A stretch of 64,000 nucleotides of DNA, taken from contig DAIDMQ010000037.1 of assembly GCA_027448945.1 (NCBI GenBank), positions 49,791 to 113,790 on the forward strand, in the 5' to 3' direction. A program made the translations under genes and the position numbers. The DNA is from Gallionellaceae bacterium. Its GTDB lineage: Bacteria > Pseudomonadota > Gammaproteobacteria > Burkholderiales > Gallionellaceae. Numbering within the stretch: the first letter of the stretch is position 1; each line of letters starts with the position of its first letter. Shown here in pieces: positions 1 through 64,000 of this stretch. A model generated the notes under the pieces. The model ran no database searches, was not told the DNA's origin, and saw only the letters and a list, made by a program, of their open reading frames with translations.

Positions 1-698
1 GCACTCAAAGGCATCCGCAGTCGGCTATCGAGCACCACGCGCAACGGTTGTCGCGGTGTTGCGATGTCGCGCACATTCAAACTTGCATCATCAGCCAATA
101 TCGTGTTGATACCCGTGAGTACAGCACAAGATCTGGCGCGCCAATGCTGCACATCGCGCCGCGCTTCTGCACCCGTAATCCACTGACTCTCGCCATTGGA
201 CAAGGCGGTGCGGCCATCCAAACTCATGGCGATTTTGCTGCGCAGCCAGGGTCTGCCGCGTGTCATGCGCGACACGAATCCGATGTTCAGTTCACGCGCT
301 GCGGCTTCCATCAAACCGCATTCGACAACGATGCCAGCCGCGCGCAATTTGACGACACCCCTGCCGGACACCAGGGGATTCGGGTCTTGCATGGCGATGA
401 CCACACGTGCGACACCCGCCGCAATCAAGGCATCGGCACACGGCGGCGTGCGGCCGTAGTGACTGCACGGCTCTAGCGTCACATAAGCGGTTGCGCCGCG
501 AGCCGCATCGCCCGCCGCACGCAAGGCCAGCGGTTCGGCGTGCGGCTCACCGGCACGCTGATGCCAAGCTGTGGAAAGGACTTGCCCATCGCGCACCACG
601 ACGCAGCCCACCCTGGGGTTGGGGCTGGTGGTGTACAAACCTTGCTCGGCCAATCTCAGGGCTGTCGCCATGTATTGGTGGTCGGGCGCGGTATGCAT
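1..698 (-). CDS. ribD: Riboflavin biosynthesis deaminase/reductase RibD, 3' part runs off the window
   Basis: Not in the ORF track. Hand translation of the minus strand from ATG at 698 (overlapping the nrdR stop) gives [11 protein letters not shown]...PNPRVGCV...HAE...TLEPCSHYGRTPPC...SKIAMSLDG...QPLRVVLDS. The deaminase zinc motifs HAE and PCxxxxxxxxC are present. nrdR-ribD order is conserved. Confidence 0.93.
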   Translation of the reverse strand, partial: MHTAPDHQYMATALRLAEQGLYTTSPNPRVGCVVVRDGQVLSTAWHQRAGEPHAEPLALRAAGDAARGATAYVTLEPCSHYGRTPPCADALIAAGVARVVIAMQDPNPLVSGRGVVKLRAAGIVVECGLMEAAARELNIGFVSRMTRGRPWLRSKIAMSLDGRTALSNGESQWITGAEARRDVQHWRARSCAVLTGINTILADDASLNVRDIATPRQPLRVVLDSRLRMPLS

Positions 699-1180
699 CA
701 CTTTTTATGTTTACCGGAGGCGCGAGAACTGATTTCGCTCACCGCATCGACGGCATCGGCAAAATCACCGACATCCTGGAAACTCTTGTAGACCGAGGCG
801 AAACGGATGTAGGCGACCTTGTCGAGCTTCAACAATTCCTTCATTACCAACTCGCCCACCTGACGTGAGCCGACTTCGCGCTCACCCAATGAGAATATCT
901 TCTGCGTGACATGATCGATAGCCGCGTCAACCAACTCCGTAGACACGGGACGCTTGTGCAAAGCGCGCTTGAAGCTGGTGCGCAACTTCTCTTCGTCGAA
1001 CTCGCTGCGCATACCGTTCTGCTTGACGACTTGGGGCATGCGCAACTCGACCGTTTCGTAAGTGGTGAAGCGTTTCTCACAAGAGATACAGCGACGACGA
1101 CGGCGTATGCTGTCGCCCTCTTCACTCTCGCGCGTATCCACGACCTGAGTCTCGTGACCTTTGCAGAATGGGCATCTCAT
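698..1180 (-). CDS. nrdR: Transcriptional repressor NrdR
   Basis: MRCPFC...[17 protein letters not shown] zinc ribbon followed by an ATP-cone (VVKQNG...AYIRFASVY). Confidence 0.97.
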
Positions 1181-1193
1181 ATGATTCAGTGTT

Positions 1194-1264
1194 CAGGATT
1201 TGGGATCCGGGAAAACCAGTACATCGTATCCAACTGATTCCCGAATCCCGTATCCCGTATCCTG
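1194..1264. repeat. Inverted pair of degenerate heptamer arrays between glyA and nrdR
   Basis: CAGGATT-TGGGATC-CGGGAAA (1194-1214) faces ATTCCCG-AATCCCG-TATCCCG-TATCCTG (1237-1264). Confidence 0.7.
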
Positions 1265-1266
1265 CT

Positions 1267-2514
1267 TTACGCTCCGTATACCGGGAACTTGGTGGTCAGC
1301 TCTTTGACTTCAGCGATTACGCGTGCGGTAACCGCTTCGTCAGCGGGTGCATCCAACACGTCAGCGATCAGGTGCGCCAATTTTTCAGCTTCCAATTCTG
1401 TGAAGCCGCGCGTAGTCATGGCGGGCGTGCCGATACGAATGCCACTGGTGACGAATGGTTTTTGCGGGTCGTTGGGGATAGCGTTCTTGTTGACCGTGAT
1501 GTGGGCGCGACCCAACGCGGCTTCGGCGTCTTTACCGGTGATGTGCTTGGCTTGTAAATCTACCAGGAACACATGACTGTCAGTGCGCCCCGACACGATG
1601 CGCAAACCGCGCTCGGTCAGCACCCGCGACATCACGCGCGCGTTGTCCACCACTTGCTTTTGGTAAACCTTGAATTCTTTGCTACCCGCTTCTTTGAAAG
1701 CCACCGCTTTGGCCGCGATGACGTGCATCAAAGGACCGCCTTGCAGTTGCGGGAAAATAGCTGAATTCAGGGCTTTTTCATGTTCTGCTTTAGCCAAAAT
1801 CAGCCCGCCGCGCGGACCGCGCAAAGTCTTATGCGTGGTGGTGGTCACAAAATCTGCGATACCGACCGGGCTGGGGTAGACACCCGCCGCAATCAGACCC
1901 GCGTAATGCGCCATATCGACGAACAGATACGCGCCCACGCTGTCGGCAATCGCACGGAAACGCTTCCAGTCGATGACCAGCGCGTAAGCCGATGCACCCG
2001 CGACGATCATTTTGGGCTTGTGTTCGGTAGCCAACTTTTGCACTTGCTCGTAGTCGATTTCTTCTTTTTCGTTCAAGCCATATTGAATTGCGTTGTACAA
2101 CTTGCCGCTGATATTTACCGATGCGCCGTGCGTCAAGTGACCGCCATGCGCCAGCGACATACCGAGAATGGTGTCGCCGGGCTTCAGCACGGAAACATAC
2201 ACCGCCTGATTGGCTTGCGAACCGGAGTGCGGTTGCACGTTGGCATATTCCGCACCAAACAAAGCCTTGGCGCGATCAATCGCCAGTTGCTCCGCCACGT
2301 CCACATATTCACAACCGCCGTAATAACGTTTGCCCGGATAACCTTCGGCATACTTGTTGGTCAGCTTGCTGCCTTGCGCTTCCATCACCGCCGGGCTGGT
2401 GTAGTTCTCGGAAGCGATCAGTTCGATGTGATCTTCCTGACGCTGATTTTCATTGACGATGGCTGCCCACAATTCCGGGTCGGTATGCGCGATGGTGTTT
2501 TTGCTGGAGAACAT
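1267..2514 (-). CDS. glyA: Serine hydroxymethyltransferase
   Basis: [27 protein letters not shown] and [13 protein letters not shown] (PLP lysine) motifs. Start placed at MFSSKN (2514) rather than the ORF-track 2574. Confidence 0.98.
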
Positions 2515-2572
2515 GGCGAAGATTCCTAAAGTATTAAAAGCGTGAAAGGCGCGGATTCTATCATGTAGGACC

Positions 2573-2604
2573 AAAAAAATAACGCCGCGAGCTGCGGCGT
2601 TATT
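2573..2604 (-). terminator. Rho-independent terminator after the LysM/FecR gene
   Basis: ATAACGCCGC-gagct-GCGGCGTTAT stem followed by a T run on the minus strand (A7 at 2573-2579 on plus). Confidence 0.8.
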
Positions 2605-2619
2605 CGACAGTTACACTCA

Positions 2620-4239
2620 CTACGGCTGATAAGTTCCCCAACGGCATGTATCACAGCCTATAACTTTGAAACCGGGCGTGATGAAAGATTGGGTGGGTGT
2701 CCAGGGCCCGACATAGCCATCAGAGTCGATGGCACGAAGCCGCACATAATATTTTCCCGGCGCGGGTATCGCGGCATTTAATTGGGGCTGATCGAGCTTG
2801 AGGTTCAACACCGGATTCAGAAAATCTTTATTCACCGACAATTGATACTCGAACGTCTGTCCGGCTTCCCCGTCCCAATTGCTTAACATACGACCTTCAG
2901 GAAACGCCGGCGGCGAGGGGGGCGCTGCCGGTGATAACACGTGCAACACACGTGACGCACCCCATGGACCTTGGTCAGTATGGTCACGCACACTCGCAAC
3001 ACGCCAGTAGTAGTCGCCCAGCGGCAACGGTGTTTCGGGTGTGAAGTCCGTGGCGGCTGATTCTTTTACCTCCTGAACGATCTCTGTGAACCGGACATCC
3101 CGCGCTACTTGCAAATGATAACGCTGAGCCTCACCCACTTCATTCCAGGTGAACTTGGGTGCGACTCCCCGGACTTTACCGTTGTTCGCGGGCTCACTCA
3201 GCATCGGCGCGACAGGATGTGCTTTCAGTACAAAACGCAGCACCGCTTCCTTGCCTTGCAGCCCCTGCTTGTCTATTCCGCGCACCCGTACCCAGTAAAC
3301 GCCATCTTCAAGATTGGGGATGCGCAATTGCTGACCATCGGCGTTAGCCTGCGCAATCAGGTTCAAAAAAGCCGCATCTGTCGCCACTTCCCCGCGATAC
3401 CCGACGGCACCATTCAACTCTGCCAAATCGATACGCACCAGTATTTGCTCGTAACGCTCCGGCACGTTAAGAAACGCTGGCGCAGGAAGCAAATTGATCG
3501 GCTCCGGCGCATGTACACCATCGGCGACAGATCCCTGTCCACCTGCCAAAGCCAAGGATTGTCTGGAATTTTCGGCATCGAATCCGACCAGTCCGTGCTC
3601 GATTTCGGCCAAGGTGTTTTCACCCTCCTGCCCCATACGGAAATATGTGCCGCGCACGCCTATGGTGCCGTGCATCGCCTGGATGCGTAACGGGGATTGC
3701 CCATCTGGATACTTTTTCTTGAGCGCATCAATACGCCCTGTCACCAAACGAAATACCGCACTGAAATACTCACCCAGTGGCTTCCTACCTAATTCCTTTG
3801 CTTGCAACTGTGTATTTTCCAACATATTAAGCGTGGAGCCATCCGGCAAGGTCATGCGCACACTGGCACCCGCAGGCGTCTCCAGGTTCGCACCCGTTAC
3901 AACCTTGTCGCCGACCTTGGCGGGTTGCCCATTCAGCTTCACCGCACCCTGCAAAGCGTCGATGACAGCCTCGGCTGGCGCATTTTTCAGCCAGGGTAAT
4001 TGCAAGTGCAACACTTGTCCGGGTGTGATGAGCTGCGGATTTTTGAGCTTGTTGTACTTTGCGACTTCTGACCAACGCTGGGGTGAGTCGAGCAACTGAG
4101 TGAACAATGAGCTGAGATTGTCGCCAGGCTGCACAGTGTAGATATATTCGCGTTGTGCCTGCTCTGGCGCTGCGTAACTTGATGCGCTGGCCAATAATGC
4201 AGCCAGCAATATTGCCGTGTTTGTTATTTTCATGCTCAA
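2620..4239 (-). CDS. Exported LysM + FecR-domain protein with C-terminal fibronectin type III-like repeats
   Basis: Signal peptide; LysM (YTVQPGDNLS...NKLKNPQLITPGQVL); FecR-like (GTIGVRGT..F); repeated YWVRVRGID / YYWRVASV / YYVRLRAID FN3-type motifs. Confidence 0.8.
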   Translation of the reverse strand: MSMKITNTAILLAALLASASSYAAPEQAQREYIYTVQPGDNLSSLFTQLLDSPQRWSEVAKYNKLKNPQLITPGQVLHLQLPWLKNAPAEAVIDALQGAVKLNGQPAKVGDKVVTGANLETPAGASVRMTLPDGSTLNMLENTQLQAKELGRKPLGEYFSAVFRLVTGRIDALKKKYPDGQSPLRIQAMHGTIGVRGTYFRMGQEGENTLAEIEHGLVGFDAENSRQSLALAGGQGSVADGVHAPEPINLLPAPAFLNVPERYEQILVRIDLAELNGAVGYRGEVATDAAFLNLIAQANADGQQLRIPNLEDGVYWVRVRGIDKQGLQGKEAVLRFVLKAHPVAPMLSEPANNGKVRGVAPKFTWNEVGEAQRYHLQVARDVRFTEIVQEVKESAATDFTPETPLPLGDYYWRVASVRDHTDQGPWGASRVLHVLSPAAPPSPPAFPEGRMLSNWDGEAGQTFEYQLSVNKDFLNPVLNLKLDQPQLNAAIPAPGKYYVRLRAIDSDGYVGPWTPTQSFITPGFKVIGCDTCRWGTYQP

Positions 4240-4282
4240 ACTCCTATGTGGTTATTTTTATTGACTACATGCTACTAAGTAC

Positions 4283-5638
4283 TTAACTGCCTGCGATGGT
4301 CATCCCTTCCACCAAGATAGAACCGGATTGGCGTGACCCTTGCACCAGCACATCATTGCCGACTGCCACGATGTTGAGGTACATGTCTTTGAGATTTCCC
4401 GCGATGGTAATTTCCTCGACGGGATATTGTATCTCACCATTCTCGACCCAGAAGCCTGCCGCTCCGCGTGAATAATCGCCGGTGACCCCGTTAACGCCGC
4501 TCCCCAGCAATTCGGTGACAAGCAAGCCGCGCGACATGGTTTTAAGCAAGCCGGCGAAATCCAATTCGCCAGATTGCAATATCAGGTTATGACTACCGCC
4601 CGCATTCCCGGTAGTTTGCAATCCCAACTTGCGTGCCGAATAGCTGCCCAAGAAGTAATCCTGCAACACGCCGTTTTCCACGATGCTGCGCGTCCGTGTG
4701 CGCACACCCTCGTCGTCGAAAGGACTGGAAGCCAAGCCTTTGCGGATATCCGGCACATCGCGGATATTGATGTGTGGCGCGAAAATCTGCTCGCCCTTCT
4801 TGTCCAGCAGGAAGGAGGACTTGCGATACAAACTGCCGCCGCTGACCGCGCCGACGAAATGTCCCAACAGTCCCGATGCAATAGGCGCCTCGAACAATAC
4901 CGGCACTTGCATAGTCGCGATCTGGCGCGCATTCAATCTGCGCACACTGCGTTCCGCTGCGATGCGTCCCACCTGCTCCGCATTCAACAGATCACGGGCA
5001 TCACGGGCCACCGTATACCAGTAATCGCGCTCCATACCGTCTTCCTGCCCGGCGATCACGGCACAACTCAGACTGTGACGCGAAGTTGGGAATCCACCCA
5101 TAAAACCCAAACTGTTAGCCGTCACGAATAAGGCTTCGTGCAGGTTTACCGTTGCGCCCTCGGAATTACTCACGCGCTTATCGGCGTCTAGTGCAGCGCG
5201 CTCGCAACGCTGCGCCAGTGTGATTGCATCTTCCACGGGCAATTCCCAAGGATGGTAAAGATCCAGATCGGTGCTTTCTCGTGCCAGCAAGGCTTCGTCC
5301 GGCAATCCGGAACAATCATCCTTGGCGGTATAGCGGGCGATAGACAGCGCGGCGTCCACGGTATCGTGGACAGCCTGCGCCGAAAAATCCGAAGTGCTGG
5401 CATTGCCGCGCTTTTGGCCTATATAGACTGTGATGCCCAGACCTTTGTCGCGGTTGTACTCTATGGTCTCGACCTCACCCTGACGCACAGTGACCGCCTG
5501 ACCGAAGCCCACAGACACATCCACCGCAGATGCAGTCGCACCGCGTTTTTTCGCGTAGTCCAACATTCCCTGTGCTATCTCGCGTAAATGTTGATCTGTA
5601 TGAGAAAAGCGTGTGACGGTAGTAGCTATATCATTCAT
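4283..5638 (-). CDS. pmbA: Metalloprotease PmbA/TldE
   Basis: FDDEGV, TGNAGG, TGDYSRGAAGFWVENGEI..PVEEITIAGNL motifs; divergent from yjgA as in the conserved arrangement. Confidence 0.96.
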   Translation of the reverse strand: MNDIATTVTRFSHTDQHLREIAQGMLDYAKKRGATASAVDVSVGFGQAVTVRQGEVETIEYNRDKGLGITVYIGQKRGNASTSDFSAQAVHDTVDAALSIARYTAKDDCSGLPDEALLARESTDLDLYHPWELPVEDAITLAQRCERAALDADKRVSNSEGATVNLHEALFVTANSLGFMGGFPTSRHSLSCAVIAGQEDGMERDYWYTVARDARDLLNAEQVGRIAAERSVRRLNARQIATMQVPVLFEAPIASGLLGHFVGAVSGGSLYRKSSFLLDKKGEQIFAPHINIRDVPDIRKGLASSPFDDEGVRTRTRSIVENGVLQDYFLGSYSARKLGLQTTGNAGGSHNLILQSGELDFAGLLKTMSRGLLVTELLGSGVNGVTGDYSRGAAGFWVENGEIQYPVEEITIAGNLKDMYLNIVAVGNDVLVQGSRQSGSILVEGMTIAGS

Positions 5639-5702
5639 CTAGTAAACGGCAAATTTGTGAAAGGCGTTATCATAGCAGCATCATTCAGCCACATACTTCA
5701 AA

Positions 5703-6443
5703 ATGAATCCGCAAACCCCCAACAAGAACCAAGCACATGAACACGATCCCGAAGCGGAAGAACTGCCAGCCGAGGACGCATTCGACGACATTGATGATAA
5801 TTACGAGGACGATGAGGACGAAGACGACTCACCACTGGTAATCACCTATACCGAGGGTGCACCCCGCCCAGCGACGGCTCCCAGAGCCGCACCCAGCACA
5901 CGCGGGCGTGGTCTGCGCAATCAGCCCGAGCCGGAAGCCGATGAAGAAGATGAAGAGATCGATACCGGCCCGAGCAAGACCAAGATCAAGAAGCAGATGC
6001 ACGAACTACGCGACCTGGGTAAGGAATTGACCGAACTGAGCAAAGATCAAGTCAATCAACTGGACATCCCCGATACCTTGCGTGATGCGATACGTGAGAT
6101 GAAGAACATCAACTCATTCGGCGCTCAGCGTCGTCAGATCCAGTACATAGGCAAGCTGATGCGCAATGTAGACCCGGCGCCCATCATCGCAAAATTGGAT
6201 GCGTGGAAAGGCAAATCACAGAGCCATACAGCATATATGCACCATTTGGAGCGCTGGCGTGACCGCTTGCTGGAAAAAGAAAGTGCTTTGACCGAATTCT
6301 TGGCCGCTTATCCGCAAGCCGATGCGCAGCGTCTGCGCAGTCTGATACGCAATGCTATCAAGGAACGTGAGTTGCAGAAGCCACCCAAGAACTATCGCGA
6401 GATATTCCAGGCGCTGCGTGACATCCTGCCCGAACAGCTATAG
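5703..6443 (+). CDS. yjgA: Ribosome-associated protein YjgA/DarP with long acidic N-terminal extension
   Basis: PSKTKIKKQMHELRDLG...RRQIQYIGKLMR...LERWRDRLL...KYREIF-type core; divergent from pmbA. Confidence 0.92.
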   Translation: MNPQTPNKNQAHEHDPEAEELPAEDAFDDIDDNYEDDEDEDDSPLVITYTEGAPRPATAPRAAPSTRGRGLRNQPEPEADEEDEEIDTGPSKTKIKKQMHELRDLGKELTELSKDQVNQLDIPDTLRDAIREMKNINSFGAQRRQIQYIGKLMRNVDPAPIIAKLDAWKGKSQSHTAYMHHLERWRDRLLEKESALTEFLAAYPQADAQRLRSLIRNAIKERELQKPPKNYREIFQALRDILPEQL

Positions 6444-6445
6444 CC

Positions 6446-7099
6446 ATGGTGTTACCGCATATCGTTCTGGACTCGGGCACTGACCCGGACTACAGCGTCA
6501 TCTGGTTGCACGGGCTGGGCGCTGACGGTCACGACTTCGTGCCCATCGTAGAAGAGCTTTCTCTGCCTGCCGCTGTGCGCTTCATCTTCCCGCACGCCCC
6601 GCACATACCCGTGACCGTCAATGGCGGTTATGTGATGCGTGCCTGGTATGACATCGCGGGCACAACGATAGACAGCAAACAGGATGAAGCAGGTATACGC
6701 CAATCGCATAACGCCATCGAAGCGTTTATCGAACAAGAGTTGGCACGCGGCATTCCTGCAAAGCGCATCTTCCTCGCGGGTTTCTCACAAGGCGGTGCAA
6801 TCGCATTGCACACAGCCTTACGCTTGAGTGTTCCCTTGGCAGGCGTGTTGGCACTATCCACTTATCTACCCTTATCTGCGCTTGCACAGAGTGAACTCAC
6901 TTCCAACACCACGCCCATCTTCATGGCGCACGGTGTAGACGATAGCGTCGTTCCCTACACGCTGGGCGTCACTTCCCGCGATAAATTACAAACTCTGGGA
7001 TTTACAGTGGCGTGGCACGACTACGCGATGCAACATAGCGTGTGCGCGGATGAACTCGTGGATATACAGGAATGGCTTACCAAGAGGATGAGCCGTTAG
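6446..7099 (+). CDS. Carboxylesterase/phospholipase (alpha/beta hydrolase, EstB-like)
   Basis: WLHGLGADG, GFSQGG nucleophile elbow, HGVDD, HSV catalytic triad context. Confidence 0.9.
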   Translation: MVLPHIVLDSGTDPDYSVIWLHGLGADGHDFVPIVEELSLPAAVRFIFPHAPHIPVTVNGGYVMRAWYDIAGTTIDSKQDEAGIRQSHNAIEAFIEQELARGIPAKRIFLAGFSQGGAIALHTALRLSVPLAGVLALSTYLPLSALAQSELTSNTTPIFMAHGVDDSVVPYTLGVTSRDKLQTLGFTVAWHDYAMQHSVCADELVDIQEWLTKRMSR

Positions 7100-7130
7100 G
7101 GAAACGCTGAATAAGTGTAACAACGAAGGA

Positions 7131-8660
7131 TTACTCTTCACTCTCATCGCGCTCGATTACTCGAAACTCGACCAGATCGCAGTCCAGATTTCTTTGTTTA
7201 AGCGCGACGGGGATCAACAGATATTTTTTATCCTGTAGCTCGGTCTGCAAACTGCAGTTGGGCACATATTTACCGACCAGCAGATATATCTTGCCTTCGA
7301 CTTCCTCTCCAATCTTGGGATGCAGCCATAGACCGATTTGGCCATCTTCGAAGCCCATGCTGCCACCGCCACTTTGACTCAAAGTAACCGAAGATATCTG
7401 GTTGCTGTATATCTCGGCTCCCACATGCAGATGATTATCCGTATCTCTCATCAAGCGCCTGATAATTGCCAAGCCCCAATAAGACAAAGCCTCCGGCTTG
7501 ATCCCCACCAACTCTCCGATACGCACCTGGTCACTCGCACTCTGCGACAGTACCGTATAGAAACCGGCCGTACTGATGTTATCCAATTGCCACTCGGCAA
7601 CTTGACCTTCATCGAAACGTGTTCCCAGTCCGGCATAAGTGACCATGCGGGGAAACCCGCGAACCACCTTGGTTTTGATGTTGATCTGTTTGCGCAATGC
7701 CTTGCGCTTGGGCAACACCGTCATGAATTTCAACAAATACTCGGCGGCCTCTTTTACCAACTCCGCATCGTATTCGCCCCCCAATAAAAGATCATCGGGC
7801 ACGATATTTTTGCGCAACACTTTAATCAGACTCTCCAGTTTCCCTTGCATCTCGGGCATGCAGATAAATCGCATGTGAGGATGCACGGTCGAATCCACAT
7901 TCACCCTGCGCGGCAAACTGGGCCCAGTTAGATCGAAGCCGAACAAGCTGCAATCACCGGGTTGTGTCTGTATCTTCACGACAGAATTATATTGTTCGAT
8001 GATGCGCTCGGTTAGATGCATTGCAAGCGGACTGAGTGAAGAGACTCCGCAGCCATACCATCCCAACAAATGGCTGGTCTCCAACTGAACGGTGCTGGTT
8101 CGAGTCATCGCCGGATAAAGTTGCACCGGCGTATCCTGGTAGCGGTGACCTTCGGCATGCCTGTACAACTGGCCAAGCTGGGACCATATCTGACTGTCGA
8201 TAGGGCCGTAATGTACACAGGCGAACTTCAAACTGGACATCATGCAACGCACGGTTCGCGAAACCAACAGTGCTACCAAAGAATCAATAGCGCCCCCCCC
8301 TTTGTCACCCTCGCAATAGCGCTTAAATATCTTCAAATAAGCTTGGTAAAGGTTGCGATACCAACTCCCCAACACCAACCACAAACGATTCTCCTGGAAG
8401 GTGGTCAGCTCATGCGGAGCAAAATACTCATTCGAAAGTTTGCGTGCATGCGCGTATCCCGCTTCGTCCAGCATGCGAATCAGCGCGAACTGATGATCCA
8501 GTTTGAATTCATTTACTTCGGTAACGGATTCCACCCAGTCGGACAACTCCATCAGACTTTTGAGGGCATCATGCTTGGGAAGGTCATTCAAGATAGCCTG
8601 TGCAGACTTTGCGTCAGCCAATGGGTGATCTGTTTTTTTTCCAAATAGTTTTGCTAACAT
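7131..8660 (-). CDS. Conserved hypothetical protein with putative C-terminal PilZ-type c-di-GMP-binding domain
   Basis: 509-aa ORF. RKALR (RxxxR) is followed about 35 aa later by DNISTAG ((D/N)xSxxG) in a beta-rich C-terminus. Confidence 0.6.
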   Translation of the reverse strand: MLAKLFGKKTDHPLADAKSAQAILNDLPKHDALKSLMELSDWVESVTEVNEFKLDHQFALIRMLDEAGYAHARKLSNEYFAPHELTTFQENRLWLVLGSWYRNLYQAYLKIFKRYCEGDKGGGAIDSLVALLVSRTVRCMMSSLKFACVHYGPIDSQIWSQLGQLYRHAEGHRYQDTPVQLYPAMTRTSTVQLETSHLLGWYGCGVSSLSPLAMHLTERIIEQYNSVVKIQTQPGDCSLFGFDLTGPSLPRRVNVDSTVHPHMRFICMPEMQGKLESLIKVLRKNIVPDDLLLGGEYDAELVKEAAEYLLKFMTVLPKRKALRKQINIKTKVVRGFPRMVTYAGLGTRFDEGQVAEWQLDNISTAGFYTVLSQSASDQVRIGELVGIKPEALSYWGLAIIRRLMRDTDNHLHVGAEIYSNQISSVTLSQSGGGSMGFEDGQIGLWLHPKIGEEVEGKIYLLVGKYVPNCSLQTELQDKKYLLIPVALKQRNLDCDLVEFRVIERDESEE

Positions 8661-8758
8661 GGCTTAACTTGTACCCGGTGTTTACAGAGAACCGCTATCA
8701 ACAGTCGCATATAACCACAAAAAGCCGCATACCGACAACCCAAGTAAAGGCCTATATA

Positions 8759-9454
8759 TTGTTGCCCTATCTGCATATTCGCAGCCCATTTCCAAGTGTG
8801 GGCTTTGCTTTGCGTGAACCCAACGGCTTACTCGCGGCAGGTGCAGACCTCTCACCGCAACGCATTTTGCTGGCCTATCGTTCCGGCATCTTTCCTTGGT
8901 TCAATGCGGGTGAACCGATACTCTGGTGGAGTCCCGACCCGCGTATGGTGCTCATCCCCGCGGAGTTCAAGCTTTCCAAGTCGCTCACAAAAGCGCTGCG
9001 AAACACCAGCCACGAAGTGCGTTTTGACACAGCCTTTGCCGATGTGATGCGTGCTTGTGCTGCACCGCGCAAAACCCAAGCCGGAACGTGGATACACGAG
9101 GACATGATAGCAGCGTATAGCGCGCTACACCGTGCCGGTTATGCCCATTCTGTTGAGGTGTGGCAAGCGGGCAGCTTGGTCGGCGGTCTCTACGGCATGG
9201 CAATCGGTCGCATGTTCTATGGCGAATCCATGTTCAGCGTAATAGACAATGGCTCCAAAATCGCATTGGCATATCTGTCGCATCAATTGGCGCGCTGGGG
9301 TTGTGAAATGATCGATTGCCAGATGTACACAGCGCATTTGGCCTCGTTGGGCGCCCGCGAGATTCCGCGCGATGAGTTCCTAATGAAACTGCAAGAATTG
9401 GTAAACTGTGCACCAATAACATCATGGCAGTTCGATAACGACCTATTCAAATGA
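8759..9454 (+). CDS. aat: Leucyl/phenylalanyl-tRNA-protein transferase
   Basis: GLLAAGADLS, AYRSGIFPW, WWSPDPR, FYGESMFS, SKIAL. Start moved to TTG 8759 (AAAGG Shine-Dalgarno just upstream). Confidence 0.95.
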   Translation: MLPYLHIRSPFPSVGFALREPNGLLAAGADLSPQRILLAYRSGIFPWFNAGEPILWWSPDPRMVLIPAEFKLSKSLTKALRNTSHEVRFDTAFADVMRACAAPRKTQAGTWIHEDMIAAYSALHRAGYAHSVEVWQAGSLVGGLYGMAIGRMFYGESMFSVIDNGSKIALAYLSHQLARWGCEMIDCQMYTAHLASLGAREIPRDEFLMKLQELVNCAPITSWQFDNDLFK

Positions 9455-10185
9455 GCCAGCTCAACGAGATACCGCCACAGACGCTGCACTTCTACCTGAC
9501 CGCACCCTATGCGTGCAGTTATCTGCCTGACCTGCAGGCGCGCTCCCAGGTCGCCACGCCCAACCAATTGATTACACCTGACGTCTATTCCGAATTGGTG
9601 CAACACGGCTTTCGTCGCAGTGGTGTTTATACCTATCGGCCCCGTTGCGATGCGTGCCAAGCTTGTGTGCCACTGCGCGTCATGGCGAACGAATTCACCA
9701 TGACGCGCTCACAGCGTCGCACTTGGGCCAAAAACGCGGATATGTCAGTTTCACTGCATGAGCTGGAAGATAAAACGGAATATTTTGAGTTGTATCAGCG
9801 CTATCAGAGCACGCGCCACAAGGATGGCGGCATGGACAACGACGATCACGAGTCCTATCAAAATTTCCTCTTACAAAGTCAGGTCGACACACTACTGGTA
9901 GAATTCCGCGCTCAAGAAAAACTGCTCATGGTCAGTGTTATCGATCTGCTGTCAGACGGCCTTTCGTCGGTTTACACCTTCTTCGATCCGGATCTGCCGC
10001 ATCTTGGACTGGGCGTGTACAACGTGCTGTGGCAGATAGACCTGTGCCGCCAACTGAAACTGGACTATGTATATTTGGGCTACTGGATACATGAGAGCCG
10101 CAAGATGTCCTACAAGACACAATACCAACCTGCGCAAGGACTGATCAACGGGATTTGGCAGCATATAGACAAGGAAATTAAATGA
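9451..10185 (+). CDS. bpt: Arginyl-tRNA-protein transferase family / Asp,Glu leucyltransferase (Bpt)
   Basis: CSYLP, GFRRSG...YRPRCDACQAC, YTFFDP, YLGYWI...MSYK; overlaps the aat stop (ATGA). Confidence 0.9.
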   Translation: MSQLNEIPPQTLHFYLTAPYACSYLPDLQARSQVATPNQLITPDVYSELVQHGFRRSGVYTYRPRCDACQACVPLRVMANEFTMTRSQRRTWAKNADMSVSLHELEDKTEYFELYQRYQSTRHKDGGMDNDDHESYQNFLLQSQVDTLLVEFRAQEKLLMVSVIDLLSDGLSSVYTFFDPDLPHLGLGVYNVLWQIDLCRQLKLDYVYLGYWIHESRKMSYKTQYQPAQGLINGIWQHIDKEIK

Positions 10186-11075
10186 AGACTCGTTTGGGAA
10201 TATTCCTCATCGCCATCTTGGCACTGCCCTACCTGGGCCTGATGCTAGCCGGCATAGAGTGGCATGATTTGAAGATACGCGTACTCCTGGGCGACCCCAA
10301 CATCGTCAATCCGCCCGCAACCTTACTCACCACACTGATGATGGCTGGCTATCTGCTATTCATCAACCACATGAACAAGCTCATCACCGGTCAACAACCT
10401 TTCAAAAATCAAACCAGCTTCCTTCTTTGGGTGGGCGCCGCAGGTGCTGTGATGGTTTGGCTGCTGAGCTATATGAATCTTTATGCCGCCACTTGGGCTA
10501 ACCAACCCGGCAATCCGGTCATGCAAGCCCTGCTTTATACCCCGCTGTTCGCCCTGCTGGTACCCGCAGTGATGTTCACCCGTGCCTTCATCGCCGCACT
10601 GCCCAATGTGCTCAAGATGATGACCACCAACCGGACTTTCACACCGCCGCAAGCCACCGCCTTGTCATATTTTTTTTTCGCACTGGCTGGACTGGGATTG
10701 TTAGGCGGGGCAATTTGGCACACACAACTGATACTGTTGTTTTGGATCGCGCCCTTGCTGCTACTGGCCGGACTCCAGTTGCTGTGGTCAGAGAGCACCA
10801 TCTTCTCCGGCCTGAAGACAGGCGATAACGCCAGACTGATCTGCGCCGGACTGTCCGGCATCATCGCGGGCAACTTCGCCATGTTCGCCTATCGCAGCAA
10901 TGGTGGCCTGCTACTGATCGATTCCCAACTAATACAACAATTCGGCCTATTCCTATTTGGCCTGATGAGTATGCAACTGGTAGACGTGATCACGGAGGGC
11001 TGGCGCGGTAAAAAGCGCAGCGATCTGTACACAAAGAAAAAATTTCCAATACCGATCGTCGTTAAAAACAAATAA
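10182..11075 (+). CDS. Hypothetical multi-pass membrane protein
   Basis: 297-aa ORF with about 8 hydrophobic segments; ATGA-type overlap with the bpt stop. Confidence 0.7.
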
Positions 11076-11125
11076 TCCCTATCGTTTTGCACCGTCCTGC
11101 GACAGTGCGACTTTTGAAAGTTGCT

Positions 11126-12142
11126 ATGTACCCCTTACTGCGTCCCGCATTATTCCAACTCAGCCCTGAGACCGCGCATCACCTCACGCTGAGCGTCCTG
11201 AACGCCGCTTATTCATTGGGCTTGAGCGGTTTGCTAAGCAACCGTATTCCTGACCGGCCGCGCACGGTGATGGGGCTGACCTTTCCAAATCCGGTTGGTC
11301 TGGCGGCGGGTCTGGACAAGAACGGCGACTGCATCAACGGCTTGGCGGCATTGGGCTTTGGCAGCATTGAGATCGGCACCATTACGCCGCTGGCGCAGCC
11401 GGGCAACCCGCAGCCGCGTTTGTTTCGTCTGCCTGCCGCGTCCGCCATCATCAATCGCATGGGCTTTAATAATGACGGCGTGGATGCGCTGATCGAGAAC
11501 GTACAGCGCGCCAATTTCAAAGGCATCCTGGGCATTAACATCGGCAAGAACGCCATCACACCTATCGAAAGAGCCGCCGAGGATTATCTGATCTGCCTGC
11601 GCAAGGTATACGCGCATGCCAGCTACATTACCGTCAATATCTCCTCACCCAACACCAAAAACCTGCGTCAACTACAAAACGACGAGGCGTTGGATGCATT
11701 ACTTGGACAGCTCAAAGCTGAGCAGACCAAACTGGCTGACCAGCATGGGCGTTATGTACCCCTCGCACTGAAGATCGCACCAGATATGGAATCCGATCAG
11801 ATCGCGCAAATCGCGCGCTTGTTGATGCAACACCAGATAGACGGTGTGATCGCGACCAACACCACGCTGGCGCGTGATGCGGTCGCACACTTGCCGCATG
11901 GCAACGAGACGGGCGGCTTGAGCGGCGCGCCGGTGCGGGACAAATCCACCGCCGTGATCCGCCAACTCGCCGCCGAATTGCAAGGCGCGCTGCCCATCAT
12001 CGGTGTGGGTGGCATTTTGTGCGGCGCAGACGCGGCAGAGAAAATTCAGGCGGGCGCAAGCCTGGTGCAGATTTACAGCGGTTTGATTTATCGCGGCCCG
12101 GCATTGGTGGGCGAATGCCGCGCAGCACTACAGCAATCTTAA
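11126..12142 (+). CDS. pyrD: Quinone-dependent dihydroorotate dehydrogenase (class 2)
   Basis: [43 protein letters not shown]. Start at [10 protein letters not shown]. Confidence 0.97.
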
Positions 12143-12187
12143 TGTCGGGTTAAAACCCGACCCGCGTACCTCTCCTGACTTATCATC

Positions 12188-13477
12188 ATGCTGACATCCG
12201 AACAATCCAAACGCCTCGTCCGCCTGCGCTGGAGTGCTTTCATCGTGGTTGGCTTGGCGTACATCCTGTCGTTTTTCCATCGCTTCGCACCCGCCGCCAT
12301 CGCGAGTGATTTACAACAAACCTTTCACGCGAGCAGTGCCGCGCTAGGCAGTTTGGCGGCGACCTATTTTTACGTGTACACCGTGATGCAGATTCCCACT
12401 GGCGTACTCGCGGACACTTGGGGGCCGCGTCGTTTGGTGACGGCAGGCGGTGTGCTGGCAGGCATAGGCGCGATTTTATTTGGTACTGCCGACACGCTGG
12501 CAGCCGCATCCGCCGGGCGTTTGCTGGTGGGGCTGGGCGTGTCGGTGATGTTCATCTCTATGCTCAAGCTCAACGCCGCTTGGTTCCATGACCGTCAATT
12601 CGCCACCATGACAGGGGTGACGGTGTTGATGGGCAATGTGGGTTCGGTGTTGGCGACCGCGCCGCTGAGTGCAGTGTTGACGGTGATGAGTTGGCGTGTA
12701 GTGTTCACCTACATCGGCATGCTCTCACTTGGATTGGCCGTACTGTCCTGGCTGATGGTGCGCGACAGTCCGGTGCAAGTCGGCCTGCCCAGCCTGCGCG
12801 AACTGGATGGCAAAGCCGCACATCCGCCGCATCATGGTCACTGGTATGACGGACTATTGATTGTGCTCAAAAATCGCGCGACTTGGCCCGGTCTGTGGGT
12901 CAACTTCGGCCTCGCCGGTTCGCTATTTTCCTTTGGCGGCTTGTGGGCAGTGCCTTATCTGCACGATGTCTACGGCATGGATAGCGCACAGGCCACCGCG
13001 CACACCTCCATCCTGATGGGCGGCTTTGCCATAGGCGCATTCTTTATCGGCACCCTGTCTGACCGCTTGGGCTATCGCAAACCTGTGATGATCGCCGCCG
13101 CCACCCTCTATTGTCTGGGTTGGTTACCTTGGCTGTTCGGCCTGCCCATGAGTGACACCATCAGCTATGCCTTGTGCTTCGTAATGGGAATGGGTGCCTC
13201 CGGCTTCACACTTACTTGGTCTTGCGCCAAAGAAGTCAATCGTCACGCGCTTTCAGGCATGGCCACCAGCGTGGTCAACACGGGCGGATTTTTGGGTGCA
13301 GCTATTTTGCAACCACTCGTTGGCTGGGCGATAGACCAGGGTGGGCATGCTGGCGGCCTACGCGGTTTGGCAGATTATCAAGCGGGCATCTCCTTGCTGT
13401 TCGGTTTTGCCTTGGTAGGCTGGATAGCGGTACTGTTCATACGCGAGACGCATTGCCGTTATATACATAGCGACTGA
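12188..13477 (+). CDS. MFS transporter
   Basis: 12 hydrophobic segments; GVLADTWGPRR and GTLSDRLGYRK motif A copies. Confidence 0.9.
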   Translation: MLTSEQSKRLVRLRWSAFIVVGLAYILSFFHRFAPAAIASDLQQTFHASSAALGSLAATYFYVYTVMQIPTGVLADTWGPRRLVTAGGVLAGIGAILFGTADTLAAASAGRLLVGLGVSVMFISMLKLNAAWFHDRQFATMTGVTVLMGNVGSVLATAPLSAVLTVMSWRVVFTYIGMLSLGLAVLSWLMVRDSPVQVGLPSLRELDGKAAHPPHHGHWYDGLLIVLKNRATWPGLWVNFGLAGSLFSFGGLWAVPYLHDVYGMDSAQATAHTSILMGGFAIGAFFIGTLSDRLGYRKPVMIAAATLYCLGWLPWLFGLPMSDTISYALCFVMGMGASGFTLTWSCAKEVNRHALSGMATSVVNTGGFLGAAILQPLVGWAIDQGGHAGGLRGLADYQAGISLLFGFALVGWIAVLFIRETHCRYIHSD

Positions 13478-13548
13478 ACTGTTTGAGCATTGTTTACACG
13501 CATCGACAGCCAAACATCTGTTGCTGAAACACAGAAGGGACATAAGAC

Positions 13549-14376
13549 ATGGAAACACCATCAGGTTTCGAAGGAATGATCTCCGCAATGGAGAACAACC
13601 AACTGGAACTACCGACCATGCCGGATTGGGCGATCAAACTGCAAGCCATGTTGGACGATATCGATGTATCCGCAAGTAAGATTGTCGATGCCATCTCGGG
13701 CGACCCAGTATTTACCGTGCAACTCATCAAGACTGCGAATAGTGCGCTCTATGCCGGCAAACCCAAGGTCAACACGGTACTGGCTGCGGTTTCCAGAGTC
13801 GGCTACAGAACACTGCGCGGCATGATCATGAAACTGACGATCTCACGTCTTTCCCTTGCAAATCAAACTGCGGTTCGCAAGCAACTGGATGATTTCATCG
13901 CCAGCAGCCGCAGGGTCGCAGCAATCAGCTATGTGTTGGCGGGGGGTGTCAAAGGTCTTTATGCCGATCAGGGTCTGCTCGCCGGACTGGTGCACGATAT
14001 CGGCATATTGCCTATCTGTATCTACGCGGACAAAAACATCCCCGATGTGGATGAGCGCTCATGTATTGAGATGGCCCACAAGTATCGCGGACTATTCGGC
14101 CAAATGCTGCTCGCGTCCTGGTCATTTCCAGAAAGTTTGATCGCGATACCGATGGCGTACAGGGACTTACAGCGCGAAATCAAAGATGAAAAAGCAAGCT
14201 ATATCGATATCGTAACGGTCGCGCATCTACTCGCCACCCCTTCTACAATACCCGTTGATTGGTCGCAGATCGCTGCAATTTCCCGATTGGGCTTGAGCGA
14301 ACAAAACTGTGCAGAATTCTTTGCGCATCATGACGATGAAGTACAGACCGCCTTGGTCACCTTCTTTGGCAGCTGA
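13549..14376 (+). CDS. HDOD-domain protein
   Basis: LPTMP, DPVFTVQLIKTANSALY, GLVHDIG, W.FP..L motifs. Confidence 0.85.
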   Translation: METPSGFEGMISAMENNQLELPTMPDWAIKLQAMLDDIDVSASKIVDAISGDPVFTVQLIKTANSALYAGKPKVNTVLAAVSRVGYRTLRGMIMKLTISRLSLANQTAVRKQLDDFIASSRRVAAISYVLAGGVKGLYADQGLLAGLVHDIGILPICIYADKNIPDVDERSCIEMAHKYRGLFGQMLLASWSFPESLIAIPMAYRDLQREIKDEKASYIDIVTVAHLLATPSTIPVDWSQIAAISRLGLSEQNCAEFFAHHDDEVQTALVTFFGS

Positions 14377-14458
14377 CCGGGAGTCCCTACGATCATCACA
14401 CCATTGCCTCGCCCAAATTTCAGGCGTAGAGTGCCGCACCATTTTTCGCTGAACTTAC

Positions 14459-16330
14459 ATGAGCCACGCTGAAACCAAACCCAGACTGCCTACCCTGATA
14501 TTGGGGGCGATAGGTGTGGTCTTCGGTGATATCGGCACCAGCCCTTTGTACGCGCTCAAAGAAACTTTTGCGGGCGCGCATCATTTAGATGTCTCGACCG
14601 GCAACATACTCGGCGTCATGTCGTTGATGTTCTGGACCATCATGTTATTGATTTCGGTGAAGTATGTACTCATCGTGATGCGTGCCGATAACCGGGGGGA
14701 GGGAGGCGCGCTGGCATTACTCGCACTGGTAGGCAATCTCACCAAGACGCGCCCCAAGACCCGATGGTTCATCACCTCGCTGGGCATCATCGCTGCGGCA
14801 TTATTTTACGGTGACAGCATGATCACACCCGCCATCTCTGTGTTGTCTGCCGTGGAGGGACTGGAAGTTATCGCGCCCAACCTGGAAAGTCTTGTCATTC
14901 CCACCACGCTATTGGTCATCACCGTGTTGTTCTGGGTGCAAAAACGCGGCACCAATGTGGTCGGCATGGCGTTTGGCCCCATCATGATTGTGTGGTTCTG
15001 CTGTCTCGCCGCTTTCGGCCTTGCCGCCATCTTGGAGAACCCTGCGGTTTTGTGGGCTTTAAACCCCGGTTATGCCTACCATTTTGTCACTTCAACTCCC
15101 GCTGTGGCGTTCTTGGCTATGGGAGGCATCGTGCTTGCCGTAACCGGTGGCGAGGCCTTGTACGCCGACATGGGGCACTTCGGCAGATCGCCCATACGCT
15201 TGGGTTGGTTCGGCTTTGTGATGCCCGCCCTGATACTGAATTATTTTGGCCAGGCCGCTTTACTGATGAACGATGCCAGTGCCATAGAGAGCCCATTTTA
15301 TTTACTCGCCCCCACTTGGGCGCTCGTCCCGCTGGTGGTACTGGCGACCGCCGCGACGGTGATCGCGTCACAAGCCGTTATCTCGGGCGCATTCACCGTC
15401 GCCCATCAATCCATACAAATGGGCATGTTGCCGCGCATGCCCATCATCCAGACTTCCGGCTCGGTACGCGGACAGATTTATGTCCCCGTCACCAATTGGT
15501 CTTTGTATATCGCCGTGGTCTATCTGGTATTTACTTTCCAGAGTTCCAGCAATCTGGCTGCCGCTTACGGTATCGCCGTCACCGGCACCATGGCGATCAC
15601 AACCATACTGATAGGCTATGTGATGATGCTGGGATGGCGCTGGCCCTGGTATAAAGCACTGCCCCTGATCGCCGTGTTCCTGACTGTCGACCTTGCTTAT
15701 TTCGCTGCCAATGCAATCAAAATCATGCAGGGTGGCTGGTTCCCATTGGGGATTGCTATCTTGTCATTCACGGTTCTCACGACCTGGCGGCGGGGACGAG
15801 AACTTTTGATTGCCCAAGTCAAAAAACTCAGCATTCCCATAGACGTCATCATAGACGGGACGATCACCACCCCCAGAGTGAGTGGAACGGCCGTGTTCCT
15901 GGTCAGCGAGATAGAAGGCGCCCCCTCTTCTCTGATGCACAATCTGAAGCACAATCAGGTGCTGCATGAACGCAATATCCTGCTCACGATTATCGTCGAG
16001 GACAAACCTTATGTGACGCGCGACAACCGTCTGCTGGTGAAAGCGTTAGGACATGGCTTCTATCGGGTTAAATTGTTTTACGGCTTCATGCAAACACCGG
16101 ATATTCCCTTGGCATTGGAGCTGTGCGGGAAGGACGGCCTGCCCTTCGACATGATGAGCACTTCCTTCTTTATTTCGCGCGCCATGATCGTGATCGGCAA
16201 CAAAACCGGCATGGCCAGATGGCGTGGCAAGCTCTTCCTGGCCTTGTCCAAGAACGCTATGAATGCGGCCGACTTCTTCAAAATTCCCGCCAACCGGGTC
16301 ATAGAGATGGGTACACGCATCGAAATTTAA
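14459..16330 (+). CDS. kup: KUP/HAK/KT potassium transporter
   Basis: [48 protein letters not shown]. Confidence 0.96.
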
Positions 16331-16370
16331 GCGCGCTTGGACTCATACCCACAAAATAAATACGCTTAGC

Positions 16371-16400
16371 TTGACATTTAGTTCTAGCTAGAACTAAACT
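16371..16400 (+). promoter_or_regulatory. Sigma70-type promoter for the marR-cytochrome b561-yceI operon
   Basis: TTGACA at 16371-16376 and TAAACT at 16395-16400 (18-bp spacer), 32 bp before the marR ATG. Confidence 0.65.
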
Positions 16401-16420
16401 TGGTTCTAATTAGAACCAAG
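16377..16420. promoter_or_regulatory. Two abutting perfect 22-bp palindromes, probable MarR operators
   Basis: TTTAGTTCTAGCTAGAACTAAA (16377-16398) and CTTGGTTCTAATTAGAACCAAG (16399-16420); shared core GTTCTAnnTAGAAC. Confidence 0.85.
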
Positions 16421-16431
16421 CAAACACCATC

Positions 16432-16878
16432 ATGCTGAACAACAAATTTTTGCCCCTATTGCGCGAGCTGGCCGACACCTACCAGACTTTTCAAAGTTAT
16501 TCAGCGGCACACATCCGCACCCTGGACCTGACACCGGCGCAATTCGACATCGTTGTCACGCTGGGCAATACCATAGGTATGTCGCCCAAAGAGCTGGGCG
16601 AGAAAACACTGATCACCAAAGGCACGCTCACCGGCGTCATAGACAGGCTGTGCGACAAAGGCCTGGTGACTCGCACCGCCTCCAGCAGTGACGGTCGCTG
16701 CCAGCTGATCAAACTTACCAAGCTGGGCGACACGCTATTCAACCGCATTTTTCCGGAACATCTGCAACACCTGCAGCCCGTGTTCGCCCAACTCAAACGC
16801 AGCGAGATCGATACGCTCACTTTGCAACTGGGTCATCTGCGTGTGGCTTTCAGTAGCGCCAAATCTGCTCTGGAGTAA
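16432..16878 (+). CDS. MarR-family transcriptional regulator
   Basis: LTPAQFDIVVTL, GTLTGVIDRL..KGLV.R..SSSDGR winged-helix signature. Confidence 0.92.
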   Translation: MLNNKFLPLLRELADTYQTFQSYSAAHIRTLDLTPAQFDIVVTLGNTIGMSPKELGEKTLITKGTLTGVIDRLCDKGLVTRTASSSDGRCQLIKLTKLGDTLFNRIFPEHLQHLQPVFAQLKRSEIDTLTLQLGHLRVAFSSAKSALE

Positions 16879-16883
16879 ATGTC

Positions 16884-17429
16884 GTGAACACTGCCTATAC
16901 CAAGATCGCTATCACTTTGCACTGGCTGGTCGCCTTGCTGATATTCAGCGCCTTTCCGCTCGGCCTGTATATGTCCGACCTCAAGTTTTCACCGCTTAAA
17001 TTGCAGCTATACAGCTATCACAAATGGATAGGCGTAACGATATTCCTGCTGTTCATCGCAAGACTGTTATGGCGCATCACGAACAAACCGCCCGAGCTGC
17101 CCGAAAGCATAGTTGCGTGGCAACGCCGTGCAGCCCATGCGGTGCATCACTTGCTCTATACCCTGCTGTTCCTCATCCCCGTCACCGGCTGGCTGATGAG
17201 TTCAGCCAAGGGCGTGCCCGTGATGTATCTGGGTCTGGTACAGTTACCCGACCTGCTAGGCAAGGACAAAGCACTGGGCAATCTACTGGAAACCACCCAC
17301 AGCGTGCTCAACTATCTGCTGCTGGCCTTGGTAATAATGCATATCGCCGCCGCGCTGAAACACCACTTAATTGAAAAAGATGAGACGCTGACACGCATGA
17401 TGCCCTGGCTGAAAAAGAAAACCCTATGA
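16884..17429 (+). CDS. Cytochrome b561 (YceJ/CybB family)
   Basis: LHWLVA, HKWIG, AVHHLLY, HSVLNY...HIAAALKHH heme-ligand histidines across 4 TM helices. Confidence 0.92.
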   Translation: MNTAYTKIAITLHWLVALLIFSAFPLGLYMSDLKFSPLKLQLYSYHKWIGVTIFLLFIARLLWRITNKPPELPESIVAWQRRAAHAVHHLLYTLLFLIPVTGWLMSSAKGVPVMYLGLVQLPDLLGKDKALGNLLETTHSVLNYLLLALVIMHIAAALKHHLIEKDETLTRMMPWLKKKTL

Positions 17430-17986
17430 AACTAATCACACCATCCCTGCTATTACTCACTTTGGTTATCTGCTCCGCCAACGCGGCGGAATTTTCCAAA
17501 GTACAGACTGCACAAAGCAGGGTCTCTTTTGATTACAAGCAAATGAGCGTCCCCCTGAGCGGATCATTCGCCAAGTTCGCAATACAAGCACGCTTTGATC
17601 CTGCAAAATTGTCCGCATCACAAGCCAAAATTGACATCGACATCGCCAGCATAGACACAGGCAACAGTGATGCCGATGACGAGGTAAATGACAAACTTTG
17701 GTTCGATACCAAAAATTTTCCGACTGCCGGTTTTGTGGCAAGCAGCTTCAAGGCTTTGGGCGGTGATAAATATCAGGCGCAAGGCAAGCTATCGCTGAAG
17801 GGCAAGATCGTAGACATCACCGCACCGTTCACCTTTAAACAAAACGGGGATCTAGGTGTATTCGACGGTAGTTTGAACATTAACCGATTGGATTACGGCA
17901 TCGGGACGGGAATCTGGGCCGATGTCGCCACAGTTGCAAATGAAGTCAGCATCAAGTTCCACTTTGTAGCAAGCAGCAAAAAGTAA
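17426..17986 (+). CDS. YceI-family (polyisoprenoid-binding) periplasmic protein
   Basis: Signal peptide; SIDTGN..D, FPTA.F, LSLKG, INRLDYGIG. Confidence 0.9.
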   Translation: MKLITPSLLLLTLVICSANAAEFSKVQTAQSRVSFDYKQMSVPLSGSFAKFAIQARFDPAKLSASQAKIDIDIASIDTGNSDADDEVNDKLWFDTKNFPTAGFVASSFKALGGDKYQAQGKLSLKGKIVDITAPFTFKQNGDLGVFDGSLNINRLDYGIGTGIWADVATVANEVSIKFHFVASSKK

Positions 17987-18100
17987 AGAACCGAACTCCA
18001 TCGCGATGCAGTGTTGCCGGTGGAATTCCGCATTTCATACGCAACTTGCCCAGCTTGGAATTTTGAATTTTTCAATTTACACACAACCAGGAGAATCACC

Positions 18101-18667
18101 ATGAAGAAACTTGTAGCCATCGCTGTTGCAACCGCATTGTCTTCCGCTGCTTATGCCGCACCCGAAACCTTCAGCCTCGAACCCAACCACACCCTGCCCC
18201 GTTTCGAATACAACCATCTGGGTTATTCGCAACAACTGAGCCGTTTCGACCGTACTACCGGCAAGATCGTGCTGGATCGTACCGCCAAGACCGGCTCTGC
18301 CGACATCACCATAGATACAACTTCGGTGAACACAGGTTCAACACTGTTCAATGGTCACATCCAAGGCGAAGGCCTGCTGGATACGGCCAAGTTTCCAAAC
18401 ATCACTTTCAAGTCCAATGACTTCAAATTTGACGGCGACAAGCTGGTCGCAGTGAACGGTGACCTGACCATCAAAGGCATCACCAAACCCGTCACCCTTA
18501 CTGTCGAGTCATTCCAGTGCATGCCCCACCCCATGCTGAAGAAAGAAGCCTGCGGTGTCACAGCGACCACGACCATCAAGCGCACCGAGTTCAATGCGGG
18601 TAAATATGCACCGTATGTGGGTGACGATGTAAAGATCACCCTGCCGGTCGAAGCCATCAAAGACTGA
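18101..18667 (+). CDS. YceI-family periplasmic protein (second paralogue)
   Basis: AGGAG Shine-Dalgarno before MKKLVAIA; H..PRF...HLG, FPNITFKS, GDLTIKGITKPV, RTEFN. Confidence 0.92.
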   Translation: MKKLVAIAVATALSSAAYAAPETFSLEPNHTLPRFEYNHLGYSQQLSRFDRTTGKIVLDRTAKTGSADITIDTTSVNTGSTLFNGHIQGEGLLDTAKFPNITFKSNDFKFDGDKLVAVNGDLTIKGITKPVTLTVESFQCMPHPMLKKEACGVTATTTIKRTEFNAGKYAPYVGDDVKITLPVEAIKD

Positions 18668-18686
18668 TTGCAGCAAGCCTTAAACG

Positions 18687-18722
18687 AAACGGCCTCTCCA
18701 TTCCCGGAGAGGCCGTTTTATT
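18687..18722 (+). terminator. Rho-independent terminator
   Basis: AAACGGCCTCTCC-attccc-GGAGAGGCCGTTT 13-bp stem followed by TATT. Confidence 0.85.
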
Positions 18723-19011
18723 GTGCACGTCGGCATAAATTAACTTACGCACTTAGTCACCGATAATTCTCCATGCGCACTTAAACAATCTTGGGTGCAC
18801 CTTTATCGACCTGTTCGCACTCAGGCAGGAATCGGAGCGGCTAAATTCTAGTGCGACTCTTTCCAACGTGTCAGATTTTGCTCGCGGCGACAGCTTCCGC
18901 ATTAGCATAAACTCCCGGCTGCAAAACAAGGCTCATGCCGAATGTCGATACCCTTTACGCCTAATCTTCTCCCGGCCTATTAACCATACTGCGGCTAACC
19001 ACCACTGCTCT

Positions 19012-20172
19012 TTAGTGCTCCCGCCCATCAATACGCGGCGCAAACAAATACGGGATATATCTCCATCCCAACAGACTGAAGCAGATCAACCAGCATATTG
19101 CCGAGGAAAAAATCCATTGCGCATATTGCCCGGGATAGTACTGCGGCAACACGATACGCGCCAAAAATCCCGCCAGCATGATGTACAGCGCAAATTTATC
19201 CAGGCTGTCAAACGCCACCTTGCGACCCGTATGCCCCTGCGATATGCGTATCAACATGGCCGGAATGATCAGCCCCATCGTGCCAAAAGTGAACACATGG
19301 ACAGATACCGCGCCGACCCATTGCGGATGGGCGACTTGATTAAAAAAGTGAATTAGCAATTGCGCGACGATGGCGAGGTAGCCAAGATACATGATGCCAA
19401 TATCGATACGCCGTAGTGCGAGTTGCGGCTTCCAGAACGCAAGTCGTCCCAGCAACAAACCCGCCAACAGCAACGCGAGAATCCCGGACCACAAAGACGG
19501 CAGAAAGCTTTCGAAAACCATCGCCAAACCCAGCAACTTTATTGTTTTGTCCAGCGTTGCATTGCGCAATATGGAAACTTGAAATGCACCCTTCATAAAG
19601 GGGGTAAGTGTCCGTTCCAACATCACCAGGAAGGCCACGCGAAAAAGTCCCATTGCCATGCTCCATCCAATCGGAAAGTATTCAGAACTTAGCATCAGTT
19701 GTTTTGCGAACAGGAACGCGGGGAGGATCAGGAGAAAAAAATAATTGTCGCGGTAGGTATCATCTTTTCTACGGCTGATGAGCGTCCACAGCAACATGAC
19801 TACGATAGAAACCAAGAAAAGATTATTGGAAAGGCGAAACAGCAGTATTGGCCAACTCCCCGCGAACCACATGCCGACGCGCTCAAACAACCAAGCTGCG
19901 ACGAGAAAAAACAATGCCGCACCGTGATAGCCGCGAGCATGCACCCAGTTCTTTGTTGAAGTCAGCAAGAAGCCGCCAATGACCGCCCAAGCAAAGCCGA
20001 AGAACATCTCGTGAGCGTGCCATTGTGTGCCCGAGAATGGCAGCGATGGCCCGGATAGATTTCCGTTGTACATTAACGCCCAAACGACAGGCAAACTCAG
20101 CCCCGACAGGCAAGCCAAACTGAAGAAAGGTCGAAAACCTACCGACCATACCGGACGCGTCAGAAATTTCAT
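19012..20172 (-). CDS. nnrS: NnrS-family membrane protein (NO response)
   Basis: GFRPFF, WHAHEMFFGF, GFLLT, HVFTFG...MLIRISQGHTGR. Confidence 0.9.
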   Translation of the reverse strand: MKFLTRPVWSVGFRPFFSLACLSGLSLPVVWALMYNGNLSGPSLPFSGTQWHAHEMFFGFAWAVIGGFLLTSTKNWVHARGYHGAALFFLVAAWLFERVGMWFAGSWPILLFRLSNNLFLVSIVVMLLWTLISRRKDDTYRDNYFFLLILPAFLFAKQLMLSSEYFPIGWSMAMGLFRVAFLVMLERTLTPFMKGAFQVSILRNATLDKTIKLLGLAMVFESFLPSLWSGILALLLAGLLLGRLAFWKPQLALRRIDIGIMYLGYLAIVAQLLIHFFNQVAHPQWVGAVSVHVFTFGTMGLIIPAMLIRISQGHTGRKVAFDSLDKFALYIMLAGFLARIVLPQYYPGQYAQWIFSSAICWLICFSLLGWRYIPYLFAPRIDGREH

Positions 20173-20296
20173 CTAATACCCAAATTTACAGAATTTACTT
20201 GGAACCCGGCGTTTGTCATTTGGAAATCCGCCCACCCCTTTATGCACACAGGGCGAGCGAGCTTCCAACCTAACTTAACGCAATCCATCGACAATA

Positions 20297-21745
20297 TCAC
20301 TCAGCGCTTTTCGCTTCGACCATAGACCTGGTTTCATGTTTACCCACTGTCATCAAGTCCCACACCAAAAGCACAAAACCGACAGCGAACATCACGCCGA
20401 ATATCTCGCGCCACCACATGCCTTGCACGAACCAGGGATGGGCTTGCGCCGCAAAATAGCCGGCCCAAGTCGAGCCCTCGATTGCGCGCTCAATTTGCGA
20501 TTGCACGTATCCCGACACCAACATTGCCATCACCATGCCGACCATCCCCAGGTTGAGTAATCCAATCGACCATTTCCACTTCCACCCGTTGCCGATCTGA
20601 TCACCCGCCATCCACACCTTGCCTCTCCACTGCTGCATTGCGATGTAGAAGTAAGCAATATTGATGGTGGCATATGCCCCGAAAAAGGCGAAATGCCCAT
20701 GCGATGCGGACCACTGCGTACCGTGCGTATAAAGATTAATCTGCGGCAGTGTATGCATGAAGCCCCATACACCCGCACCGAAGAAGTTGCCGAAAGCATG
20801 GGCTATCAACCAAGCCATGGTGGGATGATTGGAGTTCTTAATCTTGTTCGCGCCCGCATCGAAGATGGCATGCACCACCATTGCGACCAGCGGAATAGGT
20901 TCAAGCGCCGAAAAGAATCCGCCTATGGTGAACCAATACTCCGGAGTACCAATCCAGAAATAATGGTGGCCTATACCCAGAATGCCCGAGCCGAACATCA
21001 ACGCGACTTCAATATATAACCATATTTCAACAATCTTGCGACGTACACCCAACACCTTCATCAGAGCATACGCCATGGTACAGGCGACCATCACTTCCCA
21101 AGTCGCTTCGACCCAAAGATGAATGACCCACCACCACCAATATTGGTCGATGGAAATATTGGTGGTGTAAAACATCCCCGCCAGATAAATGCCGAACAAA
21201 GCCAATAAATCCAGCAACAACACACCGCCGATGCCTGTGTAGCGACCTTTGGAAAAGGTCGCGGCAACGTTATAGAAGAATGTCAACACACTAACGACAA
21301 TACCGATATCTGCCCAACGCGGTGCTTCGATGTACTCTCGACCTTCGTTGATAAGCCAGATGCTGGACTCCTTACCGGGGCCGACTTGCACGAACAAAAA
21401 CACCAATACCACCACGGCGACGGCTGCAGTCAGCACCCAAAAAATCAAATTGCCGAGCTTGAGTCCGACAACTTCGTGCTGCGCCTCATCCTCTAGTATC
21501 CAATACACCGAGCCCAGAAATCCGTAGAGCAACCACACAATCATGGCATTAATGTGCACCATGCGATTAACGTTGAAATCCAACACCTCATAGAACAGAT
21601 CAGGCTTGAGATATTGCAATCCCGAAATCAACCCAAATAATACTTGTGCGCCGAACAACACCATAGCGGTGATAAAGTATTTCACGGCCAGCTTCTGGCC
21701 TCCGTTCAAATTGGCACTATCTAACTTACCTATCGTAGCGGCCAT
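20297..21745 (-). CDS. norB: Cytochrome c-dependent nitric oxide reductase large subunit
   Basis: RMVHINA, EGREYIE, WWWWVIHLWVEATWE, GIGHHYFWIG, FSALEP, HGHFAFFG heme/non-heme Fe ligands and NOR-specific glutamates. Confidence 0.93.
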   Translation of the reverse strand: MAATIGKLDSANLNGGQKLAVKYFITAMVLFGAQVLFGLISGLQYLKPDLFYEVLDFNVNRMVHINAMIVWLLYGFLGSVYWILEDEAQHEVVGLKLGNLIFWVLTAAVAVVVLVFLFVQVGPGKESSIWLINEGREYIEAPRWADIGIVVSVLTFFYNVAATFSKGRYTGIGGVLLLDLLALFGIYLAGMFYTTNISIDQYWWWWVIHLWVEATWEVMVACTMAYALMKVLGVRRKIVEIWLYIEVALMFGSGILGIGHHYFWIGTPEYWFTIGGFFSALEPIPLVAMVVHAIFDAGANKIKNSNHPTMAWLIAHAFGNFFGAGVWGFMHTLPQINLYTHGTQWSASHGHFAFFGAYATINIAYFYIAMQQWRGKVWMAGDQIGNGWKWKWSIGLLNLGMVGMVMAMLVSGYVQSQIERAIEGSTWAGYFAAQAHPWFVQGMWWREIFGVMFAVGFVLLVWDLMTVGKHETRSMVEAKSAE

Positions 21746-21747
21746 GA

Positions 21748-22341
21748 TTAATCCTCCTGCTCTATGGGTTTGAAGTTATAAGGGAAGCCATTTGTATCAA
21801 TACTCGACATCCATTTCAGAAATGCCACAACACCCCGCGCCTCCTCATCGGTCACACCCAACTTGGGCATGCGCCGCCCCATACTGTTGTGCAACTTATC
21901 GGATGGGTTCTTTATGAATTCCACCATCTGATCTTCACGTAATTCTTTTGTGCCCCAATTGGGATCCAGCCATGACTTGGTCAAGTCGGGTGCGTAATAC
22001 GCGCCGTTGCCAAGCAGGGTGTGGCAGTTCATGCAATTTTTCGACTGGGTAGTGAGCTTGCCCAATTTCACCAACGCTTCCGCATCCTGCTCACTTAGCT
22101 CCTTGCCAAATAAGGGCTCTTTCATACCAATCACTGGTACTTGCGCATGTCGACTATCGTCATATTTGTATTCGATGCGAAAGTTGATGGTCGAATAGGC
22201 GGGTACACGCTTGGACCCCGCCGCGATCTGCGGCAACGTATCGACAGTCAACAGGATTAGCACGATTAACGAGCCTCCAGTCACCCAGATCGCCGTCTTG
22301 CGCCAGAAAGATTCTGACGCCCACCACTGATTAGTTGCCAT
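21748..22341 (-). CDS. norC: Nitric oxide reductase cytochrome c subunit
   Basis: N-terminal TM anchor; CMNCHTLLGNGAYYAPDLTK; RRMP axial Met. Confidence 0.92.
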   Translation of the reverse strand: MATNQWWASESFWRKTAIWVTGGSLIVLILLTVDTLPQIAAGSKRVPAYSTINFRIEYKYDDSRHAQVPVIGMKEPLFGKELSEQDAEALVKLGKLTTQSKNCMNCHTLLGNGAYYAPDLTKSWLDPNWGTKELREDQMVEFIKNPSDKLHNSMGRRMPKLGVTDEEARGVVAFLKWMSSIDTNGFPYNFKPIEQED

Positions 22342-22359
22342 GTTTTTCTCCTCTTTAAG

Positions 22360-22710
22360 TTAGGAACTTTTTTGAACTACGTCTTTGGTCTCCGCATGCT
22401 CATCCACATGCGTCCCTACACATAGGTGCCAGATGCCATGGGGTGCCAGCAGGTAGCCAAGCAACATGAAAACCACCACAGCTATCCACAAGGGGTGATG
22501 TAGCAGATTGGCAGCCTTGGCAAGAAATAAAGTGGAAACGAACAAACCAAGATAGGAGGCGTAGGCCAGCGGCATTAGTCGCGGCATCACCTTGATGCGC
22601 GAGTATGCGAACAATAGTGCATACAGCGCGCCAAGCAGAATCACCATGGCCGAGGTAAAAAAAATGGTGAAGAAGTCAGCCAGTCTTGCGGGTTCGATCA
22701 CGGCATTCAC
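22360..22710 (-). CDS. Small 3-TM membrane protein upstream of norC (NorH-like candidate)
   Basis: 116-aa ORF with three hydrophobic helices, first gene of the nor operon. Confidence 0.65.
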   Translation of the reverse strand: MNAVIEPARLADFFTIFFTSAMVILLGALYALLFAYSRIKVMPRLMPLAYASYLGLFVSTLFLAKAANLLHHPLWIAVVVFMLLGYLLAPHGIWHLCVGTHVDEHAETKDVVQKSS

Positions 22711-22752
22711 TTTGTATTTATTTAAAGGACTCTATCGAGATGCATTTTCAAA

Positions 22753-22771
22753 GATTCACCATTTGTGAATA
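22753..22771. promoter_or_regulatory. Putative NsrR operator (7-5-7) between the nor operon and nsrR
   Basis: GATTCAC-CATTT-GTGAATA inverted repeat. It overlaps a second candidate, GATGCATTTTCAAAGATTC (22739-22757). Confidence 0.7.
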
Positions 22772-22886
22772 TATTCTTTTCGGGAATTACATTCAACAAA
22801 AAAGAATATATTATTGCTTTTCACGTTCCATGCCGCCGACTTTTCCCTATAATTCCGCCAATAAACATCGCTACGGGAACTGCATC

Positions 22887-23288
22887 ATGCAACTTATGGT
22901 TTCAACCGACATCGCCCTACGCATCCTTATCTATCTCGGCCACAACAATAAAACCGCCACCATACAAGACGCATCGGATGACCTGGCCATCTCCAAAACC
23001 CACCTGATGAAGGTTGTGATGACACTGGTCAGTGCGGGATATTTAGCCAGCGATAGGGGACGCAACGGCGGGGTGCGCTTGGGCATGATGGCCCGGGATA
23101 TTTCTGTCGGCGATGTGGTGCGCCTAATGGAAACCAATCTCGCACTGGTGGTTTGTATGAAGGAAGATGCCGCGCCCGATGTCTGCCCTTTGCTGCCGCG
23201 TTGCCGTTTGAAAAAACTTTTCGTCAAGGCACAAGAGACTTTTTTCGCCACGCTCGATCAAAGTACGCTGGCCGATCTCCTGGCTTAA
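22887..23288 (+). CDS. nsrR: Rrf2-family Fe-S regulator, NsrR-like
   Basis: MQLMVSTDIALRILIYL, HLMKVV..L...G, RGRNGG; three Cys (C-x9-C-x5-C); located in the NO-detoxification cluster. Start reset to 22887. Confidence 0.82.
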   Translation: MQLMVSTDIALRILIYLGHNNKTATIQDASDDLAISKTHLMKVVMTLVSAGYLASDRGRNGGVRLGMMARDISVGDVVRLMETNLALVVCMKEDAAPDVCPLLPRCRLKKLFVKAQETFFATLDQSTLADLLA

Positions 23289-23341
23289 TTTCCCCCAACA
23301 CACGACACAACACTGTTGCATTTTTTTGCACATACAAATAA

Positions 23342-23366
23342 GATTCACTATTGATGAATCTATAAT
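23342..23366 (+). promoter_or_regulatory. Putative NsrR operator abutting a perfect -10 box
   Basis: GATTCAC-TATTG-ATGAATC (23342-23360) followed directly by TATAAT (23361-23366), then GGAG Shine-Dalgarno and ATG 23386. Confidence 0.75.
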
Positions 23367-23385
23367 GAATCTTGGAGACTATTAG

Positions 23386-23913
23386 ATGGGCGATACCGCG
23401 ACAAACCAAACCAAGCAAAATCTGTCCGAAATGATAGAGCGTCTATTGCAGCACCATCATCCTTATACCAAAGCTGCGCTCAATGATTTATCACCGCTAC
23501 TCGATAAAGTCGCTCTGGTACATGGCGACAACCATCCCGAACTCGGGGAACTGGCGATTTTGTTCAAGCAATTACGTGCAGACATGGATTCGCATCTGAT
23601 GAAAGAGGAGCACATTCTGTTTCCTTATATGCTCGGATTGGAAACAGATGCACCGCCATCCAGACCGCCTTTCGGCACGATTGCCAACCCGATCCGCATG
23701 ATGATGGCGGAGCATCATACCGATGACTTAATCCTGCAAAAGATGCTGAGTATCACCGACGACTTCACCCCGCCGCCTGGCGCCTGCAACAGCTACATCT
23801 CGTTATATGCGGGACTGCATGAATTAGTCAAAGACTTGTTCCAGCACATGCGACTGGAGGGCGATGTTCTGTTCGTCAATGCCATAGCGGCCGAAAAAAT
23901 CAAACTCGGATAA
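23386..23913 (+). CDS. Di-iron hemerythrin protein, Ric/YtfE/ScdA-like, lacking the N-terminal ScdA_N domain
   Basis: HHHPY, VHGDNHPEL, HLMKEEHILFP, PIRMMMAEH, PPPGACNSY, HMRLE motifs. Confidence 0.85.
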   Translation: MGDTATNQTKQNLSEMIERLLQHHHPYTKAALNDLSPLLDKVALVHGDNHPELGELAILFKQLRADMDSHLMKEEHILFPYMLGLETDAPPSRPPFGTIANPIRMMMAEHHTDDLILQKMLSITDDFTPPPGACNSYISLYAGLHELVKDLFQHMRLEGDVLFVNAIAAEKIKLG

Positions 23914-23963
23914 TGCATACGCGCATCACCCATTAGCTATAAATTTCACATAAAGGATTCGCC

Positions 23964-24251
23964 ATGTCACACGATTGCTCAACCACCCCCCAAACCGTTC
24001 ATTTATTCGATGCGCGCGGCGTCGCCAAACGCTTTCGCCACGCGGCGATCTTTGGCGCAATGGATGCACTGCGCGATGGCGAGAGCATGCACTTCATCAA
24101 TGACCACGACCCGATACCCCTACTAAATCAATTACAGCAACGCTACGGTGACGGCATTGTCATCAACTATGTCAGCCGCGAACCCGCTCAGATAGCCATT
24201 CAATTCACTCGTACTGCAAGCCAACCGGATATCTCCATCCGGCTGATTTAG
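23964..24251 (+). CDS. DUF2249-family protein
   Basis: FDAR.V...RHAAIFGAMDAL..GE.M..INDHDPIPLL.QL pattern. Confidence 0.8.
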   Translation: MSHDCSTTPQTVHLFDARGVAKRFRHAAIFGAMDALRDGESMHFINDHDPIPLLNQLQQRYGDGIVINYVSREPAQIAIQFTRTASQPDISIRLI

Positions 24252-24259
24252 TCGCCATT

Positions 24260-24658
24260 ATGAAAAGAAGCGTGTTGCTGCAACCTTTGTCACGAGAACA
24301 CCACATTGCACTCAAGTTGGCAAAGGCTTGTGTGGGTGCGGCCCTGTCGGAAGATTCAGCAAAAATAAATTCGGCTTGCCAGCGAGCGGCCAAGTCCTGT
24401 ATGGGCGAGCTGCATACTCACTTCGACCAGGAAGAAAATACACTCCTAACCCTGTTCGACGGCACATCAGGGCAAGCCCTGGCCGACCGTACACGATCAG
24501 ACCATCGTGAACTGATGGCGATGTTGGGCGGCCTGCAACACAACGATGCGGCATCCCTTGATCGTTTTGGAAAAAAATTAAGCGAGCACATCAGATTTGA
24601 AGAGCGTGAACTATTCCCCGAGCTAGAGAAATATTTTGTAACCAAACTGGCGGGATAA
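24260..24658 (+). CDS. Hemerythrin-domain protein
   Basis: LSREHH, HFDQEE, DH..L, HIRFEERELFP. Confidence 0.8.
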   Translation: MKRSVLLQPLSREHHIALKLAKACVGAALSEDSAKINSACQRAAKSCMGELHTHFDQEENTLLTLFDGTSGQALADRTRSDHRELMAMLGGLQHNDAASLDRFGKKLSEHIRFEERELFPELEKYFVTKLAG

Positions 24659-24990
24659 TCCAAGACGCGAACGCCGGGGAAACGCTGATTAGGTCCTCCA
24701 TGAGCCACATTGCAGTCCAAATCGAGATGATTGCAAGGCGTACGACGAGTGGCACAGCGCAAGCATACAATGCTGGTGCAATCCCAACGGGCACGGGGTT
24801 TGTGAGCGATCTGCCATACGAGGCCCAACCGGAGATTGCCTGAGCAAATACCCGCGACTAGCGGCGCTGTACGCTACCCTTTAAACCCGCAATTCAGTCC
24901 AACTTATAGTTATATCAATATGCCTATGCAATCATTGATGTGGAATATGAATCGGGGGATAATCCGCGCTCATTTTGTTAAGGCTAGACG

Positions 24991-25575
24991 ATGTCTGAAT
25001 ATCTCATGATCTTGCTCGGCGCGGTGTTGGTGAACAACATCGTGCTGGTCAAAATTCTCGGCCTATGCCCCTTCATGGGCGTGTCTAAGAAACTGGAAAC
25101 CGCCATAGGCATGGGCGCGGCCACCGCGTTCGTATTGACCTTAGCTTCCGGTGCAAGCTATCTCATCGACCATTACCTGCTCGCCCCCAACGGTTTGGGT
25201 TATCTGGCAACGCTGTCCTTTATTGTTGTCATCGCGGGCATAGTGCAGTTCACCGAGATGTATATCAAGAAGACCAGTCCCACCCTATATCAGGTGCTGG
25301 GTATTTATTTGCCACTCATCACCACCAACTGTGCGGTGCTGGGCGTGCCGCTATTGATCGCACAGAATCAATTGCAATACACCTTGCTCAAGTCCTTGTG
25401 GTTCGGCTTCGGCAATGCCGTCGGCTTCACCCTGATCATGGTGCTGTTTGCAGGCATACGTGAACGTATGGAAGGAGCCGATATTCCTGCCGTCTTCAAA
25501 GGTTCCGCCATTGCCATGGTCACTGCCGGGCTGATGAGCTTGGCCTTCATGGGCTTCTCAGGATTAGTCAAATAA
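24991..25575 (+). CDS. rnfA: Rnf/Rsx electron transport complex subunit A
   Basis: [22 protein letters not shown]. Confidence 0.97.
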
Positions 25576-26129
25576 TGCTGAGCGCACTGTTGATAATGTC
25601 CGGTATCGCCGTGTTGCTCGGTGCCGTCCTGGGGTATGCCGCGATCAGGTTCCGCGTGGAAGGCAACCCGCTGGTCGAGAAGATCGATGCGATCTTGCCC
25701 CAAACACAATGCGGCCAATGTAATTATCCCGGCTGCAAACCTTATGCGACGGCCATTGCAGCAGGCGAAGCCGATATCAACCGTTGCCCACCCGGCGGTG
25801 AAGAGGGCATACAAAAACTGGCCGACCTGCTGGGCGTGGAATTCAAACCCTTTGGTGGCGACACCAATGCGCCCAAACCCAAGTCCGTCGCGTTCATAGA
25901 TGAAAACACCTGCATAGGCTGCACCCTGTGCATACAAGCCTGTCCCGTCGATGCTATCGCGGGTGCTGCCAAACAGATGCACACCATCATCAGCCGCGAG
26001 TGCACCGGTTGCGAATTGTGCGTGGCCCCTTGCCCGGTGGATTGCATCAGCATGCAGGTGATAGAAGAAAAGATCAGCAACTGGAAATGGAAGTATCCCG
26101 TTTTCGCGCTGACACCCGTGAAGCAGTGA
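25575..26129 (+). CDS. rnfB: Rnf complex subunit B (ferredoxin)
   Basis: [42 protein letters not shown]. Confidence 0.97.
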
Positions 26130-26137
26130 CAGACAAT

Positions 26138-27847
26138 ATGACCACACCCTATAAATTCCACGGCGGTGTACATCCGCCCGCCAATAAAGCGCAATCGACA
26201 CGCACGGCTATCGCGCAGATGCCATTGCCCGCCAAATTGGTGATTCCCTTCCATCAGCACGTGGGCAACACTGCCAAGCCGCTGGTTGTCGCTGGCGACC
26301 ATGTACTCAAAGGCCAACTCATAGGTTTACCCGAGGACGGCATCTCCAGCGCGATACACGCAAGCACCTCCGGCACCATCACCGAGATCGGCATGCAGGT
26401 GGTCGCACATGCATCGGGGCTACCCGACTTATGCGCCACCCTGGTACCCGATGGCAAAGATGAGTGGATCCAGCGTGAAGGCATCAATTTTCGCACCTCA
26501 CTCAACGCTGATGTACGCCAGGTTCTACGCCTTGCCGGCGTGGTCGGGCTAGGCGGTGGCGTATTTCCCAGCGACATGAAGTTGCGTGTCGGCAAGCACA
26601 AGGTTAAAACGCTGGTTATCAACGGCGCGGAATGTGAACCCTATATCACCTGTGACGACATGCTGATGCGCGAACGCGCCGGGGAGATCGTCAAGGGCGC
26701 CGAGATCATGCGCTGGGCGCTGGAAGCCGACAGAATATTGATAGGCATAGAAGACAATAAACCAGAGGCTATCGCTTCCATGCAGCTCGCTGCGGCAGCG
26801 AGCAATGACGACATAAGGGTCGTGGCTGTACCCACCATCTATCCCGGCGGCGGTGCCAAACAATTGATCCGGGTACTGACAGGCATCGAGGTCGCAGCCG
26901 GTGTGCGCTCCACCGACAAAGGTGTGCAGTGCTTCAACGTGGCCACCGCGCAAAGCATCTACCGCGCGGTGGCATTTGGTGAGCCACTAGTGTCACGTAT
27001 CGTGACCGTCACCGGCAATGTACAACGCGCACAGAATCTGGAAGTGCTGATAGGCACACCCGTGAGCGATGTCGTGGCATATGCCGGTGCGTTGCCCGAC
27101 ACCGACAGTTACATCATGGGCGGCCCCATGATGGGCTTGCCGCTCCCGAATGCCGGGGTCTCCATCGTCAAGGCTGCCAACTGCATCATCGCGGCGTCGC
27201 CCAAATTATTCCCCCCCGCGCCACCGGCTATGCCTTGCATACGCTGCACACGTTGCGCGGAAGTGTGTCCGGCAGAATTGCAGCCCCAGGACTTGTATTG
27301 GTTCGCCAAGTCCAAAGAATTCGGCAAGGCTCAAGAATACAACTTGTTCGACTGCATAGAATGCGGTGCCTGCAGCTATGTCTGTCCCAGCAGCATCCCG
27401 CTGGTGCAGTATTATCGTTTCGCCAAGAGCGAGATCTGGGCACGCGAAGCCGACAAGACATCCTCAGATGCGGCGCGTGAACGTTTCGAGTTCCGCGAAT
27501 CCCGCATCGAGCGTGAAAAACAGGAGAAGGCCGAGAAGTTGGCGGCAAAAGAGAAGGCTGCGGCTGAGGCAAAATTGCAAGCTGCCAAGCTCGCTGCCGA
27601 ACAAGCGGCGGCGTCCCCCGATGCGACGATGCCTGCTATTTCAACGCCTGCAGTGGCACCGCCGGCAAACGATGCGCAAGCCAAGATTCAAGCCGCTATT
27701 GAGCATGCCAAATTACAGGCTGCCGCAGTGAAACCCAAAAACACCGAACAACTGACCCCACAACAACTCGCGGAGATTGCCGATATCGAACTGCGTCGCG
27801 CGCGTATTCAGGAGTTGGCAGGGACCGATGTTGAGACCAAGGAATAA
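26138..27847 (+). CDS. rnfC: Rnf complex subunit C
   Basis: FHGGVHP, AGVVGLGGGVFP, INGAECEPY, MGGPMMG, CIRCTRC, CIECGACSYVCP. Start at MTTPYKF (GTG 26126 also possible). Confidence 0.96.
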   Translation: MTTPYKFHGGVHPPANKAQSTRTAIAQMPLPAKLVIPFHQHVGNTAKPLVVAGDHVLKGQLIGLPEDGISSAIHASTSGTITEIGMQVVAHASGLPDLCATLVPDGKDEWIQREGINFRTSLNADVRQVLRLAGVVGLGGGVFPSDMKLRVGKHKVKTLVINGAECEPYITCDDMLMRERAGEIVKGAEIMRWALEADRILIGIEDNKPEAIASMQLAAAASNDDIRVVAVPTIYPGGGAKQLIRVLTGIEVAAGVRSTDKGVQCFNVATAQSIYRAVAFGEPLVSRIVTVTGNVQRAQNLEVLIGTPVSDVVAYAGALPDTDSYIMGGPMMGLPLPNAGVSIVKAANCIIAASPKLFPPAPPAMPCIRCTRCAEVCPAELQPQDLYWFAKSKEFGKAQEYNLFDCIECGACSYVCPSSIPLVQYYRFAKSEIWAREADKTSSDAARERFEFRESRIEREKQEKAEKLAAKEKAAAEAKLQAAKLAAEQAAASPDATMPAISTPAVAPPANDAQAKIQAAIEHAKLQAAAVKPKNTEQLTPQQLAEIADIELRRARIQELAGTDVETKE

Positions 27848-27848
27848 C

Positions 27849-28904
27849 ATGCGCAAACACAGCCACCCGATAAGCGCGTTTTTCTCGCCTTTTATCAGCA
27901 AGTCCGACAGCGTGTCGGCCATCATGCTCAAGGTGATCCTCGCCTTGATCCCCGGCATTGCCTTGTATGTGTGGTATTTCGGCCCCGCCATCTTGGTATC
28001 CATCACTCTGGCGAGCATCACCGCATTGGCGACCGAGGCCGCGATGCTCAAGCTGCGCAACCGACCCATCGCACCGTTCCTAAAAGACAACAGCGCATTA
28101 CTCACCGCCTGGCTGCTGGCGCTTTCCATCCCGCCGCTCGCACCTTGGTGGCTAATCGTGGTGGGCACCGCATTCTGTATCGCAGTCGCAAAGCATCTGT
28201 ACGGCGGACTCGGCAACAACCCGTTCAACCCGGCGATGATAGGTTACGCGGTACTGATCGTTTCCTTCCCCGTACAAATGACGCAGTGGATCAGCCCGCA
28301 AGGTATGGGCGGGTTCGAGTTGAGCTTCATGCAACAACTGCAATATATCTTCTCGGGCATATTGCCGGACGGCATCAAACTCGATGCGATCACCATGGCA
28401 ACGCCACTAGATACGCTCAAGACGCAATTGCACCTTGCCCATCCGGTGAGCGAGATTCTTACCCAGCCTATCTTCGGTCAATTGGCCGGACACGGCAGCG
28501 AGATGGTTGCAGGCGGCTTTATGATCGGCGGCTTGTATCTGTTGGCAACACGCATTATTTCCTGGCATCTGCCGGTCGCCTATCTGGGCACCTTGTTCGC
28601 CATTGCAGGCATTTTCCATCTGGTCGATCCCGCGCATTACGTTGAGCCGCTATTCCATTGGTTCTCCGGGGCGGCCATGCTGGGTGCATTCTTCATCCTC
28701 ACTGATCCGATCAGCAGTCCGACCACACACAAGGGCAAGCTCATCTTTGCAGCCGGTGCGGGTCTGATCACCTATCTGATACGTGTCTATGGCGCATTCC
28801 CAGACGGCATGGCTTTTTCCACACTATTGATGAATATCTGCGTACCGTTGATAGATGCCTATACCCAGCCCAAAGTATTTGGCAAGAAGGAGAAACAAGC
28901 GTGA
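27849..28904 (+). CDS. rnfD: Rnf complex subunit D
   Basis: AKHLYGGLGNNPFNPAM, DAITMATPL (FMN-Thr), FFILTDP. Confidence 0.96.
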   Translation: MRKHSHPISAFFSPFISKSDSVSAIMLKVILALIPGIALYVWYFGPAILVSITLASITALATEAAMLKLRNRPIAPFLKDNSALLTAWLLALSIPPLAPWWLIVVGTAFCIAVAKHLYGGLGNNPFNPAMIGYAVLIVSFPVQMTQWISPQGMGGFELSFMQQLQYIFSGILPDGIKLDAITMATPLDTLKTQLHLAHPVSEILTQPIFGQLAGHGSEMVAGGFMIGGLYLLATRIISWHLPVAYLGTLFAIAGIFHLVDPAHYVEPLFHWFSGAAMLGAFFILTDPISSPTTHKGKLIFAAGAGLITYLIRVYGAFPDGMAFSTLLMNICVPLIDAYTQPKVFGKKEKQA

Positions 28905-29557
28905 GGCGTTCGATGGTCAAGGCGGCGTTCCATACCGCCATCAACGTGTTGTTCTTCACCGTTATCGGCACAACCCTGCTGGGTGTAACCTATCTGCAAA
29001 CCAAGGCACCGATAGAGCGTAGTGAACAAGAAGCCAAACTCAAACTGATTTCACAGTTGGTACCGCGCCAAGACTTCGACAACGACATCTTGGCTGACGG
29101 ATTAAGCCTGACACCGGACCCGCTGCTGGGCAGTAGCGCTGCAAGCACCTCCTACCGTGCACGCAAGAACGGTCAGCCGGTGGCGGTTGTGCTGGAAGCC
29201 ATCGCGCCCGATGGCTATAGCGGTCGCATCAGCCTGATCATCGCCATCAAAGCCGATGGCACACTGGGCGGCGTGCGCGTAATCGAACACAAGGAGACAC
29301 CCGGCTTGGGTGACTATATAGACATCGCCAAGAGCGACTGGATTACAGGTTTCAATGACAAGGCACTGCTACCCGGCAAAGACGACGACTGGCATGTGCG
29401 CAAGGACGGCGGTCAGTTTGATTACATGGCCGGTGCAACCATCACACCGCGCGCGGTGATCAAGGCGACGCATAAAGTGTTGCAGTATTTCGCGCTGCAC
29501 AAAGACACATTGTTTGCCGCAGCAGCGACTGAGCCCAAACAGGAGGCAAAAAAATGA
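28901..29557 (+). CDS. rnfG: Rnf complex subunit G
   Basis: APDGYSG.I, HKETPGLG, FDYMAGATITPRAV. Confidence 0.96.
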   Translation: MRRSMVKAAFHTAINVLFFTVIGTTLLGVTYLQTKAPIERSEQEAKLKLISQLVPRQDFDNDILADGLSLTPDPLLGSSAASTSYRARKNGQPVAVVLEAIAPDGYSGRISLIIAIKADGTLGGVRVIEHKETPGLGDYIDIAKSDWITGFNDKALLPGKDDDWHVRKDGGQFDYMAGATITPRAVIKATHKVLQYFALHKDTLFAAAATEPKQEAKK

Positions 29558-30237
29558 CCTACCAGGAAGTGAAAGACATCTTTTATAACGGCTTGTGGAA
29601 ACAGAACACAGGTCTGGTGCAACTGCTGGGTCTGTGCCCCATACTTGCGGTGAGCAGCTCGGTGGTAAACGCGGTCAGTCTGGGACTCGCGACCGCACTG
29701 GTCATGACCATTGCCAGCGCGACCATCTCACCGATACGCAGCGCAGTTCCGAATGAAGCACGCATCCCGGTCTTCATCCTCATCATCGCGGTGCTGGTGA
29801 CCGTGATCCAATATGCGATGAACGCCTATGTGCATGCGCTGTATCTGGTGCTGGGCATCTTCATTCCCCTGATCACCACTAATTGCATCGTGTTGGCGCG
29901 TATCGAAGCATTTGCTTCCAAGCAGCCTCCCTTTCAGTCCGCTATCGATGGATTGGCAATGGGCTTGGGCCTGACTGCGGTATTGGCCGTATTGGGCGGC
30001 ATGCGTGAAGTGTTCGGTCACGGCACCTTGCTGTCCGGCATCGACATGGTATTCGGTGCCAGTGCCAAAGCCTGGGTCGTCACCATCGTGCCCGACTATC
30101 ACGGCTTTCTGCTGGCCATCCTGCCTCCCGGCGCCTTCATAACACTGGGCTTATTGATCGCGGGCAAGAACTATATGAGCATGCGCGCAGCTGCCAACGA
30201 GAAGAAGCGCATCATCCCTATCGCCAGCGCCGCATGA
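29554..30237 (+). CDS. rnfE: Rnf complex subunit E
   Basis: LLGLCP.LAVS, FIPLITTNC, LPPGAF. Confidence 0.96.
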   Translation: MTYQEVKDIFYNGLWKQNTGLVQLLGLCPILAVSSSVVNAVSLGLATALVMTIASATISPIRSAVPNEARIPVFILIIAVLVTVIQYAMNAYVHALYLVLGIFIPLITTNCIVLARIEAFASKQPPFQSAIDGLAMGLGLTAVLAVLGGMREVFGHGTLLSGIDMVFGASAKAWVVTIVPDYHGFLLAILPPGAFITLGLLIAGKNYMSMRAAANEKKRIIPIASAA

Positions 30238-30872
30238 ACCGTGACAAACGGCGCGCCATCTTCGAGCGCCTAAAAGCCGCCGACCCGCATCCCACCACAG
30301 AACTGGAATATCACACGCCATTCGAACTATTGGTGGCGGTGATATTGTCGGCGCAAGCCACCGATGTAAGTGTCAACCTAGCCACCCGTCAATTATTCCC
30401 TGTCGCCAACACACCTCAGGGCTTATTGGCTTTGGGCGAAGATGCGCTGCGCGAATACATACAGCGCATCGGTTTGTACAAGACCAAAGCCAAACATGTG
30501 ATCCAGATGTGTGCACGCTTACTTGAGCATCACGGCGGCGAGGTACCGCAAACACGCGAGGCACTGGAAGCCCTGCCCGGTGTGGGACGCAAGACCGCCA
30601 ATGTGATACTCAACACCGCCTTCGGCCAGCCCACGCTCGCAGTAGACACACACATCTTCCGCCTCGCCAACCGCATCAATCTCGCACCCGGTAAAGATGT
30701 GCTGGCTGTGGAACTCAAACTGCTAAAGGTTATCCCAGTCGAGTTCCTGCACGATGCCCATCACTGGCTGATCCTACACGGACGCTATATCTGCCAAGCA
30801 CGCAAACCGAAATGTGGCGAGTGCATGATTTATGATTTATGCGAATACAAACAAAAAACGAAAGTAGACTGA
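30234..30872 (+). CDS. nth: Endonuclease III
   Basis: LSAQATD, LPGVGRKTANV (HhH), VDTH, HGRYICQARKPKCGEC...C. Confidence 0.97.
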   Translation: MNRDKRRAIFERLKAADPHPTTELEYHTPFELLVAVILSAQATDVSVNLATRQLFPVANTPQGLLALGEDALREYIQRIGLYKTKAKHVIQMCARLLEHHGGEVPQTREALEALPGVGRKTANVILNTAFGQPTLAVDTHIFRLANRINLAPGKDVLAVELKLLKVIPVEFLHDAHHWLILHGRYICQARKPKCGECMIYDLCEYKQKTKVD

Positions 30873-30874
30873 GC

Positions 30875-31297
30875 ATGTTTAATCCCAGCCGAGATGAAGC
30901 ACGACAATTCTTGTTTGAGACTTGGCGCAAACGCGTCGCAGGCCAGTTACTCACGCCACTGGAAGATCTCACCGCGCAACTTATCGAGAAGCATCCCGAG
31001 TACCACGACATCTTGATCGATGCCGAACGACATCTGGCGCGCGACTACACTCCCGAAAGTGGCGCGACCAATCCATTTTTGCATCTGATGATGCACCTGA
31101 CCATAGAAGAGCAGATTTCTATAGACCAGCCACCCGGTATACGTGCCCACTTCGTGCGTCTGACGCACAAGTATGAGTCAGAACATGATGCCCAGCACCA
31201 GATGATGGAATGCCTGAGTGAGATGATCTGGCAGGCACAGCGCAACGGCACACAGCCAGATGCAGCGCTCTATCTCGGCTGTTTAAGCAGCCGCTGA
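30875..31297 (+). CDS. DUF1841-family protein
   Basis: MFNPSRDEARQF, HPEYH, NPFLHLMMHL.I.EQ.SIDQP. Confidence 0.85.
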   Translation: MFNPSRDEARQFLFETWRKRVAGQLLTPLEDLTAQLIEKHPEYHDILIDAERHLARDYTPESGATNPFLHLMMHLTIEEQISIDQPPGIRAHFVRLTHKYESEHDAQHQMMECLSEMIWQAQRNGTQPDAALYLGCLSSR

Positions 31298-31347
31298 TTC
31301 CCCCTCCCACGTTTATAATGCTGCGGTCTAATCCCACATGGCTATCC

Positions 31348-33570
31348 ATGAAAAAGTTTCTGTACAGCAACGCCGTTAAGTCACAGATACGAGGCAAGAA
31401 CTTTTGGTTGCTTGCCCTTATTGCCACGCTCTCAATCACCACCATTTTAGGTTTAGTGAACATCAATACCGATGTGCAGGATCTGGCAAAGGCGGAATTA
31501 AAATACAACCAACAACTGCTGATCGAACTCGATCAGGCCAACGACATCTCTGCAATTCAAGTTGAATTTAAATCCCAAGTGCAAGAATGGAAGGACGTGC
31601 TACTTCGCGGCCACGACCCCATCCTTTATCAAAAATATTGGCAACAGTTCGAACAGAGCGAGGCTAAGGTGCGCGCAGGTCTGGAAAAGTTGCACAAAGA
31701 ATTGCTGACAGTTGACCAAGACATGCAAAACCAGACTCAACTCAACAATTCCTCATTCCCCTCTAGACGGCAACAAGAATTGAATAGACTGGAGCAGCGT
31801 CCTATGGGCGATTTGCGCTTCAGCGACAAAGTAGGGGTGGTACTAGAGGGACACATCCTAATCGGAAAGATTTATAGAGAATATCTACAGCGCAATTCTT
31901 TACAAGAATCTGCTAACAACGCATTTGCCATAGATGAGCACGTACGCGGGATAGATCGCTGGCTAGCTGAGCAACTGCTTAATTTACGCAATCAGAGTGT
32001 GCGAAATCAGGAATCCATGACCGCACAAGCCAACACGCTGCAACTACAAGAGATTCAAGAGCTCAGGCTTCGCATACAACGCAGCATAGGTGCAGTTGCG
32101 CTCATCTTAATCGTAAATCTATTATTACTGTTCGACCGCCTACGCAGCTCCAATCAGGAGCTCAATAATTTAACCAAGAAATCAGAAGAGGTCATGTATG
32201 AACTAGCTTATACGGATAGCCTGACAGGCCTACCCAACCGTCGCTTATTCCATGACAAGCTGGATCACGCCATCGCCGTATCAGGCAACTCCGGACAATA
32301 CAGTGGTTTGATCTTCCTGGACCTCGATAATTTCAAGACACTGAATGACACCAAAGGTCACGCCAAGGGCGACCTCTTATTGGTCGAAGTTGCTCATCGT
32401 TTGCGCCAAAATGTACGCACCACCGATACGATCGCCAGATTGGGCGGCGATGAATTCGTAGTATTGTTGGATGCCTTACCTGGCGATGCCGAGACCGCCG
32501 CCGAACAAGCTGGCCTCATCGCGGAAAAAATCTGTGTGTCGCTCAATCAGCCTTATCAGCTCAACAGCTATACCCATCATGCTGGGGCAAGCATCGGTGT
32601 AGCGCTGTTCAGACGCGGCGAAGTCAGTAGTGAGGAATTATTGAAACGCGCCGATACCGCGATGTACCAGGCCAAGCGTGCGGGTCGCAATACAGTGCGA
32701 TTCTATGACCAAGACACTCAAAACGCGCTCGAAGCACGTAGCAATCTGGAACATAACCTGCATTCGGCATTGCTCGAACAGCAGCTAGAGTTGTACTACC
32801 AAGTACAGGTGGATATCAGTGGCAAACCTTTGGGTGCAGAAGGACTTTTGCGTTGGCATCACCCTCAGCTCGGCCTGCTCTATCCAACACAGTTCATCAG
32901 TCTGGCTGAAGAAAGTGACCTGATTGTATCTATAGGAAATTGGGTTTTACATGCAGCCTGTCAACAACTGATACGCTGGGAATCCAATCCTCTGACCAAG
33001 GACTTGGTGTTGTCAGTGAACGTCAGTGCAGCACAACTGCGTCAATCCAAACACGTGAGTAGCAACAACCAATTCAGCAGCGCTTCGAGAATGCACAAAC
33101 CCTCTTTCATCGAGCAGGTGCAATTCATGCTTAATAAAAGTGGCATCGATCCTTCAAAGTTGAAACTAGAAATAACCGAAAGTTTAGCGACACAAGATAT
33201 CGATTACACCATAGAGATGTTGCAACATCTTAAGTCGCTCGGTGTAAGCCTATCAATGGATGATTTCGGCACCGGGCACTCATCTCTCAAACACCTCAAG
33301 CGCATGCCTATAGACCAGATCAAAATAGATCAGTCCTTCGTGCAAGAGATCGTGACCGACAACTACGATAAGGCCATCGTCAAATCGATGATAGACATGG
33401 CGCATAGCCTTAATATCGACATCTTAGCTGAGGGCGTGGAGAACAAGGCACAGGCGCAGGCACTGGTATCACAAGGCTGCGTTTCTTTCCAAGGCCACTA
33501 TTACGGCAGACCGATCTCCATCAAAGACTTTGAGGCAGCGCTGCAGACCCACGCGGGGTCACAGGATTAA
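31348..33570 (+). CDS. Membrane-anchored diguanylate cyclase/phosphodiesterase (periplasmic sensor-GGDEF-EAL)
   Basis: Two TM helices flank FKSQVQEWKDVLLRG; D.LTGLPNRR, GGDEF, EGLLRW, LEITE, DDFGTG, IKID, AEGVE. Confidence 0.92.
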   Translation: MKKFLYSNAVKSQIRGKNFWLLALIATLSITTILGLVNINTDVQDLAKAELKYNQQLLIELDQANDISAIQVEFKSQVQEWKDVLLRGHDPILYQKYWQQFEQSEAKVRAGLEKLHKELLTVDQDMQNQTQLNNSSFPSRRQQELNRLEQRPMGDLRFSDKVGVVLEGHILIGKIYREYLQRNSLQESANNAFAIDEHVRGIDRWLAEQLLNLRNQSVRNQESMTAQANTLQLQEIQELRLRIQRSIGAVALILIVNLLLLFDRLRSSNQELNNLTKKSEEVMYELAYTDSLTGLPNRRLFHDKLDHAIAVSGNSGQYSGLIFLDLDNFKTLNDTKGHAKGDLLLVEVAHRLRQNVRTTDTIARLGGDEFVVLLDALPGDAETAAEQAGLIAEKICVSLNQPYQLNSYTHHAGASIGVALFRRGEVSSEELLKRADTAMYQAKRAGRNTVRFYDQDTQNALEARSNLEHNLHSALLEQQLELYYQVQVDISGKPLGAEGLLRWHHPQLGLLYPTQFISLAEESDLIVSIGNWVLHAACQQLIRWESNPLTKDLVLSVNVSAAQLRQSKHVSSNNQFSSASRMHKPSFIEQVQFMLNKSGIDPSKLKLEITESLATQDIDYTIEMLQHLKSLGVSLSMDDFGTGHSSLKHLKRMPIDQIKIDQSFVQEIVTDNYDKAIVKSMIDMAHSLNIDILAEGVENKAQAQALVSQGCVSFQGHYYGRPISIKDFEAALQTHAGSQD

Positions 33571-34682
33571 CTCTCCTGTCTAGCGCGTAAGGCGACGCGT
33601 TGCAGATAAGCCTCGCGGGCAATCTGCACATCTTCCAAGAAGTAGGGTAACTCTTTCAATAACATGGCTTGCGGGCCGTCCACCAAAGCTTTAGGCGGCA
33701 TAGGGTGGAAGTCCACCAACACCATGTTCGCGCCAGCCAACACACCCTGAGCCGTGACGTGCATGGTATCCAAGATGCCATCCGGTGACGCGGCACGCGA
33801 ACCCACGGAGTGTGATGGGTCGATACACACCGGCATACGCGTCAGACGTTTAACGACGGGCACGTGAGCAAAATCCACCATGTTGCGATGCGGGTCACCC
33901 ATATTGGTCTTCATACCGCGCAGGCCGAACACCACGTTGCGATTACCCTCCGAAGCCAAATATTCAGCCGCGTTCAGTGACTCATCCAGAGTGATACCAA
34001 AGCCGCGTTTGAGTAACACTGGCAACTCGGTCTGACGGCCGACAATCTTCAGCAACTCGAAGTTCTGCGTATTGCGCGTACCGATCTGCAACATCACCCC
34101 GGTAGGGTTGCCGGTCTGATGCAACGCTTCTTTAATCTCGTTCAGATGCGACTCATGCGTGATCTCCATGGCGATGACCTTGATGTCGTACTTGCCTGCC
34201 AATTCGAATACATAGTTGAGGCAGTTCTTGCCGTGGCCTTGAAAAGCATAAGGACTGGTACGCGGTTTATAGGCGCCCATGCGCGTGCACTTCTGACCGT
34301 TGTCACGCACCGCCTTCATCATGATTTCCACATGCTCGGCGTTATCCACTGCGCATAGCCCGGCAAAAACATTCAAAGTGTCCTGACCGAAACGCACACC
34401 GTTGTAATCGAAATGGGTAGGACGCTGCTCATCCTTATGGCGGCCAAGGATGCGGTATTCCTCAGACACCCGCACCACGCGTTCCACACAAGGCAAGCTC
34501 TTCATCTCGGCCGCATCCAAGGCCTTGGTATTGCCGATTAGATAGATCTCTGTGAGCTTCTGCTGCGCACCACGCTCCACATGCACCCGGGTCTGTATGC
34601 CTTCTAGTGCGGCGAGTTGCGCCAACAGTTGGCGGTATTCCGCAGATTGTTCGTCCACATTGGCGGTGAGAATCAGAATCAT
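33567..34682 (-). CDS. aroF: 3-deoxy-7-phosphoheptulonate (DAHP) synthase, type I-beta with N-terminal regulatory domain
   Basis: AGLCAVD, GAYKPRTSPYAFQG, QIGTRNTQNF, LKRG, RG.KT, DPSH. Confidence 0.88.
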   Translation of the reverse strand: MILILTANVDEQSAEYRQLLAQLAALEGIQTRVHVERGAQQKLTEIYLIGNTKALDAAEMKSLPCVERVVRVSEEYRILGRHKDEQRPTHFDYNGVRFGQDTLNVFAGLCAVDNAEHVEIMMKAVRDNGQKCTRMGAYKPRTSPYAFQGHGKNCLNYVFELAGKYDIKVIAMEITHESHLNEIKEALHQTGNPTGVMLQIGTRNTQNFELLKIVGRQTELPVLLKRGFGITLDESLNAAEYLASEGNRNVVFGLRGMKTNMGDPHRNMVDFAHVPVVKRLTRMPVCIDPSHSVGSRAASPDGILDTMHVTAQGVLAGANMVLVDFHPMPPKALVDGPQAMLLKELPYFLEDVQIAREAYLQRVALRARQES

Positions 34683-34684
34683 TT

Positions 34685-35263
34685 TTATTTACCTAACAGG
34701 ATGGATAGTTGCGCGGGGAGTTGCGCCAAAGGTTCACGGCTGAAGCCGCTTTTGCCAAACTGCGTCCAGCGTCCAATGACATAGCACACCAACACGTTGG
34801 CATGCGCGCCCACGTCCACCGATTCGCCCATCTCGCCTTGGGTCGCGGCCATGCGCAGCGATTGTTTCAGTGTCGCTTCGATACGATCCAACAATTGATT
34901 GATACGCAATTGCAGCCTGTCATCTTCGTTGACCAATGCATCACCGATCAATACGCGTGTCATGCCGCGATTCTTCTGCGCGAAACCCAACAGCATCGAG
35001 ACCACAGCTTCGACTTGTTTGAGGCCGCTCTTTTCTTCCTGTGTGATCTTGTTGATGAGACCGAACACCGTCTGTTCGATAAATTCGATCAGGCCCTCGA
35101 ACATCTGCGCCTTGCTGGCGAAATGACGATATAAAGCAGCTTCGGACAACTCCAGCCTGGCAGCGAGTGCCGCCGTGGTGATCTTCTCACCCTTGGGCTG
35201 CTCCAGCATATGCGCCACGGTTTGCAGTATCTGTAATTTTCTTTCGCCCGGTTTCGCGGCCAT
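34685..35263 (-). CDS. slmA: Nucleoid occlusion factor SlmA (TetR family)
   Basis: ITTAALAARLELSEAALYRHFASKAQMFEGLIEFIE; downstream of argB. Confidence 0.93.
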   Translation of the reverse strand: MAAKPGERKLQILQTVAHMLEQPKGEKITTAALAARLELSEAALYRHFASKAQMFEGLIEFIEQTVFGLINKITQEEKSGLKQVEAVVSMLLGFAQKNRGMTRVLIGDALVNEDDRLQLRINQLLDRIEATLKQSLRMAATQGEMGESVDVGAHANVLVCYVIGRWTQFGKSGFSREPLAQLPAQLSILLGK

Positions 35264-35272
35264 ATCTATCCT

Positions 35273-35914
35273 TTATCTCAAACGTTGCAACACCAAAGGC
35301 AGTTGCATCACATGCTTCACTTTTATATCCACACACGCTTCATTCTGCTGCCCCGGATGGACCCATATCGTGGTCATCCCCAATTTTTTGGCGGTGCGCA
35401 GATTTTCCAAACTATCTTCCACCATCACACACTGCGACGCATGCACCTTGTGCAGGCGCAGCAGACGCAAGAATCCAAAACTGTCGGGCTTGGGACGGAA
35501 ACCCGTATGTTCTACCGCCATCACATCATCGAACATATCGTCTATGCGCAACAGCTTGAGCACCTCATGTGCATAGTGCTTGGGCGCATTCGAGAACAAC
35601 ACCTTCTTGCCGGGCAGCGCCTTCAACACATGCCTCAGCCTAGGTTCGCGCAACACCATATTTCCAAGATCGGGAAATTGATGGGTGTGCCACAAGAAGT
35701 GATCCGGATCCGTGTCATGATGTTTCATCATGCCGCTCAGTGTCGCACCGTAACGCTTCCAGTAATCGATCCGCAAAGCGTTCGCCGCTGATTCATCCAG
35801 CTGCAGATGCTGTTGCAGATAAGCCGTCATGCTGCGGTTGATGTGCGGGAAGATGTGCACCGACGCATCATGCAAGGTGTTATCTAAATCGAATATCCAA
35901 AATTTGGTCGCCAT
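35273..35914 (-). CDS. Pyrimidine 5'-nucleotidase-like HAD hydrolase
   Basis: FDLDNTLH, FSNAP, KP, MVEDSLENL..AKKLGM. Confidence 0.88.
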   Translation of the reverse strand: MATKFWIFDLDNTLHDASVHIFPHINRSMTAYLQQHLQLDESAANALRIDYWKRYGATLSGMMKHHDTDPDHFLWHTHQFPDLGNMVLREPRLRHVLKALPGKKVLFSNAPKHYAHEVLKLLRIDDMFDDVMAVEHTGFRPKPDSFGFLRLLRLHKVHASQCVMVEDSLENLRTAKKLGMTTIWVHPGQQNEACVDIKVKHVMQLPLVLQRLR

Positions 35915-35972
35915 GATGCGCTTAACACACCGGGGCGGGACTGAAGCACAACATGCCGTTCAGCACTTGAAT

Positions 35973-36869
<897 letters not shown>

Positions 36870-36996
36870 TTAAGGTTCAGCGAACCCCCACCAAGGGCGG
36901 GAATCACACAAAAATTTGTCGCGAATTCTACACTAGATAGGGGACAGGATGCGGGATGCAGAATTCAGTTAAAAGCGGGGTAGCGACATTCAACGT

Positions 36997-37070
36997 TCCT
37001 GAATCCTGAATCCTGAATCCTGAATCCTGAATCCTGAATCCTGAATCCTGAATCCTGAATCCTGAATCCT
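36997..37070 (+). repeat. Perfect heptamer tandem repeat (TCCTGAA)x10 + TCCT
   Basis: Ten exact units counted from 36997 to 37066. The repeat runs into the stop codon of the PCu(A)C gene and has an inverted degenerate arm CAGGATG-CGGGATG-CAGAATT at 36945-36965. Confidence 0.97.
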
Positions 37071-37551
37071 AGTGATGATGCATGTGCATGTGTTCATCGG
37101 CTTCAGGCTTGACCTCGACCAAGGGCGTCACCTCTGCTTGCGAATTGACTTTGATCGTGCGGTTGTTGTCCAGCCTGATGGTCATGACAAAAGGCAGGCT
37201 GCTACCCGCCTTGATGGGTGCTTTGACATCCATCAGCATCACATGGAATCCCGCCTCACCCAGATTGACGACCTGACCTGCAGGCAGGGTGATCGCATCT
37301 ACCTCACGCATCATCATCATGCCGTCTTCATGACTCATGCGATGCAACTCGACGCTCTTCGCAGCGGGTGTGCTTACCGAGATCAAACGACCTGCTTGCT
37401 TGCTGATGATCTGCATATCCAGCATCGCGGTCTGCTGCCCCGGTGCAGTGGCTTTGACGGTCGCCCGTTCAACCTGAATATCGGCGGCAAACACGACAAC
37501 AGAGAACAGACTTGAAACGAAGGCGAGGGTGTACAAACTGAGTTTTTTCAT
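37069..37551 (-). CDS. Periplasmic copper chaperone PCu(A)C with His/Met-rich tail
   Basis: Signal peptide; ELHRM...MMMREV...HVMLM (H-x-M-x-H-x-M copper motif); C-terminal EHMHMHHH. Confidence 0.9.
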   Translation of the reverse strand: MKKLSLYTLAFVSSLFSVVVFAADIQVERATVKATAPGQQTAMLDMQIISKQAGRLISVSTPAAKSVELHRMSHEDGMMMMREVDAITLPAGQVVNLGEAGFHVMLMDVKAPIKAGSSLPFVMTIRLDNNRTIKVNSQAEVTPLVEVKPEADEHMHMHHH

Positions 37552-37669
37552 TGCGCTTATTCCCGGATAAGAAGGTCGTTATCGGATGATTATACTTGCC
37601 CCGCCAAATGAACTGGTGCGTCAATTTGTCGCACCCATATAGCCGGCCCTGCGTTTACAATCGCGCCCC

Positions 37670-38932
37670 ATGAACAATCCCCTCATTTCGGTCCTGCCCG
37701 GCCATAGCCAGTTACGCCGACTGGTCATCCTGCGCAGCGTAGCCATCGCCGCACAATTACTGACGCTGTTGAGCGTGTGGCATTTTCTGGAGATGGCACT
37801 AGATTGGTCGGCGATGTTGATCACCATCGCCACACTCGCCGGCATCAACTTATTCACCTGGTTACGCCTGCGTGGGGACCGTCCCGTCAGCAATCCTGAA
37901 TTGTTCGTGCAACTGGGCATCGATGTGCTGGCGCTGAGTGTGTTGCTGTATTACGGCGGCGGCTCGACCAATCCATTCGTCTCACTTTTCCTGTTGCCCT
38001 TGGTGATTGCCGCCGCGACCCTGCCTATGCCTTACACCTGGGGAATGGCGCTACTCACCACTGCCAGCTACAGCGTGCTGATGTTCTATTACCAACCGTT
38101 GCCGCATAGTCATCACGACCATAACAGCGACAGCGCCTTCACTACCCACGTGATGGGCATGTGGCTGGGGTTTTTCATCAGCGCAGTGGTGGTCGCCTAT
38201 TTCGTCACGCAGATGGCACAGGCGGTGCGCAAACGTGATGAACAGTTGGCCAGAGCGCGCGAAGAAATCCTGCGCAACGAGCGTATCGTCGCCCTCGGTA
38301 CGCAGGCTGCAGGCGCGGCGCACGAGATGGGCACGCCGCTATCCACCATGGCGGTTGTCATCAACGAACTACAGCATGAACTGGGAGCCGAACCAAGCGA
38401 ATTGCGCGACAGCCTGGAGATACTCGATGAACAAGTGCGCGGCTGCAAACGCATACTCGACAAAATCCTCAGCAATGCCCAAGAAGAAGGTGCGACCAGC
38501 ATACTGTCGGTCGATGCCATGATGGCCGAAGTGTTGGACGAATGGCAATTATTGCGCCCGACTGCGGTATACCAATATCAGGCGGCATCAACCCCAGCCA
38601 AGCTGGCGGTGGACACCACTTTGCGCGCGGCACTCATGAATTTACTCAACAACGCGGCAGATGCCAGTCCGCAAGGCATAGAAATAGTCTGCCGTTGCGA
38701 CGAGAAGAATTTCATACTCACCGTGATCGATCACGGTGCGGGCTTGAGTGAGGAAGTCGCGCGCTATGCGGGTTCCGCCTTCTTCACCACCAAGCAGGAA
38801 GGACGCGGTCTCGGCCTGATGCTGGCCAATGCCACGGTAGAGCGTTTGGGCGGCACGGTTAGCCTGCTGAACAACCATCAAGGCGGTGCCAGCACAGAGC
38901 TAATCTTGCCGCTGGCTGGAGCAAGCATATGA
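37670..38932 (+). CDS. regB: RegB/PrrB-type redox sensor histidine kinase
   Basis: GGGSTNPF quinone-binding motif, AAHEMGTPL H-box, RGCKRIL redox Cys, NLLNNA, GRGLGL. Confidence 0.9.
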   Translation: MNNPLISVLPGHSQLRRLVILRSVAIAAQLLTLLSVWHFLEMALDWSAMLITIATLAGINLFTWLRLRGDRPVSNPELFVQLGIDVLALSVLLYYGGGSTNPFVSLFLLPLVIAAATLPMPYTWGMALLTTASYSVLMFYYQPLPHSHHDHNSDSAFTTHVMGMWLGFFISAVVVAYFVTQMAQAVRKRDEQLARAREEILRNERIVALGTQAAGAAHEMGTPLSTMAVVINELQHELGAEPSELRDSLEILDEQVRGCKRILDKILSNAQEEGATSILSVDAMMAEVLDEWQLLRPTAVYQYQAASTPAKLAVDTTLRAALMNLLNNAADASPQGIEIVCRCDEKNFILTVIDHGAGLSEEVARYAGSAFFTTKQEGRGLGLMLANATVERLGGTVSLLNNHQGGASTELILPLAGASI

Positions 38933-39474
38933 GCCTAATAGACGACGAAGCACCGACGCTATTGCTCGTTGACGACGATGTGACTTTTTGCAAAGTGTTA
39001 TCCGCAGCATTGGCGAAACGCGGCTATCGTGTCAGCGTGGCACATAACGTAGAAGCCGCTCTCCCCATGGCGCGGGAATTTCCACCCGAGTTCGCGGTGG
39101 TCGACCTGAAGATGGGTGGCCTACCCGGACTGTCGCTGGTAGCCGAATTGCACTCACTGGACCCCAATACTCGCATCGTGGTGCTGACTGGCTATGCCAG
39201 CATCGTCACAGCAGTGGAAGCCATCAAGCTCGGTGCCACACACTACCTCGCCAAACCCGCGAATGCGGATGAAATCGTTGCCGCCTTTGCACATACACCG
39301 GACAGCAATACAACAATCAGTGCGCAACCTACGCTGATCGGCCATCTGGAATGGGAACATATACAACGCGTGTTGCACGAGAATAACGACAATATCTCGG
39401 CTACAGCACGGGCACTGAACATGCACCGCCGCACCTTGCAGCGCAAATTGGCCAAACCGCCGACGACACGCTGA
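38929..39474 (+). CDS. regA: RegA/PrrA-type response regulator
   Basis: VVDLKM, LTGYASIVTAVEAIKLGA..YLAKP, WEHIQRVL...NISATARALNMHRRTLQRKL. Confidence 0.94.
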   Translation: MSLIDDEAPTLLLVDDDVTFCKVLSAALAKRGYRVSVAHNVEAALPMAREFPPEFAVVDLKMGGLPGLSLVAELHSLDPNTRIVVLTGYASIVTAVEAIKLGATHYLAKPANADEIVAAFAHTPDSNTTISAQPTLIGHLEWEHIQRVLHENNDNISATARALNMHRRTLQRKLAKPPTTR

Positions 39475-39502
39475 AGAGGACTGGCTGACCGACTTAACGG
39501 CC

Positions 39503-39949
39503 TCAAGCGAGCTTGGATTGCTCCAAGAGTTGGTTGATCTTGGTAAGGGCTTTGATGATGTGCTGCATGGCTAGTGAGTACTCATTTTTATACAACTCTT
39601 CCGCCCCGCCGCGATCACCTTGTTGCAGTTTTTCCATGATATTGCCGCCGAATTCGTGGAACAGCGCGTGTGCAAAGTCCAGTTCGCGGTAAGCCTGTGT
39701 ATGACGCAGATCATGCAACTCTGCACCTTTGATCCAAGAGCCCAGCTTGCATATCCCATCCTGACCGATCAACCCCGACACCAGTTCATCTTTGATACGG
39801 CCAGTCACATGATGACCCAGCTTGTTTTTCCACAACACATGCTGCTCGGCCGCACCGACCAAATCCAACGGCGATTCAATGCGGGTCTTGCGCAACACCT
39901 TGACGGGTAGCAACTCTAATTTACGCATACTGACACCGGAGTTGAACAT
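39503..39949 (-). CDS. Stand-alone CZB (chemoreceptor zinc-binding) domain protein
   Basis: H..WK, CKLGSWI, AHALFH: the 3His/1Cys CZB pattern. The start may be the second Met (39928). Confidence 0.75.
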   Translation of the reverse strand: MFNSGVSMRKLELLPVKVLRKTRIESPLDLVGAAEQHVLWKNKLGHHVTGRIKDELVSGLIGQDGICKLGSWIKGAELHDLRHTQAYRELDFAHALFHEFGGNIMEKLQQGDRGGAEELYKNEYSLAMQHIIKALTKINQLLEQSKLA

Positions 39950-40161
39950 GATTCATGAGCTTATTAATTTGAAACCCCTAAAGTACATGAGGCGTTATAA
40001 CAGACCTGACACAAAGGACAATATGGCATAAGGACTAGATAATCCGGCCTAGTGTGTCATTAATAGTTTTGAATGACCGCCACCCGGCAGTTCAAGCAAT
40101 GCAGCATCATGCTTTAGGCATGAATCAACTATAATCCCGCCTCGTTCAAAATCTGCATATC

Positions 40162-41304
40162 ATGAAATCCATAGCCTTCTTCCTTGCCCTGTTGCTCTCC
40201 CCACTCAGTTTCGCCCTGCCTATCGCCGAGATGGCGGTGCCGGAACTGAGTTCTAAAGCCTATTTGCTCTTCGACTATTCCAGCAATCAGGTGCTGCTCA
40301 ACCAGAACGGCGACAGCCGCATGGAGCCCGCCTCATTGACCAAGCTGATGACAGCCTATGTGACTTTCGATGCCCTCAAGCACGGCACCATAGAGATGGA
40401 TCAATCGCTATTCGTACCCGAGAATGCCGCGCGCAACATCAACGGCGAGTCCCGCATGTTGCTCAAAGTCGGTCAATCGGTCACTGTGGATCAGTTACTG
40501 CACGGCCTGATCATTCAGTCCGGCAACGATGCAGCCATCACACTCGCGGTGAATATCGCCGGTAGTGAAGCAGGCTTTGTCGACATGATGAACAAACAAG
40601 CGCAAGCACTGGGCATGGTCAACACACACTACACCAACCCGGTGGGCCTTCCCGATGCGGGACATTACAGTAGCGCCTTCGATCTGGCCTTGGTGGCCGC
40701 AGCCATCGTGCGTGACTTTCCGCAGTATTACCCGCTATTCTCCTTGCGCGAATACACTTTCAACAATGTCTCCCAAGCCAACCGTAACCGCTTGTTGTGG
40801 CTAGACCCGAATGCAGACGGAATGAAAACCGGGCATACCGAAAGTGCGGGTTTCTGCCTGGTCGGTTCGGCCAAGCGCGGACAGCACCGCTTGATCTCGG
40901 TGGTGTTGGGTGCCAGCAGCGACAGTCTGCGCACCAACGAGAGCCAACAGTTATTAAACTTCGGATTCCAGAATTTCGATGCGGTGCGTCTATATGCCAA
41001 AGACCAGGTTGTCTCCGATGCGCGCATATGGAAAGGCACGCAGGGCCATGTAGCTGTGGGCTTCAAGAGTGATGTGTATCTGAGCATCCCCAAAGACCAG
41101 TACAGCAAAGTCAAAGCCACACTGGAAACGCATCAACCCTTAGTTTCACCCATAGACAAGAGCACCCCAATCGGTGTGTTAAAGATTAGTCTGGCGGGTA
41201 AACCTTATGCGGAATTCCCGGTCTACCCTCTGGAGAACGTCGCTGCAGCCAATGTATTTTCACGCGGCTGGGACAGCATAAGACTGCTATTGGAGAGATA
41301 CTAA
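40162..41304 (+). CDS. dacC: D-alanyl-D-alanine carboxypeptidase (PBP5/6)
   Basis: PASLTKLMT (SxxK), SGNDA (SxN), KTGHT (KTG). Confidence 0.93.
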   Translation: MKSIAFFLALLLSPLSFALPIAEMAVPELSSKAYLLFDYSSNQVLLNQNGDSRMEPASLTKLMTAYVTFDALKHGTIEMDQSLFVPENAARNINGESRMLLKVGQSVTVDQLLHGLIIQSGNDAAITLAVNIAGSEAGFVDMMNKQAQALGMVNTHYTNPVGLPDAGHYSSAFDLALVAAAIVRDFPQYYPLFSLREYTFNNVSQANRNRLLWLDPNADGMKTGHTESAGFCLVGSAKRGQHRLISVVLGASSDSLRTNESQQLLNFGFQNFDAVRLYAKDQVVSDARIWKGTQGHVAVGFKSDVYLSIPKDQYSKVKATLETHQPLVSPIDKSTPIGVLKISLAGKPYAEFPVYPLENVAAANVFSRGWDSIRLLLERY

Positions 41305-41309
41305 AAGCC

Positions 41310-42167
41310 ATGATCGTTTACCTGAATGGACTATTCCTACCCGCCGAGCAAGCCCATATATCCGTATTGGATAGAGGCTTCATCTTCGGCGATGGCGTCT
41401 ATGAGGTCATACCGGTCTACTCACGTATCGCCTTCCGCCTGTCAGAACACTTGAAACGACTGCAACACAGTCTGGATGGCATAAAACTACCCAATCCACA
41501 TAGTGATGCAGAATGGACACAGTTGGTGAACGAGCTCATCTCGCACCACGACAGCGCGGATCAATATCTGTATCTGCATATCACACGCGGCGTGGCGGAA
41601 CGAGACCATGCTTTCCCCGATCCGCCGGTTGCGCCCACAGTGTTTATGCTCAGCAAACCGCTGCTTCCACCTGCTAACGACTTGCTGAAAAACGGTATCG
41701 CCTGCATCAGCGCCACCGACAATCGCTGGCTGCGCTGCGACATCAAGGCAATCTCCCTGCTGCCCAATGTCTTGCTGCGCCAGATGGCAGTCGATGCCGG
41801 TTGTGCCGAGACCATCTTGTTCCGTGAAGACCAGTGGCTGACCGAGGGCGCGGCCAGCAACATCTTCGTAATCAAGGACGGCACACTGTATGCGCCCCCC
41901 AAGGATAATTTAATGTTGCCCGGTATCACCTACGATATCGTGCTGGAATTAGCCGCGCTACATGACCTTCCACATCAGGTAAGGCGCATCAGCAAAGCCG
42001 AAGTGCTGGCGGCAGATGAATTGATCCTGAGTTCGTCGACTAAAGAGATCTTGGCGATCACTCGCCTCGATGGCCTGCCGGTCGGCAACGGCAAGCCCGG
42101 TGTGGTCCATGGCCGACTATACGACTATTATCAAAATTTCAAACGTGAAGTGATGCGTGCACTATGA
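41310..42167 (+). CDS. dat: D-amino acid aminotransferase (PLP class IV)
   Basis: DRGFIFGDGVYE, RCDIKAISLL.N, TEGAASN, LPGIT. Confidence 0.88.
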   Translation: MIVYLNGLFLPAEQAHISVLDRGFIFGDGVYEVIPVYSRIAFRLSEHLKRLQHSLDGIKLPNPHSDAEWTQLVNELISHHDSADQYLYLHITRGVAERDHAFPDPPVAPTVFMLSKPLLPPANDLLKNGIACISATDNRWLRCDIKAISLLPNVLLRQMAVDAGCAETILFREDQWLTEGAASNIFVIKDGTLYAPPKDNLMLPGITYDIVLELAALHDLPHQVRRISKAEVLAADELILSSSTKEILAITRLDGLPVGNGKPGVVHGRLYDYYQNFKREVMRAL

Positions 42168-42463
42168 CCGACAAACCCAAAACATTACCGTCAACCAATG
42201 CGTTGACCGATAGCTTGATCGAATATCCCTGCGAATTCCCGCTCAAGATATTCGGTCAGCAAAACGCGGGTTTCGCGCAAGCCGTACTTGAGGTCGTGAC
42301 CAAACACGATCCCGGTTTTGCGGCTGCCAGCATGGAGATGCGCGCCAGTAAAACGGCCCGCTACGTCAGCTTGACCTGCACCATACGCGCCACCTCACGC
42401 ACCCAACTCGACGCTGTCTATCAGGAGTTATGCGACCACCCCATGGTGGTGATGGTGTTGTGA
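42164..42463 (+). CDS. ybeD: YbeD/DUF493 family protein
   Basis: [33 protein letters not shown]; conserved position before lipB. Confidence 0.9.
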
Positions 42464-43164
42464 TGCAAAACGGCGTGTTGGAAGTGGAAAGTGAGAAGTG
42501 GGAAGCAAGCGCCAATCACATCGCTCCGCCCGCCCTTCACACCCTAGGACTCGTCGATTACCAAACCACTTGGGACGCGATGAAGCGTTTCACCGTGGCG
42601 CGCAGCGCCGACACGCGCGATGAAATCTGGCTGCTGCAACACCCGCCCACTTACACCCAAGGCTTGGCTGGCCTGCCCGAACACCTGCTGAATCCCACCA
42701 ACATTCCCGTGGTGAAAATAGATAGAGGCGGACAAATCACCTATCACGGCCCGGGGCAGATCGTTGCCTATTTATTGCTCGACATGCGGCGCTGGAAGAT
42801 AGGCGTGCGCGAACTGGTGACCGTGCTGGAAAATGCGGTGATCGATTTGTTAGCCGAATTCGGTGTCGCAGCCCGCAACCGCGTCGATGCGCCCGGCGTG
42901 TATGTGAACGGCGCAAAAATCGCCGCACTCGGATTGAAAATTAAAAATGGTCGCTGCTATCACGGCCTGTCGTTCAACGTGGACATGGACTTAACGCCAT
43001 TTAACAACATCAACCCCTGCGGCTACCAAGGCCTGCGCATCACTCAAGCTTGCGCCCTCGGCATCACCGCCAACATCAATGAACTGCAAGCGCAACTCGC
43101 ACAGAACTTGATACACGGTTTACAGCGGCATTACGCGGGTCAACAAAATTTCGTTCACGATTGA
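42463..43164 (+). CDS. lipB: Octanoyltransferase LipB
   Basis: [40 protein letters not shown]. Confidence 0.96.
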
Positions 43165-43177
43165 ACGGGTAAACACT

Positions 43178-46100
43178 ATGCAGCTTTTTCATCAGCCATT
43201 ATTTAATCCGCGCTTAATTGCTAAACGCTGTTCGCTCGCACCTACACCCGCTGCGCACAAACAAATTTTGCACGACTGGGCACAGACCATACGCAATGGC
43301 AGCATCACAAAAAAAGGCAACAAAGAAGCTGCGATACGCAGCGCGTTCATACAAAAATTCTTTATCGAAATTTTGGGTTATGTGCCCTTCGCCAGCGGTG
43401 CAGCACAAACGATTGCAGAAGAGCATCGAGCAGGCAAAGGCAGTGCCGATGCCGCATTAGGATTTTTTGCTAACGGTAAACCTCAAATCATCGCGCCCGT
43501 TGAGCTTAAAGGCGCGGACACCACCAACCTTGATGCCATCATGCCGGGGCGAAATAAATCTCCAGTACAGCAAGCATGGGAATACGCGGCAGATATTCAA
43601 GGACGAAAATTTATTGTGCTGTCGAATATGGTGGAAATCCGCCTGTATTCCTATGGACAAACACGACAAATTTATGAGCGTTTCGACATCGTTGCATTGG
43701 CTGATAGCGATTCGGAGTATCAACGCTTTCGCTTTTTACTCAGTGCAGAAAATTTGCTCGGTGGTCATACAGAAAAACTGCTGGTTGAAAGTGCTAGTGC
43801 CGAAAAAGAAATCACTCAGCAGCTGTATAGCGATTACAAAGCATGGCGCGTTCAGCTCATCCTCGCGCTTGCGCAGCACAATGAATTACCGCTGACCGAC
43901 ATCATCACCCACGCGCAAACTATCCTTGATCGCATGTTGTTTATCGCCTTCGCCGAAGACCGCGATTTACTGCCTGCGAAAACCATTGAGCAAGCCTACG
44001 TCCAGCGTAATCCTTACAATCCGCAACCGATTTGGGAAAACTTCAAAGGCTTATTTTATGCCGTGGACAAAGGCAATGCCGCCCTTGGCATTCCCGCTTA
44101 CAACGGTGGATTATTCGCCGCCAACACGCTTAAAGATTCGCTCAAGTTGCCCGACTCGGCGTGTGAAATTTTTAAGCAGTTAGGCGAATATGACTTTGCT
44201 TCAGAAGTCGGCGTAGCGGTGTTAGGTCACATTTTTGAACAGTCCGTTGCCGACCTTGAAGAGTTGCGCGAAATAACCGACCTCGACGCATTCAAACTTA
44301 AAGCGGATGAAGTCATCGTCACCAAACAAGCGCGCGGTGTATCGGGAAAGCGCAAACAAAATGGCGTGGTTTACACCCCAGATGACATCACCGCTTTCAT
44401 CGTTGAACAAACTTTGGGCGGCTATCTTGAACAACAACGCAATGCCTTATTAGCGAACTATCTAGATAGCAAAAAGCCACTGGATGAACAAGGCAATCTC
44501 AACTATCGCGTATCCAGCAAAGCCGAAAAAACCAACTACGGAAAACTCAAGCTGATTGATGCGACTCGCCTGACTGAATATCTGTTTTGGCACGCATGGC
44601 GTGAAACATTGCAGCACATCAAAGTGGTCGATCCCGCTTGTGGTTCTGGCGCGTTTCTCATTGCCGCATTTGATTTTCTGGATGCCGAATATCGCAATGT
44701 CAACGAGCAACTGCAAGCCATCACTGGCACGCGCGATTTGTTCGACATCAACCGTGAAATTCTTAACGGCAATTTGTACGGCGTGGACTTAAATCCCGAG
44801 TCCATCGAAATCACCAAACTCTCGTTGTGGCTCAAAACTGCGCAACACGGCAAACCGCTGCAATCTCTGGAAGCCAATCTGCGCGTGGGCAACAGCCTCA
44901 TCCAAGGACAAGAATTTTCTGAGCGTGCTTTCGATTGGCAATTCGCTTTTCCTGATGTTTTCAAAGCAGGCGGCTTCGACGTGGTGCTGGGCAATCCGCC
45001 TTATGTTCGGATGGAACGCCTCAAGCTCATCAAACCTTATTTAGAAAAACACTACGCTGTCGCCAGCGACCGCGCCGACCTCTACTGCTACTTTTTTGAG
45101 CTGGGCGTGCGCTTGCTCAAAGCAGGCGGGCGCATGGGCTACATCTCCTCGTCCACTTTTTTCAAAACAGGCTCGGGCGAACCGTTGCGTCGCTATTTAT
45201 TAGAAAAGACGCAACTGCTCACACTGGTTGATTTTGGCGACTTGCAAGTGTTTGAAGGGGTGACCACCTATCCCGCGATTATTGTGTTGGAGAAAAATGA
45301 CGCACGCGCTGCGAGCAATGAAAATGTAGGAGCTGGCTTGCCTGCGACAGCGACCCTCGCGGCTGAGGCCGCTCCTACAACACCTAGTCTCATCCAATTT
45401 CTCGCGCTCACCACTAAACTCGAAATCTCGCTATCCGAACATTTTTTAGCGCACACACAAACCATGCCGCAAAGCCAATTGGGGCGCGATAGTTGGCGGC
45501 TGGAAAACGACATCGCCGCGCGCCTGCACAGCAAGCTCACGCGAGGACATCCCACCTTAAAGCAAATCTATGGCTCGCCCTTATATGGAATTAAAACGGG
45601 TCTCAATGAAGCCTTCGTAATCGACCGTGCCACACGTGATGCGCTGATTGCACAAGACCCAAAATCTGCCGCTTTGCTCAAGCCTTTTCTCGAAGGCAAA
45701 GACCTGAAAAAATGGCGCATCGAACCGCAAGATTTGTATCTGATTTACATCCCGAAAGGCGTGCTCAACATTGCGGACTATCCGGCGATTCAAGCACACC
45801 TATTGCCCTACCGAGAACAATTAGAAAAGCGCGCAACTAAGCAAGCGTGGTTTGAATTACAACAAGCCCAAACGGCATACATGCCACTTTATGATGGCCC
45901 TAAAATTTCTTGGGGACGATTTCAACCAGAACCCTTGTACTCATTTGACCAAAAAGGGTTTTATGGAAATGATAATGTTTACACCATCCCAAACACGGGA
46001 TATTTTGAGCTCGCACTACTAAACAGTAACGTAACTTGGTTTATCACAAAGGCAATTTGTCCTCCTGTCAGCGGCGGCTTTTATCCAGTTCGAGGTAGTT

Positions 46101-46507
46101 TTGCTGAAGCATTTCCGATCCCCACCGCGAGTAATACCGAAAAATCTCACCTCGCCGCGCTTGCGCAGCAATGCCAACAAACCGCCGAAGCACGGCGTGA
46201 ATTACAAACCGCTTTCCGTAATCGCATTCCCGACCTAGCGATAGGCGGTAAAGCCCGTCTCACACAAAAGCTAGAACGCTGGTGGGAGCTTGATTTTGCT
46301 GCCTTCCGTACCGAGGTCAAGAAGCAATTCAAGCAGGACATCCCGCTGGCAGAGCGCAACGAATGGGAACGCTACTTCACCACCGAACGCGATAAAATCA
46401 CCGCGCTTAACGCAACCATTGCGCAACATGAAATGCACATCAATCAAGCGGTGTACGCATTGTTCCATCTGAGCAGTGAAGAAATTGCCTTATTGGAGTA
46501 CGCATGA
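43178..46507 (+). CDS. Single-chain Type IIG (Eco57I/TaqI-like) restriction-modification enzyme, N6-adenine methyltransferase plus endonuclease
   Basis: N-terminal PD-(D/E)xK pattern (ADAAL...VELK...QAWEY); GVVYTP; VDPACGSGAFL (motif I); FDVVLGNPPY (motif IV); ADLYCYF; TaqI-C-like specificity region. Confidence 0.9.
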   Translation: MQLFHQPLFNPRLIAKRCSLAPTPAAHKQILHDWAQTIRNGSITKKGNKEAAIRSAFIQKFFIEILGYVPFASGAAQTIAEEHRAGKGSADAALGFFANGKPQIIAPVELKGADTTNLDAIMPGRNKSPVQQAWEYAADIQGRKFIVLSNMVEIRLYSYGQTRQIYERFDIVALADSDSEYQRFRFLLSAENLLGGHTEKLLVESASAEKEITQQLYSDYKAWRVQLILALAQHNELPLTDIITHAQTILDRMLFIAFAEDRDLLPAKTIEQAYVQRNPYNPQPIWENFKGLFYAVDKGNAALGIPAYNGGLFAANTLKDSLKLPDSACEIFKQLGEYDFASEVGVAVLGHIFEQSVADLEELREITDLDAFKLKADEVIVTKQARGVSGKRKQNGVVYTPDDITAFIVEQTLGGYLEQQRNALLANYLDSKKPLDEQGNLNYRVSSKAEKTNYGKLKLIDATRLTEYLFWHAWRETLQHIKVVDPACGSGAFLIAAFDFLDAEYRNVNEQLQAITGTRDLFDINREILNGNLYGVDLNPESIEITKLSLWLKTAQHGKPLQSLEANLRVGNSLIQGQEFSERAFDWQFAFPDVFKAGGFDVVLGNPPYVRMERLKLIKPYLEKHYAVASDRADLYCYFFELGVRLLKAGGRMGYISSSTFFKTGSGEPLRRYLLEKTQLLTLVDFGDLQVFEGVTTYPAIIVLEKNDARAASNENVGAGLPATATLAAEAAPTTPSLIQFLALTTKLEISLSEHFLAHTQTMPQSQLGRDSWRLENDIAARLHSKLTRGHPTLKQIYGSPLYGIKTGLNEAFVIDRATRDALIAQDPKSAALLKPFLEGKDLKKWRIEPQDLYLIYIPKGVLNIADYPAIQAHLLPYREQLEKRATKQAWFELQQAQTAYMPLYDGPKISWGRFQPEPLYSFDQKGFYGNDNVYTIPNTGYFELALLNSNVTWFITKAICPPVSGGFYPVRGSFAEAFPIPTASNTEKSHLAALAQQCQQTAEARRELQTAFRNRIPDLAIGGKARLTQKLERWWELDFAAFRTEVKKQFKQDIPLAERNEWERYFTTERDKITALNATIAQHEMHINQAVYALFHLSSEEIALLEYA
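45325..45379. mobile_element. REP doublet (REPIN) embedded in frame in the RM gene
   Basis: GTAGGAGCTGGCTTGCCTGCGA ... TCGCGGCTGAGGCCGCTCCTAC; translates as [18 protein letters not shown]. Confidence 0.9.
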
Positions 46508-47031
46508 AAATCGGGTTTGTAGGAGCGGCCTCAGCCGCGAAATCGATTGTCGCGGCTGAAGCCTCTCCTACACATACAGCACATGGGCATCATGCTTTAC
46601 GCAAATGCCGCGTATCCATTGCAAACGGAATTTATCTCGTCACAGCGACAACGTTAGACCGTCAAAAATTCTTTTTAAATTTTGATGCGGCTTGTTCTGC
46701 TGCACGATGCTTGGAGGACGCAAAATGGCTGGGCGATGCAAAAATGCTAGCGTGGGTGTTGATGCCAAATCATTTGCATGGCTTATTGCAACTGGGTGAA
46801 CGCGATGATTTGAGTGCGGTGGTGCGCCGCATAAAGTCGGCGAGTGCGCAGCAAGTTAATCGCGTATTAAGTAAAACAGGCGCGGTATGGGCAAGCGCGT
46901 TTCACGATCACGCTTTGCGTGATGAAGATGATTTGCAGAATGTGGCGCGCTATATGGTGGCGAATCCATTACGTGCGGGTCTGGTAACACGAATTGGCGA
47001 CTATCCATTTTGGAATGCGGTATGGCTGTAG
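46504..47031 (+). CDS. REP-associated tyrosine transposase (RAYT, TnpA-REP, IS200/IS605 HUH superfamily)
   Basis: [16 protein letters not shown] (HUH), W...[20 protein letters not shown]...DYP.W (catalytic Tyr); flanked by REP doublets. Confidence 0.92.
46518..46572. mobile_element. REP doublet at the RAYT 5' end
   Basis: GTAGGAGCGGCCTCAGCCGCGA-aatcgattg-TCGCGGCTGAAGCCTCTCCTAC. Confidence 0.92.
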
Positions 47032-47081
47032 GAGCTGGCTTGCCTGCGACTGCACACTTCGCGGCTGAAGCCGCTCCTACA
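47027..47081. mobile_element. REP doublet at the RAYT 3' end
   Basis: GTAGGAGCTGGCTTGCCTGCGA-ctgcacact-TCGCGGCTGAAGCCGCTCCTAC; its GTAG contains the RAYT stop codon TAG (47029-47031). Confidence 0.92.
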
Positions 47082-47111
47082 AAATATAAATTTAACAAGA
47101 AAGAAATTAAC

Positions 47112-48050
47112 ATGAGCAACATCGAAAACAAACAAACGGGTGCGGCAAAAACGGCGCGCAATCCGATCAAAATCGTGCCGCTACAGGAACGCTTGCGCAA
47201 GCCCGACTGGATACGTGTGAAGTCGGGCAGCGGCACGGGCTATCACGATGTAAAGCGATTGTTGCGCGAACACAGTTTGGTCACGGTGTGCGAGGAAGCA
47301 TCCTGCCCCAACATCGGCGAGTGTTTTAGCAAAGGCACGGCGACGTTTATGATTTTGGGCGATGTGTGCACACGCCGCTGCCCGTTCTGCGATGTGGCGC
47401 ACGGCAAGCCGCTGCAGCCCGATGCCAACGAGCCGGCCAATCTGGCGCGCTCTATCGGCTTGCTGAATTTAAAATATGTGGTCATCACCAGCGTGGATAG
47501 AGATGATTTGCGCGACGGCGGGGCGCAGCATTTTGTCGATTGCCTGAGTGCGATACGCGCCAGCTCGCCCAACACCCGTTTGGAGATTTTGATACCCGAT
47601 TTTCGCGGTCGATTAGACGAGGCGCTGGATGCGCTGGCGATCAGTTTGCCCGATGTGCTCAACCACAATCTGGAAACCGTGCCGCGCTTGTACAAGCTGG
47701 CGCGCCCGGGTGCAGACTACGCGCATTCGCTCAAGCTGCTGAAAGATTTCAAGGCGCGCTTCCCCGATATTCCGACCAAATCCGGTGTGATGCTGGGCTT
47801 GGGCGAAACCGACGACGAGGTGCTGCAAGTGATGCGCGACCTGCGCGCCCACGATGTGAACATGCTCACCATCGGACAATACTTGCAACCGTCCGACGGC
47901 CATCTGCCGGTGCTGCGCTATGTGCCGCTGGAGACGTTCACGATGTTTGAGCAAGCCGCAAAAGAAATGGGCTTTGACCACGCCGCCTGCGGGCCGATGG
48001 TGCGGTCAAGCTACTACGCGGACGAGCAGGCGCATCTGGCGGGTGTGTAA
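47112..48050 (+). CDS. lipA: Lipoyl synthase
   Basis: [13 protein letters not shown] and CTRRCPFC cluster motifs, NHNLETV, VRSSY. Start at MSNIENK. Confidence 0.97.
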
Positions 48051-48178
48051 GAAAATTCGCGCAATTATTATAGATTAGCGATGGAAATTACCGTGAGGCG
48101 CTCCCTTGCCGAAAAAATATAGGGAATTTGTGACAGGATGCAGGGTCTGGGTCAGTGGCAAACAAAATCTGCATATAT

Positions 48179-48219
48179 TTGATTTATGTCAATTCGACGC
48201 GGGCGTTACAGAGTAGATT
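48179..48219 (+). promoter_or_regulatory. Putative FNR/Anr/Dnr-type class II promoter for the cytochrome c gene
   Basis: TTGAT-TTAT-GTCAA (48179-48192, one mismatch to TTGAT-N4-ATCAA) and TAGATT -10 at 48214-48219. Confidence 0.6.
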
Positions 48220-48250
48220 ACCTTTAGATTTTTCAACACAGGAGAACAAC

Positions 48251-48568
48251 ATGAAAGTTCGTTATATCGTTGCAATGAGTTTGGGCTTGGCTGTTTCTGC
48301 CAGCGCACTGGCCAATGATGGTGAAGCATTGTTCAAGAAAAGTGGTTGCAACGTCTGCCATGCATTGAACAAAAAGAGCGTGGGTCCTGCTTTCACCGAA
48401 GTGGCCAAGAAGTATGCGGGCGATGCGGGCGCGCAAACCAAGCTGGAAGCCAAGGTGCGCAGCGGTGGTTCTGGCTCTTTCGGTGGTATGCCTATGCCTC
48501 CAACAGGTAAAAACGTCAGTGACGAGAGCATCAAAGCCCTCGTCGCTTTCGCTCTGAGCCAGAAGTAA
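48251..48568 (+). CDS. Periplasmic monoheme cytochrome c (c551/c552 class)
   Basis: GGAG Shine-Dalgarno, signal peptide, CNVCH, VGPAF, GGMPMPP axial Met. Confidence 0.93.
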   Translation: MKVRYIVAMSLGLAVSASALANDGEALFKKSGCNVCHALNKKSVGPAFTEVAKKYAGDAGAQTKLEAKVRSGGSGSFGGMPMPPTGKNVSDESIKALVAFALSQK

Positions 48569-48585
48569 TTCTGCTTTGCACCACA

Positions 48586-48612
48586 AAGAGCCTGCGCAAG
48601 CAGGCTTTTTTG
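48586..48612 (+). terminator. Rho-independent terminator
   Basis: AGCCTGC-GCAA-GCAGGCT followed by TTTTT. Confidence 0.88.
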
Positions 48613-48682
48613 TTGCCCGGTGCAAAGTCCCTGCCGGGCTGAACTGTTATAATCCGCCGCTAATTTTTACGCTGCACGCTGA

Positions 48683-50554
48683 ATGAATATCCTTTACGAA
48701 GAAGACGGCAGTTTCAAAGTCGGCAGCATCATGACCGACAACACCAGCTCACTACAGATTGAAAGCCTGTCCGGCAAACGCAGCAAGATCAAAGCTGCCA
48801 ATGTGATGCTGCGCTTCACCCAGCCTGACATGGGTGAATTCCTGCCGCAGGCTGAAGCGATGGCCGGGGAAATCGAGGTGGAGTTTTTGTGGGAGTGCTG
48901 TCCACCGGACGAGTTCGGCTTCGAGCAGACGGCCAACGAATACTACGGCCATACGCCCAGCGCGCTGGAGTCCGCAGCGGTGATGTTGCGCCTGCACGGC
49001 GCACCCATTTATTTCCATCGCAAAGGTAAAGGCCGTTATCGTGCCGCCCCGCCCGATGTACTCAAGGCGGCATTGGCAGGCGCAGAGAAAAAACGCATAC
49101 AACTGGAACTGCAAGCCCGTTATACCGGGCAACTGAGCAAGTTCGAGCTGCCGGCCGAATTCGCCGAGCACCTCAATCATCTGCTCTACCAACCCGACCG
49201 CAACACGCTGGAAGTCAAGGCGCTGGAAGCCGCTTGCGCAGCGACGCATTTGTCAGCCGCACACTTGCTGCATCAATGCGGCGCACTGCCTTCCACGCAT
49301 GACTACCACTACAACAAGTTCCTGTTCGAAAATTTCCCCAAGGGCACCGGCTTCCCCGCCATAGAGATCGCGCCTTGGGCGGAACTGCCGTTGGCGACGG
49401 CACAGGCATTCAGTATCGATGATGCCAGCACTACCGAGATCGACGATGCCTTCTCGGTCGAGAAGCTGGCGAACGGGCATTGGCGCATCGGTGTGCATAT
49501 CGCCGCCCCCGCGCTCGGCCTGCCGCGCGACTCTGCGGGCGATGTCATCGCCGCCGGCCGCTTGTCGACCGTGTATATGCCGGGACAAAAGATCACCATG
49601 TTGCCGGACGAAGTGGTGCAAGCCTTCACCCTCAATGCCGACCATGTCTGCCCCGCGCTGAGCATGTATCTGGAGGTGGACAGCGAGACCCTGCTCATCA
49701 CCTCGCACGAGAGCCGTGTTGAGCGCGTGCACATCGCGGCCAACTTGCGTCACGACACACTGGAGCCTTTGTTCAACGAAGAGACGCTGGCGGCGGGCAG
49801 GCTGGATTACGCATACGCGCCCGAGCTGCGCCTGCTGTGGGATTTCGCACAGCAGCTGGAAGCCCTGCGCGGCAAGGCTTCCGACAACAGCACTACACAG
49901 GTGGATTACAACTTCAACATCGTCGATGACCGCGTCTCCATCACCACCCGCCGTCGCGGTTCACCGATAGACAAAGTGGTGTCGGAATTGATGATTCTGG
50001 TCAACAGCACATGGGGTAAACAGCTCGACGAGCACGGCTTCCCCGGCATCTACCGCACGCAGAACAATGGCAAGGTGAAGATGAGCACGGTGGCCGCACC
50101 GCATCAGGGGCTGGGCGTGGCGCAATATATGTGGTCCAGTTCACCGCTGCGCCGCTATGTGGATATGGTCAACCAGCGCCAGATCATTGCCATGCTGGCC
50201 GATGCCGGGCCTGTATACGCCAAGAACGATCCCGCGCTCTACGGCGTGGTGCGTGACTTTGAGGTGATGTATGGCATCTACAACGATTTCCAGCGCCAGA
50301 TGGAGCGCTACTGGTGCTTGCGCTGGATACAGCAAGAGCATGTGGAAACGTTGCAGGCAACCGTGTTGCGCGAGAATCTTGTACGCGTCGCCAACATCCC
50401 GCTGGTGTTCAAAGCGCACGCCATGCCGGAACAAGCTCCCGGCACCAAAGTCACACTGGGCGTGGGCGACATAGATCTGATCGACCTTAACCTGCATACC
50501 CGCTTCATCGGCGCGGAAACAGCGGCTGTCGCCGTCACGGAGGAAGCTGCTTGA
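48683..50554 (+). CDS. rnb: RNB-domain exoribonuclease (RNase II/R family)
   Basis: SIDDASTTEIDDAFS, STVYMPG.KITMLP, SSPLRRYVD. Confidence 0.9.
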   Translation: MNILYEEDGSFKVGSIMTDNTSSLQIESLSGKRSKIKAANVMLRFTQPDMGEFLPQAEAMAGEIEVEFLWECCPPDEFGFEQTANEYYGHTPSALESAAVMLRLHGAPIYFHRKGKGRYRAAPPDVLKAALAGAEKKRIQLELQARYTGQLSKFELPAEFAEHLNHLLYQPDRNTLEVKALEAACAATHLSAAHLLHQCGALPSTHDYHYNKFLFENFPKGTGFPAIEIAPWAELPLATAQAFSIDDASTTEIDDAFSVEKLANGHWRIGVHIAAPALGLPRDSAGDVIAAGRLSTVYMPGQKITMLPDEVVQAFTLNADHVCPALSMYLEVDSETLLITSHESRVERVHIAANLRHDTLEPLFNEETLAAGRLDYAYAPELRLLWDFAQQLEALRGKASDNSTTQVDYNFNIVDDRVSITTRRRGSPIDKVVSELMILVNSTWGKQLDEHGFPGIYRTQNNGKVKMSTVAAPHQGLGVAQYMWSSSPLRRYVDMVNQRQIIAMLADAGPVYAKNDPALYGVVRDFEVMYGIYNDFQRQMERYWCLRWIQQEHVETLQATVLRENLVRVANIPLVFKAHAMPEQAPGTKVTLGVGDIDLIDLNLHTRFIGAETAAVAVTEEAA

Positions 50555-51402
50555 GCGGTAAACTCGACAAGCTACTGACCACAACCATGCTCGGCTCGCT
50601 GGCGTTCCACGCATTTGCGATCTGGGGGGTGACACTGGTATTGCCTGACCCGAGCAAACTGCCCAATTTCAGTCAGCCCTTGCAAGTGGTGCTGGTCAAC
50701 AGCAAGTCCAAGTCCAAGCCCGAAAATGCTGATGCACTCGCGCAAGCCAATCTGGACGGCGGCGGCAACACCACTGATGACAGGCAGGCCAAAACGCCTA
50801 TGCCGACCTTGCAGGACGACAAGCAATTCACCCCGGAACAAAAAGCCAAGACCTTGGCCTCCCTGGAAGAAGAGTCAAAACGTTTGCTCACGCAGATCAA
50901 GAATGATCGCACCGTCGCGCAACCCGAGATCATCAAGCAAGCCGCGACTGCACAGGCTGACGGTGAAGATCTCGTACAAAAGAGCCTGGAGATCATCCGA
51001 CTGGAAGCGCAGATCAGCAAGAACATGGAAGCCTACCAAAAGATGCCACGCCGAACCTTCATAGGCGCACGCACCAAGGAATATCGCTTCGCACAATACA
51101 TCGAAGACTGGCGCGTCAAAGTCGAGCGCATCGGCAACCTCAACTATCCCGAGCAGGCGCGACGCCAGCAGATCTATGGCAAGTTGCAGTTATCGGTATC
51201 CATCAAGGCCGATGGCAGCGTGGAGAGTATAGAAGTGAGCCGTTCTTCCGGTCAGCGCATCTTGGATGCGGCGGCGATGCGCATAGTCAAATTGGCTGCA
51301 CCTTTCTCGCCTTTGCCGCCCGACATCCGGCGCGACACCGACGTCCTCACCATCACACGCACTTGGAACTTCACACAAGCAGACCATTTGGAAAGCGAAT
51401 AA
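50551..51402 (+). CDS. TonB-family energy transducer (TonB C-terminal domain)
   Basis: N-terminal TM with SLAFH; C-terminal YP..ARR..IYG...SSG.RILDAAA..IV...APF.PLP. Confidence 0.8.
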   Translation: MSGKLDKLLTTTMLGSLAFHAFAIWGVTLVLPDPSKLPNFSQPLQVVLVNSKSKSKPENADALAQANLDGGGNTTDDRQAKTPMPTLQDDKQFTPEQKAKTLASLEEESKRLLTQIKNDRTVAQPEIIKQAATAQADGEDLVQKSLEIIRLEAQISKNMEAYQKMPRRTFIGARTKEYRFAQYIEDWRVKVERIGNLNYPEQARRQQIYGKLQLSVSIKADGSVESIEVSRSSGQRILDAAAMRIVKLAAPFSPLPPDIRRDTDVLTITRTWNFTQADHLESE

Positions 51403-52569
51403 TCACTGCGTTTGGAGTTCCAAGCTGAGCGTGTCTTCCATGTTATTCATCAATAATTTCTGGTGCAGAGACAGCTCCTTGCCGAGCTTGCGATGGTTGT
51501 TCATCGCCTCACGACTCGAAAAATCCACCATCAGGCTGTAGCGGGCTTGATCTGTTTTGGCGATATGCACACGACGCACTCCGGGACGCATCTCGATAGC
51601 GGCAACCGTCTCGCCCAACAGCACGGGTATTTCATTTTCCGCGATGGCAGATGAAATATTGAACAGCGTGAGATGCCGCACTTCGGCCCAAGGCTTGCAT
51701 TGCGCCAACACTTCGGCCGCCCGCCCCCCGGCTCCCCACAAACGCATGCAGCGCTCGGTCTCAACGCGCACCACCTCGCTGACATGGTCGGGCAAGTTGC
51801 CATAGTCGGCCTTGCGGTCCGCCGCGCATTGCTCGCGCACGCTGCGCGCGGCAACCTCGGCCAATGCGGTGTAGTAATTGATCTTGGCCACACCATGAGA
51901 AATGAGCTTGCGATATTGCTCATCTGACAAACCGGTGCCGCCGTGTATCACCAAAGGGATGGAAGTCGCCTCGTGTATCTTCGCCAATCGGTTGTAATCC
52001 AACTTGGGCATCCCCTTCATACGACCATGCACAGTGCCTATCGACACCGCCAGACTATCCACACCCGTGCGCGCTACAAAACCAGCCGCTTCCGCAGCCG
52101 AGGTATAGCTAAGCTCTCCCGGATGCAGTTTGGCGCTCTCGCCCGTCACACCCGGCACATATCCCAGCTCACCCTCCACCGTCACGCCGCAGGCATGTGC
52201 GATGTTGACCAACTCACGGGTCTGCCAAAGATTGTCAGAGAAAGGCAACATGGAAGTGTCCACCATCACTCCGTTACAGCCCGCACGTATTGCACGCCCG
52301 GCATGCTCATGACTACTGCCATGATCGAAGTTGATTGCCACTGGCACAGCGGCACGTTTGGCTGCGGCCAGCACGGCAGGCATCAGCAGCTCAAAATCGT
52401 AATGGCAGAAATGCGCTTCGATCAGATTCAGTACCACAGGTGCGCGGCAGTTTTCAGCCGCCTGCATGATGCCGGACAGGAAGCGTAGATCGACCACGCC
52501 GAAAGCGCCTAGCGCGTAGTTATGGCGGTAAGCGTGGTTAAGCATGTCATTGAGATGGACGAGTGCCAT
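51403..52569 (-). CDS. Class II (Zn) fructose-bisphosphate aldolase-family protein with C-terminal Dabb-like extension
   Basis: NFDHG, VMVD.S, VEGELG.V, LAVSIGTVHG, PLVIHGGTG, KINY; extra 97-aa alpha/beta tail. Confidence 0.85.
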   Translation of the reverse strand: MALVHLNDMLNHAYRHNYALGAFGVVDLRFLSGIMQAAENCRAPVVLNLIEAHFCHYDFELLMPAVLAAAKRAAVPVAINFDHGSSHEHAGRAIRAGCNGVMVDTSMLPFSDNLWQTRELVNIAHACGVTVEGELGYVPGVTGESAKLHPGELSYTSAAEAAGFVARTGVDSLAVSIGTVHGRMKGMPKLDYNRLAKIHEATSIPLVIHGGTGLSDEQYRKLISHGVAKINYYTALAEVAARSVREQCAADRKADYGNLPDHVSEVVRVETERCMRLWGAGGRAAEVLAQCKPWAEVRHLTLFNISSAIAENEIPVLLGETVAAIEMRPGVRRVHIAKTDQARYSLMVDFSSREAMNNHRKLGKELSLHQKLLMNNMEDTLSLELQTQ

Positions 52570-52577
52570 GATGTCCC

Positions 52578-53099
52578 CTAGCGCGGGGTAAGCCCCGCCA
52601 GTGCCGCCTCGGCACTCTGCTCATAACGGCTACGCTCCTGACGCGCGGCCTCTTCCAAAGCCTGATTGATGTCCGGATATTTCAGCGCGAGTATGCGGGC
52701 CGCCAACATCGCCGCATTCTTGGCGCCGTCCACCGCGACTGTCGCGACCGGCACACCGGGCGGCATCTGCACCGTGGACAACAAAGCATCCAGACCCGAC
52801 ATCACACCGCCCGAAAGCGGCAGACCGATCACCGGCAGACGCGTATGTCCGGCGATGACGCCGGCCAGATGCGCCGCAACCCCGGCACAACCGACCAAGA
52901 CCTGCACATTCTCCCTATGGGCGCGCTCCAGATACTTAAACACCTTGTCCGGGGTGCGATGCGCGGAGGCAACGATGATTTCACTGCTGATGCCCAGATC
53001 ACTCAGGGTATCGCGGACCTTGACCACGGTGGGCAGGTCGGTGGGGCTGCCGGTAAGGATGCCCACCATGATGGCGGGGCGCATATTGTTTGCTGACAT
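52578..53099 (-). CDS. purE: N5-carboxyaminoimidazole ribonucleotide mutase (class I PurE, divergent)
   Basis: SAHRTP, AGVAAHLAGV, PVIGLP, LLSTVQMPPGVPVATV, NAAMLA. Confidence 0.9.
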   Translation of the reverse strand: MSANNMRPAIMVGILTGSPTDLPTVVKVRDTLSDLGISSEIIVASAHRTPDKVFKYLERAHRENVQVLVGCAGVAAHLAGVIAGHTRLPVIGLPLSGGVMSGLDALLSTVQMPPGVPVATVAVDGAKNAAMLAARILALKYPDINQALEEAARQERSRYEQSAEAALAGLTPR

Positions 53100-53133
53100 T
53101 GTTTAACTCCTCATCAATTTCAAGAACCACGCT

Positions 53134-53772
53134 TTACTCGAATGCGATGAAACGATTGCTGCCCGGGTCATAGCGCATCAGCTCGATGCGCTCCATATCG
53201 AAATACCAACCGTGTAGCGTCAGCTTCTTTTGCATGACCCGTTCCAATACCCAGGGAAAAGTCAGCAGATTGTCCAGCGACACTAAAATCGCTTCCTGTT
53301 CGCAGGCGCGCAGACATGCCTCTTGCGAATCGCCCTGCATACGCGCCAACACGCGGTTGCGCGCATGCGCCGCGACGCGCATCCAGTCTTTGACAAAACT
53401 GTTGGCACGCGCCGTCGCGTTGTCCTGCTGCATCAGCCCGCGTATGCCACCGCAGTGCGAATGCCCCAACACGATGATGTTTTCCACTGCCAGATCACAG
53501 ACCGCGAACTCCAGTGCCGCACTGGTGCCGTGAAAACTGCCGCCGGTCTCATAGGGCGGCACCAGATTGGCGACGTTGCGTATGGTGAACAGATCACCGG
53601 GATCGCAATCGGTGACGATGGCCGGATCGACCCGCGAATCACAGCAGCCCACCACCACAGTCTTGGGGGCTTGCCCCTGCGTGGCGAGGCGCTCGAACAA
53701 ATCGTGATGCTGCGCATACCGCCCGCCGCGAAAGCGCTTGAAGCCATCCACCAGTTTTTCAATATGACTCAT
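53134..53772 (-). CDS. Beta-class carbonic anhydrase
   Basis: CCDSRV (CxDxR), GDLFTIRNVAN, HSHCGG (HxxC), LHGWYF. Confidence 0.94.
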   Translation of the reverse strand: MSHIEKLVDGFKRFRGGRYAQHHDLFERLATQGQAPKTVVVGCCDSRVDPAIVTDCDPGDLFTIRNVANLVPPYETGGSFHGTSAALEFAVCDLAVENIIVLGHSHCGGIRGLMQQDNATARANSFVKDWMRVAAHARNRVLARMQGDSQEACLRACEQEAILVSLDNLLTFPWVLERVMQKKLTLHGWYFDMERIELMRYDPGSNRFIAFE

Positions 53773-53837
53773 CGCAGCCCCCTTCACTACTTTTATCGGC
53801 TATCGTCGCAGCGTGCATAAAACCGTAGAATGCCGTC

Positions 53838-54251
53838 ATGGAACTCACTTGTTATCGCGACGCGGCACTGTCACAAGAAGCGCGCACCCTGCCCGCCGCC
53901 ACCTACAATCTTGCCATCACCCTACTGGAACAGACCCCGCACGGTTGCCTGTTCGTCCCGATACGCAGCATGCAATACCTTGCCGTCATAGATCACGAGG
54001 AATTCGTGTTCATCGACGGCATGCGCAAATGCTGGATAGACATTGCATGGCGGCAATTTCATCCACAACAGCGCCACGCGCTCAACGAGGCGGTGAATTA
54101 TCTGGCGGTGAATTACCAAGCCGGCAGCGCCGCGCTCATGCCGCGCCTGCAAGCCGAATTGGCACGCGCATTAACCGCCTTGTCCCTGCAACAACGACCG
54201 CTGCAACCCGCACGGGTACTCAAATTTCCCGGCACTCGGGCCCGTTCCTAA
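53838..54251 (+). CDS. Hypothetical protein
   Basis: 137-aa ORF with protein-like composition (LFVPIRSMQYLAVID.EEFVFID), divergent from the carbonic anhydrase gene. Confidence 0.7.
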   Translation: MELTCYRDAALSQEARTLPAATYNLAITLLEQTPHGCLFVPIRSMQYLAVIDHEEFVFIDGMRKCWIDIAWRQFHPQQRHALNEAVNYLAVNYQAGSAALMPRLQAELARALTALSLQQRPLQPARVLKFPGTRARS

Positions 54252-54550
54252 TCGTCGTCTCCCAGCTCGGCATCCCAACCTTGTTCCTTGGCATGTTTGA
54301 TCGCAGCCTCATGGATGCTCATGTAGCGCGCCAACAGATCGGGTGGCAGATGGCTGGGTAGATGGCCGTACTTTTCCCACTCTTCATGGGTTTTCTCATA
54401 CAGATTCTGTATCTGTCCCGCCGTCCATCCTGCACAATCCTCGCTGTCGGGAATGAAGCCAAACACCCAACCGTCTTTAACGATTTGAGCCAAGTTAGTC
54501 ATGCCGCCGTTTTCGTCGTTGTGCAGTCCTGCGTATGTGATTTGAGTCAT
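54248..54550 (-). CDS. Hypothetical protein downstream of cbbO
   Basis: 100-aa acidic, Trp-rich ORF co-oriented with cbbLSQO. Confidence 0.72.
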   Translation of the reverse strand: MTQITYAGLHNDENGGMTNLAQIVKDGWVFGFIPDSEDCAGWTAGQIQNLYEKTHEEWEKYGHLPSHLPPDLLARYMSIHEAAIKHAKEQGWDAELGDDD

Positions 54551-54651
54551 TTTTATTTACCGAGAAAATAGTCGTAAGTCAGTAGTCGTAGTGCTTGCAA
54601 GTTTTTGACTAGACTCAAGCTTTCCAGCTTGTATCCAAGTGGTTATCCGAA

Positions 54652-56979
54652 TCAGCGTGTCAAACCCGCATAAAGCAAAGGCAGTTTCTCCGGCAAGCGT
54701 GCTACTTGGTCCACCACCATATAATTCTTTGCGCCGAAGATGCGTGAAACATATTCATCCGCACGCGGATCCAAACTCATGCAGTAAGTGAGTATTCCAT
54801 TGCGTCCCGCTTCTTCGACCGACTTTTTTGCGTCGTGACGGAGATATTGAGGGTCGCGTATATCCACATCGGCAGGTTCGCCATCGGTGATCACCAGCAG
54901 CAATTTTTTCGCCGAGCGTTGACGCTTCAAATAATGCGTGGCGTGGCGTATTGCCGCCCCCATACGCGTCGAAAGTTGCCCGGTCATGCCCGCCAATCTG
55001 GCCTTGGGGACTTCGTTATAAGGTTGGTCGAAGTCTTTGAAGCGTTGATATTCCACGCCATGCCGGCCATCCGAACAAAAGCCGTGTATCGCAAACGGGT
55101 CGCCCACTTTGTTGATCGCATCCGCCAGCAACACCGTCGCCTGACGCGTCAAATCAAGCACGGTGTGTTCTTGTCCGGCCACTTTGTCGTTGGTGGATTC
55201 GGACAGATCCAGCAGTACCATCACCGAGATATCGCGGATTTTGCGCACGCTGCGCATCATGATGCGCGGGTCCGGCTGCATCCCCATGCGTATATCCATA
55301 CTGCCTGCGATTGCCGCATTGATATCGAGTTCGTCGCCATCCTCCAGTTTGCGTATCCGTGTTACGCCTTGCGGCTGCATCGCATCGAGCAAGAATTTCA
55401 TTTGCGCGATGACACGCTTGTGTTGTGCGGCGATGTCGTCGATGACTTGCAAATCCCCGACCTTGGGGCGCTTCTCCAACACCGTCGTCCAACTCGGGCG
55501 CTCCAGTTGTATCTGGTAATCCCACTCGGCGTAGTGATACGGATCGGAAACCGGCTCTTTGCCTTCCATCTCGTTATAAGACTTGCCCATGTCTTCGTAA
55601 GGGCGCAACTCCGTGCCGAGCACCCAGATTTCTTGCGCGTCATCGCCGGCCAGTTCGCAGTCCAGTTCATTGACCATTTCCATCACGCTGACGTACTTGC
55701 GCACTTGCTTGACGGTCTCGTAACCCGCCGCCGCAGCCTGATCGGAATCGAATTCTTCAAACGCCCAGAAGTAGCGATTGTCGTCGCGGTACGGAACAGT
55801 CAGCTCATCGCTACGCGGATTGAAGGCTATGCCTTTGTCCTTCAATTTGTGCGCCAGTTGCACGCCTATTTCCCATGACACCAAATTGTCCTGCAAACGC
55901 TCTGCCGCTTGGGCAAACAACACACGACCCTCGGCTACCCACGCGTCTTCATCCGCATAATCCGCATCCAGCAGCGCACGCGCCAAACGGTTCAGATAAT
56001 CCCCCACGCTGGCATTCTGTGTGGCAGTAATGGTGTGGAATTTTGCCCACAGCGGACGCAAGCCGGGCATACGGCGTATCGACAAAGTTTCCACACGCGC
56101 ATCTTCAATGACCGCGATCACCGCCATCTGCAATGGATTGAGCGACTCGGCGGAAATCGGCGTGCCGGTCTCGGCGATATGTGCCGCGCTGTGTGCGGCA
56201 GCCGCGCGATACAACTCCAGCCCCGTGATGCCCTCGAAATCATCATAGGCATCGGGCAAGTGCATCAAATAACCTTCTATGTAAGGCCTGTAGCCGACCC
56301 GAGTTTCAAAATCTCCCGATGTCGGGCGCAAAAAGAAATCACGTCCCCACAAGGCGCGCAGATACATGTTGATGCGTCGCTGCACATCGACGAACAGCGT
56401 GCCCTTGCGCTCTTTTTGCAGCATTGCCAGCGACTCTTTGGAGTTCAGACTGAAATAGCTGAACTGCTCCTCATAGTTGGTGCGATGCGCATGTGCGCCC
56501 CACAACGCCCAGCGGCGCAAACCGCCCAGTGTAAGCTGGCTGAACAGCACATCGAGCTTGTCCAGCATCGGACGCACGCCGCGCGGGGCTTTGGATACCA
56601 GGGAATCGACGAATTGCAGATAATTCAAAAACAGTTGCGCGTCGCCCAAACGACGGGCCGCCGTGGCTGAGGTGGCGAGCATCAACTCGATCACCGAAGC
56701 GGAGGTTTTGGACGTTAGGTTCATCGCGGTCTGCGCCAGATCGACGATCACTTCTTCGCCTATTTCTTTGCTCACCTGCGGCGCTTCTTCCAACCAGGCA
56801 ATAACCAGGCCTGACCCGCGTCCGAGTTGATTGATTGCCGAGGCCGCCTTCAAATAGTTATCCAGGCCCCGCGAAGAAAACGCTTTAGTCGCCTCGCCCC
56901 AAGATGCATGCAAAACTTGCACTGCTTCGTGCGGCAGTCCGTCTAATAACGCTTGGTAGTCTTCCAGTTTTATAGACAT
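54652..56979 (-). CDS. cbbO: Rubisco activase adaptor CbbO (VWA domain)
   Basis: C-terminal VWA domain with MIDAS DLSES, STRMG and ITDGEP; follows cbbQ. Confidence 0.95.
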   Translation of the reverse strand: MSIKLEDYQALLDGLPHEAVQVLHASWGEATKAFSSRGLDNYLKAASAINQLGRGSGLVIAWLEEAPQVSKEIGEEVIVDLAQTAMNLTSKTSASVIELMLATSATAARRLGDAQLFLNYLQFVDSLVSKAPRGVRPMLDKLDVLFSQLTLGGLRRWALWGAHAHRTNYEEQFSYFSLNSKESLAMLQKERKGTLFVDVQRRINMYLRALWGRDFFLRPTSGDFETRVGYRPYIEGYLMHLPDAYDDFEGITGLELYRAAAAHSAAHIAETGTPISAESLNPLQMAVIAVIEDARVETLSIRRMPGLRPLWAKFHTITATQNASVGDYLNRLARALLDADYADEDAWVAEGRVLFAQAAERLQDNLVSWEIGVQLAHKLKDKGIAFNPRSDELTVPYRDDNRYFWAFEEFDSDQAAAAGYETVKQVRKYVSVMEMVNELDCELAGDDAQEIWVLGTELRPYEDMGKSYNEMEGKEPVSDPYHYAEWDYQIQLERPSWTTVLEKRPKVGDLQVIDDIAAQHKRVIAQMKFLLDAMQPQGVTRIRKLEDGDELDINAAIAGSMDIRMGMQPDPRIMMRSVRKIRDISVMVLLDLSESTNDKVAGQEHTVLDLTRQATVLLADAINKVGDPFAIHGFCSDGRHGVEYQRFKDFDQPYNEVPKARLAGMTGQLSTRMGAAIRHATHYLKRQRSAKKLLLVITDGEPADVDIRDPQYLRHDAKKSVEEAGRNGILTYCMSLDPRADEYVSRIFGAKNYMVVDQVARLPEKLPLLYAGLTR

Positions 56980-57036
56980 GGCTCATCTCTAAAAAGTCCC
57001 CTCATCGCGGCGCGGGCCGAATGAGAGAGTGTGCGT

Positions 57037-57849
57037 TTATTGATCACTAAAAAATGTAGTGACAGCGGCATCCAGTGCATCCCGCATGTCGGGATCGTCG
57101 GTGATTGGGCGTACTAGGGCAACACGACAAGCCGTCAGCGGGGGAACATTTTTGGCGATCAGGGAACCTGCGTACACCAACATACGCGTGGAAATACCTT
57201 CATCCAAACCGTGGCCTTTAAGATTGCGCGCACGCTCCGCGATGTTCACCAGCTTGCCCGCGACTTCCATGGACACGCCGGTTTCATGCACCACGATCTC
57301 GCTCTCCGCCTGATGCGCGGGGTAGTTGAAGTCCAGTCCGCCAAATCGTTGTTTGGTCGACTGCTTCAAGTCTTTCATCAAACTTTGGTAACCGGGGTTG
57401 TAGGAGATCACCAGACTGAAATCCGGATGTGCATGCAGCAATTCGCCCTTTTTTTCCAAAGGCAATACGCGACGATTATCGGTCAGCGGATGAATCACCA
57501 CCGTCGTGTCTTGTCGTGCTTCGACCACTTCATCGAGATAGCAGATCGCACCGTAACGTGCCGCGATTGCGAGCGGCCCGTCTTGCCAGCGCGTGCCGTT
57601 GGCATCCAACAAAAAGCGACCCACCAAATCGGAAGCGGTCATATCTTCGTTGCAAGCCACGGTAATCAGCGGCTTGCCCAAACGCCACGCCATATGCTCG
57701 ACGAAACGCGTCTTGCCGCAACCCGTCGGGCCTTTGAGCATCATCGGTATACGCACGGAGTAAGTTGCGTCAAACACTTCGACTTCATCACCCACGGGAC
57801 GATAGTAAGGTTCTTTTTTAATCAAATACTGCTCGATGATGTCAGTCAT
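57037..57849 (-). CDS. cbbQ: Rubisco activase AAA+ ATPase CbbQ (MoxR family)
   Basis: GPTGCGKT (Walker A), [12 protein letters not shown] (Walker B), YNPGYQ, STKQRF. Start at MTDII. Confidence 0.96.
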
Positions 57850-57973
57850 GGTTAGCTCCATCCAGATTAAAACACGGGGGCGTAAAGAATCGCGCGGCAA
57901 TCATTTACGTCCCGATACGGACTTTAAAAAGTCCCCCACCGGATCAGCAGCGGGGGCCAAGGGAGTGATGCGG

Positions 57974-58330
57974 TTAAACGGTTTTGCCTCGGTAAATCAC
58001 CATGGCAGCACCCTGACTCTGCTTGAAGTTGTCATAGCCGACCAAGCGAACGTGATTGTTCGGGTTGGCCTTCTTGCAAGCGGCAGCTTCCGCCACCACG
58101 CGCGCCACGTCGGTTTCACCAAACATCGGCAACTTCCACATATACCAGTAGTTATCCATCAGATTTTCCGGCTCGGTGTGTTCAATCGCCGGGTTAAAAC
58201 CTTTGGAGATAAGGTATTTAACTTGTTTGTTGATGTTGTCATCGCTCATCGCAGGCAAGTAAGAGAAAGTCTCGAACTTGCGGCTGGCTGGGTCAGACAC
58301 GCGGGATTTGTAATCTTGCATTTCGCTCAT
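57974..58330 (-). CDS. cbbS: Rubisco small subunit (form IA)
   Basis: [36 protein letters not shown]. Confidence 0.98.
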
Positions 58331-58394
58331 TTTATTTTCCTTTAAGTTATCTGGTCGCTGGTGCAACCGTGCCTATGCACGGTTGCGGATTGGC

Positions 58395-64000: not shown

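Follow-up and report, generated by a model that had tools for sequence, protein, structure and literature searches.

The question raised by this locus is whether a type IIG restriction-modification (R-M) gene and the gene of a REP-associated tyrosine transposase (RAYT), which lie end to end between lipB and lipA in a Gallionellaceae genome, form one dedicated system or are two lodgers in a shared slot. The window is the 64,000-nucleotide stretch of contig DAIDMQ010000037.1 that was analysed, and all positions refer to it. The first-pass annotation had read the two genes as one coupled cassette inside the lipoate operon. Its coordinates and spacings agree throughout with the sequence, including the lipB/R-M gap, the overlap of the R-M and RAYT genes and the gap between the last REP and lipA. 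The features are as follows.

40162-41304, + strand: D-Ala-D-Ala carboxypeptidase (ORF call)
41310-42167, + strand: class IV aminotransferase (ORF call)
42164-42463, + strand: DUF493/YbeD-like gene (ORF; Pfam DUF493)
42430-43164, + strand: lipB, octanoyltransferase (NCBIfam LipB equivalogs, above cut-off)
43178-46507, + strand: type IIG R-M gene, family A, 1109 aa, intact (Pfam, PADLOC)
45326-45378, + strand: REPIN R1, within the R-M ORF (-31.2 kcal/mol)
46495-46507, + strand: R-M/RAYT junction (sequence)
46504-47031, + strand: RAYT, 175 aa (NCBIfam, Pfam, PDB)
46519-46571, + strand: REPIN R2, 5' flank of the RAYT, inside the RAYT ORF (-38.8 kcal/mol, z = -8.2)
47028-47080, + strand: REPIN R3, 3' flank of the RAYT (-31.5 kcal/mol)
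47112-48050, + strand: lipA, lipoyl synthase (TIGR00510 6.9e-129, above cut-off)

The R-M gene, the RAYT and the REPINs

The genes at 40162-42463 are co-oriented upstream of lipB with spacings of 5 nt or overlaps, and the order of this carboxypeptidase/aminotransferase/DUF493 block upstream of lipB is common to relatives. The lipB TGA (43162-43164) is followed after a 13-nt gap by the R-M ATG at 43178, and lipA is 83-94% identical to that of same-genus relatives. The lipB-lipA interval contains no integrase, as the first-pass annotation had reported, and its further observation that there is no terminator or separate promoter also stands: promoter-like and terminator-like matches in the locus do not outnumber those in shuffled sequence, and none falls at a gene junction on the + strand. 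From 40162 to 48050 the seven genes probably make up a single transcription unit, and the R-M and RAYT genes are plausibly read from the lipoate operon.

The R-M protein has the type IIG organization, with a gamma-class N6-adenine methyltransferase domain and a C-terminal target recognition domain in one chain. Its Pfam matches are to Eco57I (1.3e-44), N6_Mtase (4e-19) and TaqI_C (1.8e-7, residues 835-981), and the PADLOC model REase_MTase_IIG matches at 4e-128, covering residues 46-710. Methyltransferase motifs I (DPACGSG, 485-491) and IV (NPPY, 606-609) are invariant in 17 homologues, as is a PD-ExK-like motif (D91, E109, K111) that marks a predicted nuclease; no Pfam nuclease model matched residues 1-240. 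The specificity core, at residues ~900-1000, is hypervariable between alleles. Assignment to the BREX protein PglX was rejected, since scores stayed below every PglX cut-off, the best being 116 bits against an NCBIfam cut-off of 500, and the neighbours are lipB and the RAYT. The closest family A relatives (67-86% identity) lie at other chromosomal sites, without a RAYT and preceded by a 127-aa PF25212 winged-helix gene, whereas the copy described here stands without that gene, and the genome has no copy of it.

For the RAYT there are matches to NCBIfam NF047646 (143 bits, with a cut-off of 80), Pfam Y1_Tnp and the structure of TnpA-REP (PDB 4ER8, 5e-9), and its HUH residues H90/H92 and catalytic tyrosine Y150 are invariant in the alignment. 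Together with GTAG-headed REP hairpins on both sides, a layout shared by sister RAYTs, these are the features of a REPtron. An IS200/IS605 insertion sequence was rejected because the genome contains a single close copy, the sole other Y1 match lying elsewhere at 29% identity, and not several near-identical copies with end hairpins.

The RAYT start codon overlaps the R-M stop codon in the ATGA at 46504-46507, which is preceded, with a 5-nt spacer, by GGAG at 46495-46498. No other in-frame ATG, GTG or TTG lies ahead of the conserved RAYT core, which begins GHHALRK at residue 28; residues 1-27 are read-through of REPIN R2, whose hairpin starts 15 nt past the ATG. The R-M stop stands 11 nt ahead of the GTAG, a spacing identical to that at family B R-M/RAYT junctions. 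The RAYT apparently lacks a promoter of its own, and it is invariably co-oriented with, and abuts, its upstream gene. Its translation probably depends on ribosomes that end at the R-M stop and start again at the overlapping ATG, immediately before the strong hairpin. The physical joining proposed by the first-pass annotation is upheld, and the two genes are probably joined in expression as well.

The three REPINs, of 53 nt each, fold at -31 to -39 kcal/mol and lie within 1.76 kb, with no further copies in the 2.45-Mb genome. The genome-wide dispersed REP/REPIN population of a REPtron is accordingly not present here; relatives carry 4-39 half-sites, and in one of them, G081, 10 of the 11 genomic REP half-sites fall in the R-M/RAYT locus. 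R1 consists of two inverted GTAG-headed REPs; it keeps the R-M reading frame and contributes 18 residues to the linker that joins the methyltransferase domain to the specificity domain. The insert is absent from all 16 aligned R-M homologues, and residues 709-776 have pLDDT < 50 in the structure model. R1 and R3 are 89% identical over 56 nt. The GTAG head of R3 provides the RAYT stop (TAG, 47029-47031), and the end of R3 (47080-47082), which is not followed by a T run, lies ~31 nt before the lipA ATG at 47112. Intragenic in-frame REPs have already been documented (PMC3733652). Across the loci compared, at least five independent REPIN insertions leave R-M ORFs open, for which the chance under a neutral frame is (1/3)^5 = 0.4%.

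The lipB-lipA slot in related genomes

Our comparison set comprised ~130 related loci. The lipB-lipA gap is 112 nt or less in 11 of 24 same-genus genomes, and overall the slot is empty or holds a type IIG gene from one of three families, a type II R-M pair or toxin-antitoxin pairs. Family C, an MmeI-type type IIG enzyme, is intact at the slot in G008 and G020 (PADLOC E = 0) and degraded in three other genomes (interrupted by an ISL3 element in G007, carrying a frameshift in G024 and reduced to a remnant in G004). Further cargo includes a type II methyltransferase with its endonuclease (G013), a zeta toxin pair (G019), HigBA (G016), a DUF2238 gene (G012, G014) and family B without a RAYT (G230, G158). 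With flanks that stay constant and cargo that differs or is missing among relatives, the lipB-lipA gap has long served this genus, probably Gallionella by the source names of close homologues, as a variable site for defence and toxin genes, and the suggestion that it is a defence hotspot is borne out.

In one sub-lineage a RAYT occupies the lipA end of the slot, behind family B (L197, L190, L210), behind family C (L196), with a 41-aa remnant of that family (L217), or with no R-M gene at all (L195, G192, G099). The RAYTs closest to ours (68-81% identity) hold this same lipA-proximal place behind the two other R-M families or behind lipB, and their divergence is in the range of that of the flanking housekeeping genes. 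Our RAYT is the sister of the L190 RAYT (support 83/91), which has a family B gene ahead of it. Abutment on the upstream gene recurs whatever that gene is: an ATGA overlap joins the RAYT to family C in G081 and L217 and to lipB in L195, and in G192 lipB, REP and RAYT form a single 387-aa open frame.

Dedicated system or two lodgers

R-M-to-RAYT adjacency was found at ~10 distinct loci and in three R-M families, more often than two wholly independent lodgers would lead one to expect. Of the lipB-lipA loci, 6 of 9 with a RAYT and 6 of 21 without one contain an R-M gene or a remnant (odds ratio 5, one-sided p = 0.06). Four adjacent pairs lie away from lipB-lipA, by sucD/ORF6N, an amt-like gene, pyrD, and on one short contig of unplaced context; the upstream R-M ORFs checked there measure 1013 aa (L209), 1048 aa (L211) and 967 aa (L219), and that of L284 is partial. 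Outside lipB-lipA, a type IIG gene stands directly upstream of at least 3 of ~55 RAYT loci, which gives p ~2e-4 against an assumed background of 0.2%. The family B junction is the same at lipB-lipA, sucD and amt, and the family C junction is the same at lipB-lipA and pyrD, so R-M/RAYT pairs of these families do move together.

For the family A gene and its RAYT the claim of one coupled cassette nevertheless fails, since the closest relatives of the family A gene reside elsewhere without a RAYT and the closest RAYTs follow other genes. All three R-M families are seen without a RAYT, and the RAYT is seen without an R-M gene. The first-pass annotation had held that a RAYT at this site without the R-M gene in most relatives would speak against its reading; this was found at three of the nine lipB-lipA RAYT loci, so the objection applies in part. 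Because each partner is found at the slot without the other, the record points to long cohabitation and not to one dedicated system. We lean towards the explanation that the joining reflects a general habit of this RAYT towards any upstream gene, and not a dedicated R-M/RAYT defence mechanism.

Under this preferred explanation, a REPtron, that is the RAYT with its flanking REPINs, would have been resident at the lipA end of the slot in one sub-lineage, and type IIG R-M genes would have turned over between lipB and the REPtron. In the present genome a family A gene would have entered the slot without the 127-aa gene that normally accompanies it, most likely in place of a family B gene and through recombination in the conserved C-terminal tail, as is suggested by the identical stop-11 nt-GTAG geometry and a shared GCATGA. 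The sequence itself shows the later step, in which the 3' REPIN was copied in frame into the R-M inter-domain linker: R1 is nearly identical to R3, and the genome has no other copies.

A competing explanation, which we regard as possible yet unlikely, is that the type IIG R-M genes and this RAYT clade are a real co-travelling module, in which the RAYT and REPINs move or reshuffle the R-M gene, for example through recombination or cleavage sites at module boundaries, or in which the R-M gene protects the RAYT from loss. The ~10 junctions in three families, their identity at different chromosomal sites, the off-site pairs, the recurrent in-frame REPINs and the concentration of half-sites in G081 all speak for it. 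In family B, moreover, the break between the conserved N-terminal module and the variable module coincides exactly with a REPIN site (L197, L190) or another palindrome (L211), just before GGFDVVIGNPPY; however, L219 has the same mosaic break without an insert, and family A identity is unchanged across R1. In more than 50 RAYT loci of the clade an R-M gene is missing, the R-M families without a RAYT extend to lipB-lipA itself (G008, G020, G230, G158; 8 GTDB species for family B), and REPs do not consistently bound the pair: here, in G081 and in L211 the R-M gene has no REP on its upstream side. Among the 150 best representatives of this RAYT not one lies within a large protein, and the hotspot by itself predicts much of the adjacency. 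The suggestion that the RAYT and REPs had mobilized the cassette has no support for the family A/RAYT pair, while a possible interaction of the RAYT and REPs with the R-M gene gains some support from the adjacency and from REPINs entering R-M ORFs. With adjacency far above chance, junctions reused and REPINs in R-M ORFs, a functional link is tenable. We would give a low probability to its fullest form, in which the Gallionellaceae RAYT clade is a specialized lodger of type IIG R-M genes, the pairs moving as one from site to site on the chromosome, the RAYT seeding REPINs into permissive loops of the enzyme and the in-frame palindromes serving as break or exchange points for specificity modules; RAYT and REPINs would then drive diversification of R-M alleles, and the R-M gene would shelter the RAYT.

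Two other accounts concern how the present arrangement arose. In the first, the entire 3.9-kb block, with the family A gene, the RAYT and all three REPINs, would be a recent single import, in which homologous recombination exchanged the lipB-lipA interval for that of a strain already carrying a REPIN in its R-M gene. Such an import would fit the GC content of both genes (47-52%; flanks 53-60%, whole genome 52.2%) and the absence of the REP copies elsewhere in the genome. It would also fit two further observations: exact matches to the 21-nt REP arm abound in Pseudomonas, Xanthomonadales and Undibacterium, and the last ~10 lipB codons are unique to this genome (tblastn alignments of relatives stop at residues 234-240 of 244). 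A donor with this arrangement did not turn up, however, and the nearest RAYTs belong to Gallionellaceae, occupy the same site and diverge as the flanks do; we consider such an import improbable, and it does not conflict with the preferred explanation, as it merely shifts the events to another strain. A metagenome assembly chimera at the repeated REPINs is very improbable. The assembly is a 42-contig one from a sediment metagenome with ~5-6x local depth and repeats at the junctions, but Logan contigs, a separate assembly of the likely source run, cover 42300-43654, 45059-46786 (which takes in R1) and 46760-47585 with zero differences and thereby span all three junctions (lipB/R-M, R-M/RAYT and RAYT/lipA). 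Identical pieces of RAYT-R3-lipA also occur in a run from another study, and several independent assemblies of relatives have the same gene order.

Comparison with known systems

Core-gene-flanked hotspots are known, for example cDHS1 and cDHS2 of Pseudomonas aeruginosa and the defence-island hotspots of E. coli. The lipB-lipA slot resembles them in its housekeeping flanks, its R-M, toxin-antitoxin and candidate defence cargo, which varies from one close species to another, its many empty sites and its lack of an integrase. In contrast to them, it carries small cargo (0.5-6 kb), has a resident RAYT at a fixed end in one lineage and lies within a tight co-directional operon, so that the cargo is probably transcribed with lipB and lipA. 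It adds a clear and well-sampled defence hotspot within an essential cofactor operon, the cargo of which is probably expressed from a housekeeping promoter.

The R-M protein shares with Eco57I-like and MmeI-like type IIG/IIL enzymes (MmeI structure 5HR4) a gamma-class N6-adenine methyltransferase and a C-terminal TaqI_C-type domain in a single polypeptide, together with a putative N-terminal nuclease motif. The solved structures match it only remotely by sequence, and it differs in having the 18-aa REPIN-encoded insert between methyltransferase and specificity domain. That insert recalls the Rickettsia palindromic elements (Ogata 2000, as cited in PMC3733652), which, as far as that citation describes them, are likewise short palindromic mobile repeats that enter in frame and add a loop while leaving the protein intact. 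By comparison with that account, the element here belongs to a RAYT encoded next door, and the same R-M protein loop has taken up unrelated palindrome families across hosts.

The first-pass annotation treated the co-location of some RAYT groups with R-M loci as established; our literature search found no paper, among those searchable, that links the two. A functional link would join two classes of selfish or defence elements that are unlinked in the searched papers and would suggest a mechanism for turnover of R-M specificity. Without such a link, the locus is a neat but ordinary example of two lodgers in one slot. RAYTs are commonly described as stable, vertically inherited single genes. The one found here piggybacks on the preceding gene and recurs behind type IIG R-M genes, leaving in-frame REPINs in them. 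It shares with the REPtrons described previously (Nunvar 2010; Bertels and Rainey 2011; Di Nocera 2013, PMC3733652; 4ER8) the HUH and tyrosine nuclease and the flanking doublets of GTAG-headed hairpins. Unlike them, it has only three REPINs, all local, lacks start signals of its own, overlaps or is fused to the upstream gene, and sits inside an essential operon, recurrently directly after type IIG R-M genes.

Gene order and gene identities at the locus

The coordinates and spacings recorded for this locus in the first-pass annotation were all reproduced by the ORF list and the sequence, and the genes are arranged as follows:

42430-43164, + strand: lipB, above the cut-off of its NCBIfam equivalog
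43178-46507, + strand: type IIG restriction-modification (R-M) ORF of 1109 codons, beginning 13 nt past the lipB stop
46504-47031, + strand: ORF of 175 codons for a REP-associated tyrosine transposase (RAYT), its ATG lying within an ATGA common to the R-M stop
from 47112, + strand: lipA, above the cut-off of its NCBIfam equivalog

They belong to a co-oriented run of seven genes (40162-48050) in which neighbours overlap or lie no more than 80 nt apart. Promoter- and terminator-like matches did not exceed the rate seen in shuffled sequence, and at the gene junctions there were none on the + strand. The R-M and RAYT genes have a GC content of 47-52% against 53-60% in the flanks. The arrangement can be taken as real because each of the three junctions is bridged by Logan contigs from a separate assembly of the likely source run, and a run from another study contains identical RAYT-R3-lipA pieces, R3 being one of the three REPINs (inverted pairs of REPs) of the locus. 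The runs found to contain the stretch are all DNA metagenomes, and no empty-site or excision alleles were seen in them. At 36983-37073 the repeat scan also picked up a tandem array of a 14-nt unit, itself two copies of the heptamer TCCTGAA, running for about six and a half periods.

The product of the large ORF is identified by its domains as a type IIG R-M enzyme. Pfam Eco57I (1.3e-44), N6_Mtase and TaqI_C all match it, as does the PADLOC model REase_MTase_IIG (4e-128), and 17 homologues share without exception D91, E109, K111, motif I (DPACGSG) and motif IV (NPPY). An identity as the BREX protein PglX was rejected, the score being far under every PglX cut-off. By the same kind of evidence the small ORF product is a RAYT: it scores 143 bits against NF047646 (cut-off 80), resembles E. 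coli TnpA-REP (PDB 4ER8) and conserves the HUH histidines H90/H92 and the tyrosine Y150.

The lipB-lipA interval as a variable slot

The suggestion that lipB-lipA is a defence hotspot was borne out when the gap was compared among 24 same-genus genomes, since relatives have either a short gap (at most 112 nt in 11 of the 24) or varied R-M and toxin cargo. The MmeI-type type IIG genes that we call family C are intact in G008 and G020 and decayed in three other genomes, with an ISL3 insertion in G007, a frameshift in G024 and no more than a remnant in G004. A type II methyltransferase with an endonuclease occupies the interval in G013, a zeta toxin pair in G019, HigBA in G016 and a DUF2238 protein in G012 and G014, and PIN, DUF6932 and DUF4160 genes are among the other cargo. 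A further type IIG family, family B (HSDR_N + Eco57I + TaqI_C), is found in the slot of G230 and G158. Because the cargo varies in this way among same-genus genomes, the interval is a real defence hotspot; no report of it was found in the literature.

At two loci (L217:3380-3505; L015, from G004, 956-1306) the MmeI-type gene has lost its interior in independent deletions, leaving short ORFs in which the first ~12 codons (MPLSxNEIRxR) are joined to the last ~30-40 (FLFERYQxLTSLL...). This pattern points to repeated loss of this R-M gene with its ends kept. In the G007 locus (L045, on G007:C6; 10205-14402 and 16005-16962) an ISL3-family transposase gene interrupts the MmeI-type gene. The lipA gene there aligns as two pieces that overlap, a pattern suggestive of a frameshift or of an error in the assembly.

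Adjacency and coupling of R-M genes and RAYTs

The first-pass annotation had further proposed that the R-M gene and the RAYT form one coupled cassette. For this pair a dedicated cassette is not supported, since relatives of the R-M gene and of the RAYT each recur without the other. The nearest relatives of the window R-M gene (family A; 67-86% identity) are all at other sites, between two MacB/FtsX permease genes in G002 and L189 and beside a ParE toxin-antitoxin pair in L187, and no RAYT lies next to these three genes. All three are preceded by a 127-aa PF25212 (HVO_A0114-like winged-helix) gene, which is absent from the window genome and whose product may act as a controller or as a partner:

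L046:8083-8466 (G002): PF25212 gene overlapping the R-M start
L187:1031-1414: PF25212 gene ending 5-7 nt ahead of the R-M start (range covers L187 and L189)
L189:3078-3461: PF25212 gene ending 5-7 nt ahead of the R-M start (same range)

Homology of the left junction to the sequence upstream of these relatives amounted to an unconvincing 8-mer.

The RAYT belongs to a clade with 59-81% identity, mostly from Gallionellaceae as far as the named matches show. Wherever a member lies at lipB-lipA it is adjacent to lipA, and what lies upstream differs: family B in L197, L190 and L210 (truncated in L210), family C in L196, a 41-aa fusion of its N- and C-terminus in L217, and no R-M gene in L195, G192 and G099. 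Because the divergence of the RAYT is in line with that of the flanking housekeeping genes, long residence at this site fits the data; a RAYT tree (148 residues) set against genomic context was unresolved within the clade and could not decide between vertical residence and re-insertion. Other clade members are co-oriented within operons (L201 of G190, L203 of G183, L207 of G042, and L214/L215), at sites between ATP synthase subunit genes, at sdhB/gltA and between a PapD-like chaperone and a putative usher gene, and an intra-operon location seems typical of the clade.

R-M genes are adjacent to RAYTs at about ten distinct loci. Three pairs outside lipB-lipA have a complete upstream R-M ORF, and a fourth is partial:

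L211: family B + RAYT, by sucD/ORF6N
L219: family B + RAYT, by an amt-like gene
G081: family C + RAYT, by pyrD
L284: family C + RAYT, short contig with partial R-M ORF

At least three R-M neighbours among ~55 loci, against an assumed background of 0.2%, corresponds to p ~2e-4. At lipB-lipA itself the enrichment is weak, with an R-M gene or remnant in 6/9 loci that have a RAYT versus 6/21 that do not (one-sided p = 0.06). The R-M/RAYT junction sequences are kept from site to site, the stop lying 11 nt ahead of GTAG in family B and in the window, and the pairs therefore do move together between sites. REPs as the outer ends of a composite transposon were rejected as a general rule because, present in L196 and L219, they are missing in the window, G081 and L211.

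The physical coupling that had been claimed for the two genes holds, and coupled expression is probable. In many relatives the 5' REP hairpin carries the RAYT ATG in its loop (GCGGGCC-ATG-CCCGC), read MPANE..., so that the nuclease's own DNA target may gate its translation. In L197 (7988-8046), L196, L200 and L210 what follows of the REPIN is read as PANENxNRAQGALLQ. The window RAYT is missing this hairpin-loop ATG, and translation in frame can start only at the ATG that overlaps the R-M stop. An ATGA overlap also joins the RAYT to lipB in L195 and to family C in G081 and L217. By lipA identity (94%) G192 is the nearest species, and there a 387-codon frame runs unbroken through lipB, a single REP and the RAYT (L204, G192:C21; 784-1947). 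No start codon separates LipB from the RAYT core in this frame, so a LipB-RAYT fusion protein is possible. A RAYT embedded in a large protein was found in none of the best 150 representatives of the window RAYT. Since RAYTs overlap lipB or family C genes, or form one frame with lipB, the overlap in the window is not R-M-specific; the RAYT apparently takes its expression from whichever gene precedes it, and the coupling is generic.

REPINs within R-M reading frames

The three REPINs of the window are 53-nt doublets of GTAG-headed hairpins with folding energies of -31 to -39 kcal/mol:

R1, 45326-45378: inside the R-M ORF, translated in frame
R2, 46519-46571: encodes residues ~6-23 of the RAYT ORF
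R3, 47028-47080: provides the RAYT stop codon

R1 and R3 are 89% identical and have an asymmetric arm pair in common, R2 differs from both, and no further copies occur elsewhere in the 2.45-Mb genome. An exact-pattern search found the 21-nt REP arm to be common in Pseudomonas, Xanthomonadales and Undibacterium, and no donor can be named from this 21-mer, given its wide occurrence across Gammaproteobacteria and Undibacterium.

R-M ORFs next to a RAYT contain in-frame REPINs at no fewer than five independent sites (one in the window, two in family B and two in G081), one of the family B sites being common to all four full-length alleles aligned. In G081, 10 of the 11 genomic REP half-sites are within its R-M/RAYT locus. 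The family B alleles are mosaic: conservation covers the first ~620 aa and the final ~70 aa, exchange affects the stretch that starts at NPPY and finishes with the specificity domain, and the break between conserved and variable sequence is directly before GGFDVVIGNPPY. In 3/4 alleles the left breakpoint coincides with an insert, which is a REPIN in L197 (6675-6739) and L190 (703-767) and another palindrome in L211 (at about residue 570 of the R-M protein); L219 has the same break without an insert. A comparable swap of the specificity domain at R1 in family A was rejected because the identity level does not shift across R1, its dips being confined to the linker and to the specificity core.

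That linker, which follows VTTYPAIIVLEK and joins the methyltransferase and specificity regions, carries unrelated in-frame palindromes in several family A homologues. The insert is a GTAG REPIN in the window (R1, within 45299-45400) and a CGTC-type doublet in G002 (L046:10580-10770), and L187 is among the homologues concerned. The G002 insert is that genome's own dispersed doublet, with 24 sites there and none in the window genome. Among the other homologues P0002 and P0005 have CCCTCTCCCGC hairpins, and P0004 and P0007 other palindromes. In a structure model of moderate quality (mean pLDDT 68), residues 709-776 fall below pLDDT 50, which weakly suggests a disordered linker.

Both the recurrence of R-M genes next to RAYTs and the spread of REPINs into R-M ORFs are real, and a link between R-M genes and RAYTs may lie behind them. 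No literature linking RAYTs to R-M genes was found; GTAG REPs lying in frame inside genes have already been described (PMC3733652).

Follow-up and report, generated by a model that had tools for sequence, protein, structure and literature searches.

A type IIG restriction-modification gene beside a RAYT gene carries an in-frame REPIN in a loop that its relatives fill with other palindromic repeats

A complete GTAG-type REPIN (a REP doublet) was found in frame within the coding sequence of a type IIG restriction-modification (RM) gene in the window, by which we mean the whole stretch of 64,000 nucleotides that was analysed, and the RM gene is directly followed by a gene for a REP-associated tyrosine transposase (RAYT), as shown in Table 1. 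Such an insertion had been described in an earlier note on this DNA, and the letters themselves, a scan for REP half-sites and the translation all show that it is real. The REPIN is made of two local REP variants, A and B, that were probably copied by the resident RAYT into an acquired RM gene, where the element would be an in-frame passenger in a permissive loop. In-frame REP dimers within genes have already been described (PMC3733652), and the case in the window therefore belongs to a known kind. In this case, however, relatives of the RM gene carry other families of palindromes in the same loop.

Table 1. Positions of the features discussed, numbered from the first letter of the window
Feature	Position	Strand	Basis
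lipB, left flank of the variable junction	42430..43164	+	tblastn synteny with congeners
Type IIG RM gene (MmeI-like architecture), 1109 aa	43178..46507	+	Pfam, AF2 model, Foldseek, motifs
Disordered loop, residues 712-733	45311..45376	+	AF2 model; alignment of 120 homologues
Intragenic GTAG-type REPIN (REP doublet)	45325..45379	+	Sequence, half-site scan, translation, hairpin fold
Left REP arm, variant A (GTAGGAGCTGGCTTGCCTGCGA)	45326..45347	+	22/22 identical to 47028-47049 (left arm of the copy at 47027)
REPIN spacer (CAGCGACCC)	45348..45356	+	Alignment: unlike the spacer of either RAYT-flanking REPIN
Right REP arm, variant B (GTAGGAGCGGCCTCAGCCGCGA on the minus strand)	45357..45378	-	22/22 identical to 46519-46540 (left arm of the copy at 46518)
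Recognition-domain segment swapped as a cassette among close homologues, residues ~895-1000	45860..46177	+	Amino-acid and same-codon identity profiles
RAYT (REP-associated tyrosine transposase) gene	46504..47031	+	NCBIfam REP_Tyr_transpos (NF047646), Pfam Y1_Tnp, sequence
5' REPIN of the RAYT, overlapping its ORF	46518..46572	+	Half-site scan, alignment, fold
3' REPIN of the RAYT, the copy most like the intragenic one (49/55)	47027..47081	+	Half-site scan, alignment, fold
lipA, right flank of the variable junction	47112..48050	+	Synteny with congeners

The intragenic REPIN reads TGTAGGAGCTGGCTTGCCTGCGA-CAGCGACCC-TCGCGGCTGAGGCCGCTCCTACA and consists of two mutually inverted REP half-sites, with arms of 22 nt on either side of a 9-nt spacer, which is the arrangement of a doublet. 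Both arms start with GTAGGAGC, in keeping with the conserved 5' GTAG of short imperfect palindromes of this type, and have a GC-rich stem of 5–6 bp. The half-site pattern has six matches in the window, compared with 0.07 expected by chance, at positions 45326, 46519 and 47028 and, on the minus strand, at 45357, 46550 and 47059. As single-stranded DNA the element is predicted to fold with an energy of −16.9 kcal/mol (z = −3.4), and as RNA with −30.4 kcal/mol. The earlier note called it almost identical to the REPIN at the 3' end of the RAYT gene. This is true of the left arm, which is the same at every position, and largely true of the element as a whole (89% identity); it does not hold for the spacer, which shares only about four of its nine bases with the local REPINs.

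The REPIN lies wholly inside the RM open reading frame and brings in neither a stop nor a frameshift. Positions 45326–45379 form exactly 18 codons, which are read as residues 717–734, a stretch rich in Ala, Gly and Pro. The frame that reads GTA-GGA is the only one that is free of stops in all three REPIN copies when both orientations are considered. The intragenic copy can be read without a stop in three of its six frames, and an open reading through the REPIN is therefore no rare outcome.

Pfam matches of the RM protein are to Eco57I (152.8 bits), N6_Mtase (69.4 bits), MmeI_Mtase and TaqI_C, of which the last represents the target-recognition domain (residues 835–981; 31.9 bits against a cut-off of 26.5). 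The motifs of a gamma-class N6-adenine methyltransferase of Eco57I type are present (DPACGSG at residue 485 and NPPY at 606). The N-terminal region, for which the AF2 model predicts a β-sheet at residues 79–110, contains a D...ELK motif of a putative nuclease (ELKG at residue 109), in which D91, E109 and K111 are nearly invariant. The model has a mean pLDDT of 85, and Foldseek matched it to CamA, to M.BseCI and, over the whole chain, to MmeI (5hr4). We also considered whether the protein could be the BREX protein PglX and rejected this identity: the best NCBIfam score was 116 bits against a cut-off of 500, and the neighbouring genes are lipB and the RAYT gene, with no BREX partners.

The loop that carries the insert has a pLDDT below 50 and is placed by AF2 between the paired β-strands 699–706 and 738–743, where it forms the tip of a β-hairpin that closes the methyltransferase domain. 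An alignment of homologues had been suggested in the earlier note, with the expectation that the peptide would be missing from most of them and would map to a loop, and this is what we find. In roughly 100 of 120 homologues the 18-residue peptide is absent and the loop is short, with 9–10 residues between VL[DE][KR] and IRFL; the sequence VGAGLPA occurs in none of the 120. The alignment identifies the loop as the length-variable site of the RM family. The other disordered loop of the model (residues 385–394) has no inserts among the homologues, and minor sites at around residues 595 and 1023 of the family also take repeats. The description of the element as a tolerated linker insertion thus appears apt as far as the sequence and the model can tell, given a loop predicted to be disordered and at the surface, an open frame and the retention of the invariant residues. 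The nearest RM homologues are approximately 76% identical in DNA, and a search of the genus for a close allele free of REPs gave a best match of 77% amino-acid identity, which itself carries an insert; the insertion event therefore cannot be dated by this means.

The RM family was found in eight of 151 sampled congeners, and in all eight there is a palindromic repeat in the loop. Across the RM family at least six repeat families occupy the loop, in frame. Apart from the REPIN of the window, we found GTAGGGGCGCGATTCATCGCGCCC at one locus (L002); a CGTC-type repeat, GTCATTCCCGC..GCGGGAATCCAG, at three (L003, L005 and L056); CCCTCTCCC..GGGAGAGGG at six (L004, L009, L001, L105, L257 and L258); GTAGGG[CG]GGATAAGC..GCATCC[GA]CC at two (L103 and L104); and CCCCCCGAACGGGGGG at one (L106). 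These repeats were read by extracting the loop locus by locus; a scan for perfect stems of 11 bp misses the imperfect REPIN of the window. The inserts vary in their position within the loop, in length, in sequence and in family. Three of the repeat families were tested for dispersal, and each is dispersed in its own host genome. The repeat families known from the loops of relatives are virtually absent from the genome to which the window belongs. We also searched positions 45293–45325, the part of the loop that is not REP, for traces left by the CCCTCTCCC-type repeat or by the REPs of congeners; the local alignments were no better than those of shuffled sequences (p = 0.02–0.7, best match 7 nt), and a landing of the REPIN beside an older repeat could therefore not be shown.

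To our knowledge, no dedicated transposase has been described for CGTC-type REPs or for simple hairpins, and because both kinds are among the families in the loop, several routes of mobilisation appear to converge on it. This convergence appears to favour a filter by selection over a target preference of one enzyme. It is not obvious that permissiveness alone accounts for a repeat in the loop of every gene-bearing congener. Of 38 other REP elements in two related genomes, only 0–1 are placed deep within an open frame, and this, together with the empty loop at 385–394, casts doubt on permissiveness as the whole account.

The whole REPIN set of the 2.45-Mb genome comprises three doublets, all of them inside 1.8 kb of one contig (C37): the intragenic copy and two that flank the RAYT gene, which is 1.1 kb downstream of it. 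The REPs are therefore not dispersed in their own genome, although in some congeners and in other genera copies of the family are scattered about the genome. The RAYT passes the NF047646 cut-off of 80 with a score of 143.3 bits and has the HUH motif HLH at residue 90 and the catalytic-tyrosine motif RYMVANP at residue 149. Its only in-frame ATG overlaps the stop codon of the RM gene (ATGA), and its own stop codon, TAG, falls within the GTAG of a REP. The REPINs on its two sides carry the arm variants A and B of the intragenic copy, which identifies it as the cognate RAYT, whereas the nearest RAYT relatives in congeners (60–72% identity) are flanked by REPs with different stems. Further afield, the exact 22-mer of arm A is present in several Pseudomonas genomes and that of arm B at one Novilysobacter locus, and arms resembling B occur in two congeners (G008 and G024). 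When the loci with exact arm 22-mers in Pseudomonas and Novilysobacter were searched for a REPIN donor, a related RAYT was found in none of 120.

The earlier note interpreted the insertion as recent activity of the RAYT on its neighbour. That the RAYT acted is plausible, given that the arms are local variants, that the genome has no other copies and that the RAYT is resident. The word “recent” goes too far, because the spacer is unlike those of both local REPINs; the insert is accordingly no fresh copy of an extant master. The presence of perfect arms beside a divergent spacer is left unexplained by the best explanation that we have.

The RM and RAYT genes lie at a variable junction between lipB and lipA. 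In most congeners lipB is directly beside lipA, and in others different RM systems lie between the two; genes of the true MmeI family are found there in G007 and G008. One Gallionella MAG (L311) has the order lipB, REP, RAYT (68%), REP, lipA, with no RM gene. At a second locus (L307) lipB is followed by a methylase-like gene and then by REPINs, RAYT (72%), REP and lipA, and G014 retains a decayed REP at the junction. The GC3 of the RM gene is 0.51, compared with 0.63–0.67 for the core genes upstream (dacA, dat and lipB) and 0.74 for rnb downstream. As far as can be judged from sequence, this shows the RAYT to be a resident of the junction and the RM gene to be a newcomer, acquired horizontally.

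The course of events that we favour is as follows. The type IIG RM gene would have arrived by horizontal transfer, landing between lipB and the resident RAYT gene. The REPIN would then most likely have entered its coding sequence through RAYT-dependent copying of single-stranded REP hairpins, a step for which the activity of this RAYT is putative. Two features of its landing site would explain its persistence: the GTA-GGA frame and the place at the tip of the hairpin that ends the methyltransferase domain. The insert would be transcribed with the RM gene and translated as a disordered loop, sparing the fold and the catalytic motifs. The loop is the main permissive site of the family, filled repeatedly in relatives by the palindromic families of each host, and once expanded it may present a larger neutral target, in which old repeats decay and new ones arrive in the manner of a ratchet.

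A different origin, in which the REPIN came inside the RM gene from a donor with a larger REP population of the same family, and resembles the local REPs only through shared family, has several observations on its side. The RM gene was clearly acquired, as its GC3 and its place among the variable cargo of the junction indicate; the spacer differs from both local ones; REP variants of this kind are widespread, as described above; and all other RM homologues obtained their loop repeats with no RAYT within 6 kb (87 loci searched). We nevertheless consider this origin unlikely. The arms agree perfectly with the variants that flank the gene's own neighbouring RAYT, while the REPs of the nearest RAYT relatives have other stems, and in the other cases checked, covering three families, the dispersal of the repeat in its current host fits insertion after arrival.

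Local copying into a permissive loop has also to be weighed against the idea that the loop is a true hot spot, either because insertion is selected, through an mRNA hairpin or a longer loop that damps a potentially self-toxic type IIG enzyme once it has been transferred to a new host, or because hairpin DNA is targeted there. The occupancy of the loop in eight of eight gene-bearing congeners and by at least six families, set against 37–38 of 38 control REPs that are not intragenic, points this way, as do the stability of the RNA hairpin and the fact that the other disordered loop is never hit. REP-decorated proteins are moreover enriched among DNA-handling enzymes, for which no explanation was given (PMC3733652). 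Against this, the insert is not needed, since the short loop suffices for most homologues outside the Gallionella-type clade; nothing about the inserts is constant, neither position nor length, sequence or family; and the minor sites elsewhere in the protein accept repeats too, as simple tolerance predicts. We therefore rate a hot spot of this kind as distinctly unlikely. A wider version, which we regard as unlikely, is that palindromic repeats truly favour the loop to a degree that tolerance alone cannot explain, and that it is a site to which unrelated hairpin families (GTAG REPINs, CGTC REPs and simple GC hairpins) are drawn, or in which insertion is selected as tuning a self-toxic single-chain enzyme after transfer; in addition, this REP-poor genome may be showing a REPIN population at its outset, with a resident RAYT and its only dispersed copy in the gene next door.

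It is improbable that the insertion inactivated the enzyme and that the gene is an early pseudogene, open by chance. RM genes are dispensable and often decay, and the insert lies within the terminal hairpin of the catalytic domain. However, the frame of 1109 codons is intact, every invariant residue of the family (100+) is retained, the fold is predicted with confidence apart from the loop, and a dozen homologues with comparable loop inserts are likewise full-length and open. By its sequence, the RM enzyme is otherwise intact despite the insert.

Exchange of specificity does take place in this family, at a different site. The swapped cassette begins about 160 codons past residue 734, where the insert ends, which is a distance of roughly 480 bp; in the close pairs L105 vs L001 and L258 vs L257, same-codon identity drops from 70–86% to 37–45% within it and returns to about 80% after it. 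The synonymous-site identity of close homologue pairs shows no recombination breakpoint at the loop. The proposal in the earlier note that the intragenic REPIN and the two downstream form a RAYT-cleavable or recombinogenic site for exchange or excision of the specificity domain is thus very improbable: a stretch of 1.8 kb does contain three like elements in direct or inverted register, and residues 742–790 just past the loop are more variable than the methyltransferase core, but identity is steady across the loop, the boundaries of the swap lie in conserved coding sequence away from the repeats, no homologue has a RAYT nearby (87 loci), and excision from 45325 to 46518 or 47027 would delete the entire recognition domain, leaving a dead enzyme. 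A role of the insert in specificity-domain exchange is accordingly not supported by the identity profiles.

In-frame REP insertions show how protein loops can be extended by selfish palindromes in genes that survive the event. The RM family provides an unusually clean natural series for studying this, because a single loop has taken in at least six repeat families and relatives with no insert can be compared, and alleles of both kinds would make testable both why the same protein loops recur as targets and what effect an insert has on RM activity or expression. The RAYT and its three REPINs, one of them in the adjoining gene, form a minimal system for asking whether RAYTs prefer to act near their own gene. 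For annotation, we note that peptides such as VGAGLPA...AAEAAPT in large proteins signal repeat DNA rather than a conserved motif.

The RM protein resembles the MmeI-type enzymes of types IIL and IIG (5hr4; TM score 0.66 relative to the target) in having a single chain with nuclease (here putative), helical spacer, gamma-class N6A methyltransferase and recognition domain in this order, and its methyltransferase and recognition part matches CamA and M.BseCI (7lni, 7qw5). It differs from MmeI in that Pfam MmeI_N, for the N-terminal region, MmeI_TRD and MmeI_C were not detected, the methyltransferase being of Eco57I type and the recognition domain of TaqI_C type.

The closest precedent for the insert is the work of Di Nocera, De Gregorio and Rocco (2013, BMC Genomics 14:522; PMC3733652), who described GTAG- and CGTC-tagged REPs inside genes as giving “REP-decorated proteins”. 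GTAG-tagged REP dimers were found wholly within ORFs, in frame, adding approximately 20–30 residues to DNA-handling proteins; the supplementary table includes an “N-6 DNA methylase” of O. terrae, different REPs occupy about the same site in recB of two Xanthomonas species, and neutral insertion into flexible loops was proposed (PMC3733652). In the present case the host is a type IIG RM enzyme adjoining a RAYT, the whole REPIN population numbers three copies, and at least six repeat families occur in one loop, including that of all eight gene-bearing congeners, a recurrence far denser than that paper reports.

Rickettsia palindromic elements (RPEs; Ogata et al., 2000) are likewise in-frame palindromes within functional protein-coding genes, where they add surface peptides, as cited in two later papers (PMC3733652, PMC3184786). 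RPEs are longer or CGTC-type elements, abundant in the genes of an obligate intracellular bacterium and with no associated RAYT. The window, unlike this, has a single GTAG REPIN beside its RAYT in a free-living betaproteobacterium of iron-oxidiser type.

REPtrons, or REPIN-RAYT systems, are reportedly due to Nunvar (2010), Bertels and Rainey (2011) and Ton-Hoang (2012), and the REP doublet is said to be their presumed mobile unit. The window resembles them in its single-copy RAYT, its inverted flanking REPs with 5' GTAG and a chromosomal position that is conserved in related genomes. It differs in that the RAYT ORF overlaps a REP at both its start and its stop, and in that the REPIN population is minimal, consisting of the two flanking doublets and one dispersed copy, which sits inside the neighbouring gene.

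The REPIN (two inverted REP arms around a spacer) at 45325 likely represents a passenger insertion in a permissive loop of the restriction-modification (RM) family, and the neighbouring REP-associated tyrosine transposase (RAYT) was probably its maker. Its sequence is TGTAGGAGCTGGCTTGCCTGCGA CAGCGACCC TCGCGGCTGAGGCCGCTCCTACA, comprising a 22-nt REP arm, a 9-nt spacer and an inverted 22-nt REP arm, with GTAG opening both arms. A half-site scan of the 64-kb window with a degenerate pattern gave six matches against 0.07 expected; these make up three doublets, the intragenic one and those flanking the RAYT gene at 46518 (5') and 47027 (3'). Positions 45326-45379 are exactly 18 codons, encoding RM residues 717-734, which confirms the earlier note's claim of a REP doublet in frame within an unbroken ORF. 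The frame GTA-GGA is the only one, in both orientations, that is open across all three copies; the 45325 copy itself is open in three frames out of six. The element had also been called almost identical to the 47027 doublet. This description fits the arms and not the whole element, since the spacers agree at only about 4/9 bases: the left arm matches the left arm of the 47027 doublet (22/22) and the right arm matches the left arm of the 46518 doublet (22/22), and the element as a whole matches the 47027 doublet at 49/55 positions.

Features of the window, and homologue loci (L-numbers) at the lipB|lipA junction or with repeats in the RM loop (G-numbers, congeneric genomes)
Feature	Location	Description
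Intragenic REPIN	45325-45379	inside ORF 43178-46507, 1109 aa
RM gene	43178-46507	Pfam Eco57I 152.8 bits, N6_Mtase, MmeI_Mtase, TaqI_C
RAYT gene	46504-47031	NF047646, 143 bits against cut-off 80
L251 (G007)	junction	MmeI-family gene cut by IS / transposase-like ORF, plus small genes
L254 (G008)	junction	full MmeI-family gene and PIN gene
L252 (G013)	junction	C5 methylase and HpaII endonuclease
L311 (Gallionella MAG)	junction, 4940-5545	lipB-REP-RAYT(68%)-REP-lipA, without RM gene
L307	junction, 4860-5530	lipB, methylase-like gene, REPINs, RAYT(72%), REP, lipA
L126 (G014)	junction, first 120 bases past lipB	decayed REP, just upstream of old lipA leader
L002	RM loop (locus DNA)	doublet of GTAGGGGCGCGATTCATCGCGCCC
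L003, L005	RM loop (locus DNA)	CGTC-type doublet GTCATTCCCGC..GCGGGAATCCAG, ~70-nt spacer
L056	RM loop (locus DNA)	single hairpin, related to CGTC-type doublet of L003/L005
L004, L009, L001, L105, L257, L258	RM loop (locus DNA)	1-4 hairpins of CCCTCTCCC..GGGAGAGGG
L103, L104	RM loop (locus DNA)	doublets of GTAGGG[CG]GGATAAGC..GCATCC[GA]CC
L106	RM loop (locus DNA)	inverted pair of CCCCCCGAACGGGGGG

The RM protein contains the motifs ELK at residue 109, DPACGSG at 485 and NPPY at 606. Its structure was predicted using AlphaFold2 from 60 homologues (mean pLDDT 85, pTM 0.75), and the model matches the folds of CamA and M.BseCI, and that of MmeI (5hr4) along the whole chain. We therefore read the product as a putative single-chain type IIG RM enzyme of MmeI-like architecture. 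Membership of the Pfam MmeI family was rejected, as was BREX PglX on profile scores. We note that a subset of the family (proteins P0019, P0023, P0027, P0039, P0043, P0045, P0048 and others) carries a Fic domain (PF02661) in a C-terminal extension of about 260 residues.

Only two segments of the model have pLDDT below 50, namely 385-394 and 712-733. The latter lies between strands 699-706 and 738-743, the predicted last β-hairpin of the methyltransferase domain. The earlier placement of the insert between the methyltransferase core and the specificity region was roughly right, since along the sequence the insert comes after the last residue of the Pfam methyltransferase match (710) and before the first of TaqI_C (835). 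In about 100 of 120 aligned homologues this loop is 9-10 residues long (for example VLDRCDAPDPDAPIRFL), and the REP peptide is absent from all 120. Every invariant column of the family is kept in the window's protein. The alignment and the low-confidence predicted loop thus support the suggestion that the insert is tolerated.

Several of the 120 homologues have long inserts in the same loop, with peptides that resemble translated repeats, and the locus DNA shows that they are repeats (see table), all in frame and in full-length genes. Three of the repeat families are dispersed in their own hosts: GTAGGGGCGCGATTCATCGCGCCC at 30 and 38 half-sites, the CGTC type at 39 and 97 half-sites, and CCCTCTCCC..GGGAGAGGG at 12-27 palindromes, which makes the inserts part of repeat populations specific to their hosts. 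The RM family occurs in 8 of 151 sampled genomes of the genus, at 68-77% identity and differing chromosomal sites, and all eight have a loop repeat. On a tree computed with the loop masked, eight of the nine members of the window's clade carry an insert, from four repeat families, and other inserted sequences are scattered outside it. The position of the insert varies, at 1-10 codons past VLEK. As a control, we turned to further members of two of these families, 38 elements in two of the inserted genomes; only 0-1 lay at least 60 codons deep in a frame open on both sides. There are two minor sites that accept repeat-like inserts in frame, one at about 595 just ahead of the NPPY strand (SPRPQAGEGQGE; P0003, P0004, P0009), and one at about 1023 in a C-terminal helix-helix loop (P0005, P0007). 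In L002, two CCCTCTCCC-type palindromes (9117-9191) lie in the latter loop. No homologue has repeats in the other disordered loop, 385-394, and none of 87 other RM loci has a RAYT within about 6 kb. The RM homologues at the metagenomic loci L103, L105, L256 and L257 are surrounded by toxin-antitoxin pairs (FitA/PIN, BrnT/BrnA, ParE/antitoxin, PhdYeFM/ParE), as is typical of defence islands.

The order dacA-dat-ybeD-lipB-lipA is contiguous in most congeners, with only a few bases between lipB and lipA. Within the genus, this junction (window 43165-47111) is a hot spot at which restriction systems integrate. The RAYT with its flanking REPs (the REPtron) is an old resident here, because at least two more Gallionella genomes have RAYT and REPs at the junction and G014 has a decayed REP. 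In its divergence, the RAYT (68-72%) is on a par with dacA and dat (66-71%), which fits vertical descent. GC3 is 0.51 in the RM gene, whereas the core genes upstream stand at 0.63-0.67 and rnb, on the downstream side, at 0.74; with the RAYT resident, the RM gene is therefore the newcomer, which landed beside the REPtron.

The RAYT has the motifs HLH at residue 90 and RYMVANP at 149. The one ATG in its frame shares bases with the stop codon of the RM gene (ATGA), and its stop TAG (47027-47031) is part of the GTAG of the 3' REP. As there is no other in-frame start, translation from the beginning of the ORF (46504-46572) would read the 5' REPIN as 18 residues; several RAYT homologues, at L306, L310, L312 and L322, align into this N-terminal stretch.

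The source genome is REP-poor: the window's REP family has three doublets in it, and the families that abound in congeners are essentially missing. Its commonest 14-mers come from tandemly repeated heptamers, (GAATCCT)n and (GGGATTC)n, and not from REPs (compare window 36945-37070). Another contig (C17:884-1306) has a further Y1 gene of the IS200/RAYT-like kind, only distantly related to the RAYT (29% identity), and no family-I REPs to accompany it occur elsewhere in the genome. The RAYT-flanking REPs of relatives have other stems, while the intragenic arms are exactly the source genome's two variants. Because the RAYT is resident, the RM gene a newcomer, the genome REP-poor and the arms exact local matches, the sequences favour a local origin. 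On this model, once the RM gene had landed next to the REPtron at lipB|lipA, the resident RAYT would have copied local REP arms into the permissive loop. RAYT activity on its neighbour, as first proposed, is thus favoured; the divergent spacer means that the event cannot be called recent, nor a master copy named.

It had also been suggested that the REPIN, together with the downstream REPINs, could allow exchange or excision of the specificity domain. We compared the close homologue pairs L105/L001 and L258/L257 along the gene by two measures: amino-acid identity and, where the residue is the same, the fraction of codons that are the same too. The pairs are at 70-90% along the gene except for residues ~895-1000, where the values sink to 37-45% before recovering; close homologues 95% identical elsewhere fall to 30-45% in this segment (45860-46177), synonymous sites included, and comparing the window's gene with its nearest relatives gives the same picture. 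This is cassette-type replacement of the recognition-domain core by recombination in conserved flanks, the boundaries falling within conserved coding sequence. The synonymous measure stays level from one side of the loop to the other (66% to 71%, and 75% to 83%), so the REPIN does not lie at a recombination joint. Were the DNA between it and either downstream REPIN deleted, the entire recognition domain would be lost. The suggestion finds no support.

Insertions of this kind have been documented before. Di Nocera et al. (2013; PMC3733652) described GTAG and CGTC REPs within ORFs, more than half of them dimers encoding 20-30 residues; many are in DNA replication and repair genes and one is in an N-6 DNA methylase. 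Two Xanthomonas species have differing REPs at about the same recB site, and neutral insertion into flexible loops was proposed. The Rickettsia RPEs are an older precedent for palindromes within genes. The present element resembles the REPs of Di Nocera et al. in being an in-frame REP dimer in a DNA-handling enzyme. What is new here is the host, a type IIG RM enzyme adjoining a RAYT; the minimal REPIN population; and the density of recurrence at a single loop.

Follow-up and report, generated by a model that had tools for sequence, protein, structure and literature searches.

A carbonic anhydrase, PurE and aldolase gene trio beside a form I Rubisco operon as a probable reduced copy of a module for PurK-independent, CO2-based purine carboxylation

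Introduction

Carboxylation of AIR is the sole CO2-fixing step in purine synthesis. In the PurE enzymes that act at this step, class II proteins carry an SNGLG-type loop where class I proteins have AAHL. Class I PurE relies on N5-CAIR that PurK makes from bicarbonate and ATP. At high CO2, PurE alone carboxylates AIR; an E. coli purK deletion is rescued by PurE overexpression, and autotrophs without purK are presumed to require high CO2 (PMC3261824, PMC10880623). For Synechococcus PCC 7942, linkage of purK to the rbc/ccm region and a requirement of purK mutants for high CO2 are reported (Schwarz et al. 1992, as cited in PMC10880623).

Here we analyse a locus of a Gallionellaceae bacterium, an iron/sulfur oxidiser, in which a purE paralog, purE2, is flanked by genes for a carbonic anhydrase (CA) and a class II aldolase (ald) near a form I Rubisco operon. 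The window is the whole stretch of DNA analysed, 64,000 nucleotides of contig DAIDMQ010000037.1. A preliminary description of it had proposed an undescribed CO2-supply module, in which the CA feeds both Rubisco and a PurK-independent purine carboxylation and the aldolase provides a link to Calvin-cycle sugar phosphates.

Results

Gene organisation

The genes of the trio are present as first described, all three reading along the minus strand with short spacers (34 nt between CA and purE2, 8 nt between purE2 and ald). They lie near cbbLSQO, but the position next to cbbO given in the preliminary description needs correction: the trio does not abut that gene, as orf100 and the opposite-strand orf137 intervene. 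The features are as follows.

51403..52569, minus strand: class II aldolase gene (ald), 388 aa, PF01116
51406..51729, minus strand: Dabb/ABM dimeric alpha+beta barrel domain of ald, the C-terminal ~105 residues
52578..53099, minus strand: purE2 (PurE paralog), 173 aa, TIGR01162
53134..53772, or to 53787 with the alternative start, minus strand: beta-class carbonic anhydrase (CA) gene, PF00484
53838..54251, plus strand: orf137, 137 aa, divergent from the CA gene and convergent with orf100
54248..54550, minus strand: orf100, 100 aa, directly after cbbO
54652..56979, minus strand: cbbO, VWA-domain Rubisco activase adaptor; the post-cbbQ gene of relatives is 69-94% identical
57037..57900, minus strand: cbbQ, AAA+ Rubisco activase (CbbQ_C, E 1.5e-33; AAA_5)
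57974-58366, minus strand: cbbS, form I Rubisco, assigned by position and similarity only
58395-59831, minus strand: cbbL, form I Rubisco (NF003252, 803 bits), matching relatives in position and at 74-99% identity
59981..60931, plus strand: CbbR-like LysR regulator, in a divergent position conserved in relatives

The top NCBIfam match of the LysR regulator is CbbR, at 258 bits and under the cut-off of that model. In nearly all form I loci, cbbO is followed by a homolog of orf100 (47-98% identity); profile searches matched the protein to no Pfam or NCBIfam family. More than 30 related loci carry a copy of orf137 (52-83% identity), the alignment has 30 invariant columns, and the gene stays with cbbLSQO-orf100 in loci without the trio. 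For orf137, neither a Pfam family nor an Atlas match was found, and a fold search with its low-confidence structure model (pLDDT 68) gave no match. Promoter and terminator scans of positions 51000-54800 returned nothing exceeding shuffled expectation.

The carbonic anhydrase and the aldolase

The CA matches PF00484 (E 5.9e-46, 157 bits against a cut-off of 25.7), and its zinc motifs CxDxR and HxxC (Cys/His/Cys with the Asp-Arg dyad) read CCDSR and HSHCGG. Its ATG at 53772 is preceded by AAGGGGG, a Shine-Dalgarno-like stretch; an alternative GTG start lies at 53787. In relatives, the CA at the same position, or the CA half of a PurC::CA fusion, is 66-94% identical.

The aldolase is one of two PF01116 genes of the genome. 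Its aldolase part (residues 1-285; PF01116 at residues 5-282, E 2.2e-78, 264 bits) is fused to the C-terminal domain, and its best solved relative is the class II FBP aldolase 7ncc (E 5e-51), to which the metal-binding motifs DH, VHG and HGGTG align. No named equivalog is reached, the best being NF005284 at 270 bits against a cut-off of 406, with all others below theirs too. An AlphaFold2 model of the C-terminal domain built from 24 orthologs (pLDDT 86.8) shows the ferredoxin-like beta-alpha-beta-beta-alpha-beta fold, and Foldseek places it with At3g17210, SP1, Dabb and ABM proteins among its matches (E ~5e-5; TM 0.67-0.75 to 1q53, 1si9, 2qyc and 3bde); the Pfam ABM score stays under its cut-off (E 0.089, 13.4 against 23.1 bits). 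The protein is probably a Calvin-cycle class II FBP/SBP isoenzyme that accompanies form I Rubisco genes. Because ald occurs without purE2 in one genome (G238) and beside purK in another (G089), it is not the integral link to Calvin-cycle sugar phosphates that had been suggested; its presence in form I clusters varies, and it is better seen as a passenger there.

PurE2 is a divergent member of the PurE family

PurE2 passes the TIGR01162 equivalog cut-off (174.8 against 149.6 bits), and the solved proteins closest to it are all PurEs. The P-loop TGSPTD and the AAHLAG motif quoted in the preliminary description are present, the latter within a 70s loop that reads AAHLAGV and is not of the class II type; the 40s loop SAHR, which holds the catalytic His, and QMPPGVPVAT were also read. 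GSPTD, SAHR and AAHL align to the Thermotoga maritima PurE (1o4v). The P-loop is GSPND in 60 of 65 PurE2 copies and GSPTD in that of the window. The LarB model (NF033503) gives the protein 43.5 bits, below its cut-off of 175. PurE2 is 46% identical to the other PurE of the genome, and in a quick tree it falls into a clade of its own (SH-aLRT support 99%) on a long stem branch; the deep branching places it, tentatively, closest to Elusimicrobiota- and Bacillota-like PurEs.

Of 18 sampled carrier genomes, 12 have PurE2 as their sole TIGR01162 match, and 10 of these are at least 97% complete. PurE2 is likewise the sole match in three of the four carriers outside Gallionellaceae and Sulfuricellaceae. 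Since the 12 genomes have no other purE, we consider PurE2 a working purine enzyme and not a repurposed fold, and most likely one that acts independently of PurK.

purK is absent from the genome, which holds a second purE cluster

No match to TIGR01161 above the cut-off was found anywhere in the 99.98%-complete source genome, the top match to that model being purT (582 bits on TIGR01142). The absence of purK noted for the window thus holds genome-wide, and a PurK that supplies N5-CAIR in the same genome, as would be expected beside a class I PurE, was not found. As for a separate purEK elsewhere, which the preliminary description had suggested looking for, only a purE was recovered: a canonical purE adjoins purC on another contig, in the order cbbO(form II)-fbp-purE-purC-CA, with overlapping reading frames of purC and CA. 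This cluster encodes the only PurC of the genome. The genome has just two PF00484 genes, and both adjoin purE or purC. The second PurE is also AG-type; PurE2 is redundant with it in this genome.

Besides the source genome, purK is missing in 22 of the 23 PurE2 carriers searched, and the single purK-positive carrier is a bin with 6% contamination. Across the family, 106 of 121 genomes lack purK irrespective of PurE2, which only 18 carry. PurE2 is therefore not what permits the loss of purK, and a within-family contrast of purK loss with PurE2 is uninformative.

A 70s-loop signature of purK-less genomes

Counted across related genomes with no phylogenetic correction, an HLPGM loop is found in 59 of 59 PurEs from purK-positive genomes and an AAHL(A/G)G(V/A/N/M) loop in 52 of 53 PurEs from purK-less genomes of the order and phylum samples. 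All 66 PurE2 proteins with a readable loop carry the latter. Five genomes from outside the phylum, those with the PurEs closest to PurE2, gave no purK match, and four of the five have an AAHLAG loop. These counts suggest that the AHLAG loop marks purK-less genomes almost without exception. A further group, 'PurE3', was considered exclusive to purK-less genomes and rejected as such (8 purK-less and 4 purK-positive genomes in the order sample).

The trio as a probable reduced copy of a larger module

Orthologs of PurE2 (74-94% identity) were found at about 65 loci in Gallionellaceae, Sulfuricellaceae and others, nearly always just after the cbbO of a form I or form II Rubisco; some MAGs have one PurE2 copy per Rubisco operon. 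Relatives carry a fuller module, purC-CA-purE2-ald, in which purC lies beside CA; the two are translationally coupled or fused there, and in eight loci PurC::CA is one fused protein. PurC and CA Pfam domains occur together in about 27 independent protein clusters. A Rubisco-free version also exists, a LysR / purC-purE2-CA-MFS cluster whose beta-CA is only 28-32% identical to the CA of the window.

The trio of the window is a reduced copy of this module that has lost its own purC. No purC remnant was detected in the 460-bp stretch upstream of CA, where orf137 fills the space. The same purC-less arrangement recurs in a separate MAG (L006) with proteins 91-94% identical. The closest form I clusters of the genus (G264 and G225; cbbO 88-89% identical) have no trio, PurE2 is patchy in the genus (4 of 22 genomes), and CA, ald and purC come and go between relatives.

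Genes of the purE(K)(C) type adjoin cbbO in purK-positive lineages too, as in the order cbbO-CA-purE-purK-ald of G089, and the linkage to Rubisco, even that to CA, therefore predates the loss of purK. It follows that the CA could serve PurK, as a source of bicarbonate, or Rubisco. Adjacency of CA to purE was rejected as a general trait of purK-less genomes: with three beta-CA protein queries, it was seen only in Gallionellaceae, in one further family (f40) and in the PurE2 clusters, and in no other purK-less locus of the order sample (0 of 19) or the phylum sample (0 of 28). Because most purK-less lineages elsewhere in the order and phylum have no beta-CA detectable near purE with these queries, a CA is not a general requirement.

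Discussion

Based on these comparisons, we propose that the trio is probably a local, reduced copy of a conserved purC-beta-CA-purE2(-ald) module that Gallionellaceae and Sulfuricellaceae carry on cbbQO-type Rubisco operons, and which would serve PurK-independent, CO2-based carboxylation of AIR. In the hypothetical mechanism, (i) PurE2, of class I sequence and with a 70s loop reading AAHL-A-G-V instead of AAHL-P-G-M, would work without PurK; (ii) in place of a route through PurK, dissolved CO2 would carboxylate AIR, either on the enzyme itself or by way of N5-CAIR that arises spontaneously; (iii) the co-encoded CA would keep CO2, where it is consumed, rapidly equilibrated with the bicarbonate of the cytosol, which is the larger pool; and (iv) PurC with ATP would trap CAIR and thereby pull an unfavourable equilibrium. 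We infer CO2 as the substrate form, the role of the CA, a co-regulation with Rubisco and the substrates of the aldolase. The CA-linked, PurK-independent purine carboxylation put forward in the preliminary description gains support at the level of comparative genomics, namely from the missing purK, the coupling and fusion of purC and CA, the Rubisco-free triad, the sole-purE status of PurE2 and its loop.

A wider reading, which we advance only tentatively and with considerable doubt, is that the AAHL-A-G-V PurEs (PurE2, 'PurE3' and the purK-less branch of ordinary proteobacterial PurEs) are a distinct, widespread class of class I sequence that acts as self-sufficient AIR carboxylases by virtue of a Pro-to-Ala and Met-to-Val switch in the 70s loop. 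In Gallionellaceae and Sulfuricellaceae, a metabolon of CA, PurC and PurE2 would then pass CO2 to AIR and trap CAIR, with a saving of ATP and with expression tied to Rubisco.

Cytosolic CAs serve Rubisco in other non-carboxysomal Calvin-cycle bacteria. The CA of the window might do the same, with the purine genes being there through CbbR co-regulation of CO2-consuming steps or through inherited synteny and with no specific coupling of CA to PurE. The position of the trio in a form I Rubisco cluster would agree with this, as would the occurrence of purE, purK and purC beside cbbO in several families whatever their purK status and the gain and loss of CA, ald and purC between relatives. However, PurC::CA fusion proteins exist, the purC-purE2-CA cluster without nearby Rubisco employs an unrelated CA lineage, and the two beta-CA genes of the genome are neighbours of purE or purC and not of cbbL or cbbM; this reading is unlikely.

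Less probable still is that in this genome the trio, its purC already lost, is a superfluous remnant of a form I Rubisco island acquired by horizontal transfer and contributes little, the housekeeping purE-purC-CA cluster doing the work. Such a history would account for the lack of a purC remnant between orf137 and CA, the second AG-type purE with its purC and CA, the trio-free nearest clusters and the patchiness of PurE2 in the genus, yet the three reading frames are intact with their catalytic motifs, the spacing has stayed tight, and the purC-less arrangement is kept in the second MAG at high protein identity. Repurposing of PurE2, in the manner of LarB, for (de)carboxylation of another substrate such as a Rubisco-related metabolite, or for an activase function, could be read from the long stem branch, the constant position right after cbbO and the unusual P-loop, but this alternative, raised at the outset, is made very improbable by the carriers that have no other purE and must make purines, the fully intact AIR/CAIR-binding motifs, the low LarB score and the adjacency to purC in relatives.

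The preferred reading, PurK-independent AIR carboxylation by a PurC-CA-PurE2 module, offers a concrete and testable answer to how purK-less organisms carboxylate AIR at ordinary CO2, and it does so for an ecologically important group, the chemolithoautotrophs that oxidise iron and sulfur in groundwater and sediments. Should the loop signature hold more widely, PurK dependence could be read from a single gene, annotation would improve (all such proteins are now named N5-CAIR mutase), and the residues on which the PurK requirement of PurE hinges would come into view, which matters for antibacterials aimed at PurE/PurK and for engineering purine synthesis at a lower ATP cost in hosts that fix CO2. 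No description of a dedicated module was found in the literature on purE/cbbO, the PurE 70s loop or PurC/CA with Rubisco; the CA-PurC-PurE2 module and the loop signature thus appear undescribed, as first claimed for the module, whereas PurK-less, CO2-dependent AIR carboxylation as such has already been published (PMC3261824, PMC10880623).

Compared with the PurE/PurK systems of E. coli and Acetobacter aceti (1qcz, 1u11), PurE2 shares fold, family, P-loop, SAHR and AAHL, but it has no PurK partner genome-wide and reads AAHLAGV where theirs read AAHLPGM; in contrast to a purEK operon, it is encoded with a CA, and in relatives with purC, beside Rubisco. With the PurK-less class I-like PurEs of methanogens, Desulfurococcales, Chlorobiota and acetogens it would share the proposed CO2 chemistry without ATP-dependent N5-CAIR synthesis. 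For those organisms a high-CO2 habitat is the whole explanation given (PMC3261824; PMC10880623), whereas in the present case the Rubisco operons of microaerophilic chemolithoautotrophs include a dedicated CA, which some loci fuse to PurC, and a PurE from a clade of its own. The class II PurEs of Treponema denticola and of the PurE domain of human PAICS would have the PurK-independent CO2 route to CAIR in common with PurE2, which retains the class I AAHL loop; PAICS is likewise a PurC fusion, although the partner of PurC in the module is CA and not PurE. As far as the cited account of Synechococcus PCC 7942 goes, AIR carboxylation is tied there, too, to a CO2-fixation locus and to CO2 supply, but the cyanobacterium keeps PurK and uses bicarbonate, whereas the Gallionellaceae genome has no PurK and has a CA instead.

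Gene layout around the trio

The genes for the beta-carbonic anhydrase (CA), the PurE paralog PurE2 and the class II aldolase form a tight, co-oriented trio with spacers of 34 and 8 nt, in the following setting.

51403-52569, minus strand: class II aldolase, 388 aa (PF01116, E 2e-78, residues 5-282)
52578-53099, minus strand: PurE2 (TIGR01162, 174.8 bits, above the 149.6 cut-off)
53134-53772, minus strand: beta-carbonic anhydrase (PF00484, E 6e-46)
53838-54251, plus strand: orf137, 137 aa, between orf100 and CA
54248-54550, minus strand: orf100, 100 aa, directly after cbbO
upstream of the trio, minus strand (that of the trio): cbbS, cbbQ and cbbO
upstream of the trio, minus strand: cbbL, form I (NF003252, 803 bits)
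beyond cbbL, divergent: LysR regulator

A convergent TonB-like gene abuts the aldolase stop. The preliminary description placed the trio beside form I Rubisco, and cbbLSQO indeed lies upstream on the same strand; however, the trio does not touch cbbO, as orf100 and orf137 intervene. Because orf137 is encoded on the opposite strand before CA, the trio is here probably transcribed as a separate unit. The gap between the trio and orf137 is only about 50-65 bp, and scans for consensus promoters and terminators around the trio were uninformative. In more than 30 related loci orf137 is kept at 52-83% identity, with 30 invariant alignment columns, and it matched no Pfam family and no fold; it travels with form I cbbLSQO-orf100 clusters even without the trio, and also adjoins purC and purK in one genome (G053) and a form II cbbO in another (G197). 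As for orf100, which matched no Pfam or NCBIfam family, almost every form I locus has it immediately behind cbbO (47-98% identity); it may be the counterpart of the small 'cbbN' ORF in Nitrosomonas cbb operons.

PurE2 in genomes without purK

The trio genes, their spacing and the absence of purK were all confirmed, the last for the whole 2.45-Mb assembly (99.98% complete): in a profile search, the top TIGR01161 match was purT, and the next two fell in 1073-aa reading frames. A search for purEK elsewhere returned a second purE (206 bits) on contig C35, beside purC and with no purK, in the order cbbO(form II type)-fbp-purE-purC-betaCA, where the reading frame of purC overlaps that of CA and cbbO belongs to the type found after cbbM-cbbQ in relatives. 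Since this second Rubisco cluster continues into fbp-purE-purC-CA, both Rubisco loci of the organism carry AIR-carboxylation genes. The genome has a single purC and exactly two PF00484 genes, each adjoining purE or purC. Besides the trio's class II aldolase it encodes one more, on C35, which is of the ordinary long cbbA type.

Across species-representative genomes, 65 loci were found to encode PurE2 orthologs (74-94% identity), in Gallionella, Sideroxydans, Sulfuricella, Sulfurimicrobium and related MAGs. The survey of co-occurrence with cbbLSQO bore out the association and extended it to form II clusters: in Gallionellaceae and Sulfuricellaceae loci with enough flank, purE2 adjoins cbbO, directly downstream in all but one, either as cbbLSQO-orf100-(orf137)-(purC)-(CA)-purE2-ald or as cbbM-cbbQ-cbbO-purE2 followed by fbp-purC-CA. 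Some MAGs have one purE2 copy per Rubisco operon. A TerC-family membrane protein is encoded between purE2 and fbp in a Sideroxydans-type form II cluster (L016:7559-8518), and TerC-like genes stand ahead of purE-purK in G104 and close to purK in G263.

Of the 121 genomes in the window's own family, 18 have PurE2, only 15 have purK and 109 have cbbO. Among 18 other carriers (the family's remaining 17 and, out of the order sample, Sulfuricella sp. T08), PurE2 is the only purE match in 12, ten of which are at least 97% complete. As a free-living autotroph must make purines, it follows from these genomes that PurE2 has to be functional in the AIR-to-CAIR step. A repurposed PurE fold, the alternative previously offered, is unlikely on the same count of sole copies. 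The catalytic motifs, read from the sequence, are all intact, and its close relatives of known structure are all PurEs, with T. maritima 1o4v as the best match.

The 70s loop follows purK status

The divergent AHLAG loop singled out in the preliminary description proved informative, since loop type follows the presence or absence of purK. Genomes were grouped by purK presence first and the PurE loop was read afterwards. In the order sample, HLPGM was found in 28/28 PurEs adjoining purK and AAHL(A/G)G(V/A/N) in 25/25 PurEs from purK-less genomes; here 32 genomes fell below the purK cut-off, including the unpublished G023, which enters into no other claim, as well as G043 and G094, which lie just under it and are probably purK-bearing. 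An independent phylum-wide sample gave AAHLPGM in 31/31 purK-positive PurEs and AAHLAG(V/A/M) in 27 of the 28 purK-less PurEs fetched, the exception being AAHLPGV. Pooled across Pseudomonadota (L076-L189), the counts are 59/59 for HLPGM with purK and 52/53 for AAHL(A/G)G(V/A/N/M) without; these genomes are mutually related and so do not represent independent events, and the pattern covers more than 25 families. AAHLAGV occurs in all 66 PurE2 with a readable loop and in the window genome's other PurE. Five out-of-phylum genomes with the PurE nearest to PurE2 had no purK match, and four of them carry AAHLAG; one solved structure (PDB 3trh) has the AG-form loop. The 70s loop might thus allow PurK dependence to be predicted from one gene.

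In a quick tree, the PurE2 sequences group together with 99% support; their clade has a long stem and lies apart from ordinary betaproteobacterial PurEs, which split into purK-linked and purK-less branches cutting across families. A third type, 'PurE3' (GSDSDLP...AAHLAG; L091-L099, e.g. L094:7009-7491), is encoded in 12 of the 151 order-sample genomes (eight purK-less, four purK-positive) and showed no linkage to any queried gene.

Carbonic anhydrase and the purine step

In relatives, purE2 is often preceded by purC and then CA, and in eight loci these two are a single ORF of about 506 aa with both domains (SAICAR_synt, E 1e-74; Pro_CA, E 1e-46). The fusion has arisen, or spread, at both Rubisco sites, since one of the eight, in the window's genus (L083, G126:C2), lies at a form II site as fbp-purE-purC::CA. 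About 27 protein clusters (90% identity, independent assemblies) combine both domains, annotated merely as 'SAICAR synthase' or 'carbonic anhydrase'. The window and its 94%-identical relative L006 are without the module's purC copy, which they have lost; no remnant was found.

A Rubisco-free version, with LysR divergent from purC-purE2-betaCA-MFS transporter, occurs in four MAGs labelled Pseudomonadales, Rhodocyclaceae or Klebsiella (L062, L064, L066, L067), with no Rubisco within the fetched 5-14 kb. None of the four has a purK match, PurE2 is the sole purE in three, and their beta-CA is only 28-32% identical to the window's. That the module was recruited two times, each with another CA, points to a CA that would serve PurE and PurC and not Rubisco alone. 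The proposed PurK-independent purine carboxylation tied to CA is therefore partly supported, by the missing purK, the PurC::CA fusions and the Rubisco-free purC-purE2-CA clusters.

Limits of the module and role of the aldolase

purE(K)(C) also lies beside cbbO in purK-positive lineages (G089, G106, G184, G048). In G089, of another family, the order is cbbO-CA-purE-purK-ald (L111, G089:C38:9300-21728), with CA 71% and aldolase 55% identical to the window's; this locus has the trio architecture with an ordinary PurE plus PurK, and the same genome also has PurE3. Because purK-positive lineages share the cbbO adjacency, the Rubisco-purine linkage is older than the loss of purK, and the original partner of the CA may have been a bicarbonate-using PurK. 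In most purK-less lineages elsewhere, three beta-CA protein queries detected no beta-CA near purE. Not every part of the module is always present: within the window's genus, the closest form I clusters have orf100 and orf137 without the trio, and in G238 only the aldolase is found.

The catalytic part of the aldolase most resembles short class II FBP aldolases (e.g. 7ncc), with metal-binding motifs aligned, and reaches no NCBIfam equivalog cut-off. Its last ~105 residues, conserved among orthologs, are predicted to fold as a Dabb/ABM dimeric alpha+beta barrel (pLDDT 86.8), with Foldseek matches to At3g17210, SP1 and Dabb proteins (E about 5e-5). Since the aldolase co-occurs with fbp and Rubisco genes, accompanies purK in G089 and, L012 being the sole exception seen, is missing from purE2 clusters at form II sites, a Calvin-cycle FBP/SBP aldolase isoenzyme is the most economical reading.

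Comparison with known systems

Our literature search found no description of a dedicated purC-CA-purE2 module, of a PurC::CA fusion or of a loop signature separating PurK-dependent from PurK-independent PurEs. PurK-less class I-like PurEs and their CO2 dependence are established ideas, based on archaeal genome curation, on the finding that overexpressed PurE rescues purK mutants of E. coli, and on the argument made for Chlorobiota and acetogens (PMC3261824; PMC10880623); PMC10880623 also cites cyanobacterial purK mutants that require high CO2.
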